Below, in pieces: positions 1 to 64,000 of a DNA stretch of 64,000 nucleotides (positions are counted from its first letter, which is position 1; the number at the start of each line of letters is the position of its first letter). The translations under genes and the position numbers were made by a program. The notes under the pieces are model-generated. The model made no database searches. It was not told the DNA's origin and worked only from the letters and a program-made list of their open reading frames with translations. The stretch comes from Candidatus Thorarchaeota archaeon (lineage in GTDB: Archaea; Asgardarchaeota; Thorarchaeia; Thorarchaeales; Thorarchaeaceae): contig JBHLRZ010000006.1 of assembly GCA_048882045.1 (NCBI GenBank), positions 32,001 through 96,000 on the forward strand, given 5' to 3'.

Positions 1-13
1 GAAGGATATCCTA

Positions 14-217
14 ATGGAAATTGACAAGTCTGCTGACAAGATGATTGAAGAATATGAGATGGCGCGAATAAGTGATGACCAGGAAATCTATCAGGTCATG
101 ACAAAAGAAATCAATAGAATAATCAGAACCATGCGCGATGCAGGAGTAATGTGCGACATCCATAAGGAGTTCTGTGCTCACCCCCAAGACACGTGTGATG
201 CTTGTGACACCAAATGA
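14..217 (+). CDS. small hypothetical protein with C-terminal Cys/His cluster (possible metal binding)
   Basis: 67-aa ORF; AAGGA upstream; tail CDIHKEFCAHPQDTCDAC. Confidence 0.6.
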   Translation: MEIDKSADKMIEEYEMARISDDQEIYQVMTKEINRIIRTMRDAGVMCDIHKEFCAHPQDTCDACDTK

Positions 218-296
218 TTTCACCAATCGAGAAAAGACCAAGTGTAGAAGGTTTTATTCGAGAATACTGTACACCTGATAATCATAAGTAGGGTGT

Positions 297-1034
297 TTGC
301 TATTGACAGGAGAAATCAAAGTCGAAATCAAGGATGCTTATGCAACAATCACTATATCACGACCGGACAAGTTGAATTCAGTCACCAAAGAGATGTTGAT
401 TGATTTCAATGAACAGGTCATGCAAATCGCGAATAATCCCAACATTCGAGTGATTATATTCACAGGTGAGGGAGACCGTGCTTTTAGCGCAGGGTTTGAT
501 CTTGAGATGATATTGGGGCTCGAGAAAAAAGAGACCACAGAATTTTTCAAATTGCTTGAACGTACAATGCTCCTTATTCGTGAGAATCGAACTTGTGTGA
601 CCATTGCCTCAGTCAATGGATACGCTGTTGGTTTTGGGGCAATGACGGTACTAGCGTGTGACATTCGTATATTTGCAGAAAATGCAGTCTTCAGACTTCC
701 TGAGGTTGATCTAGGCGTCTTTCCTGGAGCTGGAGCCGCTTCAAACCTGTTACATCTAGTAGGACCATCACGTGCCAAGGACATCGTGATGACTAGTAGG
801 AATGTTTCTGCTGAGGAAGCGTATAGGATAGGCCTTGCTGACAAACTCGTAAGTCAGGAAGATTTAGCTAAGACAACTCAGGATTATGTGGAGGACCTTT
901 TGAGTAAAGATCCCACAGTCCTCATAAGATCTAAAACCATGATAGATGGAATGACAGGGAAAGATATCGCTGATGCTGATGAGGTAGAAACAGCCTACCT
1001 TGATGAGTGGCTACGTGAGAGAGAACAGTCCTAA
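297..1034 (+). CDS. enoyl-CoA hydratase/isomerase (crotonase) family protein
   Basis: Motifs ISRPDKLNS, AFSAGFDL, ASVNGYAVGFG, LACDIR, LPEVDLGVFPGAG. Confidence 0.92.
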   Translation: MLLTGEIKVEIKDAYATITISRPDKLNSVTKEMLIDFNEQVMQIANNPNIRVIIFTGEGDRAFSAGFDLEMILGLEKKETTEFFKLLERTMLLIRENRTCVTIASVNGYAVGFGAMTVLACDIRIFAENAVFRLPEVDLGVFPGAGAASNLLHLVGPSRAKDIVMTSRNVSAEEAYRIGLADKLVSQEDLAKTTQDYVEDLLSKDPTVLIRSKTMIDGMTGKDIADADEVETAYLDEWLREREQS

Positions 1035-1048
1035 TCTGTCATAGTTGC

Positions 1049-2062
1049 TTACTCTGGCTCATTTGATACTTTGACCATGAGTTTGCCCATATTGGTTCCA
1101 TCAAACAATTTTCCAATTGCAGTGGCAGCATTTTCGAGACCATCAACGATGTCTACACGATATTTTATACGCCCTTCATCAAGCCATCTCTGAAGGTCTG
1201 CAACTGCCTCCTTCCTTCTATTGAAATAATCAGTGACAATGAATCCCTCTATACGAGCTCGTCTTGTGATTACGTTAGCTAGATTTGGGCCGGAACCTGA
1301 AACATTGTACTGAGAGATTAATCCACAAAGTACAATCCGAGCTCGAAGGTTAATTTGATTCAAGACCGTCTGGAAAAGTTTTCCACCCACATTTTCAAAG
1401 TAAATATCAATTCCATTGGGGCAATTCTTTCGTAGACTTTTATGAAGGGATTCAGTCTTGTAATTGATTGCACCATCAAATCCGAGCTCTTCGGTAAGCC
1501 ACTTACATTTTTCATCTGTTCCAGCTGTACCAACCACATAACACCCATTTATCTTCCCAATTTGGCCAGCAATAGATCCTACAGCTCCTGCCGCAGCTGA
1601 AACAACCAATGTTTCTCCGGCCTTGGGTTTTCCAATATCGAGTAGTCCAAAATAGGCTGTAAGTCCAGTGAGCCCAAAGATACTCAGATATGCAGGAAGT
1701 GGAGCGGAGATTTTTTCTGGCAATCTCATCAGACCCTTTCCATCAGTCACAGCGTAGTCTTGCCATCCAAGCAAACCATATACAAGAGTACCTGGTTGGT
1801 ACTTTTCAAGATTTGATTCTTCAACGACACCCAAAGTGATTCCATGCATGACATCACCAATCGATAATGCAGGCACGTAAGAAATCCATTCTTGCATCCA
1901 ACCCCAAGATGCTGGGTCGAGTGAAAGGTAGATATTCCGGACGAGAATTTCTCCTTTGCCAGGAATTGGTTTTGGAACCTCTTTCCAACTGAAATTCGAT
2001 GAATCGATAGTTCCTTCTGGACGTGTTGCAAGACACCACTGGCGATTTAATTCAACAGGCAT
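1049..2062 (-). CDS. NADP-dependent oxidoreductase (prostaglandin reductase/CurA-like MDR family)
   Basis: YLSLDP, GLTAYFGL, VSAAAGAVGS, GIDIYFENVGG, CGLISQYN, C-terminal GKLMVKV. Confidence 0.92.
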   Translation of the reverse strand: MPVELNRQWCLATRPEGTIDSSNFSWKEVPKPIPGKGEILVRNIYLSLDPASWGWMQEWISYVPALSIGDVMHGITLGVVEESNLEKYQPGTLVYGLLGWQDYAVTDGKGLMRLPEKISAPLPAYLSIFGLTGLTAYFGLLDIGKPKAGETLVVSAAAGAVGSIAGQIGKINGCYVVGTAGTDEKCKWLTEELGFDGAINYKTESLHKSLRKNCPNGIDIYFENVGGKLFQTVLNQINLRARIVLCGLISQYNVSGSGPNLANVITRRARIEGFIVTDYFNRRKEAVADLQRWLDEGRIKYRVDIVDGLENAATAIGKLFDGTNMGKLMVKVSNEPE

Positions 2063-2260
2063 TGGTCAATGCTCCAACACTATAATTGAAATCATATCTG
2101 GACTGCTAACGTAAGGCTTCTGTAGCAGATTTCATCTTTGATAGAAATTACTGAGATATGATAGTAGTAAAGATGCCTCTTGCTAGTTAAAAACATGGAT
2201 ACACACGTTTAAATTGTCAATAGATTTTCTTCAGGGTCCCAATAGAGGAGATGAACTATC

Positions 2261-3235
2261 GTGACCAAAACGGCGGTAATCGCAATCGGTGGAAATTCGT
2301 TAATAAAAGACAAGGCACACAAAACGGTACCGGATCAATATGCCGCCACAGCTGAAACCTGTAAACACATTGCAGACATGATTCAGCAAGGCTGGAATGT
2401 AGTAATCACTTCAGGAAATGGCCCTCAGGTTGGATTCATCCTGAGAAGGTCAGAGCTGGCAGAGCATGAGCTGCATCCAGTTCCCCTTGACTATTGTGGA
2501 GCTGATACTCAGGGTGCTATTGGATATATGATTCAGCGAGCTTTGTATAATGAGTTTCACAAGCGGGGTATGAATAGATATGTTGCGTCAATTGTTACAC
2601 AGGTACGAGTATCAAAGGACGACCCTGCATTCGAGAATCCAGCGAAGCCAATTGGTTCGTTCATGGATGAGAAAGAGGCTAAGAAAAAAGCAGATGATGA
2701 GGGCTGGAATGTCAAAGAAGATTCTGGGAGAGGTTGGAGGAGAGTAGTAGCATCACCAATCCCAAGAGAGATTGTTGAGCTTCCAGGAATCCAAGCACTC
2801 CTAAATGATGATATCATAGTCTATGCAGTAGGCGGTGGAGGAATCCCCGTTGTTGCCAATGAGAAGGGAGAACTTGAAGGAATAGCAGCGGTGATTGACA
2901 AAGACAGAGCTTCTGCACTTCTTGCAACGAACCTCCAGGCTGATGTCCTACTCATCTCAACAGCAGTGGAGCAGGTATACCTGAATTTTGGCAAGGAAAA
3001 TCAAGAGGCTATCGATAAGATGGACCACATCGAAGCCCAGCGATATATGGAGGAGGGGCACTTCACACCCGGAAGCATGTATCCAAAGATTGAGGCATGT
3101 GTCCAATTCATCAAGGATGGAGGAGAAATGGCAATCATTACTGATCCTCCTAACATCATTAGGGCACTGAATGGCGAAACCGGCACTCGAATTGTTCGGG
3201 GTTTTGCGGTCCCTCCGCCGCCAGAAAGAAGGTAG
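2261..3235 (+). CDS. arcC: carbamate kinase
   Basis: [53 protein letters not shown]; GAGGAG RBS. Confidence 0.95.
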
Positions 3236-3284
3236 AAACCATTACATTAATCGAGAAGTAGTGCATCGACCAACTCGAATCACT

Positions 3285-3665
3285 ATGAAATTCGAACAAG
3301 TTGTTACAGAGAATGCACCAAAAGCAATCGGTCCATATTCTCAGGGAACCAAAGGAAATGGGTTTGTATTCTGTTCAGGTCAGATTCCGATAGATCCAAA
3401 GACTGGAGAGATTGTAGAAGGATCAATTACTGAACAAACGAAACAGTCACTGTCGAATGTTAAAGGAGTCATCGAGGCAGCTGGCTCTTCGATGAACCGT
3501 GTTATGAAGGTCACTGTGTTCCTCAGAGATATGAACGATTTCAGTGAGATGAATGAAGAGTATGCGAAATGGTTTTCAGATCCTCCTCCTGCAAGAGCCG
3601 CTGTTCAGGTAGCCAGGTTGCCAAAAGATGTTGGGATAGAGATCGAAGCAATAGCCATTCTCTGA
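3285..3665 (+). CDS. ridA: RidA/YjgF/UK114 family enamine deaminase
   Basis: [36 protein letters not shown]; start refined to ATG 3285 (track ORF begins 3171). Confidence 0.93.
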
Positions 3666-3797
3666 TTATTGGTGGTTATAAGGTTCAGACTCCCTGATGA
3701 ATGTGGGAGTAGAAGGGCTGAGCCGCGTCACTATATACCCAACCCTTTTTAGTAGGTTCGAATGGCACAGTTGTGCATATCGAATACGGTGGAACAT

Positions 3798-4952
3798 ATG
3801 AGTTCAACTCAAAGGAATCTCTATGCACTCATTGTTGTCGCATTAATCTTAGGTGGGGTAGCTTTTGGAATAATGTACATCATGGTTCCTAACATACCTA
3901 ATCTTGACGAAGTTCCTGAAGTTACAATAACTGGATCTACAGGCACTTCAGTGAACGTTACTCTCACAGAGATGACAGCGATGTCAACAATTTCAAGGAA
4001 TGGTTCGTTCCAGAATTCCTACGGGAACGTCAGGGGTAGTGGTGAATATTCTGGAGTATTGATTTCAGATCTAATCGAACTCGTAGGGGGCATGGAAGAA
4101 AACGACACAGTCAAGGTGATTGCATCTGATGGGTACAGTCAGACATTCGAGTATAGTAAGGTGTATCCAAATGCAACCATCTGGGGGATTCAAGGAGATA
4201 TGGTGCTAGCCTACAAATTCAATGAAACAATCGTTCCTGATTACGAGGAAGGATTCAGACTAATGTTCCTACCTGAAGATGGGTACTATTCAAATGCGGA
4301 TGCCAATGCAACAACAGACCCGGATCCATATGCTGCTGGACCTCAGTGCGTTTCTGATGTAAACCAGATCGTGGTGATACCAGAACCAGGTCCTGAGCCA
4401 GTCCTTTTCATTCTAAATTATAATGATCAGACACTCCAATACACAATGAGTGAACTAGTTGCACTGGGATCTGTCAGTGGAGAAGGTGGATACAAACGAA
4501 ACTCTGGAGCAATAGTTGGGCCCGATTCATATCAGGGAGTTCCATTCACAACATTGATGACACAGGTTCTATCTCTCCCGTCTAACTACACAGTAATTGT
4601 GAGGGCAGGAGATGACTGGATTAGTGAATACTCGAAAGCAGTCATTGAAGGCACAGTGAATGGCTACAGTCCGACCGGGGATTCGATTGGTGACATAGCA
4701 TGCACCATGATACTTGCTTATGAGATGAACAGTGCACCGATTTCGATTGGTGATGGAGGACCATTGCGAGTCGTGTTTCTAAATGAGGATGGCAATCTGA
4801 CTGATGGATTCAACTGGGCAAAGAATGTAGTGAACATAACAATCGTGGAGGAGCCACTGTCCGCTGAACTACTCTCTCTCCAGGAAGCGCGTGGCCACAT
4901 CAGTGTTGATTTCATGTGTGCAACGCTCATCTCTGAGGACGAAAACAAATAG
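3798..4952 (+). CDS. membrane-anchored protein with two tandem molybdopterin-binding oxidoreductase-like domains
   Basis: N-terminal TM helix; duplicated unit YSGV..ASDGYS..MVLAY..GFRL and YQGV..AGDDW..MILAY..GPLRVV..WAKNV; track start 3762. Confidence 0.7.
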   Translation: MSSTQRNLYALIVVALILGGVAFGIMYIMVPNIPNLDEVPEVTITGSTGTSVNVTLTEMTAMSTISRNGSFQNSYGNVRGSGEYSGVLISDLIELVGGMEENDTVKVIASDGYSQTFEYSKVYPNATIWGIQGDMVLAYKFNETIVPDYEEGFRLMFLPEDGYYSNADANATTDPDPYAAGPQCVSDVNQIVVIPEPGPEPVLFILNYNDQTLQYTMSELVALGSVSGEGGYKRNSGAIVGPDSYQGVPFTTLMTQVLSLPSNYTVIVRAGDDWISEYSKAVIEGTVNGYSPTGDSIGDIACTMILAYEMNSAPISIGDGGPLRVVFLNEDGNLTDGFNWAKNVVNITIVEEPLSAELLSLQEARGHISVDFMCATLISEDENK

Positions 4953-5016
4953 TGCGGTCAGAACAAGGGTTAAAACCGTACAGTCTTGCGCGCAATCAAT
5001 AATGGAGTAATGGATT

Positions 5017-5643
5017 TTGTCTTCTAGCAATCAATATTCAAAGGCAGAGGTTCTTGTCAAACAGGCCGCCTCATTGATCGAGAAGAAACAGTTCAGTAAG
5101 GCTTTGTCTAAACTGAAACACAGCCTTGCTATGGATCCAAGTAACACGCGAGTCTGGGAAGAGATAGTTGCCTGTAATCTTGAGATGGGGCAACCAAAGC
5201 AAGCAATAGAGGCACTGAATAATCTTCTGAAGATCGAACCAAACTCCTCATCGAGATGGGGTGACAAGGGTCTCATCCATCTTTTGTTGAATGAAAATAC
5301 TCAAGGGATTGAAGCGATTAAAGAGAGTCTGAGGATTCAGCCACGAAATGTGCATAAGTGGGAGCTACTGGCCACAGCCCTCATTGCTGACGAAAGATGG
5401 GATGAGGCGATCGATGCATTGGAAAGAACGCTTGATCTCAATCCTAACTCCGCTGTGACATGGTACAATCTCGCAGTTTGCTATCTCTATTATGAAGATT
5501 TCGGTGCAGCTCTCGAAGCCGTGGAATATGCCATTGCTCTTCAACCATCACTTGAAGATCTTGCGGAACCGTGGGTCGAACTCATTAGTGACGAAATGAT
5601 CGAGGAGGCATACTCACCACTTTCAGGGATAGCTGCTTCATAA
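5017..5643 (+). CDS. tetratricopeptide repeat protein
   Basis: About five 34-aa TPR units (A..MDP.N...W; AI.AL...L...P; WYNLAVCY). Confidence 0.9.
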   Translation: MSSSNQYSKAEVLVKQAASLIEKKQFSKALSKLKHSLAMDPSNTRVWEEIVACNLEMGQPKQAIEALNNLLKIEPNSSSRWGDKGLIHLLLNENTQGIEAIKESLRIQPRNVHKWELLATALIADERWDEAIDALERTLDLNPNSAVTWYNLAVCYLYYEDFGAALEAVEYAIALQPSLEDLAEPWVELISDEMIEEAYSPLSGIAAS

Positions 5644-5649
5644 CATAAT

Positions 5650-7551
5650 CTAAGATTTTTCTCCTTGAGGAGGTTTGATTTTATCCAATTCTTCTTGGAG
5701 CTGTTTCTCAATCTTACCAAGTTTGAAGTTCTTGGCTGATGCTATCGCCTGTTCTAAGGCAGATATGATTCTCTGCTCTTCTAGCTCTTTCTCAGTATTA
5801 TCTGCAATTTTTGGGAGTGCTTCGATCTTTCTTGGTATGACAGCAAGTAGACTCTCAATTGCGCTCTTCGCTTCATCTCGATTCGTAAATGACGAGTCTT
5901 GCTCAGTATCATAGGATGAAACAATTCTGTCAATCTGACTATAGAGACGTCTATACTCCTCATAGGCTCCAGACAATATCTGCCTTACCTCTCCTTCAGA
6001 ATCTGCTTCTTCAAGTGCATCAGAGAGTTTCTTCATAGCATTCTCAAGGAACTCCTTTCTCTCAGCAAGTTTAGTCCGTTTCCTTTCCATCCATCGCCAT
6101 TCATTCGAGATCTGTCGGGATAGGGTAAGTGCCTCGGTGATTGTTTCTCGAAACTCCGCAAACAGTTCCATTGCTTCCTTAAGTTCCACTTCAAGAGTTT
6201 CTATAACATGAACAAGTTGGTAGCTCAGCATATCACCTGCTTGGGCCTCAGCAAGAACCCTGCTCTCCTTGACGGTTCGTTCAGTATTAGCCCAGAGCTT
6301 CTCTACATCATCAGGATCACGATCTGTCCTCTTTCGGACCTCAAGTTCCTCTGAGAGTTGATGAATGTCATGATTGAGAGCTTGGAGTTCCTGGATCTTT
6401 GCTTTCAACAATGCCTTGCCAAGTCGGACGTTGAGCTCATCTGTGAGTAATTGTCGCTCTTCTGGAACCTCCAAGAGGGCGTGAGTGTTATCAACGAGAG
6501 TCTGAAGAGCGTTCTCATAATCCAAGACTGACTCGTGAAACAGACCCTCTTGATACCTATCATCACCCCTCTTCTCCAACTCAAGAGCGCTCTCTAGAAC
6601 ATCATAGGGAGAAGTTTTCAATAAGCTGTCTGCCCACATCGGAGGGATGTCAGTACAAATGTCGAGTGGTTTTCCTGCGATTCGTAAAAGAATGACTAGA
6701 ATCGATTCTGCGGTTGCTACATAGAGTTTGTCTTGATCCGCAGATATCCAGTTGATCTTCTGACCGTTGAGCTTCACAAGACCTACTTCTTCACCCCTCT
6801 TCAAATCCCAAACAACAATCGATCCTGAAGTCATTGCAGCGACCAGATAAAACTCACTAGCCCACATTGATGAAATAGAACTTGAGTGACTTGGTTCTAA
6901 TGTACGTAGAAGACTCCATTCAACTCTATCATAGACTGCTATCTCACCGGTAGATAATCCTACTATCACAAATTCATTATTACCCGATATTACACCGCCT
7001 TTGCCCTTCTTGTCTAGACTAGCAAGCTCTGAAGGAGCAGAGTTCTGGGACTTTAGCCATACCTTCGGTTCTTCCTTCTTCGTACTAGTACAGATGATTC
7101 GAGCGTCCGACCAGAGGTCCGTGATATCAGACTTATGTAGTTGCCAGCTTGAGGTTTCATGCGTATTCTTCTTGATGGAAACCAATCGTCCCTCTCTCGC
7201 ACCCACGTAGAAGTAGTCACCAGAAAGTGTCGATGTAAGAGCGTGGTAGCTCAGTTCAAACCAACCTTGGAGACCCCAGGTTTCTTTGTTCCAGACATAT
7301 ACTCTTCTCTCACAGGTAGCAAAGACTTGTGTTTCATCAACGTCGACAACCAATGGAGGAGTATCAGTTTCACCGAGTTCAGCTACTAAATGCCAATCTT
7401 CCTTCGACCACACACGGACTCGTTGATCCTCACAAGCAGTGTACAAGTACTTGTCATCATAAGTAATGTCAACTGCTGATGCATCTAGTGTATTAATTAC
7501 CTCATGAGTCAATGTCCTAAGATCATTGGAACTCGATGATCCTTTTTCCAT
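5650..7551 (-). CDS. WD40 beta-propeller protein with MIT/TPR-like helical bundle and long C-terminal coiled coil
   Basis: WD blades YLYTACEDQRVRVWS, HKSDITDLW, FVIVGLSTGEIAVYD, HSSSISSMW..SGSIVVWDL; C-terminal half E/K/L/R-rich helical; start refined to ATG 7551 (GGGGAGA upstream; track 7602). Confidence 0.8.
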   Translation of the reverse strand: MEKGSSSSNDLRTLTHEVINTLDASAVDITYDDKYLYTACEDQRVRVWSKEDWHLVAELGETDTPPLVVDVDETQVFATCERRVYVWNKETWGLQGWFELSYHALTSTLSGDYFYVGAREGRLVSIKKNTHETSSWQLHKSDITDLWSDARIICTSTKKEEPKVWLKSQNSAPSELASLDKKGKGGVISGNNEFVIVGLSTGEIAVYDRVEWSLLRTLEPSHSSSISSMWASEFYLVAAMTSGSIVVWDLKRGEEVGLVKLNGQKINWISADQDKLYVATAESILVILLRIAGKPLDICTDIPPMWADSLLKTSPYDVLESALELEKRGDDRYQEGLFHESVLDYENALQTLVDNTHALLEVPEERQLLTDELNVRLGKALLKAKIQELQALNHDIHQLSEELEVRKRTDRDPDDVEKLWANTERTVKESRVLAEAQAGDMLSYQLVHVIETLEVELKEAMELFAEFRETITEALTLSRQISNEWRWMERKRTKLAERKEFLENAMKKLSDALEEADSEGEVRQILSGAYEEYRRLYSQIDRIVSSYDTEQDSSFTNRDEAKSAIESLLAVIPRKIEALPKIADNTEKELEEQRIISALEQAIASAKNFKLGKIEKQLQEELDKIKPPQGEKS

Positions 7552-7767
7552 AATGTCTCCCCAAGAGAACAGTGTGATGAATGGATATTCTGGGTTTTGC
7601 AATACTTAAGGCAGTTTCTTTCTTGGCTAAACAGCGATAGAATGCAATAAAATGACATCTGGAGGAGGGGATATACATGATAAATTCGTTAAAATGGGAG
7701 GACCCACACAGAAAGAACTTAAGACATCCACCGCCAAATTAGCCCACATTAGACGGAGGTAGGCATC

Positions 7768-10458
7768 TTGGACACTAGTGGCTGGCGCCGAGAATTAGAC
7801 AAAATGGCTGAACTGAAAGGAATCCTAGTCTCAGTCAATCCTGCGATGGAAGAACAGTCAGATCGTCAGGTCAGACAGCTCTATGACATCTTCGCGAACT
7901 TGACTAAGATGGAGAACGATTTAGCAACTTCTGGATTTATGAAAAAGAGAAAGGTTCAGACTCAGGTCGAGAAGACAAGGAGTGATCTTGAAACCGATTT
8001 CATGAGAGTCACACGTGATTTCGCTGAGTACTTCCGGAAAGAACACAAAGATACTCTAGCTATCGCACCGAAAGTCCAGGCCCTAAAACCTTCTGAGGTC
8101 AAAGGGATTTCGACACTTAATTTTCCAGGCATCGGAGCAGGCGACCTCAAGGACTTCGAGAAGTTGCACGAGTTTGCAAAGGCATTTTCAAAGTTGTATC
8201 TTGTTATTCATGAGGATGTAGAACGCGATGTGAAATCTACCCTTGATGAGAACAAGGCTACAGTTGACACGTACGAACGTCACATATCTATCGATAAGAG
8301 TGAGGTTTCCACAACAGTTGCAAATGACGATGTTGCTGGAATGTCATTAAAAGACCTCATAATCCTGAATGACAAACTTCAGGCAGACCGTCAGTTCCTT
8401 GATGGCAGAAAGGACGAGGTGAGTAAACTCCTTGGTTCATCCCTTGTGGGTAAAACGGAATCACTACAAGCTTCTGTGGAGACTGCATCCAGACTAGGAC
8501 TTGAGTTGCCGATCGAATTCTCAAAGGAGTTGAGAATAATTGCCAGAGATGCATCAAAGGCCGAAACTCTGACTGCGCTGATTGCGTTGGAGAATCAACT
8601 GCATGCAGCAGAGGTCAAGATGGCAAATGCACTTCGTGACAAGATAATCAACATCAAGCATGATGTCACAGCCAAGATAGTGGAGGGCGGCATACCAACG
8701 ACTGCTGATGTGATACCTCCAGCACCTCCAGTTACAGTTGAAGGAGAGGGCATTGCTAGCCTGCTTTCCAGCTATCAGAGAATGGTCGAATGGGAAGGTC
8801 AGGTCAAGATCGCTCTCAGAGAACGCTTGTTCGAACTCCTTGATGATGTTGAGAAGGCGACTGAAGCGCCCGAAGACGCAGGTATCAAGGATATTGTTGC
8901 AGTACGTCAATTCATCGCGGATTCAAAGAAGAAACTGAAGCAGGTAGAGATTGACGAGATGGTGAGAGTCTACCTCCAAGCAAAACAGATGGATGATGAG
9001 TACCGAAGGAACATCACTGAGGCCATCCGCAACTATCTCTCAAGATTCAATGAACTAGCAACTTCAGCAGACAGAGTACTTGACCACGCACAGCTAAGTA
9101 AGAAGGCTCCGAAGGTCGAGGAACTTGAAGGAGGTATTGTCTACTTACTAGGTTCTCTCACGAGCCTCAGAGAAGCAGTTGACAGCGGAGTGGCAACTTT
9201 TCGCACCGCATGTCAACAGGAGATTGATGCAATAGTTCATGATCTTCAGACCGTCAAACCTGCATATGCTGAGATATTCATGCCCATTATTGTAGAACTC
9301 GATGAAGGATCAACCAGGATACAGGGGATGGATGACTTCTCTGAGATAAAATCAGAGATGCGCTCCATCAAAGATGGTATCCTTGTGAAAGCACAGGACG
9401 CACTTGAGAACCTCAGATATAGACTAGGTGTGAAGATCAGACTTGCAGCTGCAAAATTGATGGGTGCTGGTGTGGAGATCCCGCCAGACGCACAAGAAGC
9501 CATCAGCGAACTGAACAGCGTGGGTGTTGCAGCTGATAATGTGTTTAGTCTTCCAGCCATAGCCAGGAAGATGGTTGAGATCTATGAGAAGAAGATCCAA
9601 GACAAGATAATTGAGAAACTTGGAGTAGAAGTCGATTCTCTAATCACGAGTCTCGATAGAGCAAGCAGCATCGGAGTGAAGTTAGGAAAAGAACTCAAGA
9701 TGCTCAATGGTCTAAAAGCCAAACCACCAGCAGAGCTTGAGGAAGCAGCTGATGCATTTGACAAACTCCAGAATCTGACAACATCACCCAACGTTCACAA
9801 GAAGATCAGAGAGCGTGTTGATGAAGCCTATGTTCAGATCAAGGGAGCTCTGTCACTCTTTGAAGACCAAGGAATGTCTGAATTCGTCGAGCGGCTACAG
9901 ATTCTCATTGACCAAGTTCCTGCCAAGCTCGAAACTGACTCACCACATGTCAATGAGGCACTTGATGTGTGTCTCACTCTTGCCAACATCCAGGAAGAAA
10001 TGCTTCAGATGATTAAGAGCATAGCTGAGAAGAATGGTGAGGCTCATACTGCTGAACTCAAGGATAGAAGCCAGTACTTTTCGACAATCGAGAGAGTAGT
10101 AGCGAAGTATCCTGATGAATTCAGCAAGATAGTATTTGATGTCAAGAAGATGGACTCTCTAGAGTCTGGCCTCACAGAGGCGGTCGATCTTGATGTGGCC
10201 ATTGCTAACTTCCATGAATTGGGCGATATGAGAAAGCAGTGGCTGGAGAAAGCAGTCGCGATGGATGACTGGCACAAGTCCCTCAGAATGTTCATGACTG
10301 GTTTCAGTCCGACTGACAAACCTGATACACGTGACAAGTTCATCGACGACGCAATACGAAAGATTAAGGAGACCTACAGCCGTGAGGACATAAGTTCGTA
10401 CCTAAGTTGGGCCATAAGAGAGAGTGCCCAGGCGTTGGTCGATTCGAGGAAGAAATAG
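7768..10458 (+). CDS. 896-aa all-helical rod/coiled-coil repeat protein, first gene of tubulin-like operon
   Basis: Long ORF with GGAGGT RBS before TTG; no TM segment or Walker A; recurring helix-helix-G-hydrophobic unit about every 65 aa. Confidence 0.85.
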   Translation: MDTSGWRRELDKMAELKGILVSVNPAMEEQSDRQVRQLYDIFANLTKMENDLATSGFMKKRKVQTQVEKTRSDLETDFMRVTRDFAEYFRKEHKDTLAIAPKVQALKPSEVKGISTLNFPGIGAGDLKDFEKLHEFAKAFSKLYLVIHEDVERDVKSTLDENKATVDTYERHISIDKSEVSTTVANDDVAGMSLKDLIILNDKLQADRQFLDGRKDEVSKLLGSSLVGKTESLQASVETASRLGLELPIEFSKELRIIARDASKAETLTALIALENQLHAAEVKMANALRDKIINIKHDVTAKIVEGGIPTTADVIPPAPPVTVEGEGIASLLSSYQRMVEWEGQVKIALRERLFELLDDVEKATEAPEDAGIKDIVAVRQFIADSKKKLKQVEIDEMVRVYLQAKQMDDEYRRNITEAIRNYLSRFNELATSADRVLDHAQLSKKAPKVEELEGGIVYLLGSLTSLREAVDSGVATFRTACQQEIDAIVHDLQTVKPAYAEIFMPIIVELDEGSTRIQGMDDFSEIKSEMRSIKDGILVKAQDALENLRYRLGVKIRLAAAKLMGAGVEIPPDAQEAISELNSVGVAADNVFSLPAIARKMVEIYEKKIQDKIIEKLGVEVDSLITSLDRASSIGVKLGKELKMLNGLKAKPPAELEEAADAFDKLQNLTTSPNVHKKIRERVDEAYVQIKGALSLFEDQGMSEFVERLQILIDQVPAKLETDSPHVNEALDVCLTLANIQEEMLQMIKSIAEKNGEAHTAELKDRSQYFSTIERVVAKYPDEFSKIVFDVKKMDSLESGLTEAVDLDVAIANFHELGDMRKQWLEKAVAMDDWHKSLRMFMTGFSPTDKPDTRDKFIDDAIRKIKETYSREDISSYLSWAIRESAQALVDSRKK

Positions 10459-10470
10459 GAGTAAACACCA

Positions 10471-11862
10471 ATGTTCGGAAGTAGTCCACCTAGAACCCCC
10501 ATTGAAGACGATACCACAAAAGCAGCCGAGGTTTTCGCCATTGGAATTGGCGAATGTGGCTCAAACATCGTGGGATCCTACCTTCAGACAAGCAGGGACA
10601 AGAAACTACCCTCAAGAGTGAGGGGCTATCTACTCATCAACACTGACAGAGCAGACCTGACAAAGGTACGCCAAAAATATGGCATACCAAAAGAGAACAC
10701 ACTCCTATATGGTGCCAGCGAAATCGGTGTCGGTGGCCGGTTCATGGATGGTTATAATAGTATCATGGAATCAAAGGACATCATCTTCGACCAGCTCAGT
10801 AACTTGGGTTTCGAAGGCGTTTCAGGCTTCTGTATCTTCACAAGCCTTGGCGGTGGAACTGGTTGCGGAGGTACACCAGCACTCATCGAGCTGCTCAAGC
10901 AGAGATTCCAAGAAGAAGAAGGACGACGTATCTTTGTATATGTCATAGGAATCTTGCCCTTCGAGGGACAGTCTAGTGAGGCACTGAATTCAATCTGGGC
11001 TGTATCGAAGTTGCTTCGAGCTCAGCTCCAAGAACGTGGTGCAGACCTTACAATTCTACTATCAAACAGAACAATGCTGAAGAGAATCCTTCAATGGAGA
11101 AAGGGTGATACTGTAGACTACCTGCAGCGAGAGCTAGAGGTGGACATTGCAGACATCGAATCAATCGAAAAAATGGTCCCATCTACACTTGAGGAAGCGA
11201 GTGCAGCTGACGCGAGAACCGAACAGGCATTCGTCGAACTCGTCAACCCACTTGCTCTTGATGTCGTGGAGGCCATGTTATCACCAGGTGTGTGGGAAAA
11301 ATCAAAGGATGTCTTTCCAACCACAGATCTTGCAGACTATGCTAGAAAGCTAGATCCTGTTGTAGTACCTGCGCTCTATACTGACATTGGTCTCATACCT
11401 GACGCTGGGAGTATGCCCAAGCAGTTGAGGACAATGATTGACTATGCTGTGAAGGAGTGTTCATACGCTGACGTCGGTGAAGAACCGAATGCCGAGAGTG
11501 TCTACTATGTGATGTCAGGTCCAAGGCATGTTGCGAAAGCAGAATTTGGGATGCATGTGAAGGAAGCACTGGACAAGTTCATTGCTCCCGGTGCAGCTAT
11601 CACACCTTGTTACGTCCAATACCTTGACCAAGACCCTAAGACCAACCTGCTTCTTCTCCTTGGCTTGCCAAAGATACCTGAACTTGTTCAGATCATCAAT
11701 GAAGCTACCCAGCTGGTGAATCTTCACAGTGGTGCCTCACCACTCAAGCAAGGATGGTTCATGAGGTCGAAGGGTACTACTCGAAAAGAACTCGTTGATG
11801 CTATCAATGACTTCCGTGAACTCTTCAGTTACTACATGACTCCAGGAGAAACAATGGAATAG
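10471..11862 (+). CDS. divergent tubulin/FtsZ/CetZ superfamily GTPase
   Basis: T1 GIGECGSNI (from 10543), INTD, GVGG, signature SLGGGTGCGG (GGGTGCG at 10849-10869), ILPF, LSN, T7-like TDLAD (11323); AGGAG RBS. Confidence 0.93.
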   Translation: MFGSSPPRTPIEDDTTKAAEVFAIGIGECGSNIVGSYLQTSRDKKLPSRVRGYLLINTDRADLTKVRQKYGIPKENTLLYGASEIGVGGRFMDGYNSIMESKDIIFDQLSNLGFEGVSGFCIFTSLGGGTGCGGTPALIELLKQRFQEEEGRRIFVYVIGILPFEGQSSEALNSIWAVSKLLRAQLQERGADLTILLSNRTMLKRILQWRKGDTVDYLQRELEVDIADIESIEKMVPSTLEEASAADARTEQAFVELVNPLALDVVEAMLSPGVWEKSKDVFPTTDLADYARKLDPVVVPALYTDIGLIPDAGSMPKQLRTMIDYAVKECSYADVGEEPNAESVYYVMSGPRHVAKAEFGMHVKEALDKFIAPGAAITPCYVQYLDQDPKTNLLLLLGLPKIPELVQIINEATQLVNLHSGASPLKQGWFMRSKGTTRKELVDAINDFRELFSYYMTPGETME

Positions 11863-11878
11863 AAACGGTGGTGTCAAA

Positions 11879-12946
11879 TTGTCTGACTCTTCATTCCACT
11901 ACGAGGACCTTATCGATAGGCTTCTTCTTATAATCACCCTGAACTCGACACTGATCCACTTTCTCTTAGGCTCACAGGTTGAGGACAGCATAGATCCGGA
12001 CCGGGTTGATTCTTTGACTCAAGGACTTGTTAGAACCCGGAAGTGGATGGAAGAGGCAACCACAATGAAAGGCATCCCTCCTTCAACACAGAATATCATG
12101 AGCCTCATTGTAAAGCGACTCTCACAGGTTGAGAGTCTTCTGCCCAAGCTATCAAACAAAGCGAAGCAAATGGAGTCTGGTGCCGCAACACAGGAGATCC
12201 TCTCCCTATTGGATGGAGCTGAAGCTGCTCCGAGAGCTGCTAGTGCAAGTCCTGATTCTTCAACAACAACTGCAGATGGCGAGATTATCCCACTTGTTGG
12301 TGGTGAAACAGCCAAGCCAATGGAGGCATATCGTAAGGTCGATGTCGAAGATGACCAGTTTGGTCTCATCGGACAGAGTCAGCGGCTCATTCAGCAGAAG
12401 AGTGCTTCTTGTCACGTGCTGCTTCCAACATTTTGGTTAGAAGTCCTTAGAGAGATCCATAGGTATCGCTCAGATTCGCCCTATTTTGGAGACGTAGTTG
12501 AGTTACCCGCTCGCATACTAGTAAAGACAGCTAAGGGACTTCTGACAGAGGCCCCAGGTGCAAGACTTCTCCAGGATCTAATGAAGTCAAGACAACAGGA
12601 GAATTACCTCAACCCATCAGAAATGGAACGAATAGAACGTGCTGTCGCAAAATACTACCAGGGAGTTGAGCCCATACTGAGAGAGAAAGAGGTTGAGGTC
12701 AAAGACAAGATACTCGAAGCCCAGACAGCTTTCGATGGGTTCAACTGGGGTGGTCCAGAATTGGAAAAGAGGATCATAAAGCGATTGAATCAGCAGGTAG
12801 AAGAAGCAATTCAAGCAGCTGAAACAGGAACCGATACCGCTCGTCAGGTCATCCATGCAGAAATTGCTAAGTTACTCTGCAAACTTCAACATGCTCTTCT
12901 GGCTGAACCGAGACCCCGAGAGATCCTCACTCAGATGAAACCATAG
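11879..12946 (+). CDS. hypothetical helical protein, third gene of tubulin-like operon
   Basis: 355-aa ORF 16 bp after the GTPase stop, GGTGGTG RBS; helical domains separated by an A/S/T-rich linker. Confidence 0.8.
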   Translation: MSDSSFHYEDLIDRLLLIITLNSTLIHFLLGSQVEDSIDPDRVDSLTQGLVRTRKWMEEATTMKGIPPSTQNIMSLIVKRLSQVESLLPKLSNKAKQMESGAATQEILSLLDGAEAAPRAASASPDSSTTTADGEIIPLVGGETAKPMEAYRKVDVEDDQFGLIGQSQRLIQQKSASCHVLLPTFWLEVLREIHRYRSDSPYFGDVVELPARILVKTAKGLLTEAPGARLLQDLMKSRQQENYLNPSEMERIERAVAKYYQGVEPILREKEVEVKDKILEAQTAFDGFNWGGPELEKRIIKRLNQQVEEAIQAAETGTDTARQVIHAEIAKLLCKLQHALLAEPRPREILTQMKP

Positions 12947-13027
12947 ATGTAGTAGTTCAGCTCAATTTACAGGCACAGCTCATATAAGGGAAAGTCAGAT
13001 TCCTCACAACATACACGAGGTTGAGAG

Positions 13028-14434
13028 ATGACTGGCCTAAAGACTATGTTGAATCCAAAAGTGACTGCTGTTGTAGGTGTTTCGACTACTAATCCTTTCA
13101 GTCCAGGTAATGTAATCTTCAGAAAATTGGAATTCGAAAATGGTTTGCCTACATACCCCATTAATCCTAAGGGAGGGAAGGTCGAAGGGATTCCTGTCCA
13201 CAAGTCCATCACTGCTGCACCTGATGACATTGAGTTGGCAGTGATCTCGGTTCCTGCAAAATATGTACCAGGTGTGTTAAGGGAGTGTGGAGAGAAGAAG
13301 ATACGGTCAGTCATAGTGGTCTCAGGAGGATTCAGTGAAGTTGGAGAAACCGGTGCAAATCTTCAATCAGAAATTGTCGAGATTGCAAACCAATACAAAA
13401 TATCCATGGTCGGACCAAACTGCATTGGTGTGTTTGTCCCAGATGTCCTAGATACATTTTTCCTTCCCTCTGAAAGGGTTGCACGACCTAGAAAGGGGAA
13501 AGTAGCAGTCATATCACAGAGTGGAGGTTGGCTGATCGAGCGACTTGAAGAGTTTGCAGATAGAGATGTAGGTATTGCTGCTGCAATTTCAATTGGTAAC
13601 TCTGCTCAGACAAAAGTGACTGATTTCATCAGGTACTTTGGAAATGAAAAGACTGTGGATGTCATTTGTGCATATATTGAAGGCTTCGGACAAGATGAAG
13701 GGAGAGAGTTTGTTGAAACATGCAAGGAGATTGTACTGAAAAAGCCAGTTATTGTTCTGAAAGGTGGAGAATCGGAAGCTGGTCACCGAGCGACACAAAG
13801 TCACACATCATCTTTAGCTGGAGACAATGCAATAACAAATGCAGCTTTCCAACAGTATGGGGTGATTCGTGCACTCGATGAGGATGAGGTGATGGCATAC
13901 TCGAAGGTGTTTTCGTTCAAACCGAAACCTATGCTTGGACCTCGTATCGGCACATTGACCGTGAGCGGTGGTCATGGAGTCATAGCCAGTGACGAAGCGT
14001 CTCATTATGGTCTCACAATGCCGCCATTCAGTCAGGAAGAACAATCTATAATGAGAGCACAGATGACGCCAGCATATCAAGGGATTGCATCATTTAGGAA
14101 TCCATGTGATCTCACTGGTAGTGCTGCAGATGTTGATTACGAACGTGTCTTGGATAAAATGCTCAGTTTTGATTCAATAGATGCTGCACTTCTACTGTTA
14201 CTACCATATGCTCCAGGTATCTCACTTCAGATTGGCGCGAGAGTGGCAAATGTTGCAAAAAGTCATGACAAGACTATTGTAGCTTACGTTCCAGACCTTG
14301 ACAAATACGAAGTGATCATTCGAGGATTTGAGTTGAACGGTATTGCAGTCGGGGATACAATTGAAGAGGCTGTCCAAATGGTGAATGCGATCCGGAAGAG
14401 GACGAAATATCTTCAACGCTTAGGAAAGTTATGA
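13028..14434 (+). CDS. acdA: acetate/acyl-CoA ligase (ADP-forming) alpha subunit
   Basis: CoA-binding domain, GPNCIG, SQSGG, SIGN, phospho-His SHTSSLAG, NPCDLTG. Confidence 0.88.
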   Translation: MTGLKTMLNPKVTAVVGVSTTNPFSPGNVIFRKLEFENGLPTYPINPKGGKVEGIPVHKSITAAPDDIELAVISVPAKYVPGVLRECGEKKIRSVIVVSGGFSEVGETGANLQSEIVEIANQYKISMVGPNCIGVFVPDVLDTFFLPSERVARPRKGKVAVISQSGGWLIERLEEFADRDVGIAAAISIGNSAQTKVTDFIRYFGNEKTVDVICAYIEGFGQDEGREFVETCKEIVLKKPVIVLKGGESEAGHRATQSHTSSLAGDNAITNAAFQQYGVIRALDEDEVMAYSKVFSFKPKPMLGPRIGTLTVSGGHGVIASDEASHYGLTMPPFSQEEQSIMRAQMTPAYQGIASFRNPCDLTGSAADVDYERVLDKMLSFDSIDAALLLLLPYAPGISLQIGARVANVAKSHDKTIVAYVPDLDKYEVIIRGFELNGIAVGDTIEEAVQMVNAIRKRTKYLQRLGKL

Positions 14435-15565
14435 TTAGATCCCACTGGCAATCTTTAGGTAGTCTATGCCTAAGGACTTCAGAGACTCAACAAGCTTGCC
14501 ACTTAGGATAAGTTTCTTGGATGAAAGTTCCTCAACCTTTTGTGAACCTGTCAGGTACATTGCGACTCTCAGTCCTTCTAGCATTCGTTCTAACTCTATA
14601 ACAACATCAAGGGCGCTTCCATGTACTGCAGGACGCAAGAGGGGATGGGCGACTCCAGCGGCAATTGATCCGAGAGCAAGAGCCTTGGCAATATCAAGTC
14701 CACTCCGGATCCCACCAGTAGCTATTACATCGAGGTCAGTGGCATCCAGCACCATCAATACACTGAGTGCAGTGGGTATTCCCCAATCCCAGAATTCTAG
14801 TCCAAGCTGTGCATTTAGGTCATCATCTTCTTTCAATGCTCGATAGTATTCAACTCCAGCCCAGCTTGTTCCTCCGACTCCACCCACATCGACACCTACA
14901 ACACCTGCATCTTCCAAACTCTTTGCTACCTCTCCGGATATACCCGCACCAGTTTCCTTTATGATGACTGGAACGTCAACGGAATCAACAATCATGGCGA
15001 TACTCTCTAGAGCTCCTTCAGAGTTACAGTCCCCCTCAGGTTGAATAGCTTCTTGGAGTGGATTGAGATGAACCGCAAGGATGTCAGCTTCTATCATTGA
15101 TACTGCTTCTGGAGCAACCTTGACATGAGTGGCACCGATATTAGCAATTATTGGAACAGATGGTGCGGTTTCCCTGACAATTCGGAATGTATCGGCCAAT
15201 GATGGATCCTCCACTGCAGCTCGTTGGCTACCCACACCTATGGGGAGCCCCAGCTCCTCCGCAGCACTAGCGAGTTTCTGGTTTACATTCAAGGTCTGGG
15301 GATGTCCACCAGTCATTGCAGCAATTATGAGCGGTGCACCAGCACGAAGTCCAAAGAAGTTTGTAGTGAGGTCAATACTGTCCTTATCAATCTCAGGTAG
15401 TGCGTTATGAACGAAATCTATGTCCTCAAACATTGTAGATCGTTGGCACTGGACATCCTCATCAAGGCAGATCTCGATGTGTTCAATCTTTCTTCTTCTT
15501 GTCAGTGAAGACTCAGAAGATTCATCCTCTGAACTTGAATCTGAATATGACCGTCCTTCAACCAT
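14435..15565 (-). CDS. fni: type 2 isopentenyl-diphosphate delta-isomerase
   Basis: RKIEHI, AMTGG, GVGSQR, HLNPLQEAIQPEGD, KETGAG, GGTSW, WGIPT. Confidence 0.96.
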   Translation of the reverse strand: MVEGRSYSDSSSEDESSESSLTRRRKIEHIEICLDEDVQCQRSTMFEDIDFVHNALPEIDKDSIDLTTNFFGLRAGAPLIIAAMTGGHPQTLNVNQKLASAAEELGLPIGVGSQRAAVEDPSLADTFRIVRETAPSVPIIANIGATHVKVAPEAVSMIEADILAVHLNPLQEAIQPEGDCNSEGALESIAMIVDSVDVPVIIKETGAGISGEVAKSLEDAGVVGVDVGGVGGTSWAGVEYYRALKEDDDLNAQLGLEFWDWGIPTALSVLMVLDATDLDVIATGGIRSGLDIAKALALGSIAAGVAHPLLRPAVHGSALDVVIELERMLEGLRVAMYLTGSQKVEELSSKKLILSGKLVESLKSLGIDYLKIASGI

Positions 15566-15709
15566 TGAGGTTCCTCCAGTAGGATGATAGAAGAATTAAT
15601 TCGTAGATAGGAGTTGTGGTTGTGCGTTTGAACCCTCAGAAATAGAAACTTGCGTGATGCGAAACCCTTAATCAATGACTTCAGCTACTCGCAGCACAGT
15701 GTGTGAACT

Positions 15710-16252
15710 ATGGCTGATGATGAGAAGATAAGAACCGAAGCTCCTGATGAAGAATCCGAGGAGAAGAAAGGTTTCTTCAGACCACTTCCAGAATCGGAAG
15801 AGCAGACACGCTTGGGGAAGGATGGTCGACCCCAACCCACAGTGAAGCTTCTGGGCATTTCAATGGCGGAAAGGACTCGGGACAGACTTATGCTCATACT
15901 CATTCCTGCACTAGTTGCGTTCATGAACACAACAATGTATTCGATGATTATCACTAACCAGATTACCAGCGATGCAATGTACCTCTTCTTTGTGCCTATA
16001 ATTGTAGCAATACCAATTGGATTAACAGCGGCTGATGTTGGTCGAGCCCTGATGGGAGGATTCTTTGCAGCTATTTTCTTCATGTTCTTCTTCATTTTTT
16101 TCCTAATCAATCCAGGATTGTTCATCCCTGAGCTCGGTGTGGAACAATTCATCTTCAGTGCTTTTCTGATAACTGTGGGGTACTTCATCCTCGTTATAGT
16201 GGCTAATTTGATAGGAGCAGCTGTTGGCATTATACTCCGGGAATTCTTCTGA
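15710..16252 (+). CDS. membrane protein (about 4 TM)
   Basis: Acidic N-terminus followed by four hydrophobic segments. Confidence 0.75.
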   Translation: MADDEKIRTEAPDEESEEKKGFFRPLPESEEQTRLGKDGRPQPTVKLLGISMAERTRDRLMLILIPALVAFMNTTMYSMIITNQITSDAMYLFFVPIIVAIPIGLTAADVGRALMGGFFAAIFFMFFFIFFLINPGLFIPELGVEQFIFSAFLITVGYFILVIVANLIGAAVGIILREFF

Positions 16253-16326
16253 AAGCAAGTTCAGTGTTCACTATTCACTGGATATTCAGAAAGAGTAATG
16301 TGTCGGATTGTTTCGATGATAGTGAA

Positions 16327-17472
16327 ATGAGAGGAAAATTAGTTTATCCCTATTCTGATGCACTGCTAGGCTATGAGTTTCGACAGGATCATCCACTAAA
16401 ACCAGAAAGGCTAAAGCTCACCTATCTCCTTTCTAAGGAGCTTGGACTCCTTGACAAAATCGAGGTACTCGAACCAAATCATGCTACCCGGGAGGAACTC
16501 GAACTCTTTCATTCTCCAGAGTTTATTGATGCTGTAGAGGATAGTGGAATGAACAACAATCCACATCCAAGGTATGGATTGGGAACTTCTGATAATCCGA
16601 TTTTTCCTCAGGTTCATGACACTGGATTGAGGTATGTTGGAGCAACCCTGGATGCTATGAGAGCCATAATGGAAGGAGCATCCAATGCATTCTGTATCTC
16701 TGGAGGACTTCACCATGCACACAAGAGTCTAGCCTCTGGATTTTGTATCTATAATGATGTAGTAATAGCAATCAAATTGATGCAACAGCAAAGGAAGGCA
16801 AAGGTGCTCTACCTAGATATTGATGCACATCACGGCGATGGTGTCCAGAAGGCTTTCTTCGATTCGAAAGATGTATTGACTATTTCCATACATCAAACAG
16901 GGCAAACTCTCTTTCCAGGAACAGGATATGTCTACGAAACTGGAAGTGGAGAAGCAGCAGGTTATTCTGTAAACGTTCCTCTCTTGCCTGGTGCAGGAAC
17001 GCCAGAGCTCAATCAAATTTTCGAGGAGATAATTATACCATTGTTTGAGTCCTACAAACCCGATTTACTAGTGACTCAGCTTGGAGTTGATGGGCATTTC
17101 TTGGATCCACTTGCTCAGCTAGCATATACATCTCATGGCTTTGAGAGTATACTTGAAAGACTACGAGATATGTCATCTAAGAAATGTAAGATGGGATGGC
17201 TGGCGGTTGGAGGCGGAGGATATCATCCTGTCAATGTTGCTCGACTCTGGACCCTCTTTCTAGCCATTATGATAAAGGAGAAGGTGTCTGATGAGATTCC
17301 CGATACATTTCGTGAGATGAGTTCCGAAATGGGTTACAAAAATATTCCTGACCTGATGAGAGATGAGGAAGAAGTTGTTCAGATGTATGTTCCCAGAGAG
17401 GTGGTTTCACTGGAACTTGACCGGACCATCAGGAGGATAAAGGAACTGATATTCCCCTATCACGGTCTGTAA
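16327..17472 (+). CDS. acuC: histone deacetylase family / acetoin utilization AcuC-like protein
   Basis: HPLKPER, GGLHHA, SGFCIYND, DIDAHHGDG, FPGTG, GGGGY; start refined from track 16264. Confidence 0.9.
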   Translation: MRGKLVYPYSDALLGYEFRQDHPLKPERLKLTYLLSKELGLLDKIEVLEPNHATREELELFHSPEFIDAVEDSGMNNNPHPRYGLGTSDNPIFPQVHDTGLRYVGATLDAMRAIMEGASNAFCISGGLHHAHKSLASGFCIYNDVVIAIKLMQQQRKAKVLYLDIDAHHGDGVQKAFFDSKDVLTISIHQTGQTLFPGTGYVYETGSGEAAGYSVNVPLLPGAGTPELNQIFEEIIIPLFESYKPDLLVTQLGVDGHFLDPLAQLAYTSHGFESILERLRDMSSKKCKMGWLAVGGGGYHPVNVARLWTLFLAIMIKEKVSDEIPDTFREMSSEMGYKNIPDLMRDEEEVVQMYVPREVVSLELDRTIRRIKELIFPYHGL

Positions 17473-17475
17473 AAC

Positions 17476-18105
17476 TCATACATCAGACATAGCAAGTTGT
17501 GCGTCAATCCATTTTCGAATCATCTTCACAACAAGATCTGATGCAGCTACCATGATCACAGAGTCTGCATCTTCACTCAGAATTGAAGACGGATCAATTC
17601 CAGATTTAGCTACCCTGAGCAAGGACGGGTAGCACAGAAATCCTAAACCTTCGACTATATCCATCGAATCAGTTCCAGAAATGTGGAGTTTGTCCCCTAA
17701 TACTTCAGTCGGGGAGAGCTTCGGATCACTGTTGAAGAGTTTCACTAGCAAGTCATTCTCAGAGGAAATGATGACATCGGGCTCAACACACTCATCGAAT
17801 ACCGAAGCTCGTCCTTTGTCAAATACCACAGAATACTCTTCATCTAGGTCTATGGCCTTGATACAAAAGGTAATCTCCTTGTAAGAGTCGGTGACAGAGC
17901 TTATGTGCTGTTCAAAATCATCCTCAGACATCTTACTGAGTTCTTGTACCATATCTATGCTAACGTTGAGAGCCGCCCTGCAACCATCAACGACTGGACC
18001 TAAGTACTCCATCAACATGAATTGGTCATTATTGATGTTGTTGGCTATCTCAAGAAGACTCCTTTCCAGACTCTTTGGAAGTTCATCATCACTCAAATCA
18101 AACAA
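17476..18105 (-). CDS. hypothetical protein with SCP2 (sterol-carrier)-like domain
   Basis: YSVVFDKGRASV..EPDVIISS..LLVKLF..KLHISG resembles the SCP2 fold pattern. Confidence 0.55.
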   Translation of the reverse strand: MFDLSDDELPKSLERSLLEIANNINNDQFMLMEYLGPVVDGCRAALNVSIDMVQELSKMSEDDFEQHISSVTDSYKEITFCIKAIDLDEEYSVVFDKGRASVFDECVEPDVIISSENDLLVKLFNSDPKLSPTEVLGDKLHISGTDSMDIVEGLGFLCYPSLLRVAKSGIDPSSILSEDADSVIMVAASDLVVKMIRKWIDAQLAMSDV

Positions 18106-18211
18106 CTCAGCTATCCTGAATGATTCTCGTATTTAGAGATGCTGATAGGTCATGTATTCGTGCAACATTCATAGAAAAGTGAATCTGTAAAGTTTTCAAT
18201 GAGGTATCCGA

Positions 18212-18967
18212 TTGACTACCGACATTCATACGCATTTGGGCTATGGCCAAAATGAGGTAGCTGATGTCACCTTCGACAATCTCGAAGAGCATGTTGATTT
18301 GTTGGTTTCTCGCATGGATACATTCGGAATTGCCAGAGCTGTTCTAACGCCACATGAACCTGTCATCAGCACAGAACTGTATCTGAAGGCATCTGAGATC
18401 TACCCTGACCGCTTGTTCTCCGCTTGTTCAATAGTACCCAGACCAATTGACTTGGCAAAAAAGAAACTTGCAGAATATGTTGATCGGGGATGTAGAGCAC
18501 TTGTTCTTGATGATGCAGTGTACCATCCAAAGGATCCTGCTGCTGAGTCATTGGTTGTAGATGCTGTGAATAGTGAACTTCCGGTCTATCTTCATAACGA
18601 GGTCATGACTTCTGAAACAATCACATTTCTTGACAGAGTATCGACACTATACGATGAAGGCAAATTTGTGGTCCTTAGTATGGGCGGACTCTTCGGATTC
18701 CCACAAATCATTCCGATGATGTCGAGGGCCAACATTTGGCTAGAATTGTCAATGACATTCATCCGACTTGTTGAATCACCGCTTCGAGTATTTCTAGATG
18801 CAGTACTCCAGGATATCGGTGCGAGAAAACTGGTGTTTGGTTCAGGGTATCATAGTCAGTATCCTGACATGATGGATGCACTCAACATGATCAACCTAAA
18901 CATAGAAACATCGAGGTTGATTACCAAGGAGAATGCTTGGTTAATCCTTGGTCTCGCTTTTTCATAA
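18212..18967 (+). CDS. amidohydrolase_2 family protein with degenerate active site
   Basis: DIHTHLG, MDTFGIARAVL, PVYLH, KLVFGSGY, ENAWLIL. Confidence 0.8.
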   Translation: MTTDIHTHLGYGQNEVADVTFDNLEEHVDLLVSRMDTFGIARAVLTPHEPVISTELYLKASEIYPDRLFSACSIVPRPIDLAKKKLAEYVDRGCRALVLDDAVYHPKDPAAESLVVDAVNSELPVYLHNEVMTSETITFLDRVSTLYDEGKFVVLSMGGLFGFPQIIPMMSRANIWLELSMTFIRLVESPLRVFLDAVLQDIGARKLVFGSGYHSQYPDMMDALNMINLNIETSRLITKENAWLILGLAFS

Positions 18968-18970
18968 TCC

Positions 18971-19333
18971 CTATCCTGCAAGCACTTGCTGATGAATCAG
19001 GAATTCGATATCTTCATTCTTGGGTAGTCCAATAATCTGAGCACTACCAACGAGTATCATTGGCAGTGCAATCGCATTGTAAGCCTCGATAATCTCTGGA
19101 TTTTCTTCAACAGCTGTTTCTATAACCTCCACTGGCAGGTTGAGATGATTGAACTTTTCAGCTACCTCTCGAGCGGCATCAAGAGCCTCTTGACAGAACG
19201 CACAGTTTGAACTCGTGAAGACATTAACCTTCAAAGATCCTGAGCCTGAACAGATATCCTCCATTTGAGGCTGGGCCTTGAATTGGTTTCGCTGCATCAT
19301 GGTTTCATACTCCTGTCGAGAGTCACTCCGCAA
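18971..19333 (-). CDS. thioredoxin/glutaredoxin-like protein (CAFC)
   Basis: VFTSSNCAFC, ENPEIIEAYNAIALP, IIGLP; true start may lie further into the ORF. Confidence 0.8.
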   Translation of the reverse strand: MRSDSRQEYETMMQRNQFKAQPQMEDICSGSGSLKVNVFTSSNCAFCQEALDAAREVAEKFNHLNLPVEVIETAVEENPEIIEAYNAIALPMILVGSAQIIGLPKNEDIEFLIHQQVLAG

Positions 19334-19565
19334 AAGTAGGTGGTTTGAGTCTCACATACTCAGCAACCGAGTCAACAGATCGAAGAGGAATAGCTTCCCA
19401 AGATCGTTTGGTTTCCTTATCCGTTCCTCTCTCAATTATGACGAATGGTCCGTTGGCATCGTCAAACCAGACTTTCTTGACCTTCCCAACAGGGAATCCT
19501 CTAAAGTCAGTAACTATCTTTCCTTTCAAAAGCCATTTCATTTCGTCGCTTTCCATTGTCCTCAA
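19323..19565 (-). CDS. stand-alone PRC-barrel domain protein
   Basis: LKGKIVTDFRGFPVGKVKKVWFD...AIPLRSVDSVAEYVRL matches the PRC-barrel pattern. Confidence 0.8.
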   Translation of the reverse strand: MRTMESDEMKWLLKGKIVTDFRGFPVGKVKKVWFDDANGPFVIIERGTDKETKRSWEAIPLRSVDSVAEYVRLKPPTFAE

Positions 19566-19724
19566 CGAGAATTACTTGACGAAGACATAGAATAGGGTGT
19601 GTACTACACCCGCAATTCTAACGTAACACTAACTCGGGTTGGAAATGTGGTCATCCTCGAGACCTGACTACCTCAACAACTCCCGAAGCGCCACATTCTA
19701 TGAGAGCATAGGCCTTATGGACAT

Positions 19725-20327
19725 TCAATTGTCCGTGTATAGGTCTTCATCCTTTTCCTCGTCGTAGCCCCACTCCACTATCGTGTCACTGTCAGTTGGG
19801 AGGAAAGTACCAGCTACAAAGTATCCACCGATAGCCATGATTAAACCGATAATGTTCATTGATCCTCCAATTCCAACATAGATTTTTGAATCGCTCATCT
19901 GCTCAATTCCCAAATCGACAAGTGAAGTGCCATAAACACGGTCCATCGTCAGAGTGTAATTACCTGGATCGATATCAATTATCATACTCGCTTCGTAGAA
20001 GGTTGAATCAGGCGTTTCCACAATGTGCTCTGCAGTAAGCGTGAAATTCACTGTATATGTGTCAAGAGTCGAGTTCTCAACAAAGACTATGTCTATGTAT
20101 ATTGGCGTAGTATTTCCAGGACGCACAGAAACTGAAACCTCGAGTTGTGGATAGTACCCCTGCGAATCCCATACGGAAAAGGTTCGTTGGGCATTCTGGG
20201 TTACTGCGAGATTCACATAGTGATAAGGCGCCATTAGAACAATGGCACCACCCAACAGAATTATGAAAGCTCCGCCAAAATAGAGGAACGCTTTCTTGCT
20301 TAACCAGATACTACCCATTCGCATCAA
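19725..20327 (-). CDS. membrane protein (2 TM flanking an extracellular beta-rich domain)
   Basis: N- and C-terminal hydrophobic helices, acidic tail. Confidence 0.75.
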   Translation of the reverse strand: MMRMGSIWLSKKAFLYFGGAFIILLGGAIVLMAPYHYVNLAVTQNAQRTFSVWDSQGYYPQLEVSVSVRPGNTTPIYIDIVFVENSTLDTYTVNFTLTAEHIVETPDSTFYEASMIIDIDPGNYTLTMDRVYGTSLVDLGIEQMSDSKIYVGIGGSMNIIGLIMAIGGYFVAGTFLPTDSDTIVEWGYDEEKDEDLYTDN

Positions 20328-20396
20328 CTATATTCAGCCCTGCGTAATTAGATATAGATGTAACGACCTGTGTAATCTTATGGAGAGGCTTCTAAA

Positions 20397-22061
20397 GTGA
20401 CTGACTTTGTTGAACTGGCAAAGGTGCTTGATAGCATAGCAGATACAACAAAGCGAACTCTGAAGATTAGAATAGCAGGAGAATTCCTTCGAGGAGTAGA
20501 TCCGGATGAGATAGGCCAGACTGCTTTATTTTTGAGTGGAAGAATCTTCGCTGAGAGAGATCAACGTGTGTTGAATTTATCATGGAGGGGACTTCTCAAT
20601 GCCATAGGATCTCTGATGGATTTGAAAGATGACAGTGTTTCCAGTGTATATGAGGGAGATGTTGGAGAAGCAATAGCAACATTAGTTGAGGAATATGGAA
20701 AGACTAGGCAGACAACACTATTTTCGGAACCTCTCACGATTGGATCTGTTTGGAAAACTGCACTGAAGATTGCTGATACCAAAGGTAAAGGATCTGTTAA
20801 AGAGCGAGAAGCACTCATTGCTAGTCTCTTCGTGGAGGCATCTCCAAGAGAAGCTAGGTATCTCGCAGCTCTCTTCCTGGCAGATATGCGTACAGGACTG
20901 TCTGAAGGACTCCTGGTAGAGAGTATAGCATTTGCCTACGAAATCAGTCCCACGATTGTAAGACGTGCATGGAGTTTCATCGGAGACCTCGGAGAAGTAG
21001 CCAGACTCGCATATGATGGTGAAGCACTAGACAAAATAAATGTAAAAGTGATGCGTGCAGTGAAACCAATGCTTGCCAGCCCCTCTGATGATGTTGGATC
21101 CTTGCTTGATTCTACAACCGGATTCTCCTTTGAAATGAAACTAGATGGAGCAAGAGTACAGATTCATAAAGAGGAGGATAGGGTGAAGATCTTCTCTAGA
21201 AGACTCATTGATGTAACTGAGAGTCTTCCAGACATAGTTGAGATTGTCCAGAACACCATTTCAGCTAGAAGGATAATTCTTGATGGTGAAGTACTCGCCG
21301 TTGATGAATCTGGAAAACCGTATCCATTCCAGGTTGTTATGACTAGATTTGGTCGGACACGTGATATTGATGTTGCACATCAAGACACCAGGCTGAAACT
21401 GGTGCTATTTGACATCCTTCTCCTTGATGATGATCATCTTGTAGACAGCCCTTATTCTGAGCGACGGCTAAGTCTTGAGAATTCTGTATCAAGTGAATTT
21501 GTCATTGAAAGGTTGGTTTCGGACGATGTTGAAGAAGTGAATGATTACTTCAGAAAGAGTCGAGAGTCAGGTCATGAAGGACTTGTTGCCAAGTCAATGC
21601 AATCTCCATATGAACCGGGAGTCAGAGGAAAACATTGGTTCAAAATAAAACACACACTCGAAACAATGGATCTGATGATTATTGCAGCTGAGTGGGGTCA
21701 TGGGAGGAGGAATAAATGGCTGTCAGACTATCATCTCGCCGTAAGAGATGAGGCAACTGACCAGTTCGTGATGATTGGGAAAACCTACAAAGGCCTCACG
21801 GATGCAGAATTTGAACAGATAACACAGGACCTCAAAAAGTTAGAGATCTCACAGCGCAGAGGTGTTGTCCAAGTCAGACCGGAGATAGTTGTCGAAGTCC
21901 TTGCGGCTGAAATCCAAGAGAGTCCCACTTACTCTTCTGGATACGCACTTAGGTTTGCACGCATTATCAACATTCGTGAAGACAAAGGTCCTGAGGATGT
22001 GATGACACTTGAAGAACTCGAGAAGGTGTTCAATGACCAGTTCAGATACAAGGCTCGTTGA
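20397..22061 (+). CDS. lig: ATP-dependent DNA ligase
   Basis: KPMLA, motif I EMKLDGARVQIH, ILDGE, FDILL, EGLVAK, WFKIK, ALRFAR..REDK. Confidence 0.96.
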   Translation: MTDFVELAKVLDSIADTTKRTLKIRIAGEFLRGVDPDEIGQTALFLSGRIFAERDQRVLNLSWRGLLNAIGSLMDLKDDSVSSVYEGDVGEAIATLVEEYGKTRQTTLFSEPLTIGSVWKTALKIADTKGKGSVKEREALIASLFVEASPREARYLAALFLADMRTGLSEGLLVESIAFAYEISPTIVRRAWSFIGDLGEVARLAYDGEALDKINVKVMRAVKPMLASPSDDVGSLLDSTTGFSFEMKLDGARVQIHKEEDRVKIFSRRLIDVTESLPDIVEIVQNTISARRIILDGEVLAVDESGKPYPFQVVMTRFGRTRDIDVAHQDTRLKLVLFDILLLDDDHLVDSPYSERRLSLENSVSSEFVIERLVSDDVEEVNDYFRKSRESGHEGLVAKSMQSPYEPGVRGKHWFKIKHTLETMDLMIIAAEWGHGRRNKWLSDYHLAVRDEATDQFVMIGKTYKGLTDAEFEQITQDLKKLEISQRRGVVQVRPEIVVEVLAAEIQESPTYSSGYALRFARIINIREDKGPEDVMTLEELEKVFNDQFRYKAR

Positions 22062-22124
22062 GTGGTTTATATACTCAAGAAGATACACTAAATTGTAGTC
22101 AATTAGACTGTAGGTCGGGGGCAC

Positions 22125-23219
22125 ATGTTAATGGGACGGAAACAGCAGATATCACATCTAATTCCAAAGAACCATTTCTGCTCACTATCGATGTTCCGTG
22201 AAGAGCCACTGATCAATTGGACTTTTACAAGATCTGTTCTCTTCACTGCTTACGATGTATATAGGAGCAACGACTTCTGGTTAGATTCAGTCATCAGTTC
22301 TGGAGTCACATTGAAGGAGGCATTGGTCGAACTCGGCTTTCCTAAGACCAACACAATCATAGCAGACACAGGCATCTTCGAGATGGAAGCAAAGAGGGCT
22401 GGAATCGCGCGAAATCTTGGAATCCACGTTGATATCGAACTGTCAAACGACCAAATCTTCGAAGCCTATGAACTATCGGGTGCTGATTATTTTGTGTCAC
22501 CTGATGTGATTGTACTTCCTACCGATCAACCAGATACAATACACAACAAAATCAACACTATGATGTCTAACTTGAACGATCTGCTGGAGAGAGTCAGTCC
22601 CACCAAGGTGATTGCAGTAATTCAGGGACATCAACAAAGCATCATAGACAATCAGCTTGATTTCTACAGAGAGAATGATGTCAGATGTTATGCTATGGGA
22701 GGGGTAATTCCGTTGTATCATCATGATAAGAAGCTGTTAGAGAAAACACTGGAATATGTTAGAGGAGAAACTCGGGATGACTGGCTACATGTTTTTGGGC
22801 TTCCAAGAATCGGGCTATTATCGTACTATCTAAGAGATATGGGATTTGACAGCGTCGATACCTCAATGCTGTTGTATATGTCAGCTAGGAGAAAGTATAT
22901 GGAAGGTCTAAATCCAATAACTGTGAAGGATGCAACATTCGAAAAGTGTGGTTGTCCAGGTTGTACTGAGCTTGTTGCTTTGAAGCATGCGGCTCAAAGT
23001 TCGGAATTCTTTGTCAATCTATATATCCATAACATCATTACAGCTGCGAGGGAGTCGCTTCGCCTTTCAAATGGGAGTTCAAAGTTGCAAGAAGTTCCGC
23101 TTAAAGTCTATCCAGAGAATGCAAGGTCTATTTCAAACATCGACGAGAATCCAATATCGGGAACCTATGAATTGGAATGGATGAGAGCGGATGAAACAAT
23201 GTCTGAGAACAGAGAATAG
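22125..23219 (+). CDS. tRNA-guanine transglycosylase superfamily protein (arcTGT/DpdA-like catalytic domain only)
   Basis: ADTGIFE, SPD, VIQG, AMGGVIP, HVFG, DSVDTS, Zn site CGCPGC..IHN. Confidence 0.78.
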   Translation: MLMGRKQQISHLIPKNHFCSLSMFREEPLINWTFTRSVLFTAYDVYRSNDFWLDSVISSGVTLKEALVELGFPKTNTIIADTGIFEMEAKRAGIARNLGIHVDIELSNDQIFEAYELSGADYFVSPDVIVLPTDQPDTIHNKINTMMSNLNDLLERVSPTKVIAVIQGHQQSIIDNQLDFYRENDVRCYAMGGVIPLYHHDKKLLEKTLEYVRGETRDDWLHVFGLPRIGLLSYYLRDMGFDSVDTSMLLYMSARRKYMEGLNPITVKDATFEKCGCPGCTELVALKHAAQSSEFFVNLYIHNIITAARESLRLSNGSSKLQEVPLKVYPENARSISNIDENPISGTYELEWMRADETMSENRE

Positions 23220-23291
23220 GTGACTCGAACCGCAGTGTTTATAATTAGTACATGCCGGCTGTTGGTGCATACGCACACGGAGTCCCCCGAA

Positions 23292-23681
23292 ATGTGGACA
23301 GAAATAACGCTATTACCTTTCTTACTCATCCTGATAGTCTTCTTCCTGCTTTGGCTGACCCATGAGGGACAACGCTGGCAGAAGCATCCTCAGTTAGGCA
23401 TTTTTGGCCGGTTCATTCAGGCATCTCCGAAAAGGGCGTTCCTTTCGTTCTTGTTCTTGTTCTTGCTATTGATTCCTGCGTCACTTCTTCTCATGTCAGG
23501 AGTCTGGTTGGATGCTTTAGGGACACCTCTAGGTCCGCAGAGAGTTGACGTTGTAAACGTGATGTTGTCGCTGTTCTTGGTCTTAGCATTCACATTTCCA
23601 GTAATGTGGAGTTCACTCGGAACTTGGCGTCAGGCTAAGCGTGCAGAAGCTGAGATGAGAGTTCGACCAACTGGAATGTAA
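23292..23681 (+). CDS. membrane protein (3 TM)
   Basis: Three hydrophobic helices; start refined from track 23220. Confidence 0.7.
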   Translation: MWTEITLLPFLLILIVFFLLWLTHEGQRWQKHPQLGIFGRFIQASPKRAFLSFLFLFLLLIPASLLLMSGVWLDALGTPLGPQRVDVVNVMLSLFLVLAFTFPVMWSSLGTWRQAKRAEAEMRVRPTGM

Positions 23682-23758
23682 TTTCCATATTGACTATGGC
23701 TGATAGTCCAACTGCTGGGCTATCTCGCCATTTCGTTGTGTAGGGAGAGGATGTTACT

Positions 23759-24670
23759 TTGGTCTTCACCAAAATTGCTGATTCAGTCTTTGTTGTTATT
23801 GGTGGTTCCTTCCCTAGATGCAACACGGTTGTTGTACTTGCTGATGAGGTTGTGGTAATCGATCCAGGATGCGCAGTTGAGGACCTTAGAGGATTCCTAA
23901 TGAAACAGAATCTCGAACTCAGAAATATAGGTACAATCATTCTTACTCACATACATCCAGACCACATCATTCATACCATGAGATTGAACAGACTCTCAGG
24001 ATGTAGGATAGCAGCCAATGAGATTACAGCTCCATTGTTCAATGAGAAAGAAGAGATGAAGAAGTTCCTTGGTTTTCACAAGGGAAATCCGGTTCGAAAG
24101 ATGTGGGAAAAACTAGTCAACGAGAAAATGTATGGAGCTCTTGATGAGGGACGAGTTGATGAGATTGTCAAGAATAGAAGTAGTCTTAATCTTGGAACAA
24201 TAACACTGAGAACCCTCTACACACCAGGACATATCCCGGATCACATGTGTATAGAGATTCTCGAACCAAACATTATCTTTGGTTCAGATCTGGACCTCAC
24301 AGAGTTTGGACCATACTATGGTCATCCCAATAGCTCCATACCAGATTTTAAGGAGTCAATACGCAAAGTGCAGCATGGAAAGTATAAGGGACTCATAAGT
24401 GGGCATCTTAGAGAACCTCTTGTCTTGGACTATCAGGACCGTTTGTCCGCATATGCACGTCAGATTGGAATGAGGGAGGACTTGGTCTACTCAGCAATTC
24501 TGGAGGGTGCCAAATCGATCCCAGAGATTATTGTAAATCCTATCATCTACCCCTCGTTAACAGATCCAGTATACCTCCAATTCGAAACGTGGATGATTGA
24601 ACACCATGTCGCTTCATTGATTGATAACGGTCTCATAGAGGATGACCGTGGAAAGCTGAAGCCAGTCTAG
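23759..24670 (+). CDS. MBL-fold metallo-hydrolase
   Basis: IDPG, THIHPDH, TPGH, GSD, ISGH. Confidence 0.9.
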   Translation: MVFTKIADSVFVVIGGSFPRCNTVVVLADEVVVIDPGCAVEDLRGFLMKQNLELRNIGTIILTHIHPDHIIHTMRLNRLSGCRIAANEITAPLFNEKEEMKKFLGFHKGNPVRKMWEKLVNEKMYGALDEGRVDEIVKNRSSLNLGTITLRTLYTPGHIPDHMCIEILEPNIIFGSDLDLTEFGPYYGHPNSSIPDFKESIRKVQHGKYKGLISGHLREPLVLDYQDRLSAYARQIGMREDLVYSAILEGAKSIPEIIVNPIIYPSLTDPVYLQFETWMIEHHVASLIDNGLIEDDRGKLKPV

Positions 24671-25329
24671 AGAATCACTGGCAGACCAAGTAAAATTTGC
24701 ATGATTACAATAGGGATTAGTGCACAGAGGAGTCCTTCTACCAAGTTTGACCTGAAACGAACAAGGGGAATAAGAAATCCAACTCTTTGTCGGTAGTCCT
24801 TCCACTCATCTCCAAATGTATTATCAAGATGAGCCTCTTCAATCCAAGCAATAGCAACATATGCGAAGAGCGTTGCATACCACAACACCAGGGTCTGGTC
24901 TGCAGAAAGCCAGCCCATGCCGAAAGTGTTTCTCAGGATCCAAACACTTGGATAAGTCATCATGGTTGTGAAGATGATAAGTGCAAAATATTGAGGATGA
25001 CGAACGAATCTATAGGGTCCTGTTGTTACGAGGCCCCCAGTTTTTGTTCGCCAGAGATGAATAACAGAGTATAGCAGCAGTACAAATCCCAACGCAGCAA
25101 CGATGAGAACGACCCAGTTTTCTAACCTTGTGTAATCAGGTAAGGTAGGGGGAGCAACTGAGATGTTACCGAACATTAGCATCAGGTAAACGATGAATGG
25201 TACAGTCATAAGACCGCTCCATGCAGCAAGTGGAGGTAAAGAAGACATCAGAGGTAATAGATAACCAACAATACCAGTAAGTTTCTGAACTATTCTGTCG
25301 CGAAGATTCTTGATCTCCATTATGGTCAC
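24667..25329 (-). CDS. isoprenylcysteine carboxyl methyltransferase/PEMT family membrane protein
   Basis: LVTTGPYRFVRHPQY, EEAHL..FGDEWKDYRQRV. Confidence 0.85.
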   Translation of the reverse strand: MTIMEIKNLRDRIVQKLTGIVGYLLPLMSSLPPLAAWSGLMTVPFIVYLMLMFGNISVAPPTLPDYTRLENWVVLIVAALGFVLLLYSVIHLWRTKTGGLVTTGPYRFVRHPQYFALIIFTTMMTYPSVWILRNTFGMGWLSADQTLVLWYATLFAYVAIAWIEEAHLDNTFGDEWKDYRQRVGFLIPLVRFRSNLVEGLLCALIPIVIMQILLGLPVIL

Positions 25330-25420
25330 CTATCCACGATTTGAACATATATAGCTCCGTTGGAACGCTTATCTACTGTAACTTCCAAGCATGAATGTAG
25401 TATTTGACTGAGGGATAATT

Positions 25421-25990
25421 ATGCTACAAATGAGCAATGGTGAACCTGAAGCAGGACTTCCAGTCTGGAGATTAAATCAGATTCTTCTGATTCTTCAGGT
25501 CAGATTGGAATCCATAATGTATGACAAAAATAGAGAGTCAAAAATTCCAATCTCGTGGAGTGTTTTGCACATGCATACAACAACTCAACTGGCGAAACTA
25601 CTTGCCATTAAACGAGGATTTGATGTTGAGCTTGCTGCAATGATTGCTGCATTTCACGATGTCTATTCGTATCATACGGGCAAGTGGGAGAATCATGGAA
25701 AGTTGGCTAAGCCATATATTCATGAGATTGTCAACGAATACAATGAGGTGTGGGGGGATCAGCTTGGCATAATCACCGAAGAAGAGGTCAAACACATCGT
25801 CAAGGCAATAAAAGACCATTCTAACAAAGAGAAGGTTGTCAAAGACCGATATACTGAATTGCTGAAAGATGTCGATTGCTTTGACTCATATCTCCACGGA
25901 TTCGAACCAACGGGATTCCATCTTGAAAGAGTGTCGAGAGTATTTGAAGAGCTTGGGTTTTCCCAAGAAGAAAGTAGCTTCGTTCTATAG
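25421..25990 (+). CDS. HD-domain protein
   Basis: H..LAKLLA..RG, AAFHDV, ENHG, AIKDHS, LLKDVD. Confidence 0.8.
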   Translation: MLQMSNGEPEAGLPVWRLNQILLILQVRLESIMYDKNRESKIPISWSVLHMHTTTQLAKLLAIKRGFDVELAAMIAAFHDVYSYHTGKWENHGKLAKPYIHEIVNEYNEVWGDQLGIITEEEVKHIVKAIKDHSNKEKVVKDRYTELLKDVDCFDSYLHGFEPTGFHLERVSRVFEELGFSQEESSFVL

Positions 25991-26521
25991 TAGAAGCTCC
26001 ATTTGGGTGTGCTGTGTTTCTGGTTGTGCTTCACCCAAGTTATCCAGCGGCACTTCAATAAAACCAGCAGACTGGTATAGTTGAATTGCATATGGAAAAT
26101 GCTCTGAAGTATCAAGTCGAAGTTTCTTGAAACCGAATTCCTTTCCCTTTGAGATAAGCTGATGAAGTATCTCAGTGCCTACTCCTCTACCTCGATACGA
26201 TGATTGGAGGAACATTCGTGTAATTTCTCCAACACCGTGAAGAAATTCATGTATTGCTCCCATTCCTACTATTTTTCCTTGGTCCTCAATCAAGAGGATA
26301 ATACCAGAGGGAGGGTGGATTTTCACAAATTCTTCAAGGAAACTAGATACGTATCCCTCAATTGTATCTCCTAGAACTTTTTCAAAATCAAGATTCAATG
26401 CAGTCCGAAATCTATCAGCCACCCATGTAACATACTCTACATTCAATCGGTACAAATCGGACTCCTGAGCATCACGGTTGAACTCGATAATCTGCACCAA
26501 TTTAAGCCTCTCCAAAAACAA
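25985..26521 (-). CDS. GNAT family N-acetyltransferase
   Basis: EITRMF, YRGRGVG, LRLDT, AIQLYQSAGF. Confidence 0.88.
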   Translation of the reverse strand: MFLERLKLVQIIEFNRDAQESDLYRLNVEYVTWVADRFRTALNLDFEKVLGDTIEGYVSSFLEEFVKIHPPSGIILLIEDQGKIVGMGAIHEFLHGVGEITRMFLQSSYRGRGVGTEILHQLISKGKEFGFKKLRLDTSEHFPYAIQLYQSAGFIEVPLDNLGEAQPETQHTQMELLL

Positions 26522-26574
26522 CCTGATAACAATAGTTAAAATTCTTTCCGAGGTCGTTTGTCCGAGGGGTCATT

Positions 26575-28692
26575 ATGACTAGTACTGATAAGAAAAAGAA
26601 GAACCGATTATCGAAAGAGAAGAGTCCGTACCTCCTGCAGCATGAAGACAATCCAGTGGACTGGTACCCCTGGGGAGAGGAGGCATTCGACAAGGCAAAG
26701 AAGGAGGACAAACCAGTGTTTCTTTCGATAGGCTACAGTACTTGTCACTGGTGTCATGTGATGGCACATGAGTCGTTTGAAGACGATGAGGTTGCCATTT
26801 TAATGAATGAGGTGTTTGTCAACATAAAGGTTGACAGAGAGGAACGACCTGACATCGATGGCGTTTACATGGAGGTCGCCCAGATGATCACCGGTAGGGG
26901 CGGCTGGCCTCTTACCATAATCATGACTCCAGATAAACAACCATTCTTCGCTGGAACATACATCCCAAAAGAGAGCAGATACAGCAGTCTAGGGATGAAG
27001 GAACTCATCCCACGAATCAAGGAGATATGGGAGAGTGACCGGGACAACATCAATGAAACCACCAGTCGAATCAAGGACGCTCTTTCAGAAACAAGATATG
27101 CAGGAGAGAAGGAGGACCTATCATTAGACTCAGTTGACCTTGCTTTTTCCCATCTCTCTCAAAGATTTGATGAGAAACAGGGTGGGTTCGGGTCAGCGCC
27201 TAAGTTTCCATCACCTCACAACTTGATGTTAATACTCAGGTACTGGAAGAGGACAGGTGATGAGTGGGCTCTCTTCATGGTGGAGAAGACGCTCCAGGCA
27301 ATGAGGAACGGAGGAATCTTTGATCATATTGGTTTCGGATTCCATCGGTATTCCACCGATGAGAAATGGTTGCTACCACACTTCGAGAAAATGCTATACG
27401 ATCAAGCCAGTCTCATGATGGCTTATACTGAAGTATATCAAATCACGAAAAAACAGGAATACGCCGACATTGTCCGAGAGATCTTCGAATATGTGACTCG
27501 AGACTTGACAGGCCCCGAAGGAGCATTTTATTCAGCTGAAGACGCAGATTCAGAAGGGGAGGAAGGCAAGTTCTACACATGGACAAAGAGTGAGATAGAG
27601 GATATAATCAATGATAAGAATGAAGCTTCAATATTCATGCAGGCCTTCAATATCCATGAGGAAGGAAACTTCGAAGACGAAGCGACTCGAGAAATGAACG
27701 GGCTGAATATTCCTCACCTCAAAGAAAAGGCTGACTTAGATACAGACCTGGGGATAACTAGGGAAGAACTGAAACTACTGCTTGATAAAATCAAGACAAA
27801 CATGTTCGTCCGTAGAGAGATGCGAGTCAGACCTAGTCTTGATGACAAGATATTGACTGACTGGAATGGATTCATGATTGCTGCACTCTCCAAGGCTGGA
27901 GCCATACTAGGAGATGCAAAGTTCATAGAAACTTCAGAAAGAGCACTCAAGTTCATTCTTGATACTATGCTCGATGATGAACGTCGACTCTATCATAGAT
28001 ACAAGGATGGAGAGATAATCATCCAGGCATTTCTCGATGATTATGCGTATCTAGTCTGGGCACTCTTGGAAACTTATGAAGCCACTTTCAAGCCAGAGTA
28101 CTTAGAACAGGCAATAGACCTGACGTTAGACATGCTGGAACATTTCTGGGATGAAGAGGAAGGGGGTCTGTATTTCACTGGTACATATTCAGAGGATCTT
28201 CTAGTCAGAAAGAAGGACGTCTACGATGGGGCAATGCCTTCTGGAAATTCAGTGGCTGCTCTCAACCTGATACGCCTCGCTCGGTTCCTTGGTGATACAA
28301 AACTGGAAGAAAAGGCTGCTGAAACTGTACGAGCATTTTCAGGCATCGTTCCTCGAGCGTACTCAGGTTTCACTATGTTGTTGACCGCAGTGGAGTTCGC
28401 TTATGGCGACTCCTACGAAATTGTGATTGCTGGTAATCCTGATTCAGAAGACACACAGGAGATGATCAGAGCAGTCCGTGACCAATTCATACCCAATCGA
28501 GTCATTCTCCTGAAGGGAACAGAACACCAATCAAAAGAGGTGTCTCAGCTTGCTCCCTATACCAAATTCCATGATACTGTTGGAGGTAAGGCAACAGCAC
28601 ATGTCTGTATCGACTATAACTGTAAGCTTCCAACAAATGATGTAGCGCAACTACTGAAGCTCATCGGAGTTACTGAGATGGCTTCTTCTTGA
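26575..28692 (+). CDS. yyaL: YyaL/SSP411 thioredoxin-domain alpha/alpha toroid protein
   Basis: [47 protein letters not shown]. Confidence 0.93.
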
Positions 28693-30184
28693 CCCACCAG
28701 AATGTCACAATCACAAGTGCTGCAACTCCAGCTCCAACGAAAGCGATTATAGGTCCATACACCTGCAGGATTCCACTTGGCCAAATTTGATCAAGTGCCT
28801 CTCCTGCCGCCTGCCATGAATCAGCAATGGTCAACAGCTTTTGACTGATGTCAGTCAGATCCGATTCGTAGGGTGATAATGAGGCATCAAGATCACCAGA
28901 GGCGTTGTAGGAATCTGCAATCCCTCGAAAAGTAGACGCAACATATCCATTTGCTTGTGTTAGATTTCCAGGATAGATGAGAGTTGAGTTGTCTGCGATT
29001 GCATCAAATGCTGGTAAGGCTGCCTCACCCGCTATGATGAAATCTGTGAGGTCAGTATCAGGCATCAGTGATGGGAGTGCATAGAGAGCTGTTCTGAATG
29101 AAAGATATTGTAGTGTTACCTGTGCCTCCACACCAAGACCGATGGTATAGAGAAGGGCTGCTTTGAATCTTACTTCGTCTTCAACTCCATCAAAGAGACT
29201 GAGGTATGATTTCAATCCTTCAGAAGTGAGACCTGTACTAAGCCCGCTGAATCCATTATACCCGAATTGACCAACATAGGCATTTACTGATGTTGGGAAG
29301 TAAATCGTTCCGACACCGAGTAGCTTGTCCCTGATCATTGGTCCCAGCTGACTGTCTATAGAAGCCACTGGTGTAGTGAGAGGCAAGAAAGTACTCGCAA
29401 TGTAGTAACGAGCTGACCAAGCATCAAGCAAGAGTGTATACGAGATTGTCGTGTAGTTCCCTCGACCATCTGAAGGATATCCATAGTTGTCCCCAAATGA
29501 CCCCACACCTGGATCTATGATAGTTGCTAGATTGGCTGTGTCATTGTATCCGACTACAAGAATTCCATGAGCACCACCAGTAAGTCCTTGATCACGAAGG
29601 TAATCGTAATCGGAGGAGGGTAGAAACATTGGATTGACACTGATCAGAAGGGGATATCCACTGTCAACTGTTTGGCGCATAAAGTCCATCGCATGAGTCT
29701 GCCCATCAATGAGTCCGATGTTAATTCCTTGACTGTCGTAGACTTGGACCATCTGTTCAAGATCAGGGATGTCGGTCCCCAGATATTGAGTATAGTTCAC
29801 TCCATAGAGGTTAGCAAGGAAGTGTGTTGGTTCTACCTGCGTAAGTAATGCTCCTGGGAAAACAAGAAACGTGTCATCGAACCGGAAATATGCGAATGAG
29901 AATCCTATTGTCGACAATGCAAAGACATCGTAGAGGTTGAGATCAACTCCTGCGTATTGCATAGCTATTGCGGTAGCGGCCCATGCGCAGAAACCATTGA
30001 TCTCCTGCCAAACATAGTCCCGAGGTTCCAGAAGAGCATCAGTGGATGATGTGATTGTAGGTTCATGTATAGTAACTCCTTGAACACTGATAGGAATTAA
30101 TAGAATCAAGAGGAGTGTGAGGACTGCAATAGAAGAGGAATTCAATCGGGACATATCGAATTCAAATCGTAACCAAGCAATCAT
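28670..30184 (-). CDS. secreted, C-terminally anchored C39-like (papain-fold) peptidase
   Basis: Signal peptide; [23 protein letters not shown]; C-terminal TM followed by KKK. Confidence 0.72.
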
Positions 30185-30278
30185 AAGGATGTCGATGAGG
30201 ACCTCATCTTCATCCTTAGGCTTGTAGAAAGAAACCTTATTGCACAGGTTTCTAGCATTACTTTATCTGGTGACTTGA

Positions 30279-30707
30279 GTGTCTGTCTTTGCACGAATAG
30301 CTGCAGTTGCATTGGCGTTAGTAGTGATTGGGATTGGAGTAGGATACTTCTTTTCGCCATTAATCCCCTCAAGTCCCACATCTGTTCTCATTCAAAATCC
30401 TGAGGAAGGAGTTTACAGATTCACGGGAACTTTGTCTGGTGACGATACTTATCTAATACACTCGTTCCATGTGAACACTAGCGCAACTAACATGCATGTC
30501 ACGCTAGATTGCGGGTTTAATGACTTTGATCTCTACCTTGCGCAAGGCTATACTCCTACATTATATGATTATGATTGGCGTGGATTTGATGTTGGAGGGG
30601 AGGACATTACAATTGATTTTCCCGTGAATGGCATCTGGCATGTCATGGTCAACTCATACACTGGAGCTGGAAACTACTTACTGAATATAGACATCACGTA
30701 CGGATAG
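30279..30707 (+). CDS. membrane-anchored PPC (pre-peptidase C-terminal) domain protein
   Basis: N-terminal TM; DFDLYL..G..PT..DYD, GIWHVMVNSY. Confidence 0.8.
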   Translation: MSVFARIAAVALALVVIGIGVGYFFSPLIPSSPTSVLIQNPEEGVYRFTGTLSGDDTYLIHSFHVNTSATNMHVTLDCGFNDFDLYLAQGYTPTLYDYDWRGFDVGGEDITIDFPVNGIWHVMVNSYTGAGNYLLNIDITYG

Positions 30708-30753
30708 AAAGAGCACTATTTATCAGGTGATTCTTGAGGGTTGCGAGTGACCA

Positions 30754-31545
30754 GTGATGACAAATCTGCGTAAGAAGATTCGCTGCTTTCTGTTTGATAT
30801 GGATGGCACTATTTACCTGGGAAACAAGTTGCTTCCAGGGGCAAAGATGTTCCTTAGAGAGCTCGAGATAAGGGATGTGCCATATTATTTCCTGACAAAC
30901 AATTCGTCACGGTCAAGAGCAGACTATGTTACGAAACTAGAACGGTTGGGACTAAACACTCCTGCTGAGAAAATATTTTCTTCAGGAGAAGCGACTGCGA
31001 CCTACTTGAAGAAAAAGGGAGGAGGTAGCCGTATCTTCCTGGTAGGAACACCCTCGCTTGAAAATGAATTTGAACAACACGGATTCCAACTTGTTCAGAA
31101 CAACCCGGATTATGTAGTGCTGGGATTTGACACGACACTCACCTACGAGAAACTCTGGAAGCTTTGTGATTTTGTCAGGAGAGATATTCCCTATATCGCT
31201 ACTCACCCAGACATCAATTGTCCTACTGAAACTGGATTCATGCCTGATATCGGTGCAATGATAGCTTTCGTTGAAACTTCAACAGGCCGAAAACCCGATG
31301 AGATTGTTGGGAAACCCAACCCTCCAATCATCGAAGCTATTTTGGAGAAGACAGTGTATAATGTAAATCAAATCGCAATGGTTGGAGACCGTCTCTATAC
31401 TGATATCGCCATGGGGAAAACAGGAATCACTACAATCCTAGTCTTAAGTGGGGAAACAAAGGAAAGTGACATAGAATCTGCGAATCAAAAACCAGACTAT
31501 GTTGTCAAGAATATCCAAGGTCTAAGAGAACTCTATTTTTCATAG
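30754..31545 (+). CDS. HAD-superfamily IIA hydrolase (NagD-like)
   Basis: FDMDGT, LTNNSS, GKP, MVGDRLYTDI, VLSGET. Confidence 0.93.
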   Translation: MMTNLRKKIRCFLFDMDGTIYLGNKLLPGAKMFLRELEIRDVPYYFLTNNSSRSRADYVTKLERLGLNTPAEKIFSSGEATATYLKKKGGGSRIFLVGTPSLENEFEQHGFQLVQNNPDYVVLGFDTTLTYEKLWKLCDFVRRDIPYIATHPDINCPTETGFMPDIGAMIAFVETSTGRKPDEIVGKPNPPIIEAILEKTVYNVNQIAMVGDRLYTDIAMGKTGITTILVLSGETKESDIESANQKPDYVVKNIQGLRELYFS

Positions 31546-31652
31546 CAGAAATCAATCAAAAGACATGTCTATTTCACATCTGCGTTTAATGCTTTGAAGG
31601 CATAGAGTAACGTTTATGCGGTTGATGAGTAGAGAGGGCTCGGAGCGCTGTC

Positions 31653-32735
31653 TTGTTGAACTATCATCTAGTCCTGACCCGAAGGTGCAATCTCAACTGC
31701 CTGTACTGTCATGGCGGCGAGGAAACTGGACCAGATACAGAGATACAGTACTCGCTTGATGACTTGGAATCTTTCTTGGAGAAGGACAACAACGCTCAGC
31801 TCATGCTGTACGGTGGAGAGCCTACATTACGACCAAATCTCATTATCGAACTAATGGATCGTTTTCCTTCTACTCGTTTCATGCTTCAGACCAATGCGCT
31901 TCTCATGGACAAACTGCCAGAGGACTATGTCAAACGATTTCATTCCATCCTGGTTTCCATTGATGGGACTGAAGCAACCACTGACCGATATCGTTCACAG
32001 GGAGTCTATCAGAAAGTGATGAATAACGTCCAATGGCTACATGACATTGGTTTCGAGGGAGACATTGTTGCTAGGATGGCAGTATCAGAGCAATCAGATA
32101 TCCATAGTGAAGTTCGTCACCTTCTTGATGTAGAGCCTTCTTTCAATCATGTCCACTGGCAATTGAATGTCATATGGGATGCTGAAGACAATTGGACAGA
32201 TTTTGATAAATGGGTGAAGGAGTCATACAATCCAGGAATTACACATTTGGTGGATACGTGGGTTTCAAAAATGAATGATGGAATAGTTGAAGGGATTGTT
32301 CCATTCATACCCTTGATGCACTCGCTCATGACTGGGAATAAATCAGAGATGAGGTGTGGGTCTGGACTGGATACTTTCGCCATTCATATTGATGGGAGTA
32401 TTGGAGTGTGTCCAATCTCTCCAGATTGGGACTTCTCAATAGTGGGTAATATCTATGAAACAGAACCCAAAGATCTGATGAACTGTATGAGGGTCGATGA
32501 ACCCTGCTCATCCTGCAAGGAGTTTGAAGTATGTGGAGGTCGTTGTCTTTTTGCAAACAAACAACGGCTATGGGGAGAGAGTGGTTTTGAGAAGGTTTGC
32601 GACATAACTAAGCACTTGATTGATGAACTCAAACGAGTTGCGCCAAAAGTGCAAGAGATAGTTTCGGATGGCAAGATTTCGATTGAAGACTTTGTATATC
32701 CAGAATTTAACAATGGATGTGAGATCATACCATAG
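31653..32735 (+). CDS. radical SAM/SPASM protein (AF0577/TIGR04084-like)
   Basis: CNLNCLYC, YGGEP, SIDG, HWQL, CGSG..C..CSSC....CGGRC, C-terminal EIIP. Confidence 0.85.
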   Translation: MLNYHLVLTRRCNLNCLYCHGGEETGPDTEIQYSLDDLESFLEKDNNAQLMLYGGEPTLRPNLIIELMDRFPSTRFMLQTNALLMDKLPEDYVKRFHSILVSIDGTEATTDRYRSQGVYQKVMNNVQWLHDIGFEGDIVARMAVSEQSDIHSEVRHLLDVEPSFNHVHWQLNVIWDAEDNWTDFDKWVKESYNPGITHLVDTWVSKMNDGIVEGIVPFIPLMHSLMTGNKSEMRCGSGLDTFAIHIDGSIGVCPISPDWDFSIVGNIYETEPKDLMNCMRVDEPCSSCKEFEVCGGRCLFANKQRLWGESGFEKVCDITKHLIDELKRVAPKVQEIVSDGKISIEDFVYPEFNNGCEIIP

Positions 32736-32785
32736 CTTTGTGTCTTTGGAAACGCACATAACCAGTAAGTTTCTCCAAACTCAAG

Positions 32786-33577
32786 ATGACCATGACTTCC
32801 ACACGTGAAATTCTTGAGGATCTTGCTTCAGGTAAACTCTCTGTCGATGACGCAGAGAAAGCACTAAGAATACTGTCTTTGAGTAAAGTGGGCAATATAG
32901 GTATGCTCGATGTCAACAGAGGAGAACGCAGTGGTGTACCAGAGGTAGTTTACGCAGAGAGCAAATCGTTGGAATACTTAGTGAATATTGCAGAGGTCAT
33001 GGTTGAGAAGAAGCAGTTTGTCATGCTGACACGAATGACACAGGACAAGCTAACTGGTCTTAAATCAGCTCATCCAGAACTCAAGTTTGATGCGTTTGGT
33101 CCTGATAATCATCTGACTGTGTTGGGATACACGGAGGAGTGGAAAGAGCCTCAGAAGAAGGGCAAAATCGCAGTAGTGACTGCAGGTACGTCAGATATAC
33201 CATATGCGCATGAAGCAGAAATGATTGCACGTCTGATCGGTGTTGAAGTTCTATCTTTCTTCGATGTTGGTGTGGCTGGAATTCATAGACTCATTGAACC
33301 AATCAAGACGATCATCAATGAAGATGTTGATGCGATTGTTGTCTTTGCTGGTATGGAAGGAGCATTACCTACAGTAGTCGCTTCTTTGGTTGATATTCCC
33401 GTGATTGGCGTTCCAGTCCCAACGGGATATGGTTTCGGAGGCAAAGGTGAAACCGCTCTAGCATCAATGCTACAGTCTTGTGCACCAGGTTTAGCAGTAG
33501 TCAATATCGGTAATGGTCTAGGTGGGGGATCGGTGGCATCACTCATTGCAAAAAAATATGCTGAGAAGAGAAAATAA
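32786..33577 (+). CDS. larB: nickel-pincer cofactor biosynthesis protein LarB (PurE-like)
   Basis: GVPEVVYAESK, TAGTSDIP, DVGVAGIHRL, AGMEGALP, PTGYG, MLQSCAPG. Confidence 0.92.
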   Translation: MTMTSTREILEDLASGKLSVDDAEKALRILSLSKVGNIGMLDVNRGERSGVPEVVYAESKSLEYLVNIAEVMVEKKQFVMLTRMTQDKLTGLKSAHPELKFDAFGPDNHLTVLGYTEEWKEPQKKGKIAVVTAGTSDIPYAHEAEMIARLIGVEVLSFFDVGVAGIHRLIEPIKTIINEDVDAIVVFAGMEGALPTVVASLVDIPVIGVPVPTGYGFGGKGETALASMLQSCAPGLAVVNIGNGLGGGSVASLIAKKYAEKRK

Positions 33578-33579
33578 GA

Positions 33580-34098
33580 CTAATCTTCTTCATCCATAGG
33601 AGATTCGGTCAAGTCCTTCTGCATGACAACTATCTCTTCTCCAAGGCGCTCCATTCTTCCAGTTTCGACATATCCATTTCGTTCGTAGAATGAGAGCTGA
33701 TTTTCGACTACACCATAAATCTCTACTTCGATTCGTTGCGCATTCCTTACGGATAGAAGGTTTTCTGCATAATCTACTAGCTTGCTTCCGATTCGTCTGT
33801 TCCTGAATGATTGTCGCACACCAACCCTACTTATCACACCAACTTGTCCACGAAGTCTGACCCTCATTGTTCCAACAACAGTATCTCCAACTAGAGCAAC
33901 GTACTGATCACCCATCTGAATGTGTCGAGAAATCTTGTCAAGTCCCTCTTTTAGTGCTGCGGGTTCACGGGATAGTTGTTTCTTAATGGGAGCGTAGGCC
34001 TCTCTAATTATCTCCTTAATCACATCTACTTCCGCGAGTTCTGCTCGACGAATTGTGACTTCAGCGTAGTTGTAAATAGAGATTCCTCCTTGGGACAT
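33580..34098 (-). CDS. GNAT family N-acetyltransferase
   Basis: FRNRRIGSKL, FYERNGY. Confidence 0.85.
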   Translation of the reverse strand: MSQGGISIYNYAEVTIRRAELAEVDVIKEIIREAYAPIKKQLSREPAALKEGLDKISRHIQMGDQYVALVGDTVVGTMRVRLRGQVGVISRVGVRQSFRNRRIGSKLVDYAENLLSVRNAQRIEVEIYGVVENQLSFYERNGYVETGRMERLGEEIVVMQKDLTESPMDEED

Positions 34099-34188
34099 TC
34101 ATTCAGTGTAGTGTACTTTTTGAAATAAATCATTTGGGGCGTGGACCAACAATCTATATCAGATAGAGGATAGATTCATTCTGAAACA

Positions 34189-34680
34189 GTGATTTGGATG
34201 GAAATACTCCTCCGCAATCTTGACCCAGACGATCTTGGTTGGGTTAGTGAGATTCTGATTGAGGCATGGGCATCAACTCGAGTGGTAAGCAGGGGTAAAA
34301 TGCATAATGCAGATCAACTTCCTGGTATTGTTGCTGAAATCAATGAGGAACGTGTTGGAATTCTCACATACAACATCACTTCACCAGACCTCGAAATTGT
34401 GACTCTCAATGTTTTGAGTGAAAGAGAAGGGATTGGAACTAGACTGGTTGAGAGAGCTGAACAGATTGCTAGAATCAAGAACTGTTCTCGCATATGGGTC
34501 ATCACTACAAACGACAATACTGGAGCAATCTCTTTCTATGAGACCCTGGGTTTTAAAATCGCTGCAGTGCACTATAATGCCATTGAGTATTCCCGAAGGC
34601 TGAAACCAGAGATTCCATTGACAGGGATCAAAGGAATCCCCATAACAGATGAAATTGAGCTCGAAAAGATTCTTGATTGA
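34189..34680 (+). CDS. GNAT family N-acetyltransferase
   Basis: GIGTRL, ITTNDN, FYETLGF, LKPEIP. Confidence 0.88.
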   Translation: MIWMEILLRNLDPDDLGWVSEILIEAWASTRVVSRGKMHNADQLPGIVAEINEERVGILTYNITSPDLEIVTLNVLSEREGIGTRLVERAEQIARIKNCSRIWVITTNDNTGAISFYETLGFKIAAVHYNAIEYSRRLKPEIPLTGIKGIPITDEIELEKILD

Positions 34681-34747
34681 TTCAAACAAGCAACACTTAG
34701 CTTTAATACAGCTCAAGAACACATTACTTCATTCAGGAGGACACCTA

Positions 34748-34897
34748 ATGACTGACAATGAGAAGGAAGAGGAAGTAGCCGAATCACAGAAACTCACTAA
34801 GAAGGACAAGCAAGAGATTCAAGAAGGCCTCTGTGTCAATTGTGCGCTCCTCTCGTTCATAGTAACCATCTTCATGATAATAGCACTTGTTCTCTAA
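34748..34897 (+). CDS. small tail-anchored membrane protein (49 aa)
   Basis: AGGAGG RBS at 34735-34740; charged N-terminus, CVNC, C-terminal TM. Confidence 0.6.
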   Translation: MTDNEKEEEVAESQKLTKKDKQEIQEGLCVNCALLSFIVTIFMIIALVL

Positions 34898-34943
34898 TCT
34901 AGGAAAGAGAATGAGGAGGACCACGGAGGGTCCCCATCATATA

Positions 34944-36350
34944 CTAGTTACTTGCATCATCCTCGTCGTCTTCACCATAGCGTTTGGCTTTTCCAAGACG
35001 GCGACTGTCGTCAATTGAGAGTCTATCAGGGTCAGGTGCTGAGAGTTTATGCCCAGGTTCACCTTCTTTGATACCTTCAGCTCTTTCACTCGGCCAGGAT
35101 TCACCAGGGTCTGGTGTTGCATCAGCAATATCCTCATCGACTTCATCGGGTGCGAAGGTCTCACCTTTCTCACGAGCTCGGGTAACAATGCGTTCCATCC
35201 TTCCTGTTCGTAGGTAGATTACAGCAGTGAAAATCGCAGCCAATGGGAATGCTATCAGCTTGGCTACATCCTTAAACAGGAATAGGAATCTTGGATCAGC
35301 AAGAAGTCCAGTTTCGAACCAACCAGTGGCGGGATCACCAATGATAGTGAGTGGGTTCGCAGAAACAGTAATGATACTGTCTACAAAGAAGAAACCACTT
35401 GCTAGGAAGAATGTGATCAGTGGTCCAAAATCTCCGATTCTACCTCCAGGTTTCTCAGCAGCCTCTGTAGCTGTACGTCCGATTCCACTCAACGCGTAAG
35501 CCAAAAAGAAGAGTGACATACCAATGTCAACTGGCCCCATACCAGAAACTCCTGTACGACGCATGACGTTGACCAAGAAATACCCCGCATAAATAGAAAT
35601 GAAGAGAGTTAGAAGGGCTATATTAAGGGCTGCACCTTTGCCAGCGTACCTGAAGAATGCTAGAAGCATCACAAGTGCAAATAGTCCCATGCATCCGTAT
35701 GCAACCATCAGATATGGGACTGTTTCTGGATTAGTGAGATTTGCACTAGCTAACGGGAAAATCCCGTTCATTGTTGTTCCTAAACCAAGGATATCGTTAG
35801 GAACTAAGTATAAGGCCAAAAGGGCTTCTGCAGCAATTATTCCTAAACCGATTATGAGAAGGATGAAACTCCCAGTTCCCAATAGGAAACCTCCCTTCTT
35901 CGGCTCTGCGATTGTAGCAATTCTTAAACTAGTCCTTGTAGAAAGATAGCCTTGAAAAGCAATCCAGCCTACCCAGCCAAATATCGCAAAGAAGAGTAAA
36001 GCTGCTCTACCAACTAATATTGACAGAAATACTGCAATGGCAAATGAAACAGCCATCCAAGCAACACCCTTCATTTCGGTAACTCGTCCTCGACCTCTCC
36101 GTGTAATCCAGAGACCATCTACGCCCAACCCTGTGAAAAGTGAGCCCAGAGCAAAATAGATTGTACCAGCTGATCCGATATATGTGAAGAAGTAGACTAG
36201 CCCCTGTTCGATACCGGTTCCAGGGTAAGTATACATCAACCAAGACACAAAGAGACCGAGAAATGTTGTAGCAACAAACACAGTAAGATACGCGAGGTAT
36301 CTCCGTGTTTTGAAGAAAACTCCAATTCCATCAAACAACGGGATTCCCAA
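34944..36350 (-). CDS. polytopic membrane protein with acidic cytoplasmic tail
   Basis: About 10 TM segments; GGAGGT RBS before TTG. Confidence 0.8.
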   Translation of the reverse strand: MGIPLFDGIGVFFKTRRYLAYLTVFVATTFLGLFVSWLMYTYPGTGIEQGLVYFFTYIGSAGTIYFALGSLFTGLGVDGLWITRRGRGRVTEMKGVAWMAVSFAIAVFLSILVGRAALLFFAIFGWVGWIAFQGYLSTRTSLRIATIAEPKKGGFLLGTGSFILLIIGLGIIAAEALLALYLVPNDILGLGTTMNGIFPLASANLTNPETVPYLMVAYGCMGLFALVMLLAFFRYAGKGAALNIALLTLFISIYAGYFLVNVMRRTGVSGMGPVDIGMSLFFLAYALSGIGRTATEAAEKPGGRIGDFGPLITFFLASGFFFVDSIITVSANPLTIIGDPATGWFETGLLADPRFLFLFKDVAKLIAFPLAAIFTAVIYLRTGRMERIVTRAREKGETFAPDEVDEDIADATPDPGESWPSERAEGIKEGEPGHKLSAPDPDRLSIDDSRRLGKAKRYGEDDEDDASN

Positions 36351-36480
36351 TAATAGTAACCTCCCTGTCTAGTAGGGACAGAGGGTCTGGACTGATATAA
36401 GGTTTACAGCTATATTGCTCTCAGTTCTATGTTGTGAAAAATAATAAGAGACCTAAGTGTAAATTCAGCATCATCCAAGG

Positions 36481-39114
36481 ATGTGTGCCAAAATGGCTGT
36501 TCGAGTTCTAATGGTCGATGACGACCCAGTACATCTTGAACTGAGTGAACGATTCCTCACTCGTCAGAGTCCAGAATATGAGGTAGTTTCAGCTGAAACT
36601 CCTGAAGAAGCTATGAACCTCCTAATTGATGAGGCGTTTGATGCCGCTGTCTGTGATATTGATATGGGAAATGAGCAACCAACTGGACTTGATATATTAG
36701 AGCAAATCAGATCCAATGGACTAGACGTCTCCGTCATTATATTCACGGGCAAGAGCAGAGAAGAGATTGCCATCCAAGCATTAAACCTAGGTGCGGACTA
36801 TTACCTTCGGAAGAGCTCGACAAAGATTGAGGCACTCTATGCTGAACTCTCATATTACATCCTTACCTCAGTTGAGAAGAGAAGAACTAAGAGAGCACTG
36901 GCGGAATCAGAGAGAAGGCTAAGACAGAGTGAGGCGAACCTAGCAGAGGCCCAGAGGATAGCTCGAATGGGACACTGGAATTGGGACATTGTAGAAGACA
37001 ATATCGAGTGGTCCGATGAGATCTATCGAATCTTTGGTCTTGAGCCGCAGGAGTTCGCTGCAACATACGAAGCTTTTCTTTCATCAGTACACCACGATGA
37101 TAGAGAGGATGTCCGAAAAGCTGTTGATGAAGCAATTTCCAAGAAGAAACCATACCACATCGACCACCGTGTGGTGAGATCAGATGGCTCCATTGTCCAG
37201 GTCCATGAAGCTGGAGAGGTCACCTATAATGAAAAAGGAGATGCTATTCGCATGATGGGTACAGTCCAGCAAATCACTGATGGTAGTCATCATGTTCCCG
37301 TAGGCGAAGAGAAGTTGATGCATAAAATCCTTCAAATTCGTCAGGATTGGTGGCAGGCAGTTTTTGAACACTCACCGAATGCAATAGCAATCTTCGATGA
37401 GGAGGGATTGTTGATTGATGCTAACAATGCTGCTGTGCAGCTAGTTGGAGTGAAGACTCGTGAAGAGGTATTGGGACTGAGTCTCTTCAAAGACACAAAT
37501 CTCCCTGACGAAGTGCTTGAAAAGGTTAGTAAAGGAGAGGTACATCGATTTGACTATAAATGGAAACTTCAGATCGTATTGGATTTGGGAATCATGGACA
37601 CTTCACACACAGAAGATGTTTTCATGGATGTTGTTATTTCACCATTTCAAGATGCACAAGGCAAACCAAGTGGGTATATTCTGAATGTGACAGACATGAC
37701 TGAGCGTCATAAGACGGAAGAAGCCCTCAAAGCAAATGAAGAAATGTTCAGGAATATATTCCAAGAATCACCAGTTTGCATCGAACTATTCGATTCTGAT
37801 GGCCTATTGATTAGCGCAAACAAAGCAACATTGGATCTATTCGGAGTTAGTTCTCTTGACAAGTTGGTTGGATTCAATATCTTTGAAGATCCCAATACAC
37901 CTGAAAACGTCAAAGAACGTCTTCGAAAAGGAGAAACTGTGAAGATCGAAACAAGGTTCGATTTCTCGAAGGTCAAAGTCCACAACATCTATGAAACATC
38001 AAAGACCGGAATCATGCATCTTGATTGTGTTTACGCTCCTGTTAGATATGGAGATGAAGAGGGGCATCGTGGATTCATCATTCACATCCAAGATGCGACA
38101 GATCGTAGCTTGGCAGAACAAGCGCTTATGGAGAGTAGAGAGAGCTTCAAAGAGCTATACAATAATGCACTAGTGGGATTATTCAGAATCAGGATTTCTG
38201 ACGGGATGGTCTTGGAGTGCAACGACCAATTCGCAACAAGCTTAGAATTCGATGACAAAGAAACGTTAGTTGATGGTTCGAAATTCTTCAAGGAACTCCT
38301 GACGAAACCGAGTAGTTGGAATCAACTCAAAGCAGATTTACGCGATCATGGCAAAATTGTGACCGAACTTTCAGTTTCACCCAAAGAAGGCAAACGTTTC
38401 TGGATGAGATTGTCGCTTAATATCTGGCCTGAAAAGGGCTACATTGAGGGAGTGATGTCAGACATAACGGAGCAGAAGCAAGCTCTTGAAATGCTCAACA
38501 AGCAGAAGGAAGAACTCAGTGACTTTGCCCATTCCATGAGTCATGATATGAAGAACATCTTTCACAACCTGCTCGGTTTCATCGAACTCATTGAAGAAGA
38601 GCAAGACATCTCACACCTAGACAGGATGAGAGCACTACTAAACGAAACCCGAGAGATGGTTGATCACTCGGTTGCATTGGCTGATGCAGGTCTTATTATC
38701 GAACAGAAAGAGAATGTAGACCTTGACTCCTTGATACGCGAAGTAGCAGACTCACTGATTCCTGAATCAATCACATACTCACAGAGCGAACTTCCAACAA
38801 TCAGAGCTGATGAAAGGAAAGTAGCTCAGGTGTTCCGAAACCTGTTTGATAATGCTATTCAACATGGAAGACCAGACAAGATTGATGTAAGTCTGATTGA
38901 CGAAGGCAGTAGGTTCCTGATCACAGTATCAAACGATGGAAAAGCAATTCCTGATGTCGTACGCGAGAAAGTGTTTCTCAGGGGATTCACAACCAGCAAG
39001 ACTGGAAAGGGCTTTGGGCTGGCTATCGTAAAGAGACTCGTAGAAGCCCATGGCTGGTCAATCAAACTTTTGGAAAGTAGAACTACAGCATTCGAGATAA
39101 CGATACCAAAATAA
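36481..39114 (+). CDS. hybrid sensor kinase: receiver, multiple PAS, HisKA and HATPase domains
   Basis: VDDD, VCDID, FTGK, GADYY; PAS repeats; H-box SHDMKN; NLFDNA, NDG, GFGLAIV. Confidence 0.93.
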   Translation: MCAKMAVRVLMVDDDPVHLELSERFLTRQSPEYEVVSAETPEEAMNLLIDEAFDAAVCDIDMGNEQPTGLDILEQIRSNGLDVSVIIFTGKSREEIAIQALNLGADYYLRKSSTKIEALYAELSYYILTSVEKRRTKRALAESERRLRQSEANLAEAQRIARMGHWNWDIVEDNIEWSDEIYRIFGLEPQEFAATYEAFLSSVHHDDREDVRKAVDEAISKKKPYHIDHRVVRSDGSIVQVHEAGEVTYNEKGDAIRMMGTVQQITDGSHHVPVGEEKLMHKILQIRQDWWQAVFEHSPNAIAIFDEEGLLIDANNAAVQLVGVKTREEVLGLSLFKDTNLPDEVLEKVSKGEVHRFDYKWKLQIVLDLGIMDTSHTEDVFMDVVISPFQDAQGKPSGYILNVTDMTERHKTEEALKANEEMFRNIFQESPVCIELFDSDGLLISANKATLDLFGVSSLDKLVGFNIFEDPNTPENVKERLRKGETVKIETRFDFSKVKVHNIYETSKTGIMHLDCVYAPVRYGDEEGHRGFIIHIQDATDRSLAEQALMESRESFKELYNNALVGLFRIRISDGMVLECNDQFATSLEFDDKETLVDGSKFFKELLTKPSSWNQLKADLRDHGKIVTELSVSPKEGKRFWMRLSLNIWPEKGYIEGVMSDITEQKQALEMLNKQKEELSDFAHSMSHDMKNIFHNLLGFIELIEEEQDISHLDRMRALLNETREMVDHSVALADAGLIIEQKENVDLDSLIREVADSLIPESITYSQSELPTIRADERKVAQVFRNLFDNAIQHGRPDKIDVSLIDEGSRFLITVSNDGKAIPDVVREKVFLRGFTTSKTGKGFGLAIVKRLVEAHGWSIKLLESRTTAFEITIPK

Positions 39115-39196
39115 TATCGATTGGCATTTTCGTGCATATCGAAAGAAATTTTTCGGAGAGGGGCAAGCTTAATAGGTTCTAAGTCTAGGTACTTGC

Positions 39197-39292
39197 GTGG
39201 TCAGTGAACCGGTTGGGCCTTGTTTTCGTAACATGCCCTCATTACATAACTCCCCCCCTCCTACCACATTGAGCCCGTCGGGACCTGACCAC
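39197..39292. other. structured intergenic element (long stem with C/U-rich loop), possible ncRNA or leader
   Basis: GTGGTCAG (39197-39204) pairs with CTGACCAC (39285-39292); inner CCG..GGGC/GCCC..CGG; T-run after. Confidence 0.4.
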
Positions 39293-39330
39293 ACCTCTTT
39301 TGATTTCATGCACAAACTCTATGAGTCCAT

Positions 39331-39789
39331 ATGGGCACTGCGAAACTGTGGTCAAAGGTGGAGAAATGGAAGAAGCTACTAATTCTATCACTATGTTTTT
39401 ACTTGTTGCATCTCTACCTGAGTGTGACAGTCGGCTGGTCAAGTCCTGCTGAGGTTGGACCACCAATAATGGTGGTCACTCGGATCATACCGCCCGTTCT
39501 TCTCTTTTGGGCCTACGATAGTTGGAGGAAACATAAAGGGAAAGGTCTACCCTTTAGCAAATTCAACTGGAAGACTTTTTCACTAATGTTCCTTGTCATT
39601 GCCATTGCGTCATATGTGTTTGCGGCATATTTGTACATGAATCCGGGTTTTTCCCCTCAACCAGGAGCGGATCAGTTCCATATGATTGGAGCTATACTCT
39701 ATGGCACTTTATGTTTCGGATTAGCGATTCATATGATTAGGAATCATGAACGAATTCAAGGAGAAGTAGATAGGATGATGCTTTCTTAG
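39331..39789 (+). CDS. membrane protein (4 TM)
   Basis: Four hydrophobic helices. Confidence 0.7.
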   Translation: MGTAKLWSKVEKWKKLLILSLCFYLLHLYLSVTVGWSSPAEVGPPIMVVTRIIPPVLLFWAYDSWRKHKGKGLPFSKFNWKTFSLMFLVIAIASYVFAAYLYMNPGFSPQPGADQFHMIGAILYGTLCFGLAIHMIRNHERIQGEVDRMMLS

Positions 39790-40001
39790 CTGGAATCGGG
39801 CCAAACCAAATAATCTCAAGCTGCTCTAACTGTTTTCAAAATTCTGACCATAACCCTTCTATTGATGAGCCGATTAGATGCTGGAATTTGTGTGATATGA
39901 CACAAATTTATGCAATAATTGTTTTATAAGAATAGATGAAAGCCTTATTAGAAAGGTATGGCTCAGGTATTGTCACTCACGTGATGGGAGGTGAGAATGT
40001 A

Positions 40002-40457
40002 ATGAGTTTATCGAAGAGAGTGAGTGTTGGATTACTGAGTCTAGTTTTCTTGCTTGCATTAGTGTCTGCAAGTCCTGTGCAAGCAAAAACACCGATTAGA
40101 TGGGATTTTGCTGCTAGATATGTACCGACGCCTACAACTGATTGGATTGGAGAAATAGGTGAGGATGCGGAAATTGGCATGTTCATTACAGATGTTGTAT
40201 TCCTATCCAATGGGCAGAAATTAGCTATAGATTGGTGGATCAATTTCGATGGTGGAGGACATCTTGAGGGAACAGCTCATGGATTTTTTGTCTATGAAAC
40301 ACACGACTATGTCTTGGATGGTGGACAATATGTCCTCAATGGAGAGGTGACAGGTACGTCTACAGAGTGGTCTCATTTACTCGGACGAAATGTGCATATT
40401 ATGGGTTATGTAGCACCTTGGTTTTCGATAACTGAGGGAGTTTTACAGATAAACTGA
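40002..40457 (+). CDS. secreted beta-rich hypothetical protein
   Basis: GGGAGGTGA RBS, signal peptide ending ASPVQA, hairpin downstream; track start 39936. Confidence 0.75.
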   Translation: MSLSKRVSVGLLSLVFLLALVSASPVQAKTPIRWDFAARYVPTPTTDWIGEIGEDAEIGMFITDVVFLSNGQKLAIDWWINFDGGGHLEGTAHGFFVYETHDYVLDGGQYVLNGEVTGTSTEWSHLLGRNVHIMGYVAPWFSITEGVLQIN

Positions 40458-40484
40458 AGGAGATCCAACTAACATAATGGTTAT

Positions 40485-40523
40485 AGAGGGGTCGGTCAAC
40501 GACTGACCCTTCTTTCTATTTTT
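40485..40523 (+). terminator. hairpin plus T-tract terminator
   Basis: AGAGGGGTCGGTC-AAC-GACTGACCCTTCT followed by TTCTATTTTT. Confidence 0.7.
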
Positions 40524-40629
40524 GAAATACCTCATTGTGTCCTTTGGACCCTAGAAATATCTGATTTCCACCTTCAGCTGCCTGAAGTTAATTCGAAATT
40601 GTACTCGACCATCAAAAGTAACATGTAAT

Positions 40630-40644
40630 AGTAATACTTATTAC
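40630..40644. promoter_or_regulatory. palindromic operator-like site, copy 1
   Basis: AGTAATACTTATTAC (GTAATA-CT-TATTAC), identical to 42507-42521. Confidence 0.55.
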
Positions 40645-40718
40645 ACTTTACATGTAACATAAAGTATCCCTTTAGAATCATGTGACATGAGCTGAAGGAG
40701 AGGTAGTAGTGAAATATT

Positions 40719-40985
40719 ATGGAAGAAAGAAAGGTGATCGTTGGGATTCCTGCAAGAATCAAGCAGGACTCTCATCCTAAGCTGATATCTTGGTCGACTT
40801 TATCTAAACTCTTTCGGACAGTCGGTGGATTGCTTCATGTTAATGTGTCTCTTTCTGGTGTTTTTGGAGGATCCAAGGTTGCTTTCTCAAACGCACAGCG
40901 TAGGAGTGTTGCACTGAAGAGCTCAGACGCTGAACGAAGACGTATTGGACTACGGTATCTACGACAACCTCCGGTCATTAGATAA
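40719..40985 (+). CDS. small basic hypothetical protein
   Basis: GGAGAGGT upstream, own downstream terminator hairpin. Confidence 0.55.
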   Translation: MEERKVIVGIPARIKQDSHPKLISWSTLSKLFRTVGGLLHVNVSLSGVFGGSKVAFSNAQRRSVALKSSDAERRRIGLRYLRQPPVIR

Positions 40986-41005
40986 TAGACCAAACTCATA
41001 CTCAA

Positions 41006-41036
41006 TGGGAGCTAATAGCTCCCACCCTTTTATTTT
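41006..41036 (+). terminator. hairpin plus T-tract terminator
   Basis: TGGGAGCT-AAT-AGCTCCCA then CCCTTTTATTTT. Confidence 0.65.
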
Positions 41037-41079
41037 CGATTCGACAACCTCCTCAGAGGTAGTTCATTGATAAAGGAAA

Positions 41080-42348
41080 CTAGGTCCCCGGACTCTCAAG
41101 GCGTTCTTTGGTTTGAGTTGTCGTTCCTTCATCGCGTTCTCTCCCAAAGAACCAGTAGAAGAGAATGATACTCAACGAGTAGAAGACTGCAGCCACCGCA
41201 AAGGGAGCCCGGAAAAAGCCAGAAGCCAACAACCAGCCAGCAACATTAAGGCCAACAGCTCGACTCAAGGAGTCGCCTGCGTTAATGACCCCCATGGCTG
41301 TTGATCGTTCATCCTTCTCAAGACCCTCCAGGTAAAATACATCCATGACTGGCCAAGCAATATAGATGAACAGAGCTCGACCCACCTGCCCAAACACTGC
41401 TATCGCCAAAGTGGGAGACCAAGCCAATACCACAAGGAACGGAACAGAGAACACCTGGAACCAGATGATAGTACCAAGCTTGCCAAACCTATCGACGATC
41501 TTTGGCGATGCGATCATCCCTGCTGCCTGGATGATTGTGCCAAAGGCAAAGATGATACCAATTGTAGCTGAGTCCAAAGCAAATGCACGTGTGTAGAACA
41601 CATTGAAAAGTTGCACAAATAGTCCAGCACCGAAACCAGACACTGTCCATGCGAGAGCATATTCCCCAATGAACCGATGGTTTCGTACATTGCTGAAGCC
41701 AAATTTCATTTGACCAGACTCGACACGGTCGACAGATAATGGTATGACACTAATGAGACTGAGTGCGAAGGGTATCAGTGCAGTCCAGAGAGAAAGTCGG
41801 TATGCTGAGAAGAGATCAAAAGCAATTCCTAAGCTAGTCCATAATGTAGGAAGGAACCCTCCTATCAGAGATCCAAGAAGACTTGCGAGTAGGAAGAACG
41901 CAAGTCGGATTGTAAAGACGTGAACCCTCTCATCTTCAGTCGTTATGCTGACTGTGTAGGGTTGCCAACAGACATGAACAAACCCGTTTCCAATGCCATA
42001 GAGCACCTGTGAGAATATCAGATAGATAGGAGTCAGGGCAGAGTATTGAATCACAACAGCCAGAAAAACAACGATGTTCCCTACAAGTATAATCCGTTTC
42101 CTAGAATGCCTATCAGCTACCATCCCAGCAAAAATGGCGAGTATTCCAGCTAGGACTGCTGATATCGAGAGAAAGAATCCGAGAAAATCTTCACCAAACC
42201 CAGCTTCTAGAAGATAGAGGTTGAAAAGCACATCGTTTATCCCAAGACCAAACGCCCATAAAACCCAACCCACAATGGTCAATCGAGCGTCCCTTCCGAC
42301 CATTTTCAGCCTAGCAGCATAGCTCAGTTTCTCAGATTCAATCGACAT
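41080..42348 (-). CDS. MFS transporter
   Basis: About 12 TM; GMVADRHSRKR and IVDRFGK loop motifs. Confidence 0.9.
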   Translation of the reverse strand: MSIESEKLSYAARLKMVGRDARLTIVGWVLWAFGLGINDVLFNLYLLEAGFGEDFLGFFLSISAVLAGILAIFAGMVADRHSRKRIILVGNIVVFLAVVIQYSALTPIYLIFSQVLYGIGNGFVHVCWQPYTVSITTEDERVHVFTIRLAFFLLASLLGSLIGGFLPTLWTSLGIAFDLFSAYRLSLWTALIPFALSLISVIPLSVDRVESGQMKFGFSNVRNHRFIGEYALAWTVSGFGAGLFVQLFNVFYTRAFALDSATIGIIFAFGTIIQAAGMIASPKIVDRFGKLGTIIWFQVFSVPFLVVLAWSPTLAIAVFGQVGRALFIYIAWPVMDVFYLEGLEKDERSTAMGVINAGDSLSRAVGLNVAGWLLASGFFRAPFAVAAVFYSLSIILFYWFFGRERDEGTTTQTKERLESPGT

Positions 42349-42506
42349 GGCTATCCGTTCAACTGAACTCCGACTTTTCTTTATTACCTTTAGACAAGCG
42401 CAGATTTACTTTCAGCATGTCTGAACTTACATTACTTCAAAGTAAAGTAATGAGAGGACCGAATATTTTTTAGCTAATGAATGAATATCTCACGCTCGGA
42501 TGCAAC

Positions 42507-42521
42507 AGTAATACTTATTAC
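42507..42521. promoter_or_regulatory. palindromic operator-like site, copy 2
   Basis: AGTAATACTTATTAC followed by GTATTAC/GTATTAT repeats. Confidence 0.55.
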
Positions 42522-42592
42522 GTATTACGTATTATATGTAATGTCTTTGGGTTGTGCTTTCGAGCACTGTACTCGAAGGCAGAGGTCTGGAG

Positions 42593-42931
42593 ATGTATAG
42601 AGAAGATCTGAACAAGTTGGCTGGGTTGGATGCGAGAATCAAAGCAACCTCTAGTACATATTCGATACTCCCTAGATTGACAGGCAATTTGATCAGCGGA
42701 TTGGCGGCGACTATGCTAGCAATTCTATTGCTGATACCTGCAACATGGTTGCCAGGCTTGTTGCTATTGATTTTACCATCGGAGGCTTATCTGATTGATT
42801 GGGCGTATACCAAACTCAGCTCACACTATGAATCAGCAAAAGGTGAAATCTTGGAAATCGGTGAATATTCCAAGCTTGATCGCGGAAAGAATCTTTCAAG
42901 TTGGAGCATATTCTCAGAATTCACGAGATAG
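42593..42931 (+). CDS. small membrane hypothetical protein
   Basis: Central hydrophobic hairpin; ATG 42593 (track start 42554). Confidence 0.55.
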   Translation: MYREDLNKLAGLDARIKATSSTYSILPRLTGNLISGLAATMLAILLLIPATWLPGLLLLILPSEAYLIDWAYTKLSSHYESAKGEILEIGEYSKLDRGKNLSSWSIFSEFTR

Positions 42932-43056
42932 TCACTCCAGAATAGTAAGGACAGGAGTCACTTACTTTTTGGACTGTGGCTCCTGTTGATTTTTCTTGGC
43001 GTTTTGCAGAAGAGCTCATAAGGTGCAATCTTTGTTTCAGTTCAAGTGGTTCATTC

Positions 43057-44076
43057 ATGAGGCAGACAAGTGTTTTGTTTATTTGGAAAGTCAGAGAGGA
43101 ACTCAGAGACTATTTGATTGAGGGTCTCTCTGGAGTAGAGAATATTGAATTGGAATTTCTTGATGATGTTTCAGAAGAGAACCTCATGAAGTATGCACCG
43201 AAGGCGGACATTCTTGTTGGTTGGAGACCCTCAAGAACTCTCTTGGATGCAGCCACACAATTCCGTCTATTCATCAATCCAGGAGTCGGAGTCCAGCATC
43301 ATCTTGAAACTTTCAGAGAGTTGATCAAGACAAGGGAGGTCATCCTGATCAATGGTCATGGAAATACATACTTCACTGCACAACATGCGGTAGCACTCCT
43401 GTTATCTCTGACAAACAAGATCATACCTCATCATGGATGGATGAAAGAAGGCAAGTGGAGAAAGGGAGATGAATCAGCAAAATCGATTCCATTACGAGAT
43501 CGCCAAATTGGGCTATTGGGCTATGGGGCTGTGAATTCCAAAGTCCACAAGTTCCTCTCTGGATTTGATGTCAGATTTCATGTATGTCGTCGGTCTTGGC
43601 CAGTCGAGTCAATCACTCTTCCGACGCCTGTGAAGAAATACTCCACCTCTGAGCTTCACGAATTTCTCAGCGAGGTTGATACACTCATAGTGGGAGTACC
43701 CCAGACTCCTGAAACCATAGGACTGATAGGAAAAAAGGAACTTGAGCTTCTTGGAGAGGGGGGTCTCGTTGTTACTATAGCCAGAGGTCTCGTAATAGGA
43801 GAGGAGGCATTCTACAATGCACTTGTGGAGAAGAAGATTGCTGGGGCTGGCATTGATGTCTGGTACGAATACAATCCAGAAGATGACTCTGAAGGGAAGA
43901 AGTATCCTTACTCATATCCATTTCATGACCTGGACAATGTTGTCCTCTCACCGCATCGTGGCGCATCACCAATGGACGACCTCAAACGATGGGACGAGGT
44001 CATTGAGAATATTACTCGTTTTGCCCAAGGTAAAGATGAGTTCATCAATGTTGTGGACCTTGAACGTGGCTATTAA
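43057..44076 (+). CDS. D-isomer specific 2-hydroxyacid dehydrogenase
   Basis: GLLGYGAV, VPQTPET.GLI, IARG, AGIDVW, LSPHRG; track start 42976. Confidence 0.9.
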   Translation: MRQTSVLFIWKVREELRDYLIEGLSGVENIELEFLDDVSEENLMKYAPKADILVGWRPSRTLLDAATQFRLFINPGVGVQHHLETFRELIKTREVILINGHGNTYFTAQHAVALLLSLTNKIIPHHGWMKEGKWRKGDESAKSIPLRDRQIGLLGYGAVNSKVHKFLSGFDVRFHVCRRSWPVESITLPTPVKKYSTSELHEFLSEVDTLIVGVPQTPETIGLIGKKELELLGEGGLVVTIARGLVIGEEAFYNALVEKKIAGAGIDVWYEYNPEDDSEGKKYPYSYPFHDLDNVVLSPHRGASPMDDLKRWDEVIENITRFAQGKDEFINVVDLERGY

Positions 44077-45011
44077 ACCTCTTCAAGTTCATCTGTCTTC
44101 AGAGTAAGCTTTCGTGGGTTTGCCAGGAGGCTGACCTCATACCTATGTTGTGTTGGTTCCCACTTCCCTTTCTTCCACTTGTGGAATCCATCATTGATCT
44201 TCTCTCGTATCTGACCGCGAAATGCAATCATAACAGAGAAGCATTGGAGTACTCTACAAAACCACTCATTGTCAGCTAGAACTGGGTCCTTAATCTTAAC
44301 TGTAAACTCCCCGCCGAGGTCTCCAAACTTACTGTCAATCTGAGCGACTTTCTTATGACCATTCAGACGAATGACGTGGAAGTCATCACCAAGTGTTGCA
44401 CGAGTACCTTCAATCCTAAAAGCTTCAAATGTTCCCTTGGGCCCAATGATGTAGAAGGAGTAGTTTTCGGTAGACATACCACCCCGCCGGAGTTGTTTTA
44501 CCCATGTCACAAACTCACTCTCCCGAGAGAGGACAGTGAATGCAATCAGAGGCTCATCTGATACAAAACTAATGGCATACTCCTCAGCCACCATCTCCTC
44601 CATCGTGGCAATCCAACCACCACTGTTTGAAAAAAGTTTGATAACAAGTCGTCTATCTAGTTCATCTGCTTTAGCCCACAACGATTGCCGGAGGATGATA
44701 AAACCTATCTTCTTGACAGGAGGCGACTTCTGTTTGTCGTTTGTACGTCGGCCTTCATCGATCTTTCCTATGATATCGGCATCTCTGGAAAACTGCCTGC
44801 TCTTTGACCGCCACATCTCCTCCTGACGGAAGCCAATCTCTTCAGTATGAAAACCAGTAGAATAGAGATCTTGTGAAAAGACTCGATAGATAGGTCCGAC
44901 TTTACGCTCCTTTTCCTTAGGCATTCGCATCACTTGTTCTTGCAGATGGTGGTTGCTGTGATAAGTCTTAGTCCCAGTACCAATCTCTTGATTTGTAGAT
45001 TCATTCGACAA
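44073..45011 (-). CDS. hypothetical protein, Tubby-C/LURP-one/scramblase-like beta-barrel
   Basis: Serial beta-hairpins (DDFHVIRLNGHKKVAQIDSKF..GGEFTVKI) ending in a hydrophobic helix; start may be 44930. Confidence 0.55.
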   Translation of the reverse strand: MSNESTNQEIGTGTKTYHSNHHLQEQVMRMPKEKERKVGPIYRVFSQDLYSTGFHTEEIGFRQEEMWRSKSRQFSRDADIIGKIDEGRRTNDKQKSPPVKKIGFIILRQSLWAKADELDRRLVIKLFSNSGGWIATMEEMVAEEYAISFVSDEPLIAFTVLSRESEFVTWVKQLRRGGMSTENYSFYIIGPKGTFEAFRIEGTRATLGDDFHVIRLNGHKKVAQIDSKFGDLGGEFTVKIKDPVLADNEWFCRVLQCFSVMIAFRGQIREKINDGFHKWKKGKWEPTQHRYEVSLLANPRKLTLKTDELEEV

Positions 45012-45060
45012 CTCACAACATTCTTATGGCAGACTTTGATGGTGAATCACCCGTTGGCCT

Positions 45061-46671
45061 ATGTGGGAAGAACTAACGATTGCCTTCAACATCATTGGTG
45101 GGCTTGCTCTCTTTATGTATGGTGTGACTCTTCTTAGAGAAACACTAGGTAAGATATCAGGCAAGCGAGTCGTGAGGATTCTCGAAAAGGTGAGCAACAA
45201 TCCTGTCAAGGGGATGGGTGCTGGGACAGCAGCCACTGTTATGACTCAGAGCTCGAGTATCACTGTGCTGACCTTGATTGGTTTTGTCAATGCAGGAATG
45301 ATGACATTCAGGCAATCTGTAAATGTTATGTTAGGTTCAGAGATTGGAACAACGGTAACAGCACAACTGGTATCATTCGAAGTGGGAGTAATTTTCTGGC
45401 CCTTAGTTGCCATCGGATTTTTCATGAAAATGTTTTCTAAGAATGAGAGAATACAACTCGTCGGGACTGTGATTTTTAGTCTTGGCCTCTTGTTCCTAGC
45501 AATGGACTTCATGAAGGAAGGAGCCAAACCATTAACAACCGACTATCCATTCTTTAGAAATCTCATCAATGACTATGGAGCAGTTCCTATCATTGGGATA
45601 TTGATTGGTGCATTAATAGCAGGAGTTACTCAGAGTAGCTCAGCAACAACAAGCCTCGTCATAGCAATGGGTGCTGCAGGTGCAATAGATCTCGGCCCAG
45701 GTATTGCGTTAGTTATGGGTGCCAACATTGGCACATGCTTTCTTGAGCTGTTTGCAGGTATTGGAGCGAGTACACCTGCGAAGCGTACTGCCATCGCTCA
45801 AGCAATCATCAATGTCGTGGGAGTGGTCATTTTCTTGCCTTTCCTAGCACCTTTTACAGATTTAGTAGTCATGACAGATACTAGTCTCACTCGTCAGATT
45901 GCTAACGCTCATACAATATTCAATATTATAGTGAGTCTGATTTTCATCCCTCTAGTTGGAGGACTTGTGAAGTTGTGTGAAAGATTGATACCCGATAAGG
46001 AAGGTGAGGTCATTGGACGACACTTCTTTGATGAGGAGATGCTTCACATGCCACAGGCAGCCCTAATGGAGTCAGAACGTGAAGCCCTTCGTACAGCAGA
46101 GAAGACAATCGATATGATCGTTCTGAGTAAGAGTGCACTTCTCTCAAGAAACATGGAGGATGCTATGAAGGTCATTCAGCTTGAGGATGAGGTTGATGAG
46201 AGCTGTAGAAGTACAGAGGACTTCATCGATTTGATTCGAGAAGAAGAATTGAACAAGGAAGATCAGATTTGGAGAATCAAACTACTCGCCATACTTACTG
46301 ATATAGAACGAGTCGGGGATCTTGCATCAAACATTGCAGGATTTACTCTTGATCAGCTCAAGAATGGGATATTCTTCTCTGATGAGGCTGTGAGAGAGAT
46401 TGGCCAGATGTTCGATCTCGTTGAAGAGGCATACTCAACTGCTATCGAATCACTCATGACAAGGAACAAGGACCTGGCTAAGGTTGCTGAACAGCTCGAG
46501 GATGATGTGGACAAACTTGAAAGGGAATTGAAAGCGTCCCATGTAAAACGAATGCGTACAGGTGTTTGCGATCCTCAAGCAGACGCAGTGTTCGTTGAAA
46601 CTCTGCGGAATCTTGAGAGAATCAGTGATCATGCTGACAACATCGCCTATGATGTCATCATGGACACGTGA
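45061..46671 (+). CDS. Na+/phosphate cotransporter with PhoU domains
   Basis: Repeated QSSS motifs, GSEIGT/GANIGT, PhoU repeats DIERVGDLA and LERISDHA. Confidence 0.93.
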   Translation: MWEELTIAFNIIGGLALFMYGVTLLRETLGKISGKRVVRILEKVSNNPVKGMGAGTAATVMTQSSSITVLTLIGFVNAGMMTFRQSVNVMLGSEIGTTVTAQLVSFEVGVIFWPLVAIGFFMKMFSKNERIQLVGTVIFSLGLLFLAMDFMKEGAKPLTTDYPFFRNLINDYGAVPIIGILIGALIAGVTQSSSATTSLVIAMGAAGAIDLGPGIALVMGANIGTCFLELFAGIGASTPAKRTAIAQAIINVVGVVIFLPFLAPFTDLVVMTDTSLTRQIANAHTIFNIIVSLIFIPLVGGLVKLCERLIPDKEGEVIGRHFFDEEMLHMPQAALMESEREALRTAEKTIDMIVLSKSALLSRNMEDAMKVIQLEDEVDESCRSTEDFIDLIREEELNKEDQIWRIKLLAILTDIERVGDLASNIAGFTLDQLKNGIFFSDEAVREIGQMFDLVEEAYSTAIESLMTRNKDLAKVAEQLEDDVDKLERELKASHVKRMRTGVCDPQADAVFVETLRNLERISDHADNIAYDVIMDT

Positions 46672-46723
46672 CTTGCGCGTTTGGAGTGGGAGAAACCTGT
46701 ATTTCTGCTATATGGGTTGTTTC

Positions 46724-48172
46724 TCAGTTGTCATCAACATCCTTGTACACTTCACCTAGGCCACCTGCTCGTGTCATTCTCTCAGGCGACAGAAGCGCAT
46801 CAAGTTGTTCTTCCTTGAGGAGACCTTCACCAAGCACGATATCCCGAATTGACTTTCCTGTTTCGAGCGCCGTCTTTGCTATGCGAGATGCAGCTTTGTA
46901 TCCAATGATTGGATTCAAAGCTGTGACTATGCCAATGCTTCGATGTACGACATTCAAACCAACAGGATTGGGTTTGATTCCTTTAATGCACTTCTCTGTG
47001 AATATGGGGATAGAGTTTCGAAGAATCTTGAGGGCTTGGAAAAAGTTGTATGCGATGACGGGTTCAAAGGCATTGAGCTCCAACTGTCCAGATTGAGCAG
47101 CCATTGAGATGACAAGATCATGCCCCATAACCTGGAAAGCAACCTGTGTGACCATTTCCGGTATCACAGGATTTACCTTCCCGGGCATAATCGAGGAACC
47201 AGGTTGAACCGGTGGGAGTATAATCTCGTGGAAACCACCAATAGGACCAGAAGATAGGATGATGAGATCCCCGCATATCTTGGATAGATTGGTGGCGATG
47301 ACTCTAAGAAGACCAGAAGCATGAACAAACTCATCTGAGTTTTGGGTTTCGTCAACGAGATTCTCAGCAGTTGTCAAATCCTTTATCCCAGTGACTTCGC
47401 GCAGGTGTTTTGCAGCAAGAGAAATGTATTCTGGATCAGCATTCAGTGAGGTCCCAATTGCTGTAGCACCGATATTATGGGTTGTTAAGACTTCAATCGC
47501 CCAGTGGATTCGTTGTAAATCTCTCTTGAGAGCAGCAGACCAGGCTCCGAACTCTTGTCCTAAGGTGATCGGAACGGCATCCTGCATTTCTGTGCGGCCC
47601 AACTTGAGGGTGTCCTTGAAGGCTTCAGCCTTGTCATCCAGTGCTTTTGTTAGCCGTTGTAGATTCTCTGAAAGAGCTTGAAACCCATGGATTGTGGCAA
47701 TCTTGATTGCTGTGGGATAGACATCATTCGTAGATTGACTCATGTTTACATGGTCGTTCGCTGAAATTGGAATCTGAGTATTGATTGGGTGACCAAGAAT
47801 CTCATTGGATCTGGAAGCAATGACCTCGTTGACACACATGTTTGTCGAGGTTCCTGCACCTCCCTGTAGCATGTCAACATCAAACTGCTCCTCTAGTGCA
47901 CCATCTATTATTTCATCGCAAGCCTGGATGATTGCATTGGCATACTTCTTACTGATATGATTGAGCTCCAAATTAGCCAAAGTGCATGCTTTCTTGACCA
48001 TTGCCATTGCATGAATGAGTGTTGAGTAGTTATAGAGCCGGACAAGCGAAACACCAAAATTCTCCTGAGCACGGAGTGTTTGTATTCCCCAATAGGCATC
48101 CTTTGGGACTTGTCTAGTTCCTAAGAGGTCACTCTCTTCGCGATATTGTTCTTCAGGACTCATGTACCTCAC
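46724..48172 (-). CDS. aspA: aspartate ammonia-lyase
   Basis: YWGIQTLRA, GGAGTSTNM, SQSTND, GSSIMPGKVNP, GQLELN. Confidence 0.92.
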   Translation of the reverse strand: MRYMSPEEQYREESDLLGTRQVPKDAYWGIQTLRAQENFGVSLVRLYNYSTLIHAMAMVKKACTLANLELNHISKKYANAIIQACDEIIDGALEEQFDVDMLQGGAGTSTNMCVNEVIASRSNEILGHPINTQIPISANDHVNMSQSTNDVYPTAIKIATIHGFQALSENLQRLTKALDDKAEAFKDTLKLGRTEMQDAVPITLGQEFGAWSAALKRDLQRIHWAIEVLTTHNIGATAIGTSLNADPEYISLAAKHLREVTGIKDLTTAENLVDETQNSDEFVHASGLLRVIATNLSKICGDLIILSSGPIGGFHEIILPPVQPGSSIMPGKVNPVIPEMVTQVAFQVMGHDLVISMAAQSGQLELNAFEPVIAYNFFQALKILRNSIPIFTEKCIKGIKPNPVGLNVVHRSIGIVTALNPIIGYKAASRIAKTALETGKSIRDIVLGEGLLKEEQLDALLSPERMTRAGGLGEVYKDVDDN

Positions 48173-48208
48173 ACAATATCTGACTGGATTCAGCCTGTTA
48201 ATAGGTTA

Positions 48209-49795
48209 TTAGAAGCCGGCAGCTTGACCATCCTTTCGATAATCAGATCCTGCAATCCAAGCATCTTCATTAATTCTGAGGATGACCTGTCCTCCACCAT
48301 AGTAATGCAGTGTCTCGGAATGATCAAACCTATGTCCCAGCTTTTGAAGTTCTCCCTCAACATACAGCGGAATTCCCATCTCTAGTCCAACAGTGTTTGT
48401 CACATGATCATGATCGAACCTTGGGAAATCCACGGCTTCTTGAGGGGACATCTTGTAGTCTACTAGATGACTCACAAATTGTCCGTGGGCTTGGGCCTGG
48501 TGTGCGCCACCCATGATTCCAAAAACGCCCCAGAGTTTGTTTTTCTGATACAATGCTCCTGGGATGATGGTATGAAACGGCAACTTGTTTGGTGCATAGC
48601 AGTTTGGATGATTCGGATCAAATGAAAAGAGATGTCCTCTGTTCTGGAGTTTGATTCCAGTACCTGGAGCAACCAATCCACTTCCTATTCCCATATACAG
48701 ACTATTGATGAATGACACTGCGTTACCGTCACCATCAGCAGTACAGAAATATACGGTGTCAGAACCAAGAGAGAGCCCAGAAGAGTAATCCTCCAATGCA
48801 GAGGTAAGACTGATCATCTTGGCTCGTTCTTTTGCATACTCCTTTGACAGTAGTTTTTCTAGTGGAACTTTATAGGAGGAAGGATCTGCACAGTGTTGAT
48901 GCAGGTCGCCATAGGCTAGTTTCTTCGCCTCTATCATGATATGAAACCGTTCTTCACTGAGTGAATCAAACTCTGTGAAATCAAAACGCTCCATGATGTT
49001 GAGCATGGAGAGAGCAGCGAATCCCTGACTATTGGGCGGATGCTCATAGACATTAACGCCACGATAATTTGTGGAGATTGCTTCAGTCTGTTGAGTCTTG
49101 TGTGACTCGAGATCGTCTAGAGTAAGAAAACCTCCGTGTTCTTGAACAGTATCGACCATTGATTTAGCAATCTCACCAGTGTAGAAGACATCTGGACCGT
49201 CCTTTCCAACCTTCTCAAAGACGTTGGCTAGGTCCTTGTTCTTCATCGTCTGACCAACCTGGGGCGCTCGGTCATTAATTGTATAGACTCTACGAGCTTC
49301 TTCATTCTGAAAGACAGACAAGACAAAAGGCCAATATCCGCCGATTATGGGCGATACTGGAAATCCATTCCGAGCGTAGTATATTGCAGGACCCAGAACA
49401 TCCTTGAGCTCGAGAGCACCATGCTTCTCGATAACAGTAGTCCAAAGATGCAGAGCTCCTGGTACCGTGACAGGAGGACCTCCACGTGGTGGCATTTCTG
49501 TCCATCCCTTATCTAGAAGATCCTGTAGGGTGGCAAGAGACCCCGATCTACCTGAGCCATTATAGCTCAAAGGCTTGGTCTTACCATCAAGATGGATGAG
49601 TGTAAAGGCGTCACCACCGCATCCAGTGCTGAATGGTTCTACAACATCAAGAACAGCTGCTGCAGCCACAGCCGCATCAATTGCATTGCCACCCTTGCGG
49701 AGGATCTCCAATCCAGCCTGAGTAGCAAGGGGTTGTGAGGTTGCTACGATACCTCTCTTTGCAAGCACATCTGACCGACTAGTACGTACATTCAA
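48209..49795 (-). CDS. ggt: gamma-glutamyltransferase
   Basis: GGNAIDAA, GGDAF, VPG, nucleophile DTVYF, GVFGIMGG, DYRKDG. Confidence 0.93.
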   Translation of the reverse strand: MNVRTSRSDVLAKRGIVATSQPLATQAGLEILRKGGNAIDAAVAAAAVLDVVEPFSTGCGGDAFTLIHLDGKTKPLSYNGSGRSGSLATLQDLLDKGWTEMPPRGGPPVTVPGALHLWTTVIEKHGALELKDVLGPAIYYARNGFPVSPIIGGYWPFVLSVFQNEEARRVYTINDRAPQVGQTMKNKDLANVFEKVGKDGPDVFYTGEIAKSMVDTVQEHGGFLTLDDLESHKTQQTEAISTNYRGVNVYEHPPNSQGFAALSMLNIMERFDFTEFDSLSEERFHIMIEAKKLAYGDLHQHCADPSSYKVPLEKLLSKEYAKERAKMISLTSALEDYSSGLSLGSDTVYFCTADGDGNAVSFINSLYMGIGSGLVAPGTGIKLQNRGHLFSFDPNHPNCYAPNKLPFHTIIPGALYQKNKLWGVFGIMGGAHQAQAHGQFVSHLVDYKMSPQEAVDFPRFDHDHVTNTVGLEMGIPLYVEGELQKLGHRFDHSETLHYYGGGQVILRINEDAWIAGSDYRKDGQAAGF

Positions 49796-49814
49796 TTCCT
49801 ACAATCCTCCGAGG

Positions 49815-51203
49815 TTATTCATCAGAACCATGAATTAGGGGAAAGTCTTGATCTTTCCAAGCTTTTAATCCATCCATAGACACCTTGACATCAGTCTTAC
49901 CTTCTCGCAAGAGGATGCTAGCTGCTGTAGTACCTCTGTTTCCACGAGGACATATTGTTGCGATGAAACGGTCAGAGTCAATCGTAGCAGCCTCTTCTCC
50001 AAAATCTGAGAGGGGAATACTTCTAGAGCCTTCGATCCGTTCCTCAACAAACTCATGGGGTTCTCTGACATCGATGATGTCTAGTTCAGAGCGAGTCTGA
50101 TATGCACCAAAGACTTCTAATGACATCGATTCAATCGACCGAAGCTCCCTACCACTCTTTGTCCAAGATTCAATGCCATTCCTAAGATACCCACGAATGT
50201 CATCATAACCAATCCTGTGCAACATTGCCTTTGCTAGTTTCAGTTCATCCATATTGTTCTCAAATATAATTGAGAAGTTCTGGGTAGGTCTTAATGCCAA
50301 ACCAACTAGCAATCCCATGTTGTGAATACTGAGACTGATTGTACCAGGGATGTGACCTACTGTGAATTGTAGGGATGAGCGTATGTCAATTGCGCGATGC
50401 TTCTCCTGTTTAAGGAGTGTTTCAAACTCTCCTATCTCCACCTCACGAGCGATTGGTTGTTCGGACAGTAATGGAGCACCGATTGTGTTAAGATGCTCAC
50501 AGTGCTTGAAGTAAGACGCAGTTGTGAGGCGTTGCTTGACCTTTCTTTGAATGAATTCGTCTTCTTCCATACTCAGCCATATGTTGTGTTTCCGTTCGAA
50601 ACCGATAGTTGAAAACTCACGTGAGCCTATATCACCACCACAGACCGAGCCCGATCCATGTCCAGGACGGATGACTACTCCATCAGGAAGCTTCAGCAAC
50701 CTCTCGTGGAGACTGTGGTACATCTTGCGAGACATATCTTCGTGTTTCTTGATATCAACTAGGTCGGTTCGACCAACCGAGTTTACAAAAAGGGTATCTC
50801 CAGTGAATGCAACGATTGGGTCGGTACTGACTGATCTGTCTGCGACCACATAGCACATGCTGTCATCAGTATGGCCAGGGGTGTTCAAACAGGTGATGAG
50901 CATGTCACCAACTGTAATTGTATCTTGGTCATCGAGATTGATGTTTCCATACTTGAACGAGGTTGCCTTGGAATGTGCAATCTTGGATTCAGGAAACGTT
51001 GAGTGTAACTCGAGAGATCCTATGACATAGTCCTCGTTTCTATGGGTTTCAAGAATGTGGGTGATGGCAACCTCTGATCTTTCAGCGAGTCGTGTATAGA
51101 CTTCAACATCACGACGAGGATCGATGACTACGGCCTCATCGCGAGACACAACAAAATATGACAAGGATGCAAGTCCTTCAGATTTGATAGTAGAAATTTT
51201 CAT
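49815..51203 (-). CDS. MBL-fold hydrolase fused to rhodanese domains (persulfide dioxygenase-like)
   Basis: IDPRRD, ETHRNEDY, TPGHT, FTGDTLF, PGHGSGSVCG, DVREPHEF, active-site CPRGNR; track start 51269. Confidence 0.9.
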   Translation of the reverse strand: MKISTIKSEGLASLSYFVVSRDEAVVIDPRRDVEVYTRLAERSEVAITHILETHRNEDYVIGSLELHSTFPESKIAHSKATSFKYGNINLDDQDTITVGDMLITCLNTPGHTDDSMCYVVADRSVSTDPIVAFTGDTLFVNSVGRTDLVDIKKHEDMSRKMYHSLHERLLKLPDGVVIRPGHGSGSVCGGDIGSREFSTIGFERKHNIWLSMEEDEFIQRKVKQRLTTASYFKHCEHLNTIGAPLLSEQPIAREVEIGEFETLLKQEKHRAIDIRSSLQFTVGHIPGTISLSIHNMGLLVGLALRPTQNFSIIFENNMDELKLAKAMLHRIGYDDIRGYLRNGIESWTKSGRELRSIESMSLEVFGAYQTRSELDIIDVREPHEFVEERIEGSRSIPLSDFGEEAATIDSDRFIATICPRGNRGTTAASILLREGKTDVKVSMDGLKAWKDQDFPLIHGSDE

Positions 51204-51304
51204 CGAACGCCTCAGTAGCATTTCTATAATCAGTCTTTTAAGAATAGGGACGTTCAGAAACGAGACCAAAGATTAAACAGCAGGATATCCAGATTGTACT
51301 TGCT

Positions 51305-51784
51305 ATGGCCGACGATCAATGTGATGACCAGACGATGCAAGATGAAGGCATCATTGTAGACGCGCCTCTTGAGATTCTAAGAGAGGGGGCTAGAAAGGTC
51401 CTGTTTGATTTCAATGAGAGCATCTTTGACAGGGATGGAGAACCACGGAAAGACGAGAGTGAGATTCATCCCGGTGATACAGTCCTGTTTGTGGAGAAAA
51501 TTCCAACCTGTCCAGCTCGTATTGTAGCAGTGTATATCATCAGAAACTTCTGGTATGTAAATGCTACTTCTGAAACACCAAAGGGAGGGTATCCATCAGG
51601 AAGAGACGCAATGAAGGCTGCAGAATTAGATGAACAGAATTTGAAAATCTTGGAACGGTTTCTGATTGAGAAGGAAGGCAGAGGCAGTGTGAGAGATGTT
51701 GATGATTGGAAACCAGATCTAAAGAAAGAGGCGGTTGATGTACTCGGTATCGTAAAACAGGCGACCAGAAAGTGGAATCGTTAG
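51305..51784 (+). CDS. hypothetical protein
   Basis: 159-aa ORF filling the gap with protein-like composition. Confidence 0.7.
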   Translation: MADDQCDDQTMQDEGIIVDAPLEILREGARKVLFDFNESIFDRDGEPRKDESEIHPGDTVLFVEKIPTCPARIVAVYIIRNFWYVNATSETPKGGYPSGRDAMKAAELDEQNLKILERFLIEKEGRGSVRDVDDWKPDLKKEAVDVLGIVKQATRKWNR

Positions 51785-51840
51785 TTAGTCAGTCACTTTT
51801 ATTAGAACAGTAAAAGCAGCCCTAACTGGAAGTCAATAAG

Positions 51841-52413
51841 ATGGAGAGAGTCCGGCGAACAATTAAATGGAATCAATGGCCAGAGATTGCTCAGACTGGA
51901 TTCTTTATCGCGTTAATCATTGGAGTGACTCTTGGAGGATTCAGCCTCTTCAGCTTGGGAATGGGAACATCAACTCCTCTTGTTGTAGTGACAAGTGAGT
52001 CCATGTCCCCAACTCTTGAAGTGGGACATCTTCTGGTTCTGCAGCGACAGGCTCCTGAAGACATAGTCGTTGATGATATCATTGTTTTCGATGCAACTTG
52101 GCATCAGGAAGCCCCCGTGGTGCACAGGGTTGTACAAGTGGATATCATTGGAGGCGAATATTGGTACTGGACAAAAGGAGACAATAATCTACATATCGAT
52201 AGTGTTCCAACCTCATACAATAGTATCATAGGAGTTGTTGTATACGCAATTCCATATATTGGATACATCACACTTGTTCTACAAGAACCAGGAGTCCTTC
52301 CACTCATCATAGTTGTACTCATTGTGATTATTATACTACCAGAGTTTCTTCCAAAGAAAGAACCTGAAGTTGTAGAAACAGATAATGATGGTTCTGAAGC
52401 AAGTACTGAATAG
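51841..52413 (+). CDS. signal peptidase I (archaeal/ER Sec11 type)
   Basis: VVTSESMSPTL, VVHRV, TKGDNN, IPYIGY. Confidence 0.93.
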   Translation: MERVRRTIKWNQWPEIAQTGFFIALIIGVTLGGFSLFSLGMGTSTPLVVVTSESMSPTLEVGHLLVLQRQAPEDIVVDDIIVFDATWHQEAPVVHRVVQVDIIGGEYWYWTKGDNNLHIDSVPTSYNSIIGVVVYAIPYIGYITLVLQEPGVLPLIIVVLIVIIILPEFLPKKEPEVVETDNDGSEASTE

Positions 52414-52495
52414 CTCTATGCCTAACAAGAGAATTAACAGCGGGTGGATGTGTAGTGTTCCTATTCTCCATATTGTATTATCGAAGAAGGAGACA

Positions 52496-54121
52496 CTAGT
52501 TGAATAGTGTATCAACCAATCCTGTGAATGCCTCCGAATACCCATGAGGCAAGATGCCCTCATTGGTTTCTCTGACAAACAACATTGCAGATTCCTCATC
52601 AAAACGGAGAGTCAACAATGCACTTCCTAGCTCTTCTGAGATTGCATCGAACTTAGCACCCTTTGTGGCAGTTGGAATCGCAATCACGGCAGCCTTCACA
52701 GCATCTGTATCCAGGATATTCTTGAGCCTCTTTGCTGAATAGAATGCTGCAACCCCACCACTTCTGTCCCAGTCTTTCACGTTCGGAAGGTCAATACCAA
52801 TATACTGGGTTTCACCGTTCTTTGTAAGTTCGACAATTGCGGCCTGTTGCTTCTGAGTTCCTCCGCCAGATACTTGGAGTTCAACCTCAATTCCGAGTGG
52901 TTTTGCAGCAATAGTAATTGCCCCTACTATCGAGTTCAGGACCACTGTTCCAGTCAGCTTAATGACATAGTCTTCTTGAGGTGCGACTTCGACTGGCTCT
53001 TTTTCAAAAAGAATCTCATCAAGACGAGGAATGAGATATCTGATTGCCTCTCGTGGGTTACCCTCACTCTTATTGAAGGCTATGTCGATGTCAGTAGTAG
53101 AAAACGGGAAGAGTTGGTCGGGAGGAGCTTCGACGTTCTGCTGTTGCCAGTACCTTCTCATAGTTTCCGAAACGAATGTAGCTACATCCTCTCTTGTGAA
53201 TGGTTTCAGATGCACTGGTGCTTCCATTCTAGATTTCATAGGTGCATCTGCGATTGCATACACTCGGTCCCAGATCTCAGTCAAACAAGATGCGACAATG
53301 ACTACGTTTTTTGTTTCGTTATAGATGCGCTTCAATATCTCAAGAAAGTGGCGCTCAGCCTCTTCACCATACGCATTGAACGGGCCTTCCATCTCATCAA
53401 CAAAGAGGACTATGGGTCGTAACGAGCCTTCTGCGAGAATCTTGAGCATAGCCATTGTGACGTCATCCTCCTCTAGAACAGTTCGCACGTTGAGTCGTTC
53501 GAGCTCGGCTTCATTCAACGCATCTCCAAGCAACCATCTTCTTGCAAGATCAGTGGTTGCAGGATCCAATCTGTAGCGAAGTAGTGCCTTGACAGCGTCA
53601 GACGATATTCCAGGATAATCATACAGGAGTCTTTCCATGGCATAGGTGTAGTCATAGATCTCATGGGTGACTCCCTTTACTCCACCAAATTTCGATATCA
53701 ACATGTCAACTGTCTGGTCGAAAAGATCATCTCCAGCCTCATCAACAATGCATGCATGGAGATGGAGTGGGACACGAACTGGTGATGGAGGAGAGGGTAC
53801 ATACACAGCAAGAAAGCTACCTGCTGCAAAGATGTTCTCCTGTTCTTTGATCACCCAGTAGAGATGAGTCTTTCCCATTCCAGCGTCACCAAGAATTGGC
53901 TGGAATCTTGGAGTGTTATCTTTCATCGTGAATCTTGCCACACGCCAGATTGCACGGTCTGCGTCTTGATGGGGGCCAGGGATATCCACATCATCTGGCA
54001 TATCACCCCTTGATACATATCTTCTGAGGGGGGGATCAGCCTTTAGGATTTCAAAATACATCTGAGTGTCGAATTCTGTGGGTGAGTCACTAGGTGGAAT
54101 CGCGAAAACCTCCTCACGCAT
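52496..54121 (-). CDS. AAA+/P-loop ATPase with C-terminal alpha/beta domain
   Basis: Walker A GDAGMGKT, Walker B LFVDEME, KSRM, GNPREAIR; start refined from track 54187. Confidence 0.85.
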   Translation of the reverse strand: MREEVFAIPPSDSPTEFDTQMYFEILKADPPLRRYVSRGDMPDDVDIPGPHQDADRAIWRVARFTMKDNTPRFQPILGDAGMGKTHLYWVIKEQENIFAAGSFLAVYVPSPPSPVRVPLHLHACIVDEAGDDLFDQTVDMLISKFGGVKGVTHEIYDYTYAMERLLYDYPGISSDAVKALLRYRLDPATTDLARRWLLGDALNEAELERLNVRTVLEEDDVTMAMLKILAEGSLRPIVLFVDEMEGPFNAYGEEAERHFLEILKRIYNETKNVVIVASCLTEIWDRVYAIADAPMKSRMEAPVHLKPFTREDVATFVSETMRRYWQQQNVEAPPDQLFPFSTTDIDIAFNKSEGNPREAIRYLIPRLDEILFEKEPVEVAPQEDYVIKLTGTVVLNSIVGAITIAAKPLGIEVELQVSGGGTQKQQAAIVELTKNGETQYIGIDLPNVKDWDRSGGVAAFYSAKRLKNILDTDAVKAAVIAIPTATKGAKFDAISEELGSALLTLRFDEESAMLFVRETNEGILPHGYSEAFTGLVDTLFN

Positions 54122-54232
54122 CTTCACATTTGTGTCAAAACGTTTTGAATGTACCGAAGTCAAGGTCGTATCATAAAAGATTATCAAGGTGGCTGTATCG
54201 ACCTGCTTCGTTGAAAGGACTGTGAAATAAGA

Positions 54233-55537
54233 TTGGACTCTGATGTTCCCGTCAATGGAAGACCAATGGTCGCGAAGATCGCATGGCTCTCCTTGTTGTC
54301 TGCTCTAAATAGACTGAGCATGTCATTCAACCAGATAGTTATGCCTCTCTTTGTGTTAGCTATTGGCTCAGATGAGGCATTCTATGGATTGATCGTTGCA
54401 TTGGCCGGATACGCTCAATCACTGGTTGTCTTTCCTGCTGGAGCATTCAGTGACAGGAGTGGTCGGGGCCTTACTATACTCATTGGTGGATTGTTCTCAG
54501 GTATTGTGATTCTGCTTCTGCCTTTCGCTGTGGATACAACTATGGTGTTGATTCTCTATGCGTCGACAGGTATTGGAGCAGGTTTTCGAATGTCCTCAGT
54601 TCAAGCGCTCATTGCTGATGCAACAAAGAGTGGTCATGAGAGAACACAGTCATATGGCTATACTGCTGCAATAGCCACCCTAGTTGCTGTTGCAGGTCCT
54701 TTCATCGGAGGATTCATTCTAGACGAAAATGCATTTCCGGGTATTGATCCTGTTATGGTCAGGTATATGATTCTCTTCTTCATAATGGGAGGGCTACGAA
54801 TCTCAGCAGGTGTTGTTGGCTTTGTAGCAGAGCGACGATTAAAGACCCAAGGACTACTGAATCATGAAGAGATCATTGAAACTCCAATTGAAAAAACCCA
54901 GAGTGCAGAGAATGATGCAAGAACTGCGGCTCTGTTTGGTCTCAGTCGACTGTTAATGGGCTTCAGTTCAGGTATGGTCATTCCGTACCTGATACTCTGG
55001 ATCATTGATGCTTTCAATCCAAATGAAGTAGTATTGGGGAGTATTCCTGCAATTGCAGGTCTTACTCTTGCGTCTGGGGCCTTATTTGTTGGACTAATGA
55101 GTGAAAGAACAGGGAAACTGAAGATGATCACCGGGCTCTATATTCTTACACCTATCCTCACGTTTGGTATGGTGTACTCACCCCGCCCGGAGGGATTTAT
55201 TTTGATGGTCGTCTTCTATGTCGCCCGTCAGGCCGTAGCTAATATGGCTCAACCAGCGAACAACTCGCTTTTGATGAGTGAAATCAGTCAAACCCGAAGA
55301 GGTCGCTCATATGCTGTCACTCGAGTGATGTGGACTTTCCCAAGACAGACAGGTACGTTAGTAACAGCAGCAATTCTCAGCACTGGGCTTTTTTCGATGA
55401 CTGCGTTTGGTGTCATTGTATTCCCAATCGCGATGATTCTCTATCCAATAAGTGTCATACCAATGTACATTGCTGTTAGGAGAAACCGTGAGCTAATTGC
55501 AGCTGAGGCTATGGTAGTTCCGGATATCGATTCATGA
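54233..55537 (+). CDS. MFS transporter
   Basis: About 12 TM; GAFSDRSGR and LMSERTGK. Confidence 0.9.
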   Translation: MDSDVPVNGRPMVAKIAWLSLLSALNRLSMSFNQIVMPLFVLAIGSDEAFYGLIVALAGYAQSLVVFPAGAFSDRSGRGLTILIGGLFSGIVILLLPFAVDTTMVLILYASTGIGAGFRMSSVQALIADATKSGHERTQSYGYTAAIATLVAVAGPFIGGFILDENAFPGIDPVMVRYMILFFIMGGLRISAGVVGFVAERRLKTQGLLNHEEIIETPIEKTQSAENDARTAALFGLSRLLMGFSSGMVIPYLILWIIDAFNPNEVVLGSIPAIAGLTLASGALFVGLMSERTGKLKMITGLYILTPILTFGMVYSPRPEGFILMVVFYVARQAVANMAQPANNSLLMSEISQTRRGRSYAVTRVMWTFPRQTGTLVTAAILSTGLFSMTAFGVIVFPIAMILYPISVIPMYIAVRRNRELIAAEAMVVPDIDS

Positions 55538-56063
55538 ACTCCTCCCTTAGAATGTCCATGATCATGAGACCCTTGTGAGCCCCATTCATATACTCTGTTT
55601 GACGGAGGACACCAACCCGTTTGAATCCCAATTTCTCGTAGACATGAATGGCTCGTTCATTGTCCTCCATTGTGTCGAGATAGATGCTATTGAGTCCAAG
55701 GATATGGAATCCAATCCGCAGAAGAACCATGACAGCATCACTTCCATATCCCTTTCCTCTGTCCTCGGGATCATAGATCGAGATGCTAAGTTCAGCTCGA
55801 TTGTGAGGAAAAAGAACATCCTGAAGAGCCGCTCCCCCCAAGAATTTACCTGTTGCTTTTTCAACAATCGCCAGATAGAGATGTCCATCTTTCCAGGGAT
55901 CCCACGCTGATACCTTCTGAAGCCACTCCTCCATGTATTTCTTTGATCGTACAATCGGAGGACCAGTGTGTCGCCGAAATTCAAGGGTATTGTAAAACCT
56001 CAGAATGTCTTCAAGGTCAGACATCTCTAATGCTCTCAGTGTAACGAGCTCTCCGTGATACAT
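55509..56063 (-). CDS. GNAT acetyltransferase (RimJ/RimL family)
   Basis: VTLRAL, RGKGYG, NERAIHVYEKLGF. Confidence 0.9.
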   Translation of the reverse strand: MYHGELVTLRALEMSDLEDILRFYNTLEFRRHTGPPIVRSKKYMEEWLQKVSAWDPWKDGHLYLAIVEKATGKFLGGAALQDVLFPHNRAELSISIYDPEDRGKGYGSDAVMVLLRIGFHILGLNSIYLDTMEDNERAIHVYEKLGFKRVGVLRQTEYMNGAHKGLMIMDILREEFMNRYPELP

Positions 56064-56161
56064 AGTAGTGATGGGGATTGACTACCAGATAAACAATTTC
56101 CGGAACCCTTAACATTTGCCACATCGTTCGCAACTGTTCATCTCATAGAGGTGAAATAATA

Positions 56162-56878
56162 ATGTCGAGTTCACTCAGGACACCTTTTGGCATAATACGA
56201 ATACTGCTTGTGTTGATCATTTTAGCATCAATTGTGATGATTGATGTTGTCACACTACGCTTTGGATCTGTGATGATTGCGATTCTATCGCTAGTCAATT
56301 TCTTAGAGAGAAAGGATGATGAAAATTGGTCACGATTCTTATTACTGATGTTCATAGCAATGGTAATTTGTTCAATAGCTGACTTCCTATTGGCTGGAAT
56401 TTTCTTCATCATCCCTGGCGAGGCCCTCATAAACGGAGTCATCTTTTTCCTTGCAGGACATGTAATCTACATTCTAGCGCTGAGAGATCGTTCACCTTTG
56501 TTTCTACGAAGTGAGTCACCTAGAATTATCACAAGGAACTTTTTGATTTGGATAGCTGGAATGGTGGTGATTTTTGCTCTATTCTTCTTCACACTATACA
56601 ATCCTGCACAGATGGTAATTAGTATTGGTCTAGTTTTCTATGGAATCTTCTTAACCTCGTCTCTTGTCTTCAGTATCACAAAATGGTTTGATGACTATCC
56701 CCAACTCTTCAGTCTATTCTTAATCATAGGTTTTCTGCTATTCTTCATATCCGACTATATCCTAGGATACAAGATGTTGATCGATGCGAACTTTCTCCAA
56801 GGAATTGATGCAGTAGGCTATACATATCTCCTTGGTCAAATGATAATTCATCTTTCACCAATGTTTACGAGTGATTAG
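56162..56878 (+). CDS. YhhN/lysoplasmalogenase family membrane protein
   Basis: SIADFLL, GVIFFLAGHVIY, GFLLFFISD, TYLLGQ. Confidence 0.8.
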   Translation: MSSSLRTPFGIIRILLVLIILASIVMIDVVTLRFGSVMIAILSLVNFLERKDDENWSRFLLLMFIAMVICSIADFLLAGIFFIIPGEALINGVIFFLAGHVIYILALRDRSPLFLRSESPRIITRNFLIWIAGMVVIFALFFFTLYNPAQMVISIGLVFYGIFLTSSLVFSITKWFDDYPQLFSLFLIIGFLLFFISDYILGYKMLIDANFLQGIDAVGYTYLLGQMIIHLSPMFTSD

Positions 56879-56890
56879 TGAGGTTTCGAG

Positions 56891-57655
56891 ATGGAGGAGT
56901 ATCTTTTAGCAAACATGACATGGCCAGAGGTCGAAGAACGTCTCAAGGAGTGCGACATCGCAATAGTACCCCTTGGTTCAACTGAGCAACACGGACCAGC
57001 ACTTCCAGTGAGTACTGACCATTACATCGCCACACAATTTGCTTACAGGGCTGCTGAGATGATTTGGGAGGAGCAGAAAGTAGTGGTGACTCCAACCATA
57101 ACATTTGGATTCTCACCACACCATATGGAGTTCAAGGGAACAATTACACTCAGCGAACTCACGTTGTCCAGTATGATTGCAGACGTCTGTCACTCCCTTG
57201 CCCAGCACGGATTTAAGAAAATCATACTTCTCAATGGACATGGAGGAAATGAGACTGCAATATCGAACGCGATGCACGACATGCATGGCAACATCGATGC
57301 AAGGATCTACAATGCAAATTGGTACAGCCTTGTGGGTGACAAGCTTGGTAACATAATAACTCCACCAGCCTATCATGCATGTGACATGGAAACGTCAGTT
57401 GCATGGTACCTTGGACAACGAGTTCTTGAGGACAAGAGAGTGGATGAGCCAGGAGAAAGTCTGGTTCCAGGATTCATTATTCCGGACATGCTTTATCCAG
57501 GACCAAAAGTGGCTACCTCATACAACATGAAGGAGATCTCAAAATCTGGAGTTGTGGGTTACTCTACAAAGGCAACGAGAGATAAAGGAAAGCTCATTGC
57601 AGATATAGTTCTTGAGAGATTGACAGACTTCATCAGAGAGATAGCTAAAATGTAG
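56891..57655 (+). CDS. creatininase/mycofactocin peptidase family amidohydrolase
   Basis: PLGSTEQHGP.LP..TD, NGHGGN, HACDMETS, GVVG. Confidence 0.92.
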   Translation: MEEYLLANMTWPEVEERLKECDIAIVPLGSTEQHGPALPVSTDHYIATQFAYRAAEMIWEEQKVVVTPTITFGFSPHHMEFKGTITLSELTLSSMIADVCHSLAQHGFKKIILLNGHGGNETAISNAMHDMHGNIDARIYNANWYSLVGDKLGNIITPPAYHACDMETSVAWYLGQRVLEDKRVDEPGESLVPGFIIPDMLYPGPKVATSYNMKEISKSGVVGYSTKATRDKGKLIADIVLERLTDFIREIAKM

Positions 57656-57667
57656 GAAGAAAGATGT

Positions 57668-58363
57668 TCAACTCCTTCCTGGCAATAATAGAACGTGATC
57701 GATATTGCTAGTTTCATCTTGATCGATGATGAACTTGGCAGCCCTAGCTACATCTTCAGCAGTAAGCATCTTGTCACGGTTGACATCCCTCCCTTCAAAC
57801 CATGGGGTTGAAACGGAACCAGGATTTAGTGTAGCAGCTTTCACCATTGTTCCCTTCAATTCATCCCTCAAACACCAGACCATCGCCTGAACAGCATGCT
57901 TCGTTCCAGAATAGATACTTGATCGTGCAGATGTCTTCAGTCCAAGATTGGAGGATGTGACGATAATCTGACCTTTGTTCCGTTTTTTCATTCCAGGGAG
58001 AACCTTTCTCATCCATAGAAAGACTCCTCGGACATTAGTGTTGAACTGCTCGTCAAACTGTGAAACTGTCATATCCTCCAAGTTTCCATAATAGCCAACT
58101 CCTGCATTCGCGATGAGTACATCGACTCCTCCCATCATCGCCTCAGCCTCTGCAAACTGCATGTCAACTATTTCTTCGTCAGAAACATCACCAACTCCAG
58201 TGAAGACCTTGCCACCCAGAGTATTTACCTTTGCACATACAGCCTTCAACCTCTCTTCATTCCGACCTGTGAGATAGAAGGTGTGACCTCCAGAAGCCAT
58301 CTCAAGCGCTATTGCTTCTCCAATTCCACTTGAGGCACCAGTAATCAGAATTCTTTTCATCAC
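57668..58363 (-). CDS. short-chain dehydrogenase/reductase
   Basis: TGASSGIG, NAG, YSGTK. Confidence 0.93.
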   Translation of the reverse strand: MMKRILITGASSGIGEAIALEMASGGHTFYLTGRNEERLKAVCAKVNTLGGKVFTGVGDVSDEEIVDMQFAEAEAMMGGVDVLIANAGVGYYGNLEDMTVSQFDEQFNTNVRGVFLWMRKVLPGMKKRNKGQIIVTSSNLGLKTSARSSIYSGTKHAVQAMVWCLRDELKGTMVKAATLNPGSVSTPWFEGRDVNRDKMLTAEDVARAAKFIIDQDETSNIDHVLLLPGRS

Positions 58364-58454
58364 GTGAGTTCATCCCTGAATTCTCGATTCATGATGATGT
58401 TTTTCTAGTTTCGCGTGTAACCAATTTGGGGAAAATATCGTGGTTGAATATAGA

Positions 58455-58655
58455 ATGAAAACCGATGCACTTGTCTGCTTCAATTGTGGGGAGAGAAATC
58501 TAGAGGGCCCATTCAAGCTATATGATGCTAACCTGCGAATCGATTGGAGCACCCACGTCAAACCAGTAGCATTGGTCTGTATGGATTGTGGATATACGAT
58601 TTTTTTCACAGAAGAGAATGAGAGAAAGAAGATCCGGAAGGAGTCAAAGGACTAA
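58455..58655 (+). CDS. small zinc-ribbon protein
   Basis: CFNC...CMDCGYTIFF, basic tail. Confidence 0.75.
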   Translation: MKTDALVCFNCGERNLEGPFKLYDANLRIDWSTHVKPVALVCMDCGYTIFFTEENERKKIRKESKD

Positions 58656-58761
58656 TCGAAGACAACATCAAAAGGTATCTTCAAGACCAGCAACTGAAAC
58701 TCCTTCGGAATAGAAATTGAAGAAGTTTTATTGCTTTCAAGCAAGTCAGAAGTAGGGAGGT

Positions 58762-58998
58762 ATGCTGTTGTCAGAAGTCAGACGCAAGAAAAGTCTAGAA
58801 AAGTGTCACAATTGTCAGTCAGAGAATATTGTTGGACCCTATCAAGCCATGGGAAATATCTGGTTTTCAACAATGAGCAGCGTCAGTAAGGATGCATATG
58901 TTTGTGGTGATTGTTATCATGTCATGATGTTCATTATCGAGAAAGATGAACGCAAGGTGAAAAGAGAAATCGAGAAAAAGACTCACCGAAATACTTAG
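58762..58998 (+). CDS. small zinc-ribbon protein (paralog of the upstream gene)
   Basis: CHNC...CGDCYHVMMF, basic tail. Confidence 0.75.
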   Translation: MLLSEVRRKKSLEKCHNCQSENIVGPYQAMGNIWFSTMSSVSKDAYVCGDCYHVMMFIIEKDERKVKREIEKKTHRNT

Positions 58999-59082
58999 CA
59001 TTGAATTGCCATAAATGAACGCTTAAATTCACTATTGTGAATTAACTAGTATTATCTAAATAAATTCAATGGAGAGAAAGAC

Positions 59083-59937
59083 ATGGCTCAAATTCGAAAG
59101 ATTAAGACTGTATTCAAGAGTAAACCCACCATAGAGGGAGCGGGTGTCCGTTTGAAGCGTGTCTTTGGATACCATGAGACTGAACTGATGGATCCCTTCT
59201 TACTATTGGACCACTTTGGTTCAAACAACCCAGATGACTACATGAAGGGTTTTCCCTGGCACCCCCATCGAGGTATCGAAACTATCACCTACATGATCGA
59301 AGGCAGGGTCAAACACGAGGATAGCTTAGGCAATGCTGGTACCATTGAAACGGGGGATGTGCAATGGATGACCGCAGGGAGCGGTATCATACATCAGGAG
59401 ATGCCAAAGGGTTCAGATGGACGGATGATGGGATTTCAGTTGTGGGCGAATCTTCCTAGTTCAAGCAAGATGATGCATCCGAGGTACCAAGAGGTCAAGG
59501 ATTCCCAGATACCCGAGGTAGAAACCGAAAGTGGTGCCAAGGTGAGAATCATCTGTGGGAATCTTGATGGGACTTGTGGTCCTGTGAGTGAGATTGTAAC
59601 AGATCCAGAGTACATGGATGTAATAGTCCCAGCAGGGAAAAGGTTCGCTCATTCGGTTAGGAAGGGTCACACTGTCTTTGCCTATGTCTTCGAGGGGAGT
59701 GGATACTTCGACGAAGATGAGGAGCAGCTCATTGAATCAGACCACCTAGTACTATTTGAGGATGGAGACCAGATAATAGCTAAAGCAGATGATGAGCAGC
59801 TACGATTCCTTCTAGTGTCTGGAATGCCTATTGGCGAACCCATTGCGTGGTACGGTCCAATTGTCATGAACAACCGCGAAGAACTTGATTTGGCGTTTCG
59901 TGAGTACCGTGAAGGGACCTTCATCAAGCACAACTAG
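59083..59937 (+). CDS. pirin family protein
   Basis: DPFLLLDH, HPHRGIET, MTAGSGIIHQE, GPIVMN. Confidence 0.95.
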   Translation: MAQIRKIKTVFKSKPTIEGAGVRLKRVFGYHETELMDPFLLLDHFGSNNPDDYMKGFPWHPHRGIETITYMIEGRVKHEDSLGNAGTIETGDVQWMTAGSGIIHQEMPKGSDGRMMGFQLWANLPSSSKMMHPRYQEVKDSQIPEVETESGAKVRIICGNLDGTCGPVSEIVTDPEYMDVIVPAGKRFAHSVRKGHTVFAYVFEGSGYFDEDEEQLIESDHLVLFEDGDQIIAKADDEQLRFLLVSGMPIGEPIAWYGPIVMNNREELDLAFREYREGTFIKHN

Positions 59938-59996
59938 AGTACAACTCGATGACAGAGAGCTTATCTGTCACCTCATTTTCTGTAGAAAGGAGAAAG

Positions 59997-61103
59997 ATGA
60001 CAGCTTATATGATTCATCACGAAGATCTACGAATCTTTTCTCAAGAAGTAATCATGAAGATGGGGGCGTCTAAGGAGGATGCTTATCATGTGGCTGATAA
60101 TCTCGTGACATCCAATCTGCGAGGAATCGATTCTCATGGGGTGGGCAGGCTCATGCGGTATGTAGAGGGCATAAAGTCCGGATACATAATACCGACAGCG
60201 ACGCCAGCGATAGAGAAGGATAGTCCGGTTATTGCAAATATCGACGCGATGAATGGATTGGGCCAGCCTGCTGGTGTCTTTGGAATGAAGATGTCAATTG
60301 AGAAAGCATTGAACACAGGTGTCGGGATGGTGACAGTGTTCAACTCTAATCACTATGGATTTGCAGGATACTATGCGATGATGGCTTTGGAAAATGATTT
60401 GATTGGCATTTCAATGACTAATTCTGAACCATTGGTAGTTCCTACGTTTAGTAAGAACGCAATGATTGGTACAAATCCTATTGCATTTGCCGCACCTACG
60501 AAATCAGAGAGACCATGGGTCATGGATTTGGCAACAAGTGTTGTTCCAAGTGGTAAGCTTGAGGTATACGATAGGCTAGGAAAGAAGATTCCAAAAGGTT
60601 GGGCAACAGATGAGAATGGTCAGAGTACAGATGACCCAGCAGTTGTGCTTAACAATCTCTACAGAGGACTTGGCGAAGGGGGAATCTTTCCACTCGGTGG
60701 GGAAGGAGAGCTGCATGGAGGTCACAAAGGATATGGTCTGGCTACTATGGTCGAAATTCTCTGTGGTGTTATGTCAGGAGCCAATTTCCTTAGAGATCTG
60801 GCGTTTAGAAAAGATGAGAAATCCAAACATCCGAGAATTGGACACTTCTTCATGGCGTTTGACCCCTCATTTTTCATAGATATTGACCTGTTCAAAACGA
60901 GAATGGACGATATGATTAACCGACTGAAGACAGCAGAGAAAGCTGAAGGACATGACAGGATATTCGTTCATGGTGAGAAGGAGTACGACGAACACGAACT
61001 CAGAGAACGGAATGGAATACCTGTAGATGAGAAGACAGCTGAGGCTCTGATTGGATACTCTAATGAGTTTTCGATTGATTTGGAATTCATCGACTCAAAG
61101 TAA
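59997..61103 (+). CDS. Ldh_2 family (malate/L-lactate/sulfolactate) dehydrogenase
   Basis: GIDSHG, SNHYG, GTNPIA, DLATS, GHKGYGL; AAGGAG RBS; track start 59949. Confidence 0.92.
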   Translation: MTAYMIHHEDLRIFSQEVIMKMGASKEDAYHVADNLVTSNLRGIDSHGVGRLMRYVEGIKSGYIIPTATPAIEKDSPVIANIDAMNGLGQPAGVFGMKMSIEKALNTGVGMVTVFNSNHYGFAGYYAMMALENDLIGISMTNSEPLVVPTFSKNAMIGTNPIAFAAPTKSERPWVMDLATSVVPSGKLEVYDRLGKKIPKGWATDENGQSTDDPAVVLNNLYRGLGEGGIFPLGGEGELHGGHKGYGLATMVEILCGVMSGANFLRDLAFRKDEKSKHPRIGHFFMAFDPSFFIDIDLFKTRMDDMINRLKTAEKAEGHDRIFVHGEKEYDEHELRERNGIPVDEKTAEALIGYSNEFSIDLEFIDSK

Positions 61104-61113
61104 GGAAAGTAGA

Positions 61114-62853
61114 CTATGTGTCCCATTTTCCAGAGGCTCGAAGTTTTTCCACAATTCGATTTGCTTCTTCTTTTAGAGTAACATAGTCAGTCTTTGCTAC
61201 TCGATTAAGAGGCATCTCTGGAATAATCTCAACATGAGAAGGTCTCTTGTAAGAAGCAATCTCTTTTGCAGCCTGAAACACCTCTTCTGGAGTTACACTC
61301 TTTCCGGGGTGTGGAACCACAAATGCGAAAATTGCCTCTGTGAAAATCTCATGTTTTACTCCTACGCAGGCAACTCCAGCAACCTTTTCCCTTAGAGCAT
61401 TTGATATGAAGTTCTCAACCTCAGTTGGAAATACATTGTATCCTTTTGGTTTGATCATCAATTTGGATCGACCAGCAAGATGCAGACCCTTCTCATCATA
61501 AGAACCCAAATCTCCAGTGTACAACCATCCATCTGAAGATATGGTCTTTCTAGTTGCTTCTTCATTATTCACATATCCCAAGAATAGCTGAGGACCACTG
61601 AAGCATATCTCACCCACTTCTCCTTCGGGCAACTCCTTTCCCGCTCGCCCATCTTCTCGAATTGGTTCACGTATGGAGATAGGAGTAATTGGCATTGCAT
61701 ATCCAACACCAGCAAGAATATCATCTACAGTCCCATCCAGTGGTGTATAGGTGCAAAATCCGGAAGTTTCAGTCAGTCCTAATCCCGTTCCAAATCGTGG
61801 AACCATCTGAGACAATTTCTCCAGAAACTCACGAGTAACTGCTTGTCCTCCATAGAGAGCAAATTTCAGACTCGATAAATCATATTCCGCATAGTTAGGA
61901 AGTCTCCATTCCATGGCAAATAATGCTGGAATCTGTCCGAAGAGGGTTATTTTGTATTTCTGGATCATTTCCAAAGTCAGGTCAGGTTTGAAGACGTGAA
62001 GCACAACGCACTTCCCGCCGAAGAACCATGGTGTCATGAGCTGCTCTGCTTGTCCCCCGACATGACTTGGAGGAAGATTGACACACATAGTATCCTTCTC
62101 GGTCATATCAAAACCCATACCAAGTGTTAGGTTTTGGGAAGTAATTCCCCGGTGAGAGAGGAGGGCAGGCTTGGGAAATCCTGTTGAGCCCGTTGTGTAT
62201 ATCACCTGACACCCATCAGTCTCTACCACAGACGCCTTGGCATCTGCACATTTCTTGGCAATCTCTGGTGCATTTCCAGATAGTACTTCTCTTGCAAGCG
62301 TTTCTGCTTCTTTCGCTAGAGTGAATGCAGATATTGCTCCTTCATTGCACTCGTCTGGTGACGAAAACTGAATGAAGTGCTCTACAAATGAGCAATTCTC
62401 CTGAACCGCTTTACCCATGCCAGCAAAATCTGCGATGGGTGTTTTTCCAAGATGACAATATGCCTTGGCTTTGACTAGACTTAAGCAACGAATTACTTCT
62501 GGCGGCTTGAGTCTCATATCAAGAGGAACATGTATGACTCCTATTTGAAAACACGCGTATTCAAGGAAAATGTGTTCTGGAAGAAATGACAATGATGTTG
62601 CGAGAAAGTCGCCCTTTTGAAATCCCATTTCAGTCAATTTCATCGCTATTGCTGTAGATGATTCATAGATTGCTTTCCATGAAAACTCCCGACCATCATC
62701 TGCACAGATAAGACCAATTTCATCTGGTTTTTCCTTCGCCCATTTTTGAACAACACCGTGAACCAAATGACGATCTGCGAAATCAACCTCATATTGCTCC
62801 AATGTACACATTGGAACTCCATCTTTCTTCTCAATCTCAACCAATTCATTCAC
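61114..62853 (-). CDS. long-chain acyl-CoA synthetase (class I adenylate-forming enzyme)
   Basis: YTTGSTGFPK, GLTET, GWLYTGDLG, GRSK, AKTD; start 62853 or 62844 (track 62892). Confidence 0.92.
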   Translation of the reverse strand: MNELVEIEKKDGVPMCTLEQYEVDFADRHLVHGVVQKWAKEKPDEIGLICADDGREFSWKAIYESSTAIAMKLTEMGFQKGDFLATSLSFLPEHIFLEYACFQIGVIHVPLDMRLKPPEVIRCLSLVKAKAYCHLGKTPIADFAGMGKAVQENCSFVEHFIQFSSPDECNEGAISAFTLAKEAETLAREVLSGNAPEIAKKCADAKASVVETDGCQVIYTTGSTGFPKPALLSHRGITSQNLTLGMGFDMTEKDTMCVNLPPSHVGGQAEQLMTPWFFGGKCVVLHVFKPDLTLEMIQKYKITLFGQIPALFAMEWRLPNYAEYDLSSLKFALYGGQAVTREFLEKLSQMVPRFGTGLGLTETSGFCTYTPLDGTVDDILAGVGYAMPITPISIREPIREDGRAGKELPEGEVGEICFSGPQLFLGYVNNEEATRKTISSDGWLYTGDLGSYDEKGLHLAGRSKLMIKPKGYNVFPTEVENFISNALREKVAGVACVGVKHEIFTEAIFAFVVPHPGKSVTPEEVFQAAKEIASYKRPSHVEIIPEMPLNRVAKTDYVTLKEEANRIVEKLRASGKWDT

Positions 62854-62854
62854 C

Positions 62855-63325
62855 TCAACCACGAATCTCTTTGTAAAGAGGCTGAATACCAATGAGAGAC
62901 TTCGAGAGAATTCTATGAAGTTCAGATAGCTCGTCCTTAGTGAGATATGAGAAGATCTTTTTGATATTCTCGTAGTTCTCTATCTCGCGTTCTTCCCAGA
63001 ATTTATCATTGGCTTCTGTCAGTTTCAAAAGCTTCCTTCTCCCATCCTTTGGGTCCTTCAAAATCTCAACAAAACCACGACGTTGAAGGTTGAGTGCTAT
63101 CTGAGTAACATTTTGATGGGAGGTACTGAGGACCTCAGCGACTTCACTCACTGATGGATCGGATTCAAATGCATTCCCGATGGCAATGAGTGTGAGAAGC
63201 TGCTTAGTGGTCAAAGAGTCTTTCTTTAGGTAGCAGTCAGTGATGTATTCAATGCGTTGACTCAGAACGAAAAGATAGCTGAACACCTCAGCAAGTTTTC
63301 TGGTCTCTTTACTCAACCTATACAC
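62855..63325 (-). CDS. MarR family transcriptional regulator
   Basis: LTTKQ, SVSEVAEVLSTSHQNV, DPKDGRRKLLKLT. Confidence 0.9.
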   Translation of the reverse strand: MYRLSKETRKLAEVFSYLFVLSQRIEYITDCYLKKDSLTTKQLLTLIAIGNAFESDPSVSEVAEVLSTSHQNVTQIALNLQRRGFVEILKDPKDGRRKLLKLTEANDKFWEEREIENYENIKKIFSYLTKDELSELHRILSKSLIGIQPLYKEIRG

Positions 63326-63475
63326 ATCCTAAAAACAGAGGAACGACGGATTATTTGTAATCTCCGGAAATCGTACGAAGCGAAGACCATATATAGCTGA
63401 AAATTCGGGCGAGCGCTTAGATTCACCCGATTTTGGAGGGTGTTTGATTACCATTTCAGGTATATGGTGAAGATC

Positions 63476-64000
63476 ATGAAAAGAGATCCAACTGGTTGGA
63501 TGAGAGACGAGTACGACAAGCTCGTCGAGCAGAATTTTGACTGGAAGATTCGTGAGTTGCAAGGACCTTCGACTCCGAGTGCAAAGATTGACGGCAAAGA
63601 GGTAATCATGCTCTGTAGCAACAACTACCTCAACCTGAGCAACCATCCCAAGTTGAAGGAGGCTGCTCTCGAAGCTATCAAGACACATGGTGTTGGTTCA
63701 GGCTCAGTCCGGGCCATTGCAGGAACCATGGACCTTCACCTTGAGCTAGAACGCAGACTTGCAAAGTTCAAAGGTGCTGAAGCTGCATTGACCTATAGCG
63801 CTGGTTTCACGACAAATGAAGGATTGATTCCTCAGCTTGTCGATAAGGGCGACGCAATCATCTCTGACGAGTTGAATCATGGCAGTATAATCGACGGTGT
63901 CCGCTTGACAAAGGCTACACGTTTTGTTTACAAGCACAATGATGTTGCAGACCTGGAGAGGGTTCTTGAAGAAGCAGAGAAAGAGAATCCAAAGAAGATG
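63476..64000 (+). CDS. kbl: glycine C-acetyltransferase / 8-amino-7-oxononanoate synthase family, truncated at window edge (absent from ORF track)
   Basis: Manual translation MKRDPTGW...LCSNNYLNL...GSGSVRAIAGT...SDELNHGSIIDG...YKHND; GGTGA RBS. Confidence 0.88.
   Translation, partial: MKRDPTGWMRDEYDKLVEQNFDWKIRELQGPSTPSAKIDGKEVIMLCSNNYLNLSNHPKLKEAALEAIKTHGVGSGSVRAIAGTMDLHLELERRLAKFKGAEAALTYSAGFTTNEGLIPQLVDKGDAIISDELNHGSIIDGVRLTKATRFVYKHNDVADLERVLEEAEKENPKKM

Follow-up and report, generated by a model that had tools for sequence, protein, structure and literature searches.

A probable tubulin-superfamily filament operon, conserved as three genes across Asgard archaea

Three adjacent genes in a 64,000-nucleotide stretch of Thorarchaeota DNA (hereafter the window) raise the question of whether an archaeon maintains a tubulin-like polymer together with accessory proteins of its own. 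An earlier note had proposed that these genes form an undescribed cytoskeletal system, of particular interest if the host were an Asgard archaeon, and Candidatus Thorarchaeota archaeon is indeed one. Asgard archaea are close archaeal relatives of eukaryotes, and two of the three proteins encoded here resemble nothing known. Our best explanation for the locus, to which we assign a probability of roughly 0.6 as a whole, is that the genes constitute one operon for an Asgard tubulin-superfamily filament system with two dedicated partners.

All three genes lie on the forward strand. The first gene of the operon, rod (positions 7768 to 10458), encodes 896 amino acids (aa); it is followed after 12 bp by the GTPase gene (10471 to 11862; 463 aa) and, after a further 16 bp, by hel, the gene for a helical partner (11879 to 12946; 355 aa). 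Each start codon is preceded by a Shine-Dalgarno (SD)-like site, specifically GGAGGT for the TTG at 7768, AGGAG for the ATG at 10471 and GGTGGTG for the TTG at 11879, and thus the compact array that the earlier note had read from the DNA is confirmed in its coordinates, spacing and SD-like sites. An ATG at 7804 is an alternative start for rod. The divergent intergenic region upstream of rod (7603 to 7767, assigned to neither strand) is presumed to hold the promoter of the operon, and contains AT-rich TATA-like words such as TTAAAA near position 7690. In other lineages the genes of the trio abut or overlap by 1 to 14 nt, which fits with translational coupling. A look for RNA runs that contain the operon listed none. 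An 832-aa open frame in one genome (G384) was considered as a fusion of GTPase and hel, and was rejected in favor of two separate abutting genes. Because the same arrangement recurs in every related locus examined, it does not reflect chance.

The middle gene had been singled out for its tubulin/FtsZ GTP-binding loops, and this identification holds. Its product matches the Pfam Tubulin family (PF00091) with 71.8 bits (E 1e-19; cut-off 33), and carries loops T1 to T6, the GGGTGCG signature and the acidic residues of T7 by which members of the superfamily are recognized. Loops T1 (GxGECGxN) and T4 (GGGTGCGG) are invariant, as are the residues of T1, T3, T4, T5, T6 and T7 more generally in 16 family members that share 50-90% identity. 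When aligned with FtsZ, CetZ and tubulins, T7 corresponds to T285-D286-L-A-D289, in which D286 and D289 are invariant and the segment TDLAD falls opposite NLDYAD of FtsZ and VDTAD of CetZ. The GGGTGCG signature has a Cys at the S/T position of the superfamily consensus GGGTG(S/T)G, and an insert of about 40 aa that is specific to the family occupies residues 205-250, ahead of H7. This T4 Cys stands in place of the Ser of tubulins. Judged from the sequence, the Cys and the insert might change how the GTPase assembles.

From its loops, the protein is expected to bind GTP, and the conservation of T7 alongside the GTP loops makes it most likely that it polymerizes head to tail into protofilaments. 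By analogy with FtsZ, CetZ and tubulin, the T7 aspartates of one subunit would complete the active site of the next. Alternatively, the GTPase may form no cytoskeletal polymer and work inside a complex with rod and hel, either as a small oligomer or as a nucleotide-dependent switch; such a complex might act in processes such as trafficking or membrane remodelling. The T4 Cys and the 40-aa insert could alter longitudinal contacts, the partners have novel folds, and genes for small Arf/Rag-type GTPases lie no more than 9 kb from the trio in three lineages, all of which would suit such a role. However, the T7 aspartates, which matter only once one subunit stacks on the next, are invariant, and to our knowledge all characterized superfamily members with an intact T7 polymerize. 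We therefore regard a non-polymerizing switch as quite unlikely.

How new is this GTPase? Its sequence places it in the Asg.Tub clade, which was named in 2023 as a 'novel CetZ-like group in Asgardarchaeota' (Santana-Molina, del Saz-Navarro & Devos 2023, PMC9871819). The founding set comprised four sequences (Thor AB-25, Thor SMTZ1-83, Heimdall LC-3 and B3-JM-08) with the motifs GIGECGSN, GGGTGCGGTP and TTDLADY (PMC9871819 supplement), and the GTPase shares both their motifs and their C-terminus. One of the loci analyzed here (L012) is on the contig that carries the Thor AB-25 sequence, which is 95% identical to the GTPase, while the Heimdall LC_3 member is our hit P0118. For the GTPase itself, then, the description 'undescribed' was too strong. 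The 2023 study gave the gene neighbors in general terms, as unknown and mostly coiled-coil (PMC9871819). Asg.Tub has been named but never studied, and we found no publication on the conserved order of the trio, the partner families or their distribution. Relative to that earlier work, with its four sequences and no experiments, it is the conserved trio, the two partner families and their distribution that are new.

In our tree the GTPase family is a monophyletic, Asgard-only clade with 100/99 support. It also stands well apart in a search of 1.84 billion representatives, where family members score 689 and 489 bits, the next match 153 bits and all others 76 bits or less. The FtsZ1 and FtsZ2 proteins of the host genome fall in a separate clade (98-100 support), and with 31 bits the GTPase falls far short of the cut-off of 295.2 for the FtsZ model TIGR00065. 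The unconstrained tree groups 13 of the 15 CetZ rows in a core clade (99/97 support) that excludes the family; the latter lies on the tubulin side of a branch with 93/90 support, and also outside the tubulin clade (100/100). Both the free tree and the Pfam and TIGR00065 comparisons thus agree with the earlier expectation that the GTPase does not nest within canonical FtsZ or CetZ, although a constrained clade of the family, its sisters and CetZ is not rejected by the AU test (p = 0.145). The family lies outside FtsZ and, in the free tree, outside core CetZ, and its deeper placement is tentative. In the 2023 study, the position of Asg.Tub between CetZ and tubulins was likewise unstable (PMC9871819).

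Might the GTPase nevertheless be the Asgard ortholog of CetZ, engaged in cell-shape control, with flanking genes that are incidental lineage-specific neighbors? Its closest solved relative by sequence is CetZ1 of Haloferax volcanii, which controls cell shape (4b46; E 6e-12), followed by CetZ 3zid and then by Odin tubulin and BtubA; CetZ2 is also among the closest. One Heimdall LC_3 family member carries the annotation 'Tubulin-like protein CetZ', the 2023 name of the group points the same way, and the AU test retains a clade that includes CetZ. The GTPase and CetZ1 are alike in having a T1 of the Q/E-x-G type and two acidic residues in a T7 of the FtsZ type, and probably also in serving a function other than division alongside FtsZ1 and FtsZ2. 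However, neither P0002 nor the Baldr member P0367 contains the CetZ_C domain (PF21011), which true CetZ proteins match with 167-184 bits, and the C-terminus of the GTPase yields no FtsZ_C, Tubulin_C (PF03953) or CetZ_C match in Pfam at E values up to 1. The GTPase also differs from CetZ in its family-specific insert, in a C-terminal helical region that is longer, and in its position in the free tree. Moreover, rod and hel accompany the GTPase across all lineages and occur nowhere else, and so they are not incidental, whereas no such gene context or dedicated operon partners are reported for CetZ (PMC9871819). On this evidence, orthology with CetZ is unlikely.

A similar mixture of traits emerges from comparison with the Asgard tubulins (OdinTubulin and AtubA/B; 7evb, 9f6t). 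The GTPase shares with them the T1 pattern GxCG and the T3 pattern G-x-G-x-x-F-x-x-G-Y, and the 93/90 branch does not separate the two groups. Unlike these proteins, the GTPase is without Tubulin_C and its sequence match to them is weak (E about 5e-4). In addition, its T7 (T-D-L-A-D) is of the FtsZ/CetZ type rather than the N-x-D-x-x-E/K type of tubulins. Bona fide tubulins are encoded by eight of 400 Asgard genomes, none of which belongs to a family that has the trio.

The distribution of the trio speaks most directly to whether its genes form a unit. Among 400 Asgard species genomes, the GTPase family is present in about 128 and is in each case accompanied by the same two partner families; rod is found in 129 and hel in 123, and at the family level the three distributions coincide. 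The order rod-GTPase-hel is kept in all of the more than 80 loci with enough flanking sequence, with a rod ortholog directly 5′ and a hel ortholog directly 3′ of the GTPase gene in all lineages, the latter often overlapping the GTPase stop. These loci span the Thor, Hermod, Borr, Sif, Baldr and Heimdall/Hod lineages and "Asgardarchaeia", and the idea of a conserved module is thus well founded, given synteny in at least seven Asgard lineages and three matching phyletic profiles. When 18 loci from ten groups were compared, rod, GTPase and hel were the only gene families common to nine or ten of the groups. Within Thorarchaeota, identity is mostly 84-97% for the GTPase, 58-94% for rod and 65-89% for hel. 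This pattern suggests a lineage-specific Asgard system that is vertically inherited. Because the trio is inherited together in about one third of Asgard species, it is probably an unexplored filament system.

Two variations on this theme bear on the partners. Heimdall-type genomes carry a second rod and GTPase pair without a second hel, and thus the copy number of hel need not match that of the other two genes. None of the partners of three sister-clade GTPases (P0370, P0501 and P0567) is clearly homologous to rod or hel; the closest case is a 262-aa downstream protein, which matches the FNWG...LEKRI region at the C-terminus of hel with 34% probability.

The earlier note had described the two flanking genes as almost wholly helical and free of enzyme motifs and transmembrane segments. 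For rod this description stands. The AlphaFold model of rod is all-helical (pLDDT 86.6, pTM 0.39), with about 30 helices arranged in successive bundles, and rod proteins of the family range from about 900 to 1170 aa of helical-bundle structure. Rod belongs to no Pfam or NCBIfam family, its profile matches designed helical proteins alone among PDB sequences, and a Foldseek comparison with the PDB returns designed or generic helical proteins (best E 0.028) and no specific fold match. A look-alike search of the ESM Atlas retrieves only its own cluster. Five segments of rod compared by hhalign give no support for internal sequence repeats (20% probability or less), and homology between hel and rod receives a probability of 1.3%.

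The second partner is similarly without known relatives. Hel has no Pfam or NCBIfam family, its profile matches designed proteins alone among PDB sequences, its best Foldseek match in the PDB is a designed or generic helical protein (E 0.11), and the ESM Atlas holds no look-alikes (TM of 0.27 or less in the shape search). A wide search with VIA-align, which covered mainly the N-terminal parts of rod and hel and barely touched the hel C-domain alone, returned generic three-helix or helical-bundle matches with Z of 11.3 or less, below the level that is meaningful for helical bundles. The all-helical AlphaFold model of hel (pLDDT 80, and above 90 in the C-domain) has three parts: residues 3-99 form a three-helix N-region, residues 150-355 fold into a globular helical C-domain, and the stretch between them (101-146) is a disordered linker.

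It is at the N-terminus of hel that the description of the flanking genes calls for a caveat. The N-terminal helix is hydrophobic (Kyte-Doolittle 19-residue mean of 1.6), and this character is kept in 14 of 15 orthologs. The values, 1.2-2.1, are borderline for a membrane segment, and the helix is modelled within the three-helix bundle; it may be merely a bundle core or oligomerization surface. Alternatively, together with the flexible linker, it may tether the filament to the membrane in a layout like that of ZipA. In hel, as in ZipA, a disordered linker joins a globular C-domain to a hydrophobic helix at the N-terminus, and rod resembles EzrA in being a long protein of helical bundles, but these are functional analogies only, and we detected no homology of the trio to FtsZ with ZipA, SepF or EzrA.

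We propose that rod and hel are dedicated accessory proteins, which would be made in step with the GTPase. From their shapes and gene positions, rod is most likely a filament-associated scaffold or bundler, whereas hel is most likely an adaptor that binds through its conserved C-domain. A complex prediction for GTPase and hel, made with alignments, gave a score of 0.19 and a mark of 0.32, which speaks neither for nor against such binding.

Similar arrangements exist elsewhere in the superfamily. BtubA/BtubB-BtubC of Prosthecobacter and TubZ-TubR-TubY each combine, in one operon, a polymer with its own helical proteins that stabilize or modulate the filament. The trio follows the same operon logic, although neither rod nor hel is related in sequence or fold to TubY, to the TPR protein BtubC or to the DNA-binding protein TubR. 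BtubC is also mentioned in the 2023 study (PMC9871819).

Could the trio partition DNA in the manner of TubZ, on behalf of a plasmid, virus or integrated element? Its small operon, in which a divergent tubulin-like GTPase is encoded beside partners that resemble nothing known, would fit, as would a weak match to Pfam Tubulin_2 that stays below threshold (19.7 bits against a cut-off of 27). However, the locus is chromosomal with even GC content, it occupies the same site beside housekeeping genes throughout Thorarchaeota, and its distribution follows host families. Moreover, neither rod nor hel matches an HTH/RHH or other DNA-binding family in Pfam or NCBIfam, and the region at 7603 to 7767 upstream of the trio holds no iterated centromere-like repeats, only two-copy words as by chance. 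Nor are there tubR-like, secE/nusG or sepF genes near the trio, just as the earlier reading had it. A partition system is highly improbable.

What process might a filament of this kind serve? FtsZ1 and FtsZ2 are encoded elsewhere in the host genome, and because of this the trio represents a third, separate system. Since both are present, we infer that the trio functions in cell shape or membrane architecture rather than in division. If the partners bind the filament, rod and hel would define new families of cytoskeleton-associated proteins, and if the GTPase family truly lies between CetZ and tubulin, it would be relevant to how tubulin-like polymers arose from FtsZ-like ones. A bolder proposal, which we consider a long shot, is that the trio represents an ancient third Asgard cytoskeleton of the tubulin superfamily, one that arose on the tubulin stem after CetZ, and that its partners, a giant scaffold and a membrane tether, are the first dedicated filament binders of new fold in prokaryotes. 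If true, the trio would provide a working model for how a pre-tubulin polymer gained its own accessory proteins in the lineage leading to eukaryotes. The tubulin-like trio is present in about one third of Asgard species, including Heimdall/Hodarchaeales, while bona fide tubulins are rare.

Two further genes had been proposed as parts of the same system. A gene for a WD40 propeller with a long helical tail (5650 to 7602, reverse strand; WD40-type Pfam matches at residues 40-305) does lie head-to-head with rod, starting 165 bp away, or 216 bp away if an ATG at 7551 is used. A TPR gene (5017 to 5643, forward strand; TPR_1/TPR_2 Pfam matches) does end 6 bp from the WD40 stop. This layout, with its shared intergenic region of 165-216 bp, is kept in most Thorarchaeota loci, as it would be if all five genes formed one module. 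However, both genes are found near the trio only in Thorarchaeota, where an unrelated acyl-CoA synthetase gene downstream of the trio is equally well conserved. Even there, some loci lack the two genes; the WD40 gene is missing from three loci (L020, L055 and L059) and shifted by about 2.4 kb in two others (L021 and L031), and in the comparison of 18 loci from ten groups no other lineage has it in the neighborhood of the trio. A five-gene module is thus very unlikely, and the WD40 and TPR genes are Thorarchaeota-only neighbors that lie outside the conserved unit. The other neighbors of the trio are genes for an amino-acid kinase, a molybdopterin-oxidoreductase-like protein and the acyl-CoA synthetase-like protein, which is of the ADP-forming type.

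The best-supported reading of the three co-oriented genes at 7768-10458, 10471-11862 and 11879-12946 is that they constitute a self-contained filament system, in which a 463-aa tubulin-superfamily GTPase encoded by the middle gene would polymerise, and the products of the flanking genes, a helical protein of 896 aa (rod) and a helical partner of 355 aa (hel), would act as dedicated accessory proteins. The genes are separated by gaps of only 12 and 16 bp, and an SD-like word lies 6-9 nt ahead of the start in all three. A WD40 plus helical gene on the minus strand (5650-7602) starts 165-216 bp upstream of the trio, and 6 bp separate its stop from the end of a TPR gene (5017-5643). The earlier note, made from the sequence, had described these ORFs, spacings, SD-like words and neighbours correctly in all particulars. 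Downstream, beyond 81 bp of intergenic sequence that includes a TATA-like word, is an ADP-forming acyl-CoA synthetase-like gene (13028-14434; CoA_binding_2 and Succ_CoA_lig). The sequence ATATAAGG lies ~40 nt upstream of this gene, which probably has its own promoter. GC content is even over the whole window.

The gene order on which the earlier proposal had been made to depend is kept. Among 80 loci, one genome per species, together with loci fetched by exact protein look-up, every locus with enough flank has the GTPase gene immediately preceded by a rod ortholog and immediately followed by a hel ortholog; two seeming exceptions are N-masked rods. The genes abut or overlap in many loci (for example L065, L067 and L092). 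When neighbourhoods from ten lineage groups are compared all-against-all, no families other than those of rod, GTPase and hel are common to nine or ten groups; the acyl-CoA synthetase gene and a small Arf-like GTPase are each common to three. Moreover, the distributions of GTPase, hel and rod match across 400 Asgard species genomes: the respective counts are 75, 73 and 76 of 85 in family f1, 22, 20 and 22 of 22 in f11, 16 each of 19 in f14, 4 each in f6 and 5 each in f30, and all three are without a match in f22 (135 genomes), f8 (31), f10, f13 and f21. The GTPase gene of one 'Asgardarchaeia' MAG is broken in two (L004:8001-9323; 389 aa and 42 aa), which reflects a frameshift, a pseudogene or an assembly error.

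A larger, five-gene module that includes the WD40 and TPR genes, which the earlier note had listed alongside the trio, is weakened by this survey. Both genes sit beside the operon in Thorarchaeota only, where some loci lack them or carry them in a displaced position, and other lineages do not have them there; they represent lineage-level synteny and lie outside the module. Thor, Borr and Sif loci also have the acyl-CoA synthetase-like gene after the trio, a position that we take as plain synteny. Small Arf/Rag-family GTPase genes occur no more than 9 kb from the trio in Heimdall and 'Asgardarchaeia' loci and at a paralog locus (L001:102-1037, L004:4532-5113, L083:818-1753, L084:906-1856 and L089:10379-12601), the one in L004 adjoining rod, directly upstream. 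This proximity may be due to chance, because such genes are abundant in Asgard genomes.

The middle protein matches the Pfam Tubulin domain (PF00091) at 71.8 bits, and a Pfam search finds no FtsZ_C, Tubulin_C or CetZ_C domain in it. Against the FtsZ equivalog model it scores 31 bits, where the cut-off is 295. Its best matches among solved structures, by sequence and family profile, are CetZ1 (4b46, E 6e-12), Methanosaeta CetZ (3zid) and CetZ2 (4b45); Odin tubulin, BtubA, tubulins and AtubA come next (E 5e-5 to 5e-4), and the top 60 include no FtsZ. An ordinary CetZ, the kind of protein that heads this list, is a weakened explanation given the missing CetZ_C domain and the obligate partners rod and hel.

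In 16 family members at 50-90% identity, the motifs T1 (GxGECGxN), T3 (GVGG-F-xGY), T4 (GGGTGCGG), T5, T6 (SN) and T7 (T285-D286-x-x-D289) are invariant. When FtsZ, CetZ and Asgard tubulins are aligned with the GTPase, its TDLAD falls opposite NLDYAD of FtsZ and VDTAD of CetZ, and a family-specific insert of ~40 residues (205-250) is seen ahead of H7. In the tubulin superfamily, the nucleotide on which the T7 acids act is always that bound by the adjacent subunit. The retention of both acids argues that the GTPase would assemble head to tail, and their invariance weakens the alternative of a non-polymeric GTPase complex.

Close homologs of the GTPase (84-97% identical) come from Thorarchaeota MAGs, and those at 50-63% from Hermod-, Borr-, Sif-, Baldr-, Heimdall-, Hodarchaeales and 'Asgardarchaeia'. 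Among 1.84 billion representatives searched, family members reach 689 and 489 bits; the next score, 153, belongs to a single sister sequence, and all else, including CetZ and other divergent groups, scores at most 76. Santana-Molina et al. 2023 (PMC9871819) named a four-sequence Asgard group 'Asg.Tub', with an unstable position between CetZ and tubulins, an unmatched C-terminus and gene neighbours that were 'unknown, mostly coiled-coil'. Its four sequences, listed in the supplement, are from Thor SMTZ1-83 and AB-25 and Heimdall LC-3 and B3-JM-08. The motifs and C-terminus printed there are those of the window GTPase, and the AB_25 contig is our locus L012, whose GTPase is 95% identical to that of the window; these sequence matches directly show membership in Asg.Tub. 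Thus, the earlier description of the system as undescribed does not hold for the GTPase. A literature search found neither experiments on the family nor a description of its operon. The clade is already known by name, whereas the trio, read as a tubulin-superfamily system equipped with accessory proteins of its own, the two orphan partner families and their distribution are absent from the searchable literature.

A 61-row tree rooted on FtsZ (LG+C20+F+G4 with PMSF; ultrafast bootstrap and SH-aLRT) recovers Asg.Tub at 100/99, joined by a few long-branched sisters at 91/89 and 97/92. Family and sisters fall outside core CetZ (13 of 15 CetZ rows; 99/97) and share one side of a 93/90 branch with a Methanosarcinales-type clade and bona fide tubulins. 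The AU test does not reject a topology in which family, sisters and CetZ are constrained to a single clade (p 0.145; log-likelihood 13.1 units lower). Therefore, the GTPase does not nest within canonical FtsZ or CetZ, a placement that the earlier note had named as refuting its proposal; it may be either a deeply branching relative of CetZ or nearer to the tubulins, an ambiguity shared with published work. A 375-aa tubulin-superfamily gene at L090:8407-9534 (genome G297) accounts for the sole weak Asg.Tub-profile matches in family f27 (E ~1e-8) and groups with FtsZ in the tree. Bona fide tubulins with a Tubulin_C domain occur in 8 of the 400 genomes, in families f10, f21, f28 and f29; no trio was found in these four and no Tubulin_C match in trio-bearing families, the numbers being small and the genomes related.

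Rod and hel have no Pfam, NCBIfam or PDB sequence relatives. Rod is modelled (pLDDT 86.6, pTM 0.39) as ~30 helices strung together in bundles; fold searches return nothing beyond generic large helical proteins, and profile comparison of rod segments with one another reveals no significant internal repeat. The C-terminal 100 residues are its most conserved part, and Heimdall rods are ~270 residues longer. In the model of hel (pLDDT 80), an N-terminal three-helix region leads through a disordered linker (101-146) into a globular helical C-domain (150-355) that is modelled with confidence (pLDDT above 90) and in which the words EAPxARLLQ and FNWG..LEKRI are conserved. Fold searches that barely covered the C-domain by itself gave no match. 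The first helix (within residues 1-40; 11879-12000) is hydrophobic in orthologs from 14 of 15 lineages sampled, with a 19-residue Kyte-Doolittle mean of 1.2-2.1 around a conserved central Asn. Because this succession of hydrophobic helix, linker and C-domain resembles the layout of ZipA, hel might tether the system to the membrane, although we consider this less likely than not. Heimdall hel orthologs are extended at the N-terminus by 35-55 aa of polar sequence and have an FW(S/T)SRGN word before the hydrophobic helix.

The proposed filament system would serve a process other than division, because the genome has FtsZ1 and FtsZ2 at other places. The trio has a chromosomal, vertically inherited context in which neither a DNA-binding partner nor iterons were found, and this weakens the case for a TubZ-like partition system. 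The candidate filament system is widespread in close relatives of eukaryotes and open to direct test.

Heimdall-type genomes (f11) frequently carry a second rod and GTPase pair without a second hel; about half have two GTPase copies, and never more than a single hel. At L088:8920-13680 and L089:5560-10331 (genomes G067 and G072), the paralogous rod (1141 aa) and GTPase (444 aa) genes are 11 bp apart, hel is absent, and a convergent Gtr1/RagA-type GTPase gene (740 aa) lies just 3' of the pair. The nearest sister GTPases, P0370, P0501 and P0567, are also encoded in tight pairs with uncharacterised proteins of 262, 1085 or 612 aa (L091:8001-10149, L108:954-5748 and L109:637-4491). The 262-aa protein weakly matches the hel C-terminal motif (34% probability), and L109 also includes an FHA protein and, ~6 kb downstream, a Vps4-like MIT-AAA gene.

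What the first reader, a model, noticed from the sequence alone, without database searches (positions are those of the whole stretch)
10471..11862. Tubulin-superfamily GTPase with mosaic tubulin-like and FtsZ-like motifs
Seen: T1 loop GIGECGSNI is closer to tubulin GQCGNQI than to FtsZ GGGGGNA. The T4 signature is GGGTGCG, with Cys where S/T is usual. T6 is LSN. The T7 segment FPTTDLADY keeps an FtsZ-type DxAD catalytic Asp but lacks the preceding Asn. There is an acidic helical insert of about 45 aa (about 11080-11240) and a helical C-terminal extension (RKELVDAINDFRELFSYY) instead of an FtsZ disordered linker. Length is 463 aa, similar to tubulin. Inference: a distinct subfamily whose insert and C-terminal helices could form the outer surface bound by the operon partners, analogous to tubulin H11/H12.
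Basis: partly seen in the sequence, partly recalled or inferred. Interest (0 to 1): 0.8.

Follow-up and report, generated by a model that had tools for sequence, protein, structure and literature searches.

The report
Asgard "Asg.Tub" tubulin-like GTPase operon
This gene encodes an intact tubulin/FtsZ-type GTPase of "Asg.Tub", an Asgard-archaeal family named in 2023 but never studied at the bench, whose GTP-binding half looks like CetZ, whose last helices look like true tubulin, and which is always inherited with the same two unknown helical proteins, so it is probably an untested filament system.

Summary
It is not an ordinary CetZ or FtsZ. It belongs to "Asg.Tub", a CetZ-like Asgard clade already published by Santana-Molina et al. 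(2023, PMC9871819). That paper's own alignment contains a near-identical Thorarchaeales sequence. So the "distinct subfamily" claim is correct but not new.

What I tested:
- **GTPase half:** closest to CetZ by profile.
- **C-terminal half:** matches no Pfam family at E <= 1, so not CetZ_C, Tubulin_C or FtsZ_C.
- **Predicted fold:** superposes on tubulins through H11-H12 (Z about 33-35), and the last helices carry a weak tubulin-like sequence signal.
- **Trees:** place the family outside canonical CetZ, near tubulins and other non-canonical clades. The exact position is unresolved.
- **Operon:** the GTPase and its two flanking helical orphan genes share one phyletic pattern (123-129 of 400 Asgard genomes) and are almost always adjacent.

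Most likely this is a GTP-driven filament former working with two dedicated partners. Polymerisation and partner binding are inferred, not shown. This scan has found the same family before in other genomes, with the same reading.

The parts
7768..10458 (+). Upstream partner: an 896-aa, Pfam-less, predominantly helical protein. The most conserved positions are at the C-terminus (W825, W835-H836, Y878-L879) and in an N-terminal basic motif (G56, K60, R61).
   Evidence: ORF. GGAGGT lies 7 nt before the TTG start. No Pfam or NCBIfam hit. Homologous to the genes directly upstream of the GTPase in distant Asgard loci. Found in 129 of 400 genomes, in the same families as the GTPase, and adjacent in nearly all.
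10471..11862 (+). Asg.Tub-family tubulin-superfamily GTPase, 463 aa (P0001).
10543..10566 (+). T1 loop, G-I-G-E-C-G-S-N (residues 25-32).
   Evidence: Conservation counts; per-family consensus.
10849..10872 (+). T4 signature GGGTGCGG (residues 127-134), with Cys132 where CetZ and tubulin have Ser and FtsZ has Thr.
11059..11067 (+). T6, L-S-N (residues 197-199). Ser198 replaces the Asp found in CetZ, tubulin and FtsZ.
11083..11217 (+). H6-H7 insert (about residues 205-249): variable in length, poorly conserved and modelled at low confidence.
11317..11340 (+). T7 loop and start of H8, P-T-T-D-L-A-D-Y (residues 283-290). D286 and D289 are invariant.
11668..11838 (+). C-terminal helices H11, H11' and H12 (residues 400-456), carrying a W-F...G...L..A...L...Y motif.
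   Evidence: Model secondary structure and pLDDT; superposition on tubulins to residue 457; profile match to the tubulin H11-H12 junction.
11879..12946 (+). Downstream partner, 355 aa: a three-helix bundle (residues 4-112), a disordered linker (112-145) and a conserved all-helical domain (about residues 150-355).
   Evidence: ORF. GGTGGT lies 6 nt before the TTG start. No Pfam hit. Model has pLDDT 84.3. No informative fold match. Found in 123 of 400 genomes, in the same families, adjacent downstream.

Best explanation
The gene encodes a member of the Asgard-specific Asg.Tub branch of the tubulin/FtsZ superfamily. It most likely binds GTP in a pocket built by the T1-T6 loops. It probably polymerises head-to-tail, so that the T7 loop of one subunit (D286, D289) completes the active site of the next and triggers hydrolysis, giving dynamic filaments. 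Its outer face carries tubulin-like H11-H12 helices. It works with two dedicated, co-transcribed helical proteins: a 900-1300 aa protein upstream and a roughly 350 aa two-domain protein downstream. These probably act as a scaffold or adaptor and as a regulator or linker of the filament. The module is not the division apparatus, because the genome also has two FtsZ genes.

Shown here: family membership, intact and conserved motifs, the predicted fold, and co-inheritance and adjacency of the three genes.

Inferred: GTP hydrolysis, polymerisation, physical binding of the partners, and the cellular role.
For: Superfamily and fold:
- PF00091 scores above its cut-off.
- AF2 model has pLDDT 80.7 and pTM 0.82.
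- The model matches OdinTubulin (Z 35.1, 364 aa), CetZ2 (Z 34.9, 328 aa), and BtubB, beta-tubulin and AtubB (Z 33-34).

Family identity: the published Asg.Tub alignment holds a near-identical Thorarchaeales AB-25 sequence.

Catalytic competence: all nucleotide-binding loops and both T7 aspartates are invariant in 30 sequences down to 50% identity.

Distinct, tightly constrained family:
- Three full-length 50%-identity representatives have E <= 5e-28 among 1.84 billion proteins; the next relatives drop to about 1e-11.
- The clade has support 99 in the first tree and 100/97 in the second.

Module:
- GTPase in 124 of 400 Asgard genomes, upstream partner in 129, downstream partner in 123, all in the same nine GTDB families and in none of the others.
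- 17 of 17 fetched three-gene modules have the same order and strand, with tiny gaps or overlaps.
- In lineages with two GTPase copies, each copy has its own upstream-partner copy.
- In the window the gaps are 12 and 16 nt, with SD-like sites.

Not the divisome: the genome has two separate FtsZ genes.
Against:
- T4 Cys, T6 Ser-Asn and T7 Thr-Thr-Asp deviate from every characterised family, so the kinetics or even the activity could differ.
- A 36-55 aa insert between H6 and H7 lies near what is the longitudinal interface in tubulin (my own knowledge) and could alter or block canonical assembly.
- Partner binding rests on synteny alone. No natural fusions were found, although that search is weak.
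- Both partner proteins have no recognisable fold or family.
Confidence: 0.7

Rival explanations
1. It is an ordinary CetZ: a cell-shape-controlling archaeal tubulin-like protein that merely diverged in Asgard archaea.
For: The best sequence matches among solved structures are CetZ1, CetZ and CetZ2. The GTPase-domain profile aligns to canonical CetZ at E = 1.5e-24 with 31% identity. Santana-Molina et al. judged the group closer to CetZ than to tubulin. One database record is annotated as CetZ.
Against: - Pfam CetZ_C is absent at E <= 1, whereas true CetZs score 1e-26 to 1e-54.
- A non-iterative canonical CetZ C-domain HMM gives nothing significant for most members.
- The family falls outside the canonical CetZ clade in both trees.
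- Forcing the family and canonical CetZ into one clade costs 12.65 lnL (p-AU 0.04, marginal).
- Canonical CetZs lack the H12-like helix.
- T7 is D-x-A-D rather than the CetZ D-x-x-E.
- The gene context is different and family-specific.
Confidence: 0.1
2. It is a non-polymerising GTPase, acting as a switch or assembly factor within a three-protein complex. On this view the tubulin fold is retained without cytomotive filament formation.
For: The T4, T6 and T7 residues are unusual. A large insert sits near the expected longitudinal interface. The partners are obligate.
Against: The T7 loop, which has no known role except in trans at a subunit interface (established knowledge of FtsZ and tubulin), is as conserved as the nucleotide pocket: 8 of 23 positions are invariant, including both aspartates.
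Confidence: 0.12
3. It is a third FtsZ-like division protein.
For: FtsZ-type T2 (NTD), T5 (PF) and T7 (D-x-A-D) motifs.
Against: - TIGR00065 scores 31 bits against a cut-off of 295.
- There is no FtsZ_C domain and no disordered linker with a C-terminal peptide.
- The genome has two bona fide FtsZ genes.
- The family is absent from about two thirds of sampled Asgard genomes, including 0 of 135 in the largest family.
Confidence: 0.05
4. It is a mobile-element DNA-partition system of the TubZ/PhuZ type.
For: It is a three-gene cassette with a tubulin-like GTPase. There is a weak Tubulin_2 hit (19.7 bits, below the cut-off of 27).
Against: - Near-universal, single-locus presence within whole archaeal families, with very high conservation.
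- GC content like its surroundings.
- Housekeeping neighbours: a type 2 IPP isomerase and an acetate-CoA ligase alpha subunit.
- No DNA-binding adaptor is recognisable in either partner.
Confidence: 0.03

Closest known systems
Asg.Tub, the 'novel CetZ-like group in Asgardarchaeota' of Santana-Molina, del Saz-Navarro and Devos 2023 (PMC9871819). It is probably also the 'CetZ-related Asgard archaeal clade' used as an outgroup in the 2026 Asgard microtubule preprint (doi 10.64898/2026.02.15.705738); I could not check that identity by sequence.
   Same: It is the same family. The paper's own C-terminal alignment (four sequences) contains Thorarchaeales AB-25 OLS30664.1, which is nearly identical to this protein over residues 228-464. 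The unstable placement between CetZ and tubulin was reproduced here.
   Different: Nothing differs at the family level. Not in that paper, as far as I could read it:
- the breadth of distribution (124 of 400 genomes in nine GTDB families);
- the strict three-gene module and the co-duplication of the upstream partner;
- the tubulin-like H11-H12 signal;
- the motif-level description.
CetZ (Haloferax volcanii CetZ1 and CetZ2, PDB 4b46 and 4b45; Methanosaeta thermophila CetZ, PDB 3zid).
   Same: It has the closest GTPase-domain sequence and equal structural similarity of the core (Z 34-35, 324-328 aa aligned). T1 is of the G-x-G-Q/E-A/C-G type.
   Different: There is no CetZ_C domain by Pfam. There are extra H11'-H12 helices where CetZs end in low-complexity tails. 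T7 is D-x-A-D rather than D-x-x-E. There is an H6-H7 insert. The family lies outside the canonical clade.
Bona fide prokaryotic tubulins: OdinTubulin (PDB 7evb and related entries), Asgard AtubA/B (PDB 9f6t, 9hxc) and BtubA/B (PDB 2btq, 5o09).
   Same: Similar length (about 425-463 aa). The model superposes end to end, including H11-H12 (Z 33-35, 355-365 aa aligned). The full-length profile alignment covers 374 columns (E = 2.2e-10). There is a shared W-[FY]...G...A...L...Y pattern in the last helices. The family is sister to tubulins in the GTPase-domain tree (93/86, not robust).
   Different: There is no Tubulin_C domain. The GTPase domain is much closer to CetZ. T2, T5 and T7 are FtsZ-like. 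No alpha/beta-type pair exists: it is a single gene, or two distant paralogues each with its own partner. It never occurs in the same genome as true tubulins in this sample.
The BtubA-BtubB-BtubC operon of Prosthecobacter, and TubZ-TubR(-TubY) cassettes.
   Same: The logic is similar: a tubulin-superfamily filament former is co-transcribed with dedicated non-enzymatic helical partner proteins. This is an analogy from the literature and from my own knowledge.
   Different: The partners here are unrelated orphans. There is no TPR as in BtubC and no DNA-binding fold as in TubR. The inheritance pattern looks chromosomal and vertical rather than mobile.
Non-canonical 'CetZ-like' clade of the Methanosarcinales type (12 representatives, for example P0141, P0148, P0185 and P0200).
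   Same: It is the nearest family by profile (E = 8.7e-30 over 339 columns). It groups with Asg.Tub and tubulins to the exclusion of canonical CetZ (96/84). A clade of Asg.Tub with this group is not rejected (p-AU 0.24). Its members also end in a helix with an ...N-L-x-x-Y pattern.
   Different: It is a separate, well-supported clade (100/99) from another phylum. The last-59-residue profile does not match it (P = 0.57). I did not examine its gene context.

Membership tests
Tubulin/FtsZ superfamily | GTPase domain matching Pfam PF00091 above the gathering score. | tested here: met
   71.8 bits against a cut-off of 33, over residues 20-204.
Tubulin/FtsZ superfamily | Glycine-rich signature GGGTG[ST]G (T4), plus the T1-T6 nucleotide loops. 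| tested here: met
   GGGTGCGG with Cys at the S/T position. All glycines are invariant, and the T1, T2, T3, T5 and T6 key residues are invariant in 30 sequences.
Tubulin/FtsZ superfamily | T7 loop after core helix H7, carrying the acidic catalytic residue(s). | tested here: met
   TTDLAD aligns by register with FtsZ NLDYAD. D286 and D289 are invariant. H7 spans residues 245-270 in the model, followed by a loop and a short H8.
Tubulin/FtsZ superfamily | Two-domain fold. | tested here: met
   Predicted model only: Z 33-35 to CetZ, OdinTubulin, BtubB, beta-tubulin and AtubB, with 324-365 residues aligned at 2.8-3.3 A.
Tubulin/FtsZ superfamily | GTP-dependent polymerisation. | not testable with these tools
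   Needs protein biochemistry and EM.
Asg.Tub (Santana-Molina et al. 2023) | Sequence membership in the published group. | tested here: met
   Supplement 35 of PMC9871819 lists OLS30664.1 (Thorarchaeales AB-25), which is near-identical over the C-terminal half. OLS26264.1 (LC-3) corresponds to P0113 of my set by source name, 'Tubulin-like protein CetZ, Heimdallarchaeota LC_3'.
Asg.Tub (Santana-Molina et al. 2023) | Asgard-restricted monophyletic clade separate from CetZ, FtsZ and tubulin. | tested here: met
   Nearly all named homologues are Asgard; two members of one 90% cluster carry Bathyarchaeota or Thermofilum MAG labels. Clade support is 99 in the first tree and 100/97 in the second.
Canonical CetZ | CetZ C-terminal domain (Pfam PF21011). 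| tested here: not met
   No hit at E <= 1 for the C-terminal halves of three family members. Controls P0137, P0139 and P0140 hit at 2e-26, 2e-54 and 4e-49.
Canonical CetZ | Placement inside the canonical CetZ clade. | tested here: not met
   The family falls outside that clade in the full-length quick tree and in the careful GTPase-domain tree, where canonical CetZ has support 98/91. The AU test of a joint clade gives p = 0.04, which is marginal, and the groups were named after seeing the tree.
Canonical CetZ | Role in cell-shape control. | not testable with these tools
   Needs genetics in an organism that carries the gene.
FtsZ | NCBIfam TIGR00065 equivalog score. | tested here: not met
   31 bits against a cut-off of 295.2.
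FtsZ | FtsZ_C domain, followed by a disordered linker and a conserved C-terminal peptide. | tested here: not met
   No Pfam hit for the C-terminal half. The model is helical to residue 455 of 463.
Bona fide tubulin (alpha, beta, gamma, Odin, Atub, Btub) | Tubulin_C domain (Pfam PF03953). | tested here: not met
   No hit for the C-terminal half. The six-frame genome search for PF03953 finds nothing in this genome.
Bona fide tubulin (alpha, beta, gamma, Odin, Atub, Btub) | C-terminal H11-H12 helical hairpin on the outer surface. | tested here: inconclusive
   Present in the predicted model and superposed to residue 457. The sequence signal is weak (P = 1.4e-4 over 27 columns; controls 0.36-0.42). 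There is no experimental structure.
Bona fide tubulin (alpha, beta, gamma, Odin, Atub, Btub) | Placement inside the tubulin clade. | tested here: not met
   The tubulin clade excludes the family, with support 100 in the first tree and 100/99 in the second. At best the family is its sister (93/86), and an alternative placement is not rejected (p-AU 0.24).
TubZ/PhuZ-type (Pfam Tubulin_2) | PF13809 above the gathering score. | tested here: not met
   19.7 bits against a cut-off of 27.

The most novel reading that the evidence does not exclude
Asg.Tub is not a CetZ offshoot. It would be the closest surviving prokaryotic sister lineage of the tubulin clade: a protein with a CetZ-grade GTPase domain that had already acquired the H11-H12 outer-surface helices. 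It would run as a three-component filament system with two dedicated partners and fill the tubulin niche in the Asgard lineages that lack true tubulin. That would make it a living intermediate for the FtsZ/CetZ-to-tubulin transition.
Probability: 0.2. Interest if true: 0.8.

Novelty: already known. Interest (0 to 1): 0.5.

Why it matters
How tubulin arose from FtsZ/CetZ-like ancestors is an open question in eukaryogenesis. Only a handful of Asgard genomes carry true tubulins: 8 of 400 in this sample. Asg.Tub is far more widespread, present in about a third of Asgard genomes. It is strongly conserved and combines a CetZ-like GTPase domain with tubulin-like terminal helices. It also comes with two obligate partner proteins of unknown fold.

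It has been catalogued but never expressed, imaged or solved. It is therefore a cheap, well-defined target. Three genes can be co-expressed to ask what filament it forms, whether H11-H12 already served as a partner-binding surface before tubulin existed, and what the partners do.

Tried and rejected
- **C-terminal half against known sequences.** Searched against Pfam and, as a family profile, against PDB sequences. There were no related hits, only chance-level matches such as RuvB at E = 0.1.
- **Iterative search from a CetZ C-domain.** In a small local set it pulled in the family. I do not rely on this, because a non-iterative canonical CetZ_C HMM and hhalign gave only marginal signals (11 bits at best; hhalign probability 17%). 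Drift in a tiny database is likely.
- **Full-length MAFFT alignment.** It mis-registers T7 because of the insert. I corrected the register by reading raw sequences, and I therefore treat the full-length tree as less reliable than the GTPase-domain tree.
- **Downstream partner.** ESM Atlas features gave nothing. Foldseek against PDB gave nothing below E = 0.09. VIA wide gave only generic three-helix-bundle matches to the N-terminal domain (Z 9-11, within the noise range for helical bundles). The atlas fold search found no match above TM 0.31 normalised to the query.
- **Upstream partner.** No consistent Pfam family in 16 members, and only ApoA-I-type helical similarity in the PDB.
- **Neighbours of OdinTubulin and other Asgard tubulins.** Not related to the partners here; the best hhalign probability was 27% over 57 columns, typical of coiled-coil similarity.
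- **Paralogue comparison to locate a partner-binding site.** No concentrated switch positions were found.
- **Fused, longer forms of the GTPase.** None found, and the tool itself calls this weak evidence.
- **Sigma-70 promoter and terminator scan.** Counts were no higher than in shuffles, and the scan is not appropriate for archaea.
- **Model coordinates.** They are not available to scripts, so I did not do surface-conservation mapping or measure the Cys29-Cys132 distance.
Full report
**Observation.** The window holds a 463-aa ORF at 10471-11862 (+). It scores 71.8 bits on Pfam Tubulin/FtsZ PF00091, against a cut-off of 33, over residues 20-204. I aligned 30 homologues spanning 50-90% identity and counted residues.
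- T1 G-I-G-E-C-G-S-N, T2 N-T-D, T3 G-V-G-G, T4 G-G-G-T-G-C-G-G, T5 L-P-F..Q, T6 L-S-N and T7 P-T-T-D-L-A-D-Y are invariant or nearly so.
- The two unusual cysteines, C29 and C132, are each present in 29 of 30 sequences.
- MAFFT slipped around T7 because of an insert, so I read the raw sequences instead. H7 begins E-Q-A-F (FtsZ E-E-A-F, CetZ E-A-Y). T-T-D-L-A-D-Y lines up with FtsZ N-L-D-Y-A-D-V, CetZ V-V-D-A-S-E-I and tubulin L-N-L-D-L-G-K-L.

There are two corrections. The H6-H7 insert (36-55 aa across the family) is only mildly acidic here, is not acidic in several lineages, is the least conserved internal segment and is modelled at low confidence. And T1 is as CetZ-like as it is tubulin-like.

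**What family it is.** Homologues carry almost only Asgard labels: Thorarchaeota at 85-97% identity, and Hod-, Heimdall-, Hermod-, Baldr- and other Asgard groups at 44-63%. Two members of one 90% cluster are labelled Bathyarchaeota or Thermofilum MAGs. Nearly all are annotated as hypothetical.

In an exhaustive search of 1.84 billion 50%-identity representatives, three full-length representatives have E <= 5e-28. The next relatives start at about 1e-11. So the family is sharply bounded and internally well conserved.

Santana-Molina et al. 2023 (PMC9871819) reported a "novel CetZ-like group in Asgardarchaeota", which they called Asg.Tub. They found its position unstable between CetZ and tubulins and its neighbours to be unknown coiled-coil genes. 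Their supplementary Asg.Tub alignment contains Thorarchaeales AB-25 OLS30664.1, which is nearly identical to this protein. The family identity is therefore settled. [quoted passage not shown] I found no paper with biochemistry or a structure for the family.

**Mosaic character, tested.**
- *By sequence.* The family profile matches solved structures only through the GTPase domain. CetZ1 scores 5e-12, M. thermophila CetZ 4e-8, CetZ2 2e-7, OdinTubulin 3e-5, Btub, Atub and gamma-tubulin about 1e-4, and FtsZ 5e-4.
- *C-terminal half.* Residues 271-463 hit no Pfam family at E <= 1, whereas true CetZs hit CetZ_C at 1e-26 to 1e-54. This half also matches no related PDB sequence.
- *By predicted structure.* The AF2 model has pLDDT 80.7 and pTM 0.82. 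CetZs and tubulins are tied at Z 33-35. CetZ structures stop aligning at residues 417-428, whereas OdinTubulin, BtubB, beta-tubulin and AtubB align to residues 457-460.
- *Profile-profile comparisons.* Against canonical CetZ the alignment is local, covering the N-terminal domain (170 columns, E = 1.5e-24). Against nine Asgard tubulins fetched from genomes it runs end to end (374 columns, E = 2.2e-10).
- *Last 59 residues alone.* They match the tubulin H11-H12 junction at P = 1.4e-4. One-sided reversed controls give 0.36-0.42, and canonical CetZ gives 0.12. Canonical CetZs end in low-complexity tails after H11.
- *Shared pattern.* W-[FY], then G, then L/F..A, then L...Y.

**Phylogeny.** A 98-row full-length quick tree gives the family 99% SH-aLRT support on a long stem. 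It lies outside canonical CetZ, in a weak group with tubulins and other non-canonical clades.

Because of the alignment problem, I rebuilt the tree on the GTPase domain only: 55 rows, 179 columns, LG+C20 PMSF, careful search.
- Family: 100/97.
- Canonical CetZ: 98/91.
- Tubulins plus a Microbulbifer tubulin-like protein: 100/99.
- The family is sister to tubulins at 93/86.
- Together with a Methanosarcinales-type non-canonical clade, they form a 96/84 group that excludes canonical CetZ.

AU tests give two results. Holding the family with canonical CetZ costs 12.65 lnL (p = 0.04, marginal, with groups named after seeing the tree). Holding it with the non-canonical clade instead of tubulins is not rejected (p = 0.24).

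So the protein is not an ordinary CetZ, and its exact position is unresolved, in agreement with the literature. By profile, the non-canonical clade is its nearest family (E = 8.7e-30 over 339 columns).

**The operon.** In the window, the three genes 7768-10458, 10471-11862 and 11879-12946 lie on one strand, 12 and 16 nt apart, each with an SD-like site. The flanking proteins have no Pfam or NCBIfam family. Their counterparts next to the GTPase in distant Heimdall- and Hod-type loci are homologous.

Distribution across 400 Asgard genomes:

| Gene | Genomes with a match |
|---|---|
| GTPase | 124 |
| Upstream partner | 129 |
| Downstream partner | 123 |

- All three occur in the same nine GTDB families, for example 74, 76 and 73 of 85 in the window's own family, and 20, 22 and 20 of 22 in another.
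- All three are absent from every other family, including 0 of 135 in the largest.
- By matching coordinates between the listings, I found the upstream partner directly adjacent on the same strand in about 60 places. The exceptions lie 0.5-10 kb away (G323, G058, G061).
- All 17 three-gene modules that I fetched have the same order and strand, with tiny gaps or overlaps.
- Genomes with two GTPase copies have two upstream-partner copies, one beside each GTPase, but only one downstream partner.

This is strong evidence for a functional three-gene module. It is not evidence for where the proteins touch.

**The partners.** The downstream partner models confidently (pLDDT 84.3) as a three-helix bundle, a disordered linker and an all-helical C-terminal domain with pLDDT about 95. 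No informative fold match was found. The upstream partner is a long helical protein whose most conserved positions lie in its last roughly 120 residues and in an N-terminal basic motif. Neither partner resembles the coiled-coil neighbours of OdinTubulin.

**Mechanism.** The most likely reading is a GTP-dependent, self-assembling filament protein. The T7 loop has no known role except completing the neighbouring subunit's active site (established knowledge of FtsZ and tubulin), and it is as conserved as the nucleotide pocket. The genome has two separate FtsZ genes, and the module is missing from two thirds of Asgard genomes, so it is not the core divisome. The two partners probably scaffold, anchor or regulate the filament. 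These steps are inferred.

**Verdict.** The family is already in the literature, and this scan has met it repeatedly in other genomes with the same conclusion. What remains of interest is that it is widespread, conserved and uncharacterised, and that it may sit next to tubulin in the tree.

Noticed in passing
Phylum-wide genome searches; not in the window: True tubulins (Pfam Tubulin_C) occur in 8 of 400 Asgard genomes, in four GTDB families. None of those families, and none of those genomes, carries Asg.Tub (124 genomes in nine other families). With only 8 non-independent genomes this is suggestive at best: the chance of no overlap is about 0.05 if the genomes were independent.
   Followed up: partly
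L025 and L037 (genome G067), with the listings: In one Asgard family, many genomes have two divergent copies of the GTPase, each with its own upstream-partner copy directly adjacent, but only one downstream partner. So the GTPase and the upstream partner were duplicated as a pair.
   Followed up: partly
P0175 (named): A 438-aa protein from the gammaproteobacterium Microbulbifer epialgicus groups with the Asgard tubulins (100/99). It carries a clear tubulin-type H11-H12 motif (...Y-Y-E-A-G-M...D-D-A...L-L-K-D-Y). This may be a bacterial tubulin outside Prosthecobacter.
   Followed up: no
window 10555-10557 (Cys29) and 10864-10866 (Cys132): Two nearly invariant cysteines sit in the T1 and T4 phosphate-binding loops. 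Cys at the T4 position is absent from the CetZ, tubulin and FtsZ consensus built here. Redox control of nucleotide binding is conceivable.
   Followed up: no
window 5650-7602 (-) and 5017-5643 (+): A WD40 beta-propeller protein with a long helical tail is transcribed divergently from the operon, and a TPR protein lies beyond it. Neither is next to the module in the Heimdall- and Hod-type loci L001, L002 and L004, so the association looks lineage-local.
   Followed up: partly
L001:9377-12905, L002:102-1037, L004:749-1917: Arf/Ras-family small GTPase genes lie within a few kb of the module in three distant Heimdall- and Hod-type loci. Small GTPases are very abundant in Asgard genomes (my own knowledge), so this may be chance.
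   Followed up: no
window 13028-14434 (+), 14435-15565 (-), 16264-17472 (+): The neighbours downstream of the operon are ordinary housekeeping genes: an ADP-forming acetate-CoA ligase alpha subunit, a type 2 IPP isomerase and a histone-deacetylase-family protein. This is consistent with a chromosomal, non-mobile context.
   Followed up: no
listing, genomes G094, G097, G098, G102 and G104-G107: GTPase matches in one family show a single in-frame stop. In these cases the profile match starts at position 1 or ends at position 450 or later, so the match probably runs slightly past an end of the gene, and this is most likely an artefact rather than a broken gene. I did not check it.
   Followed up: no
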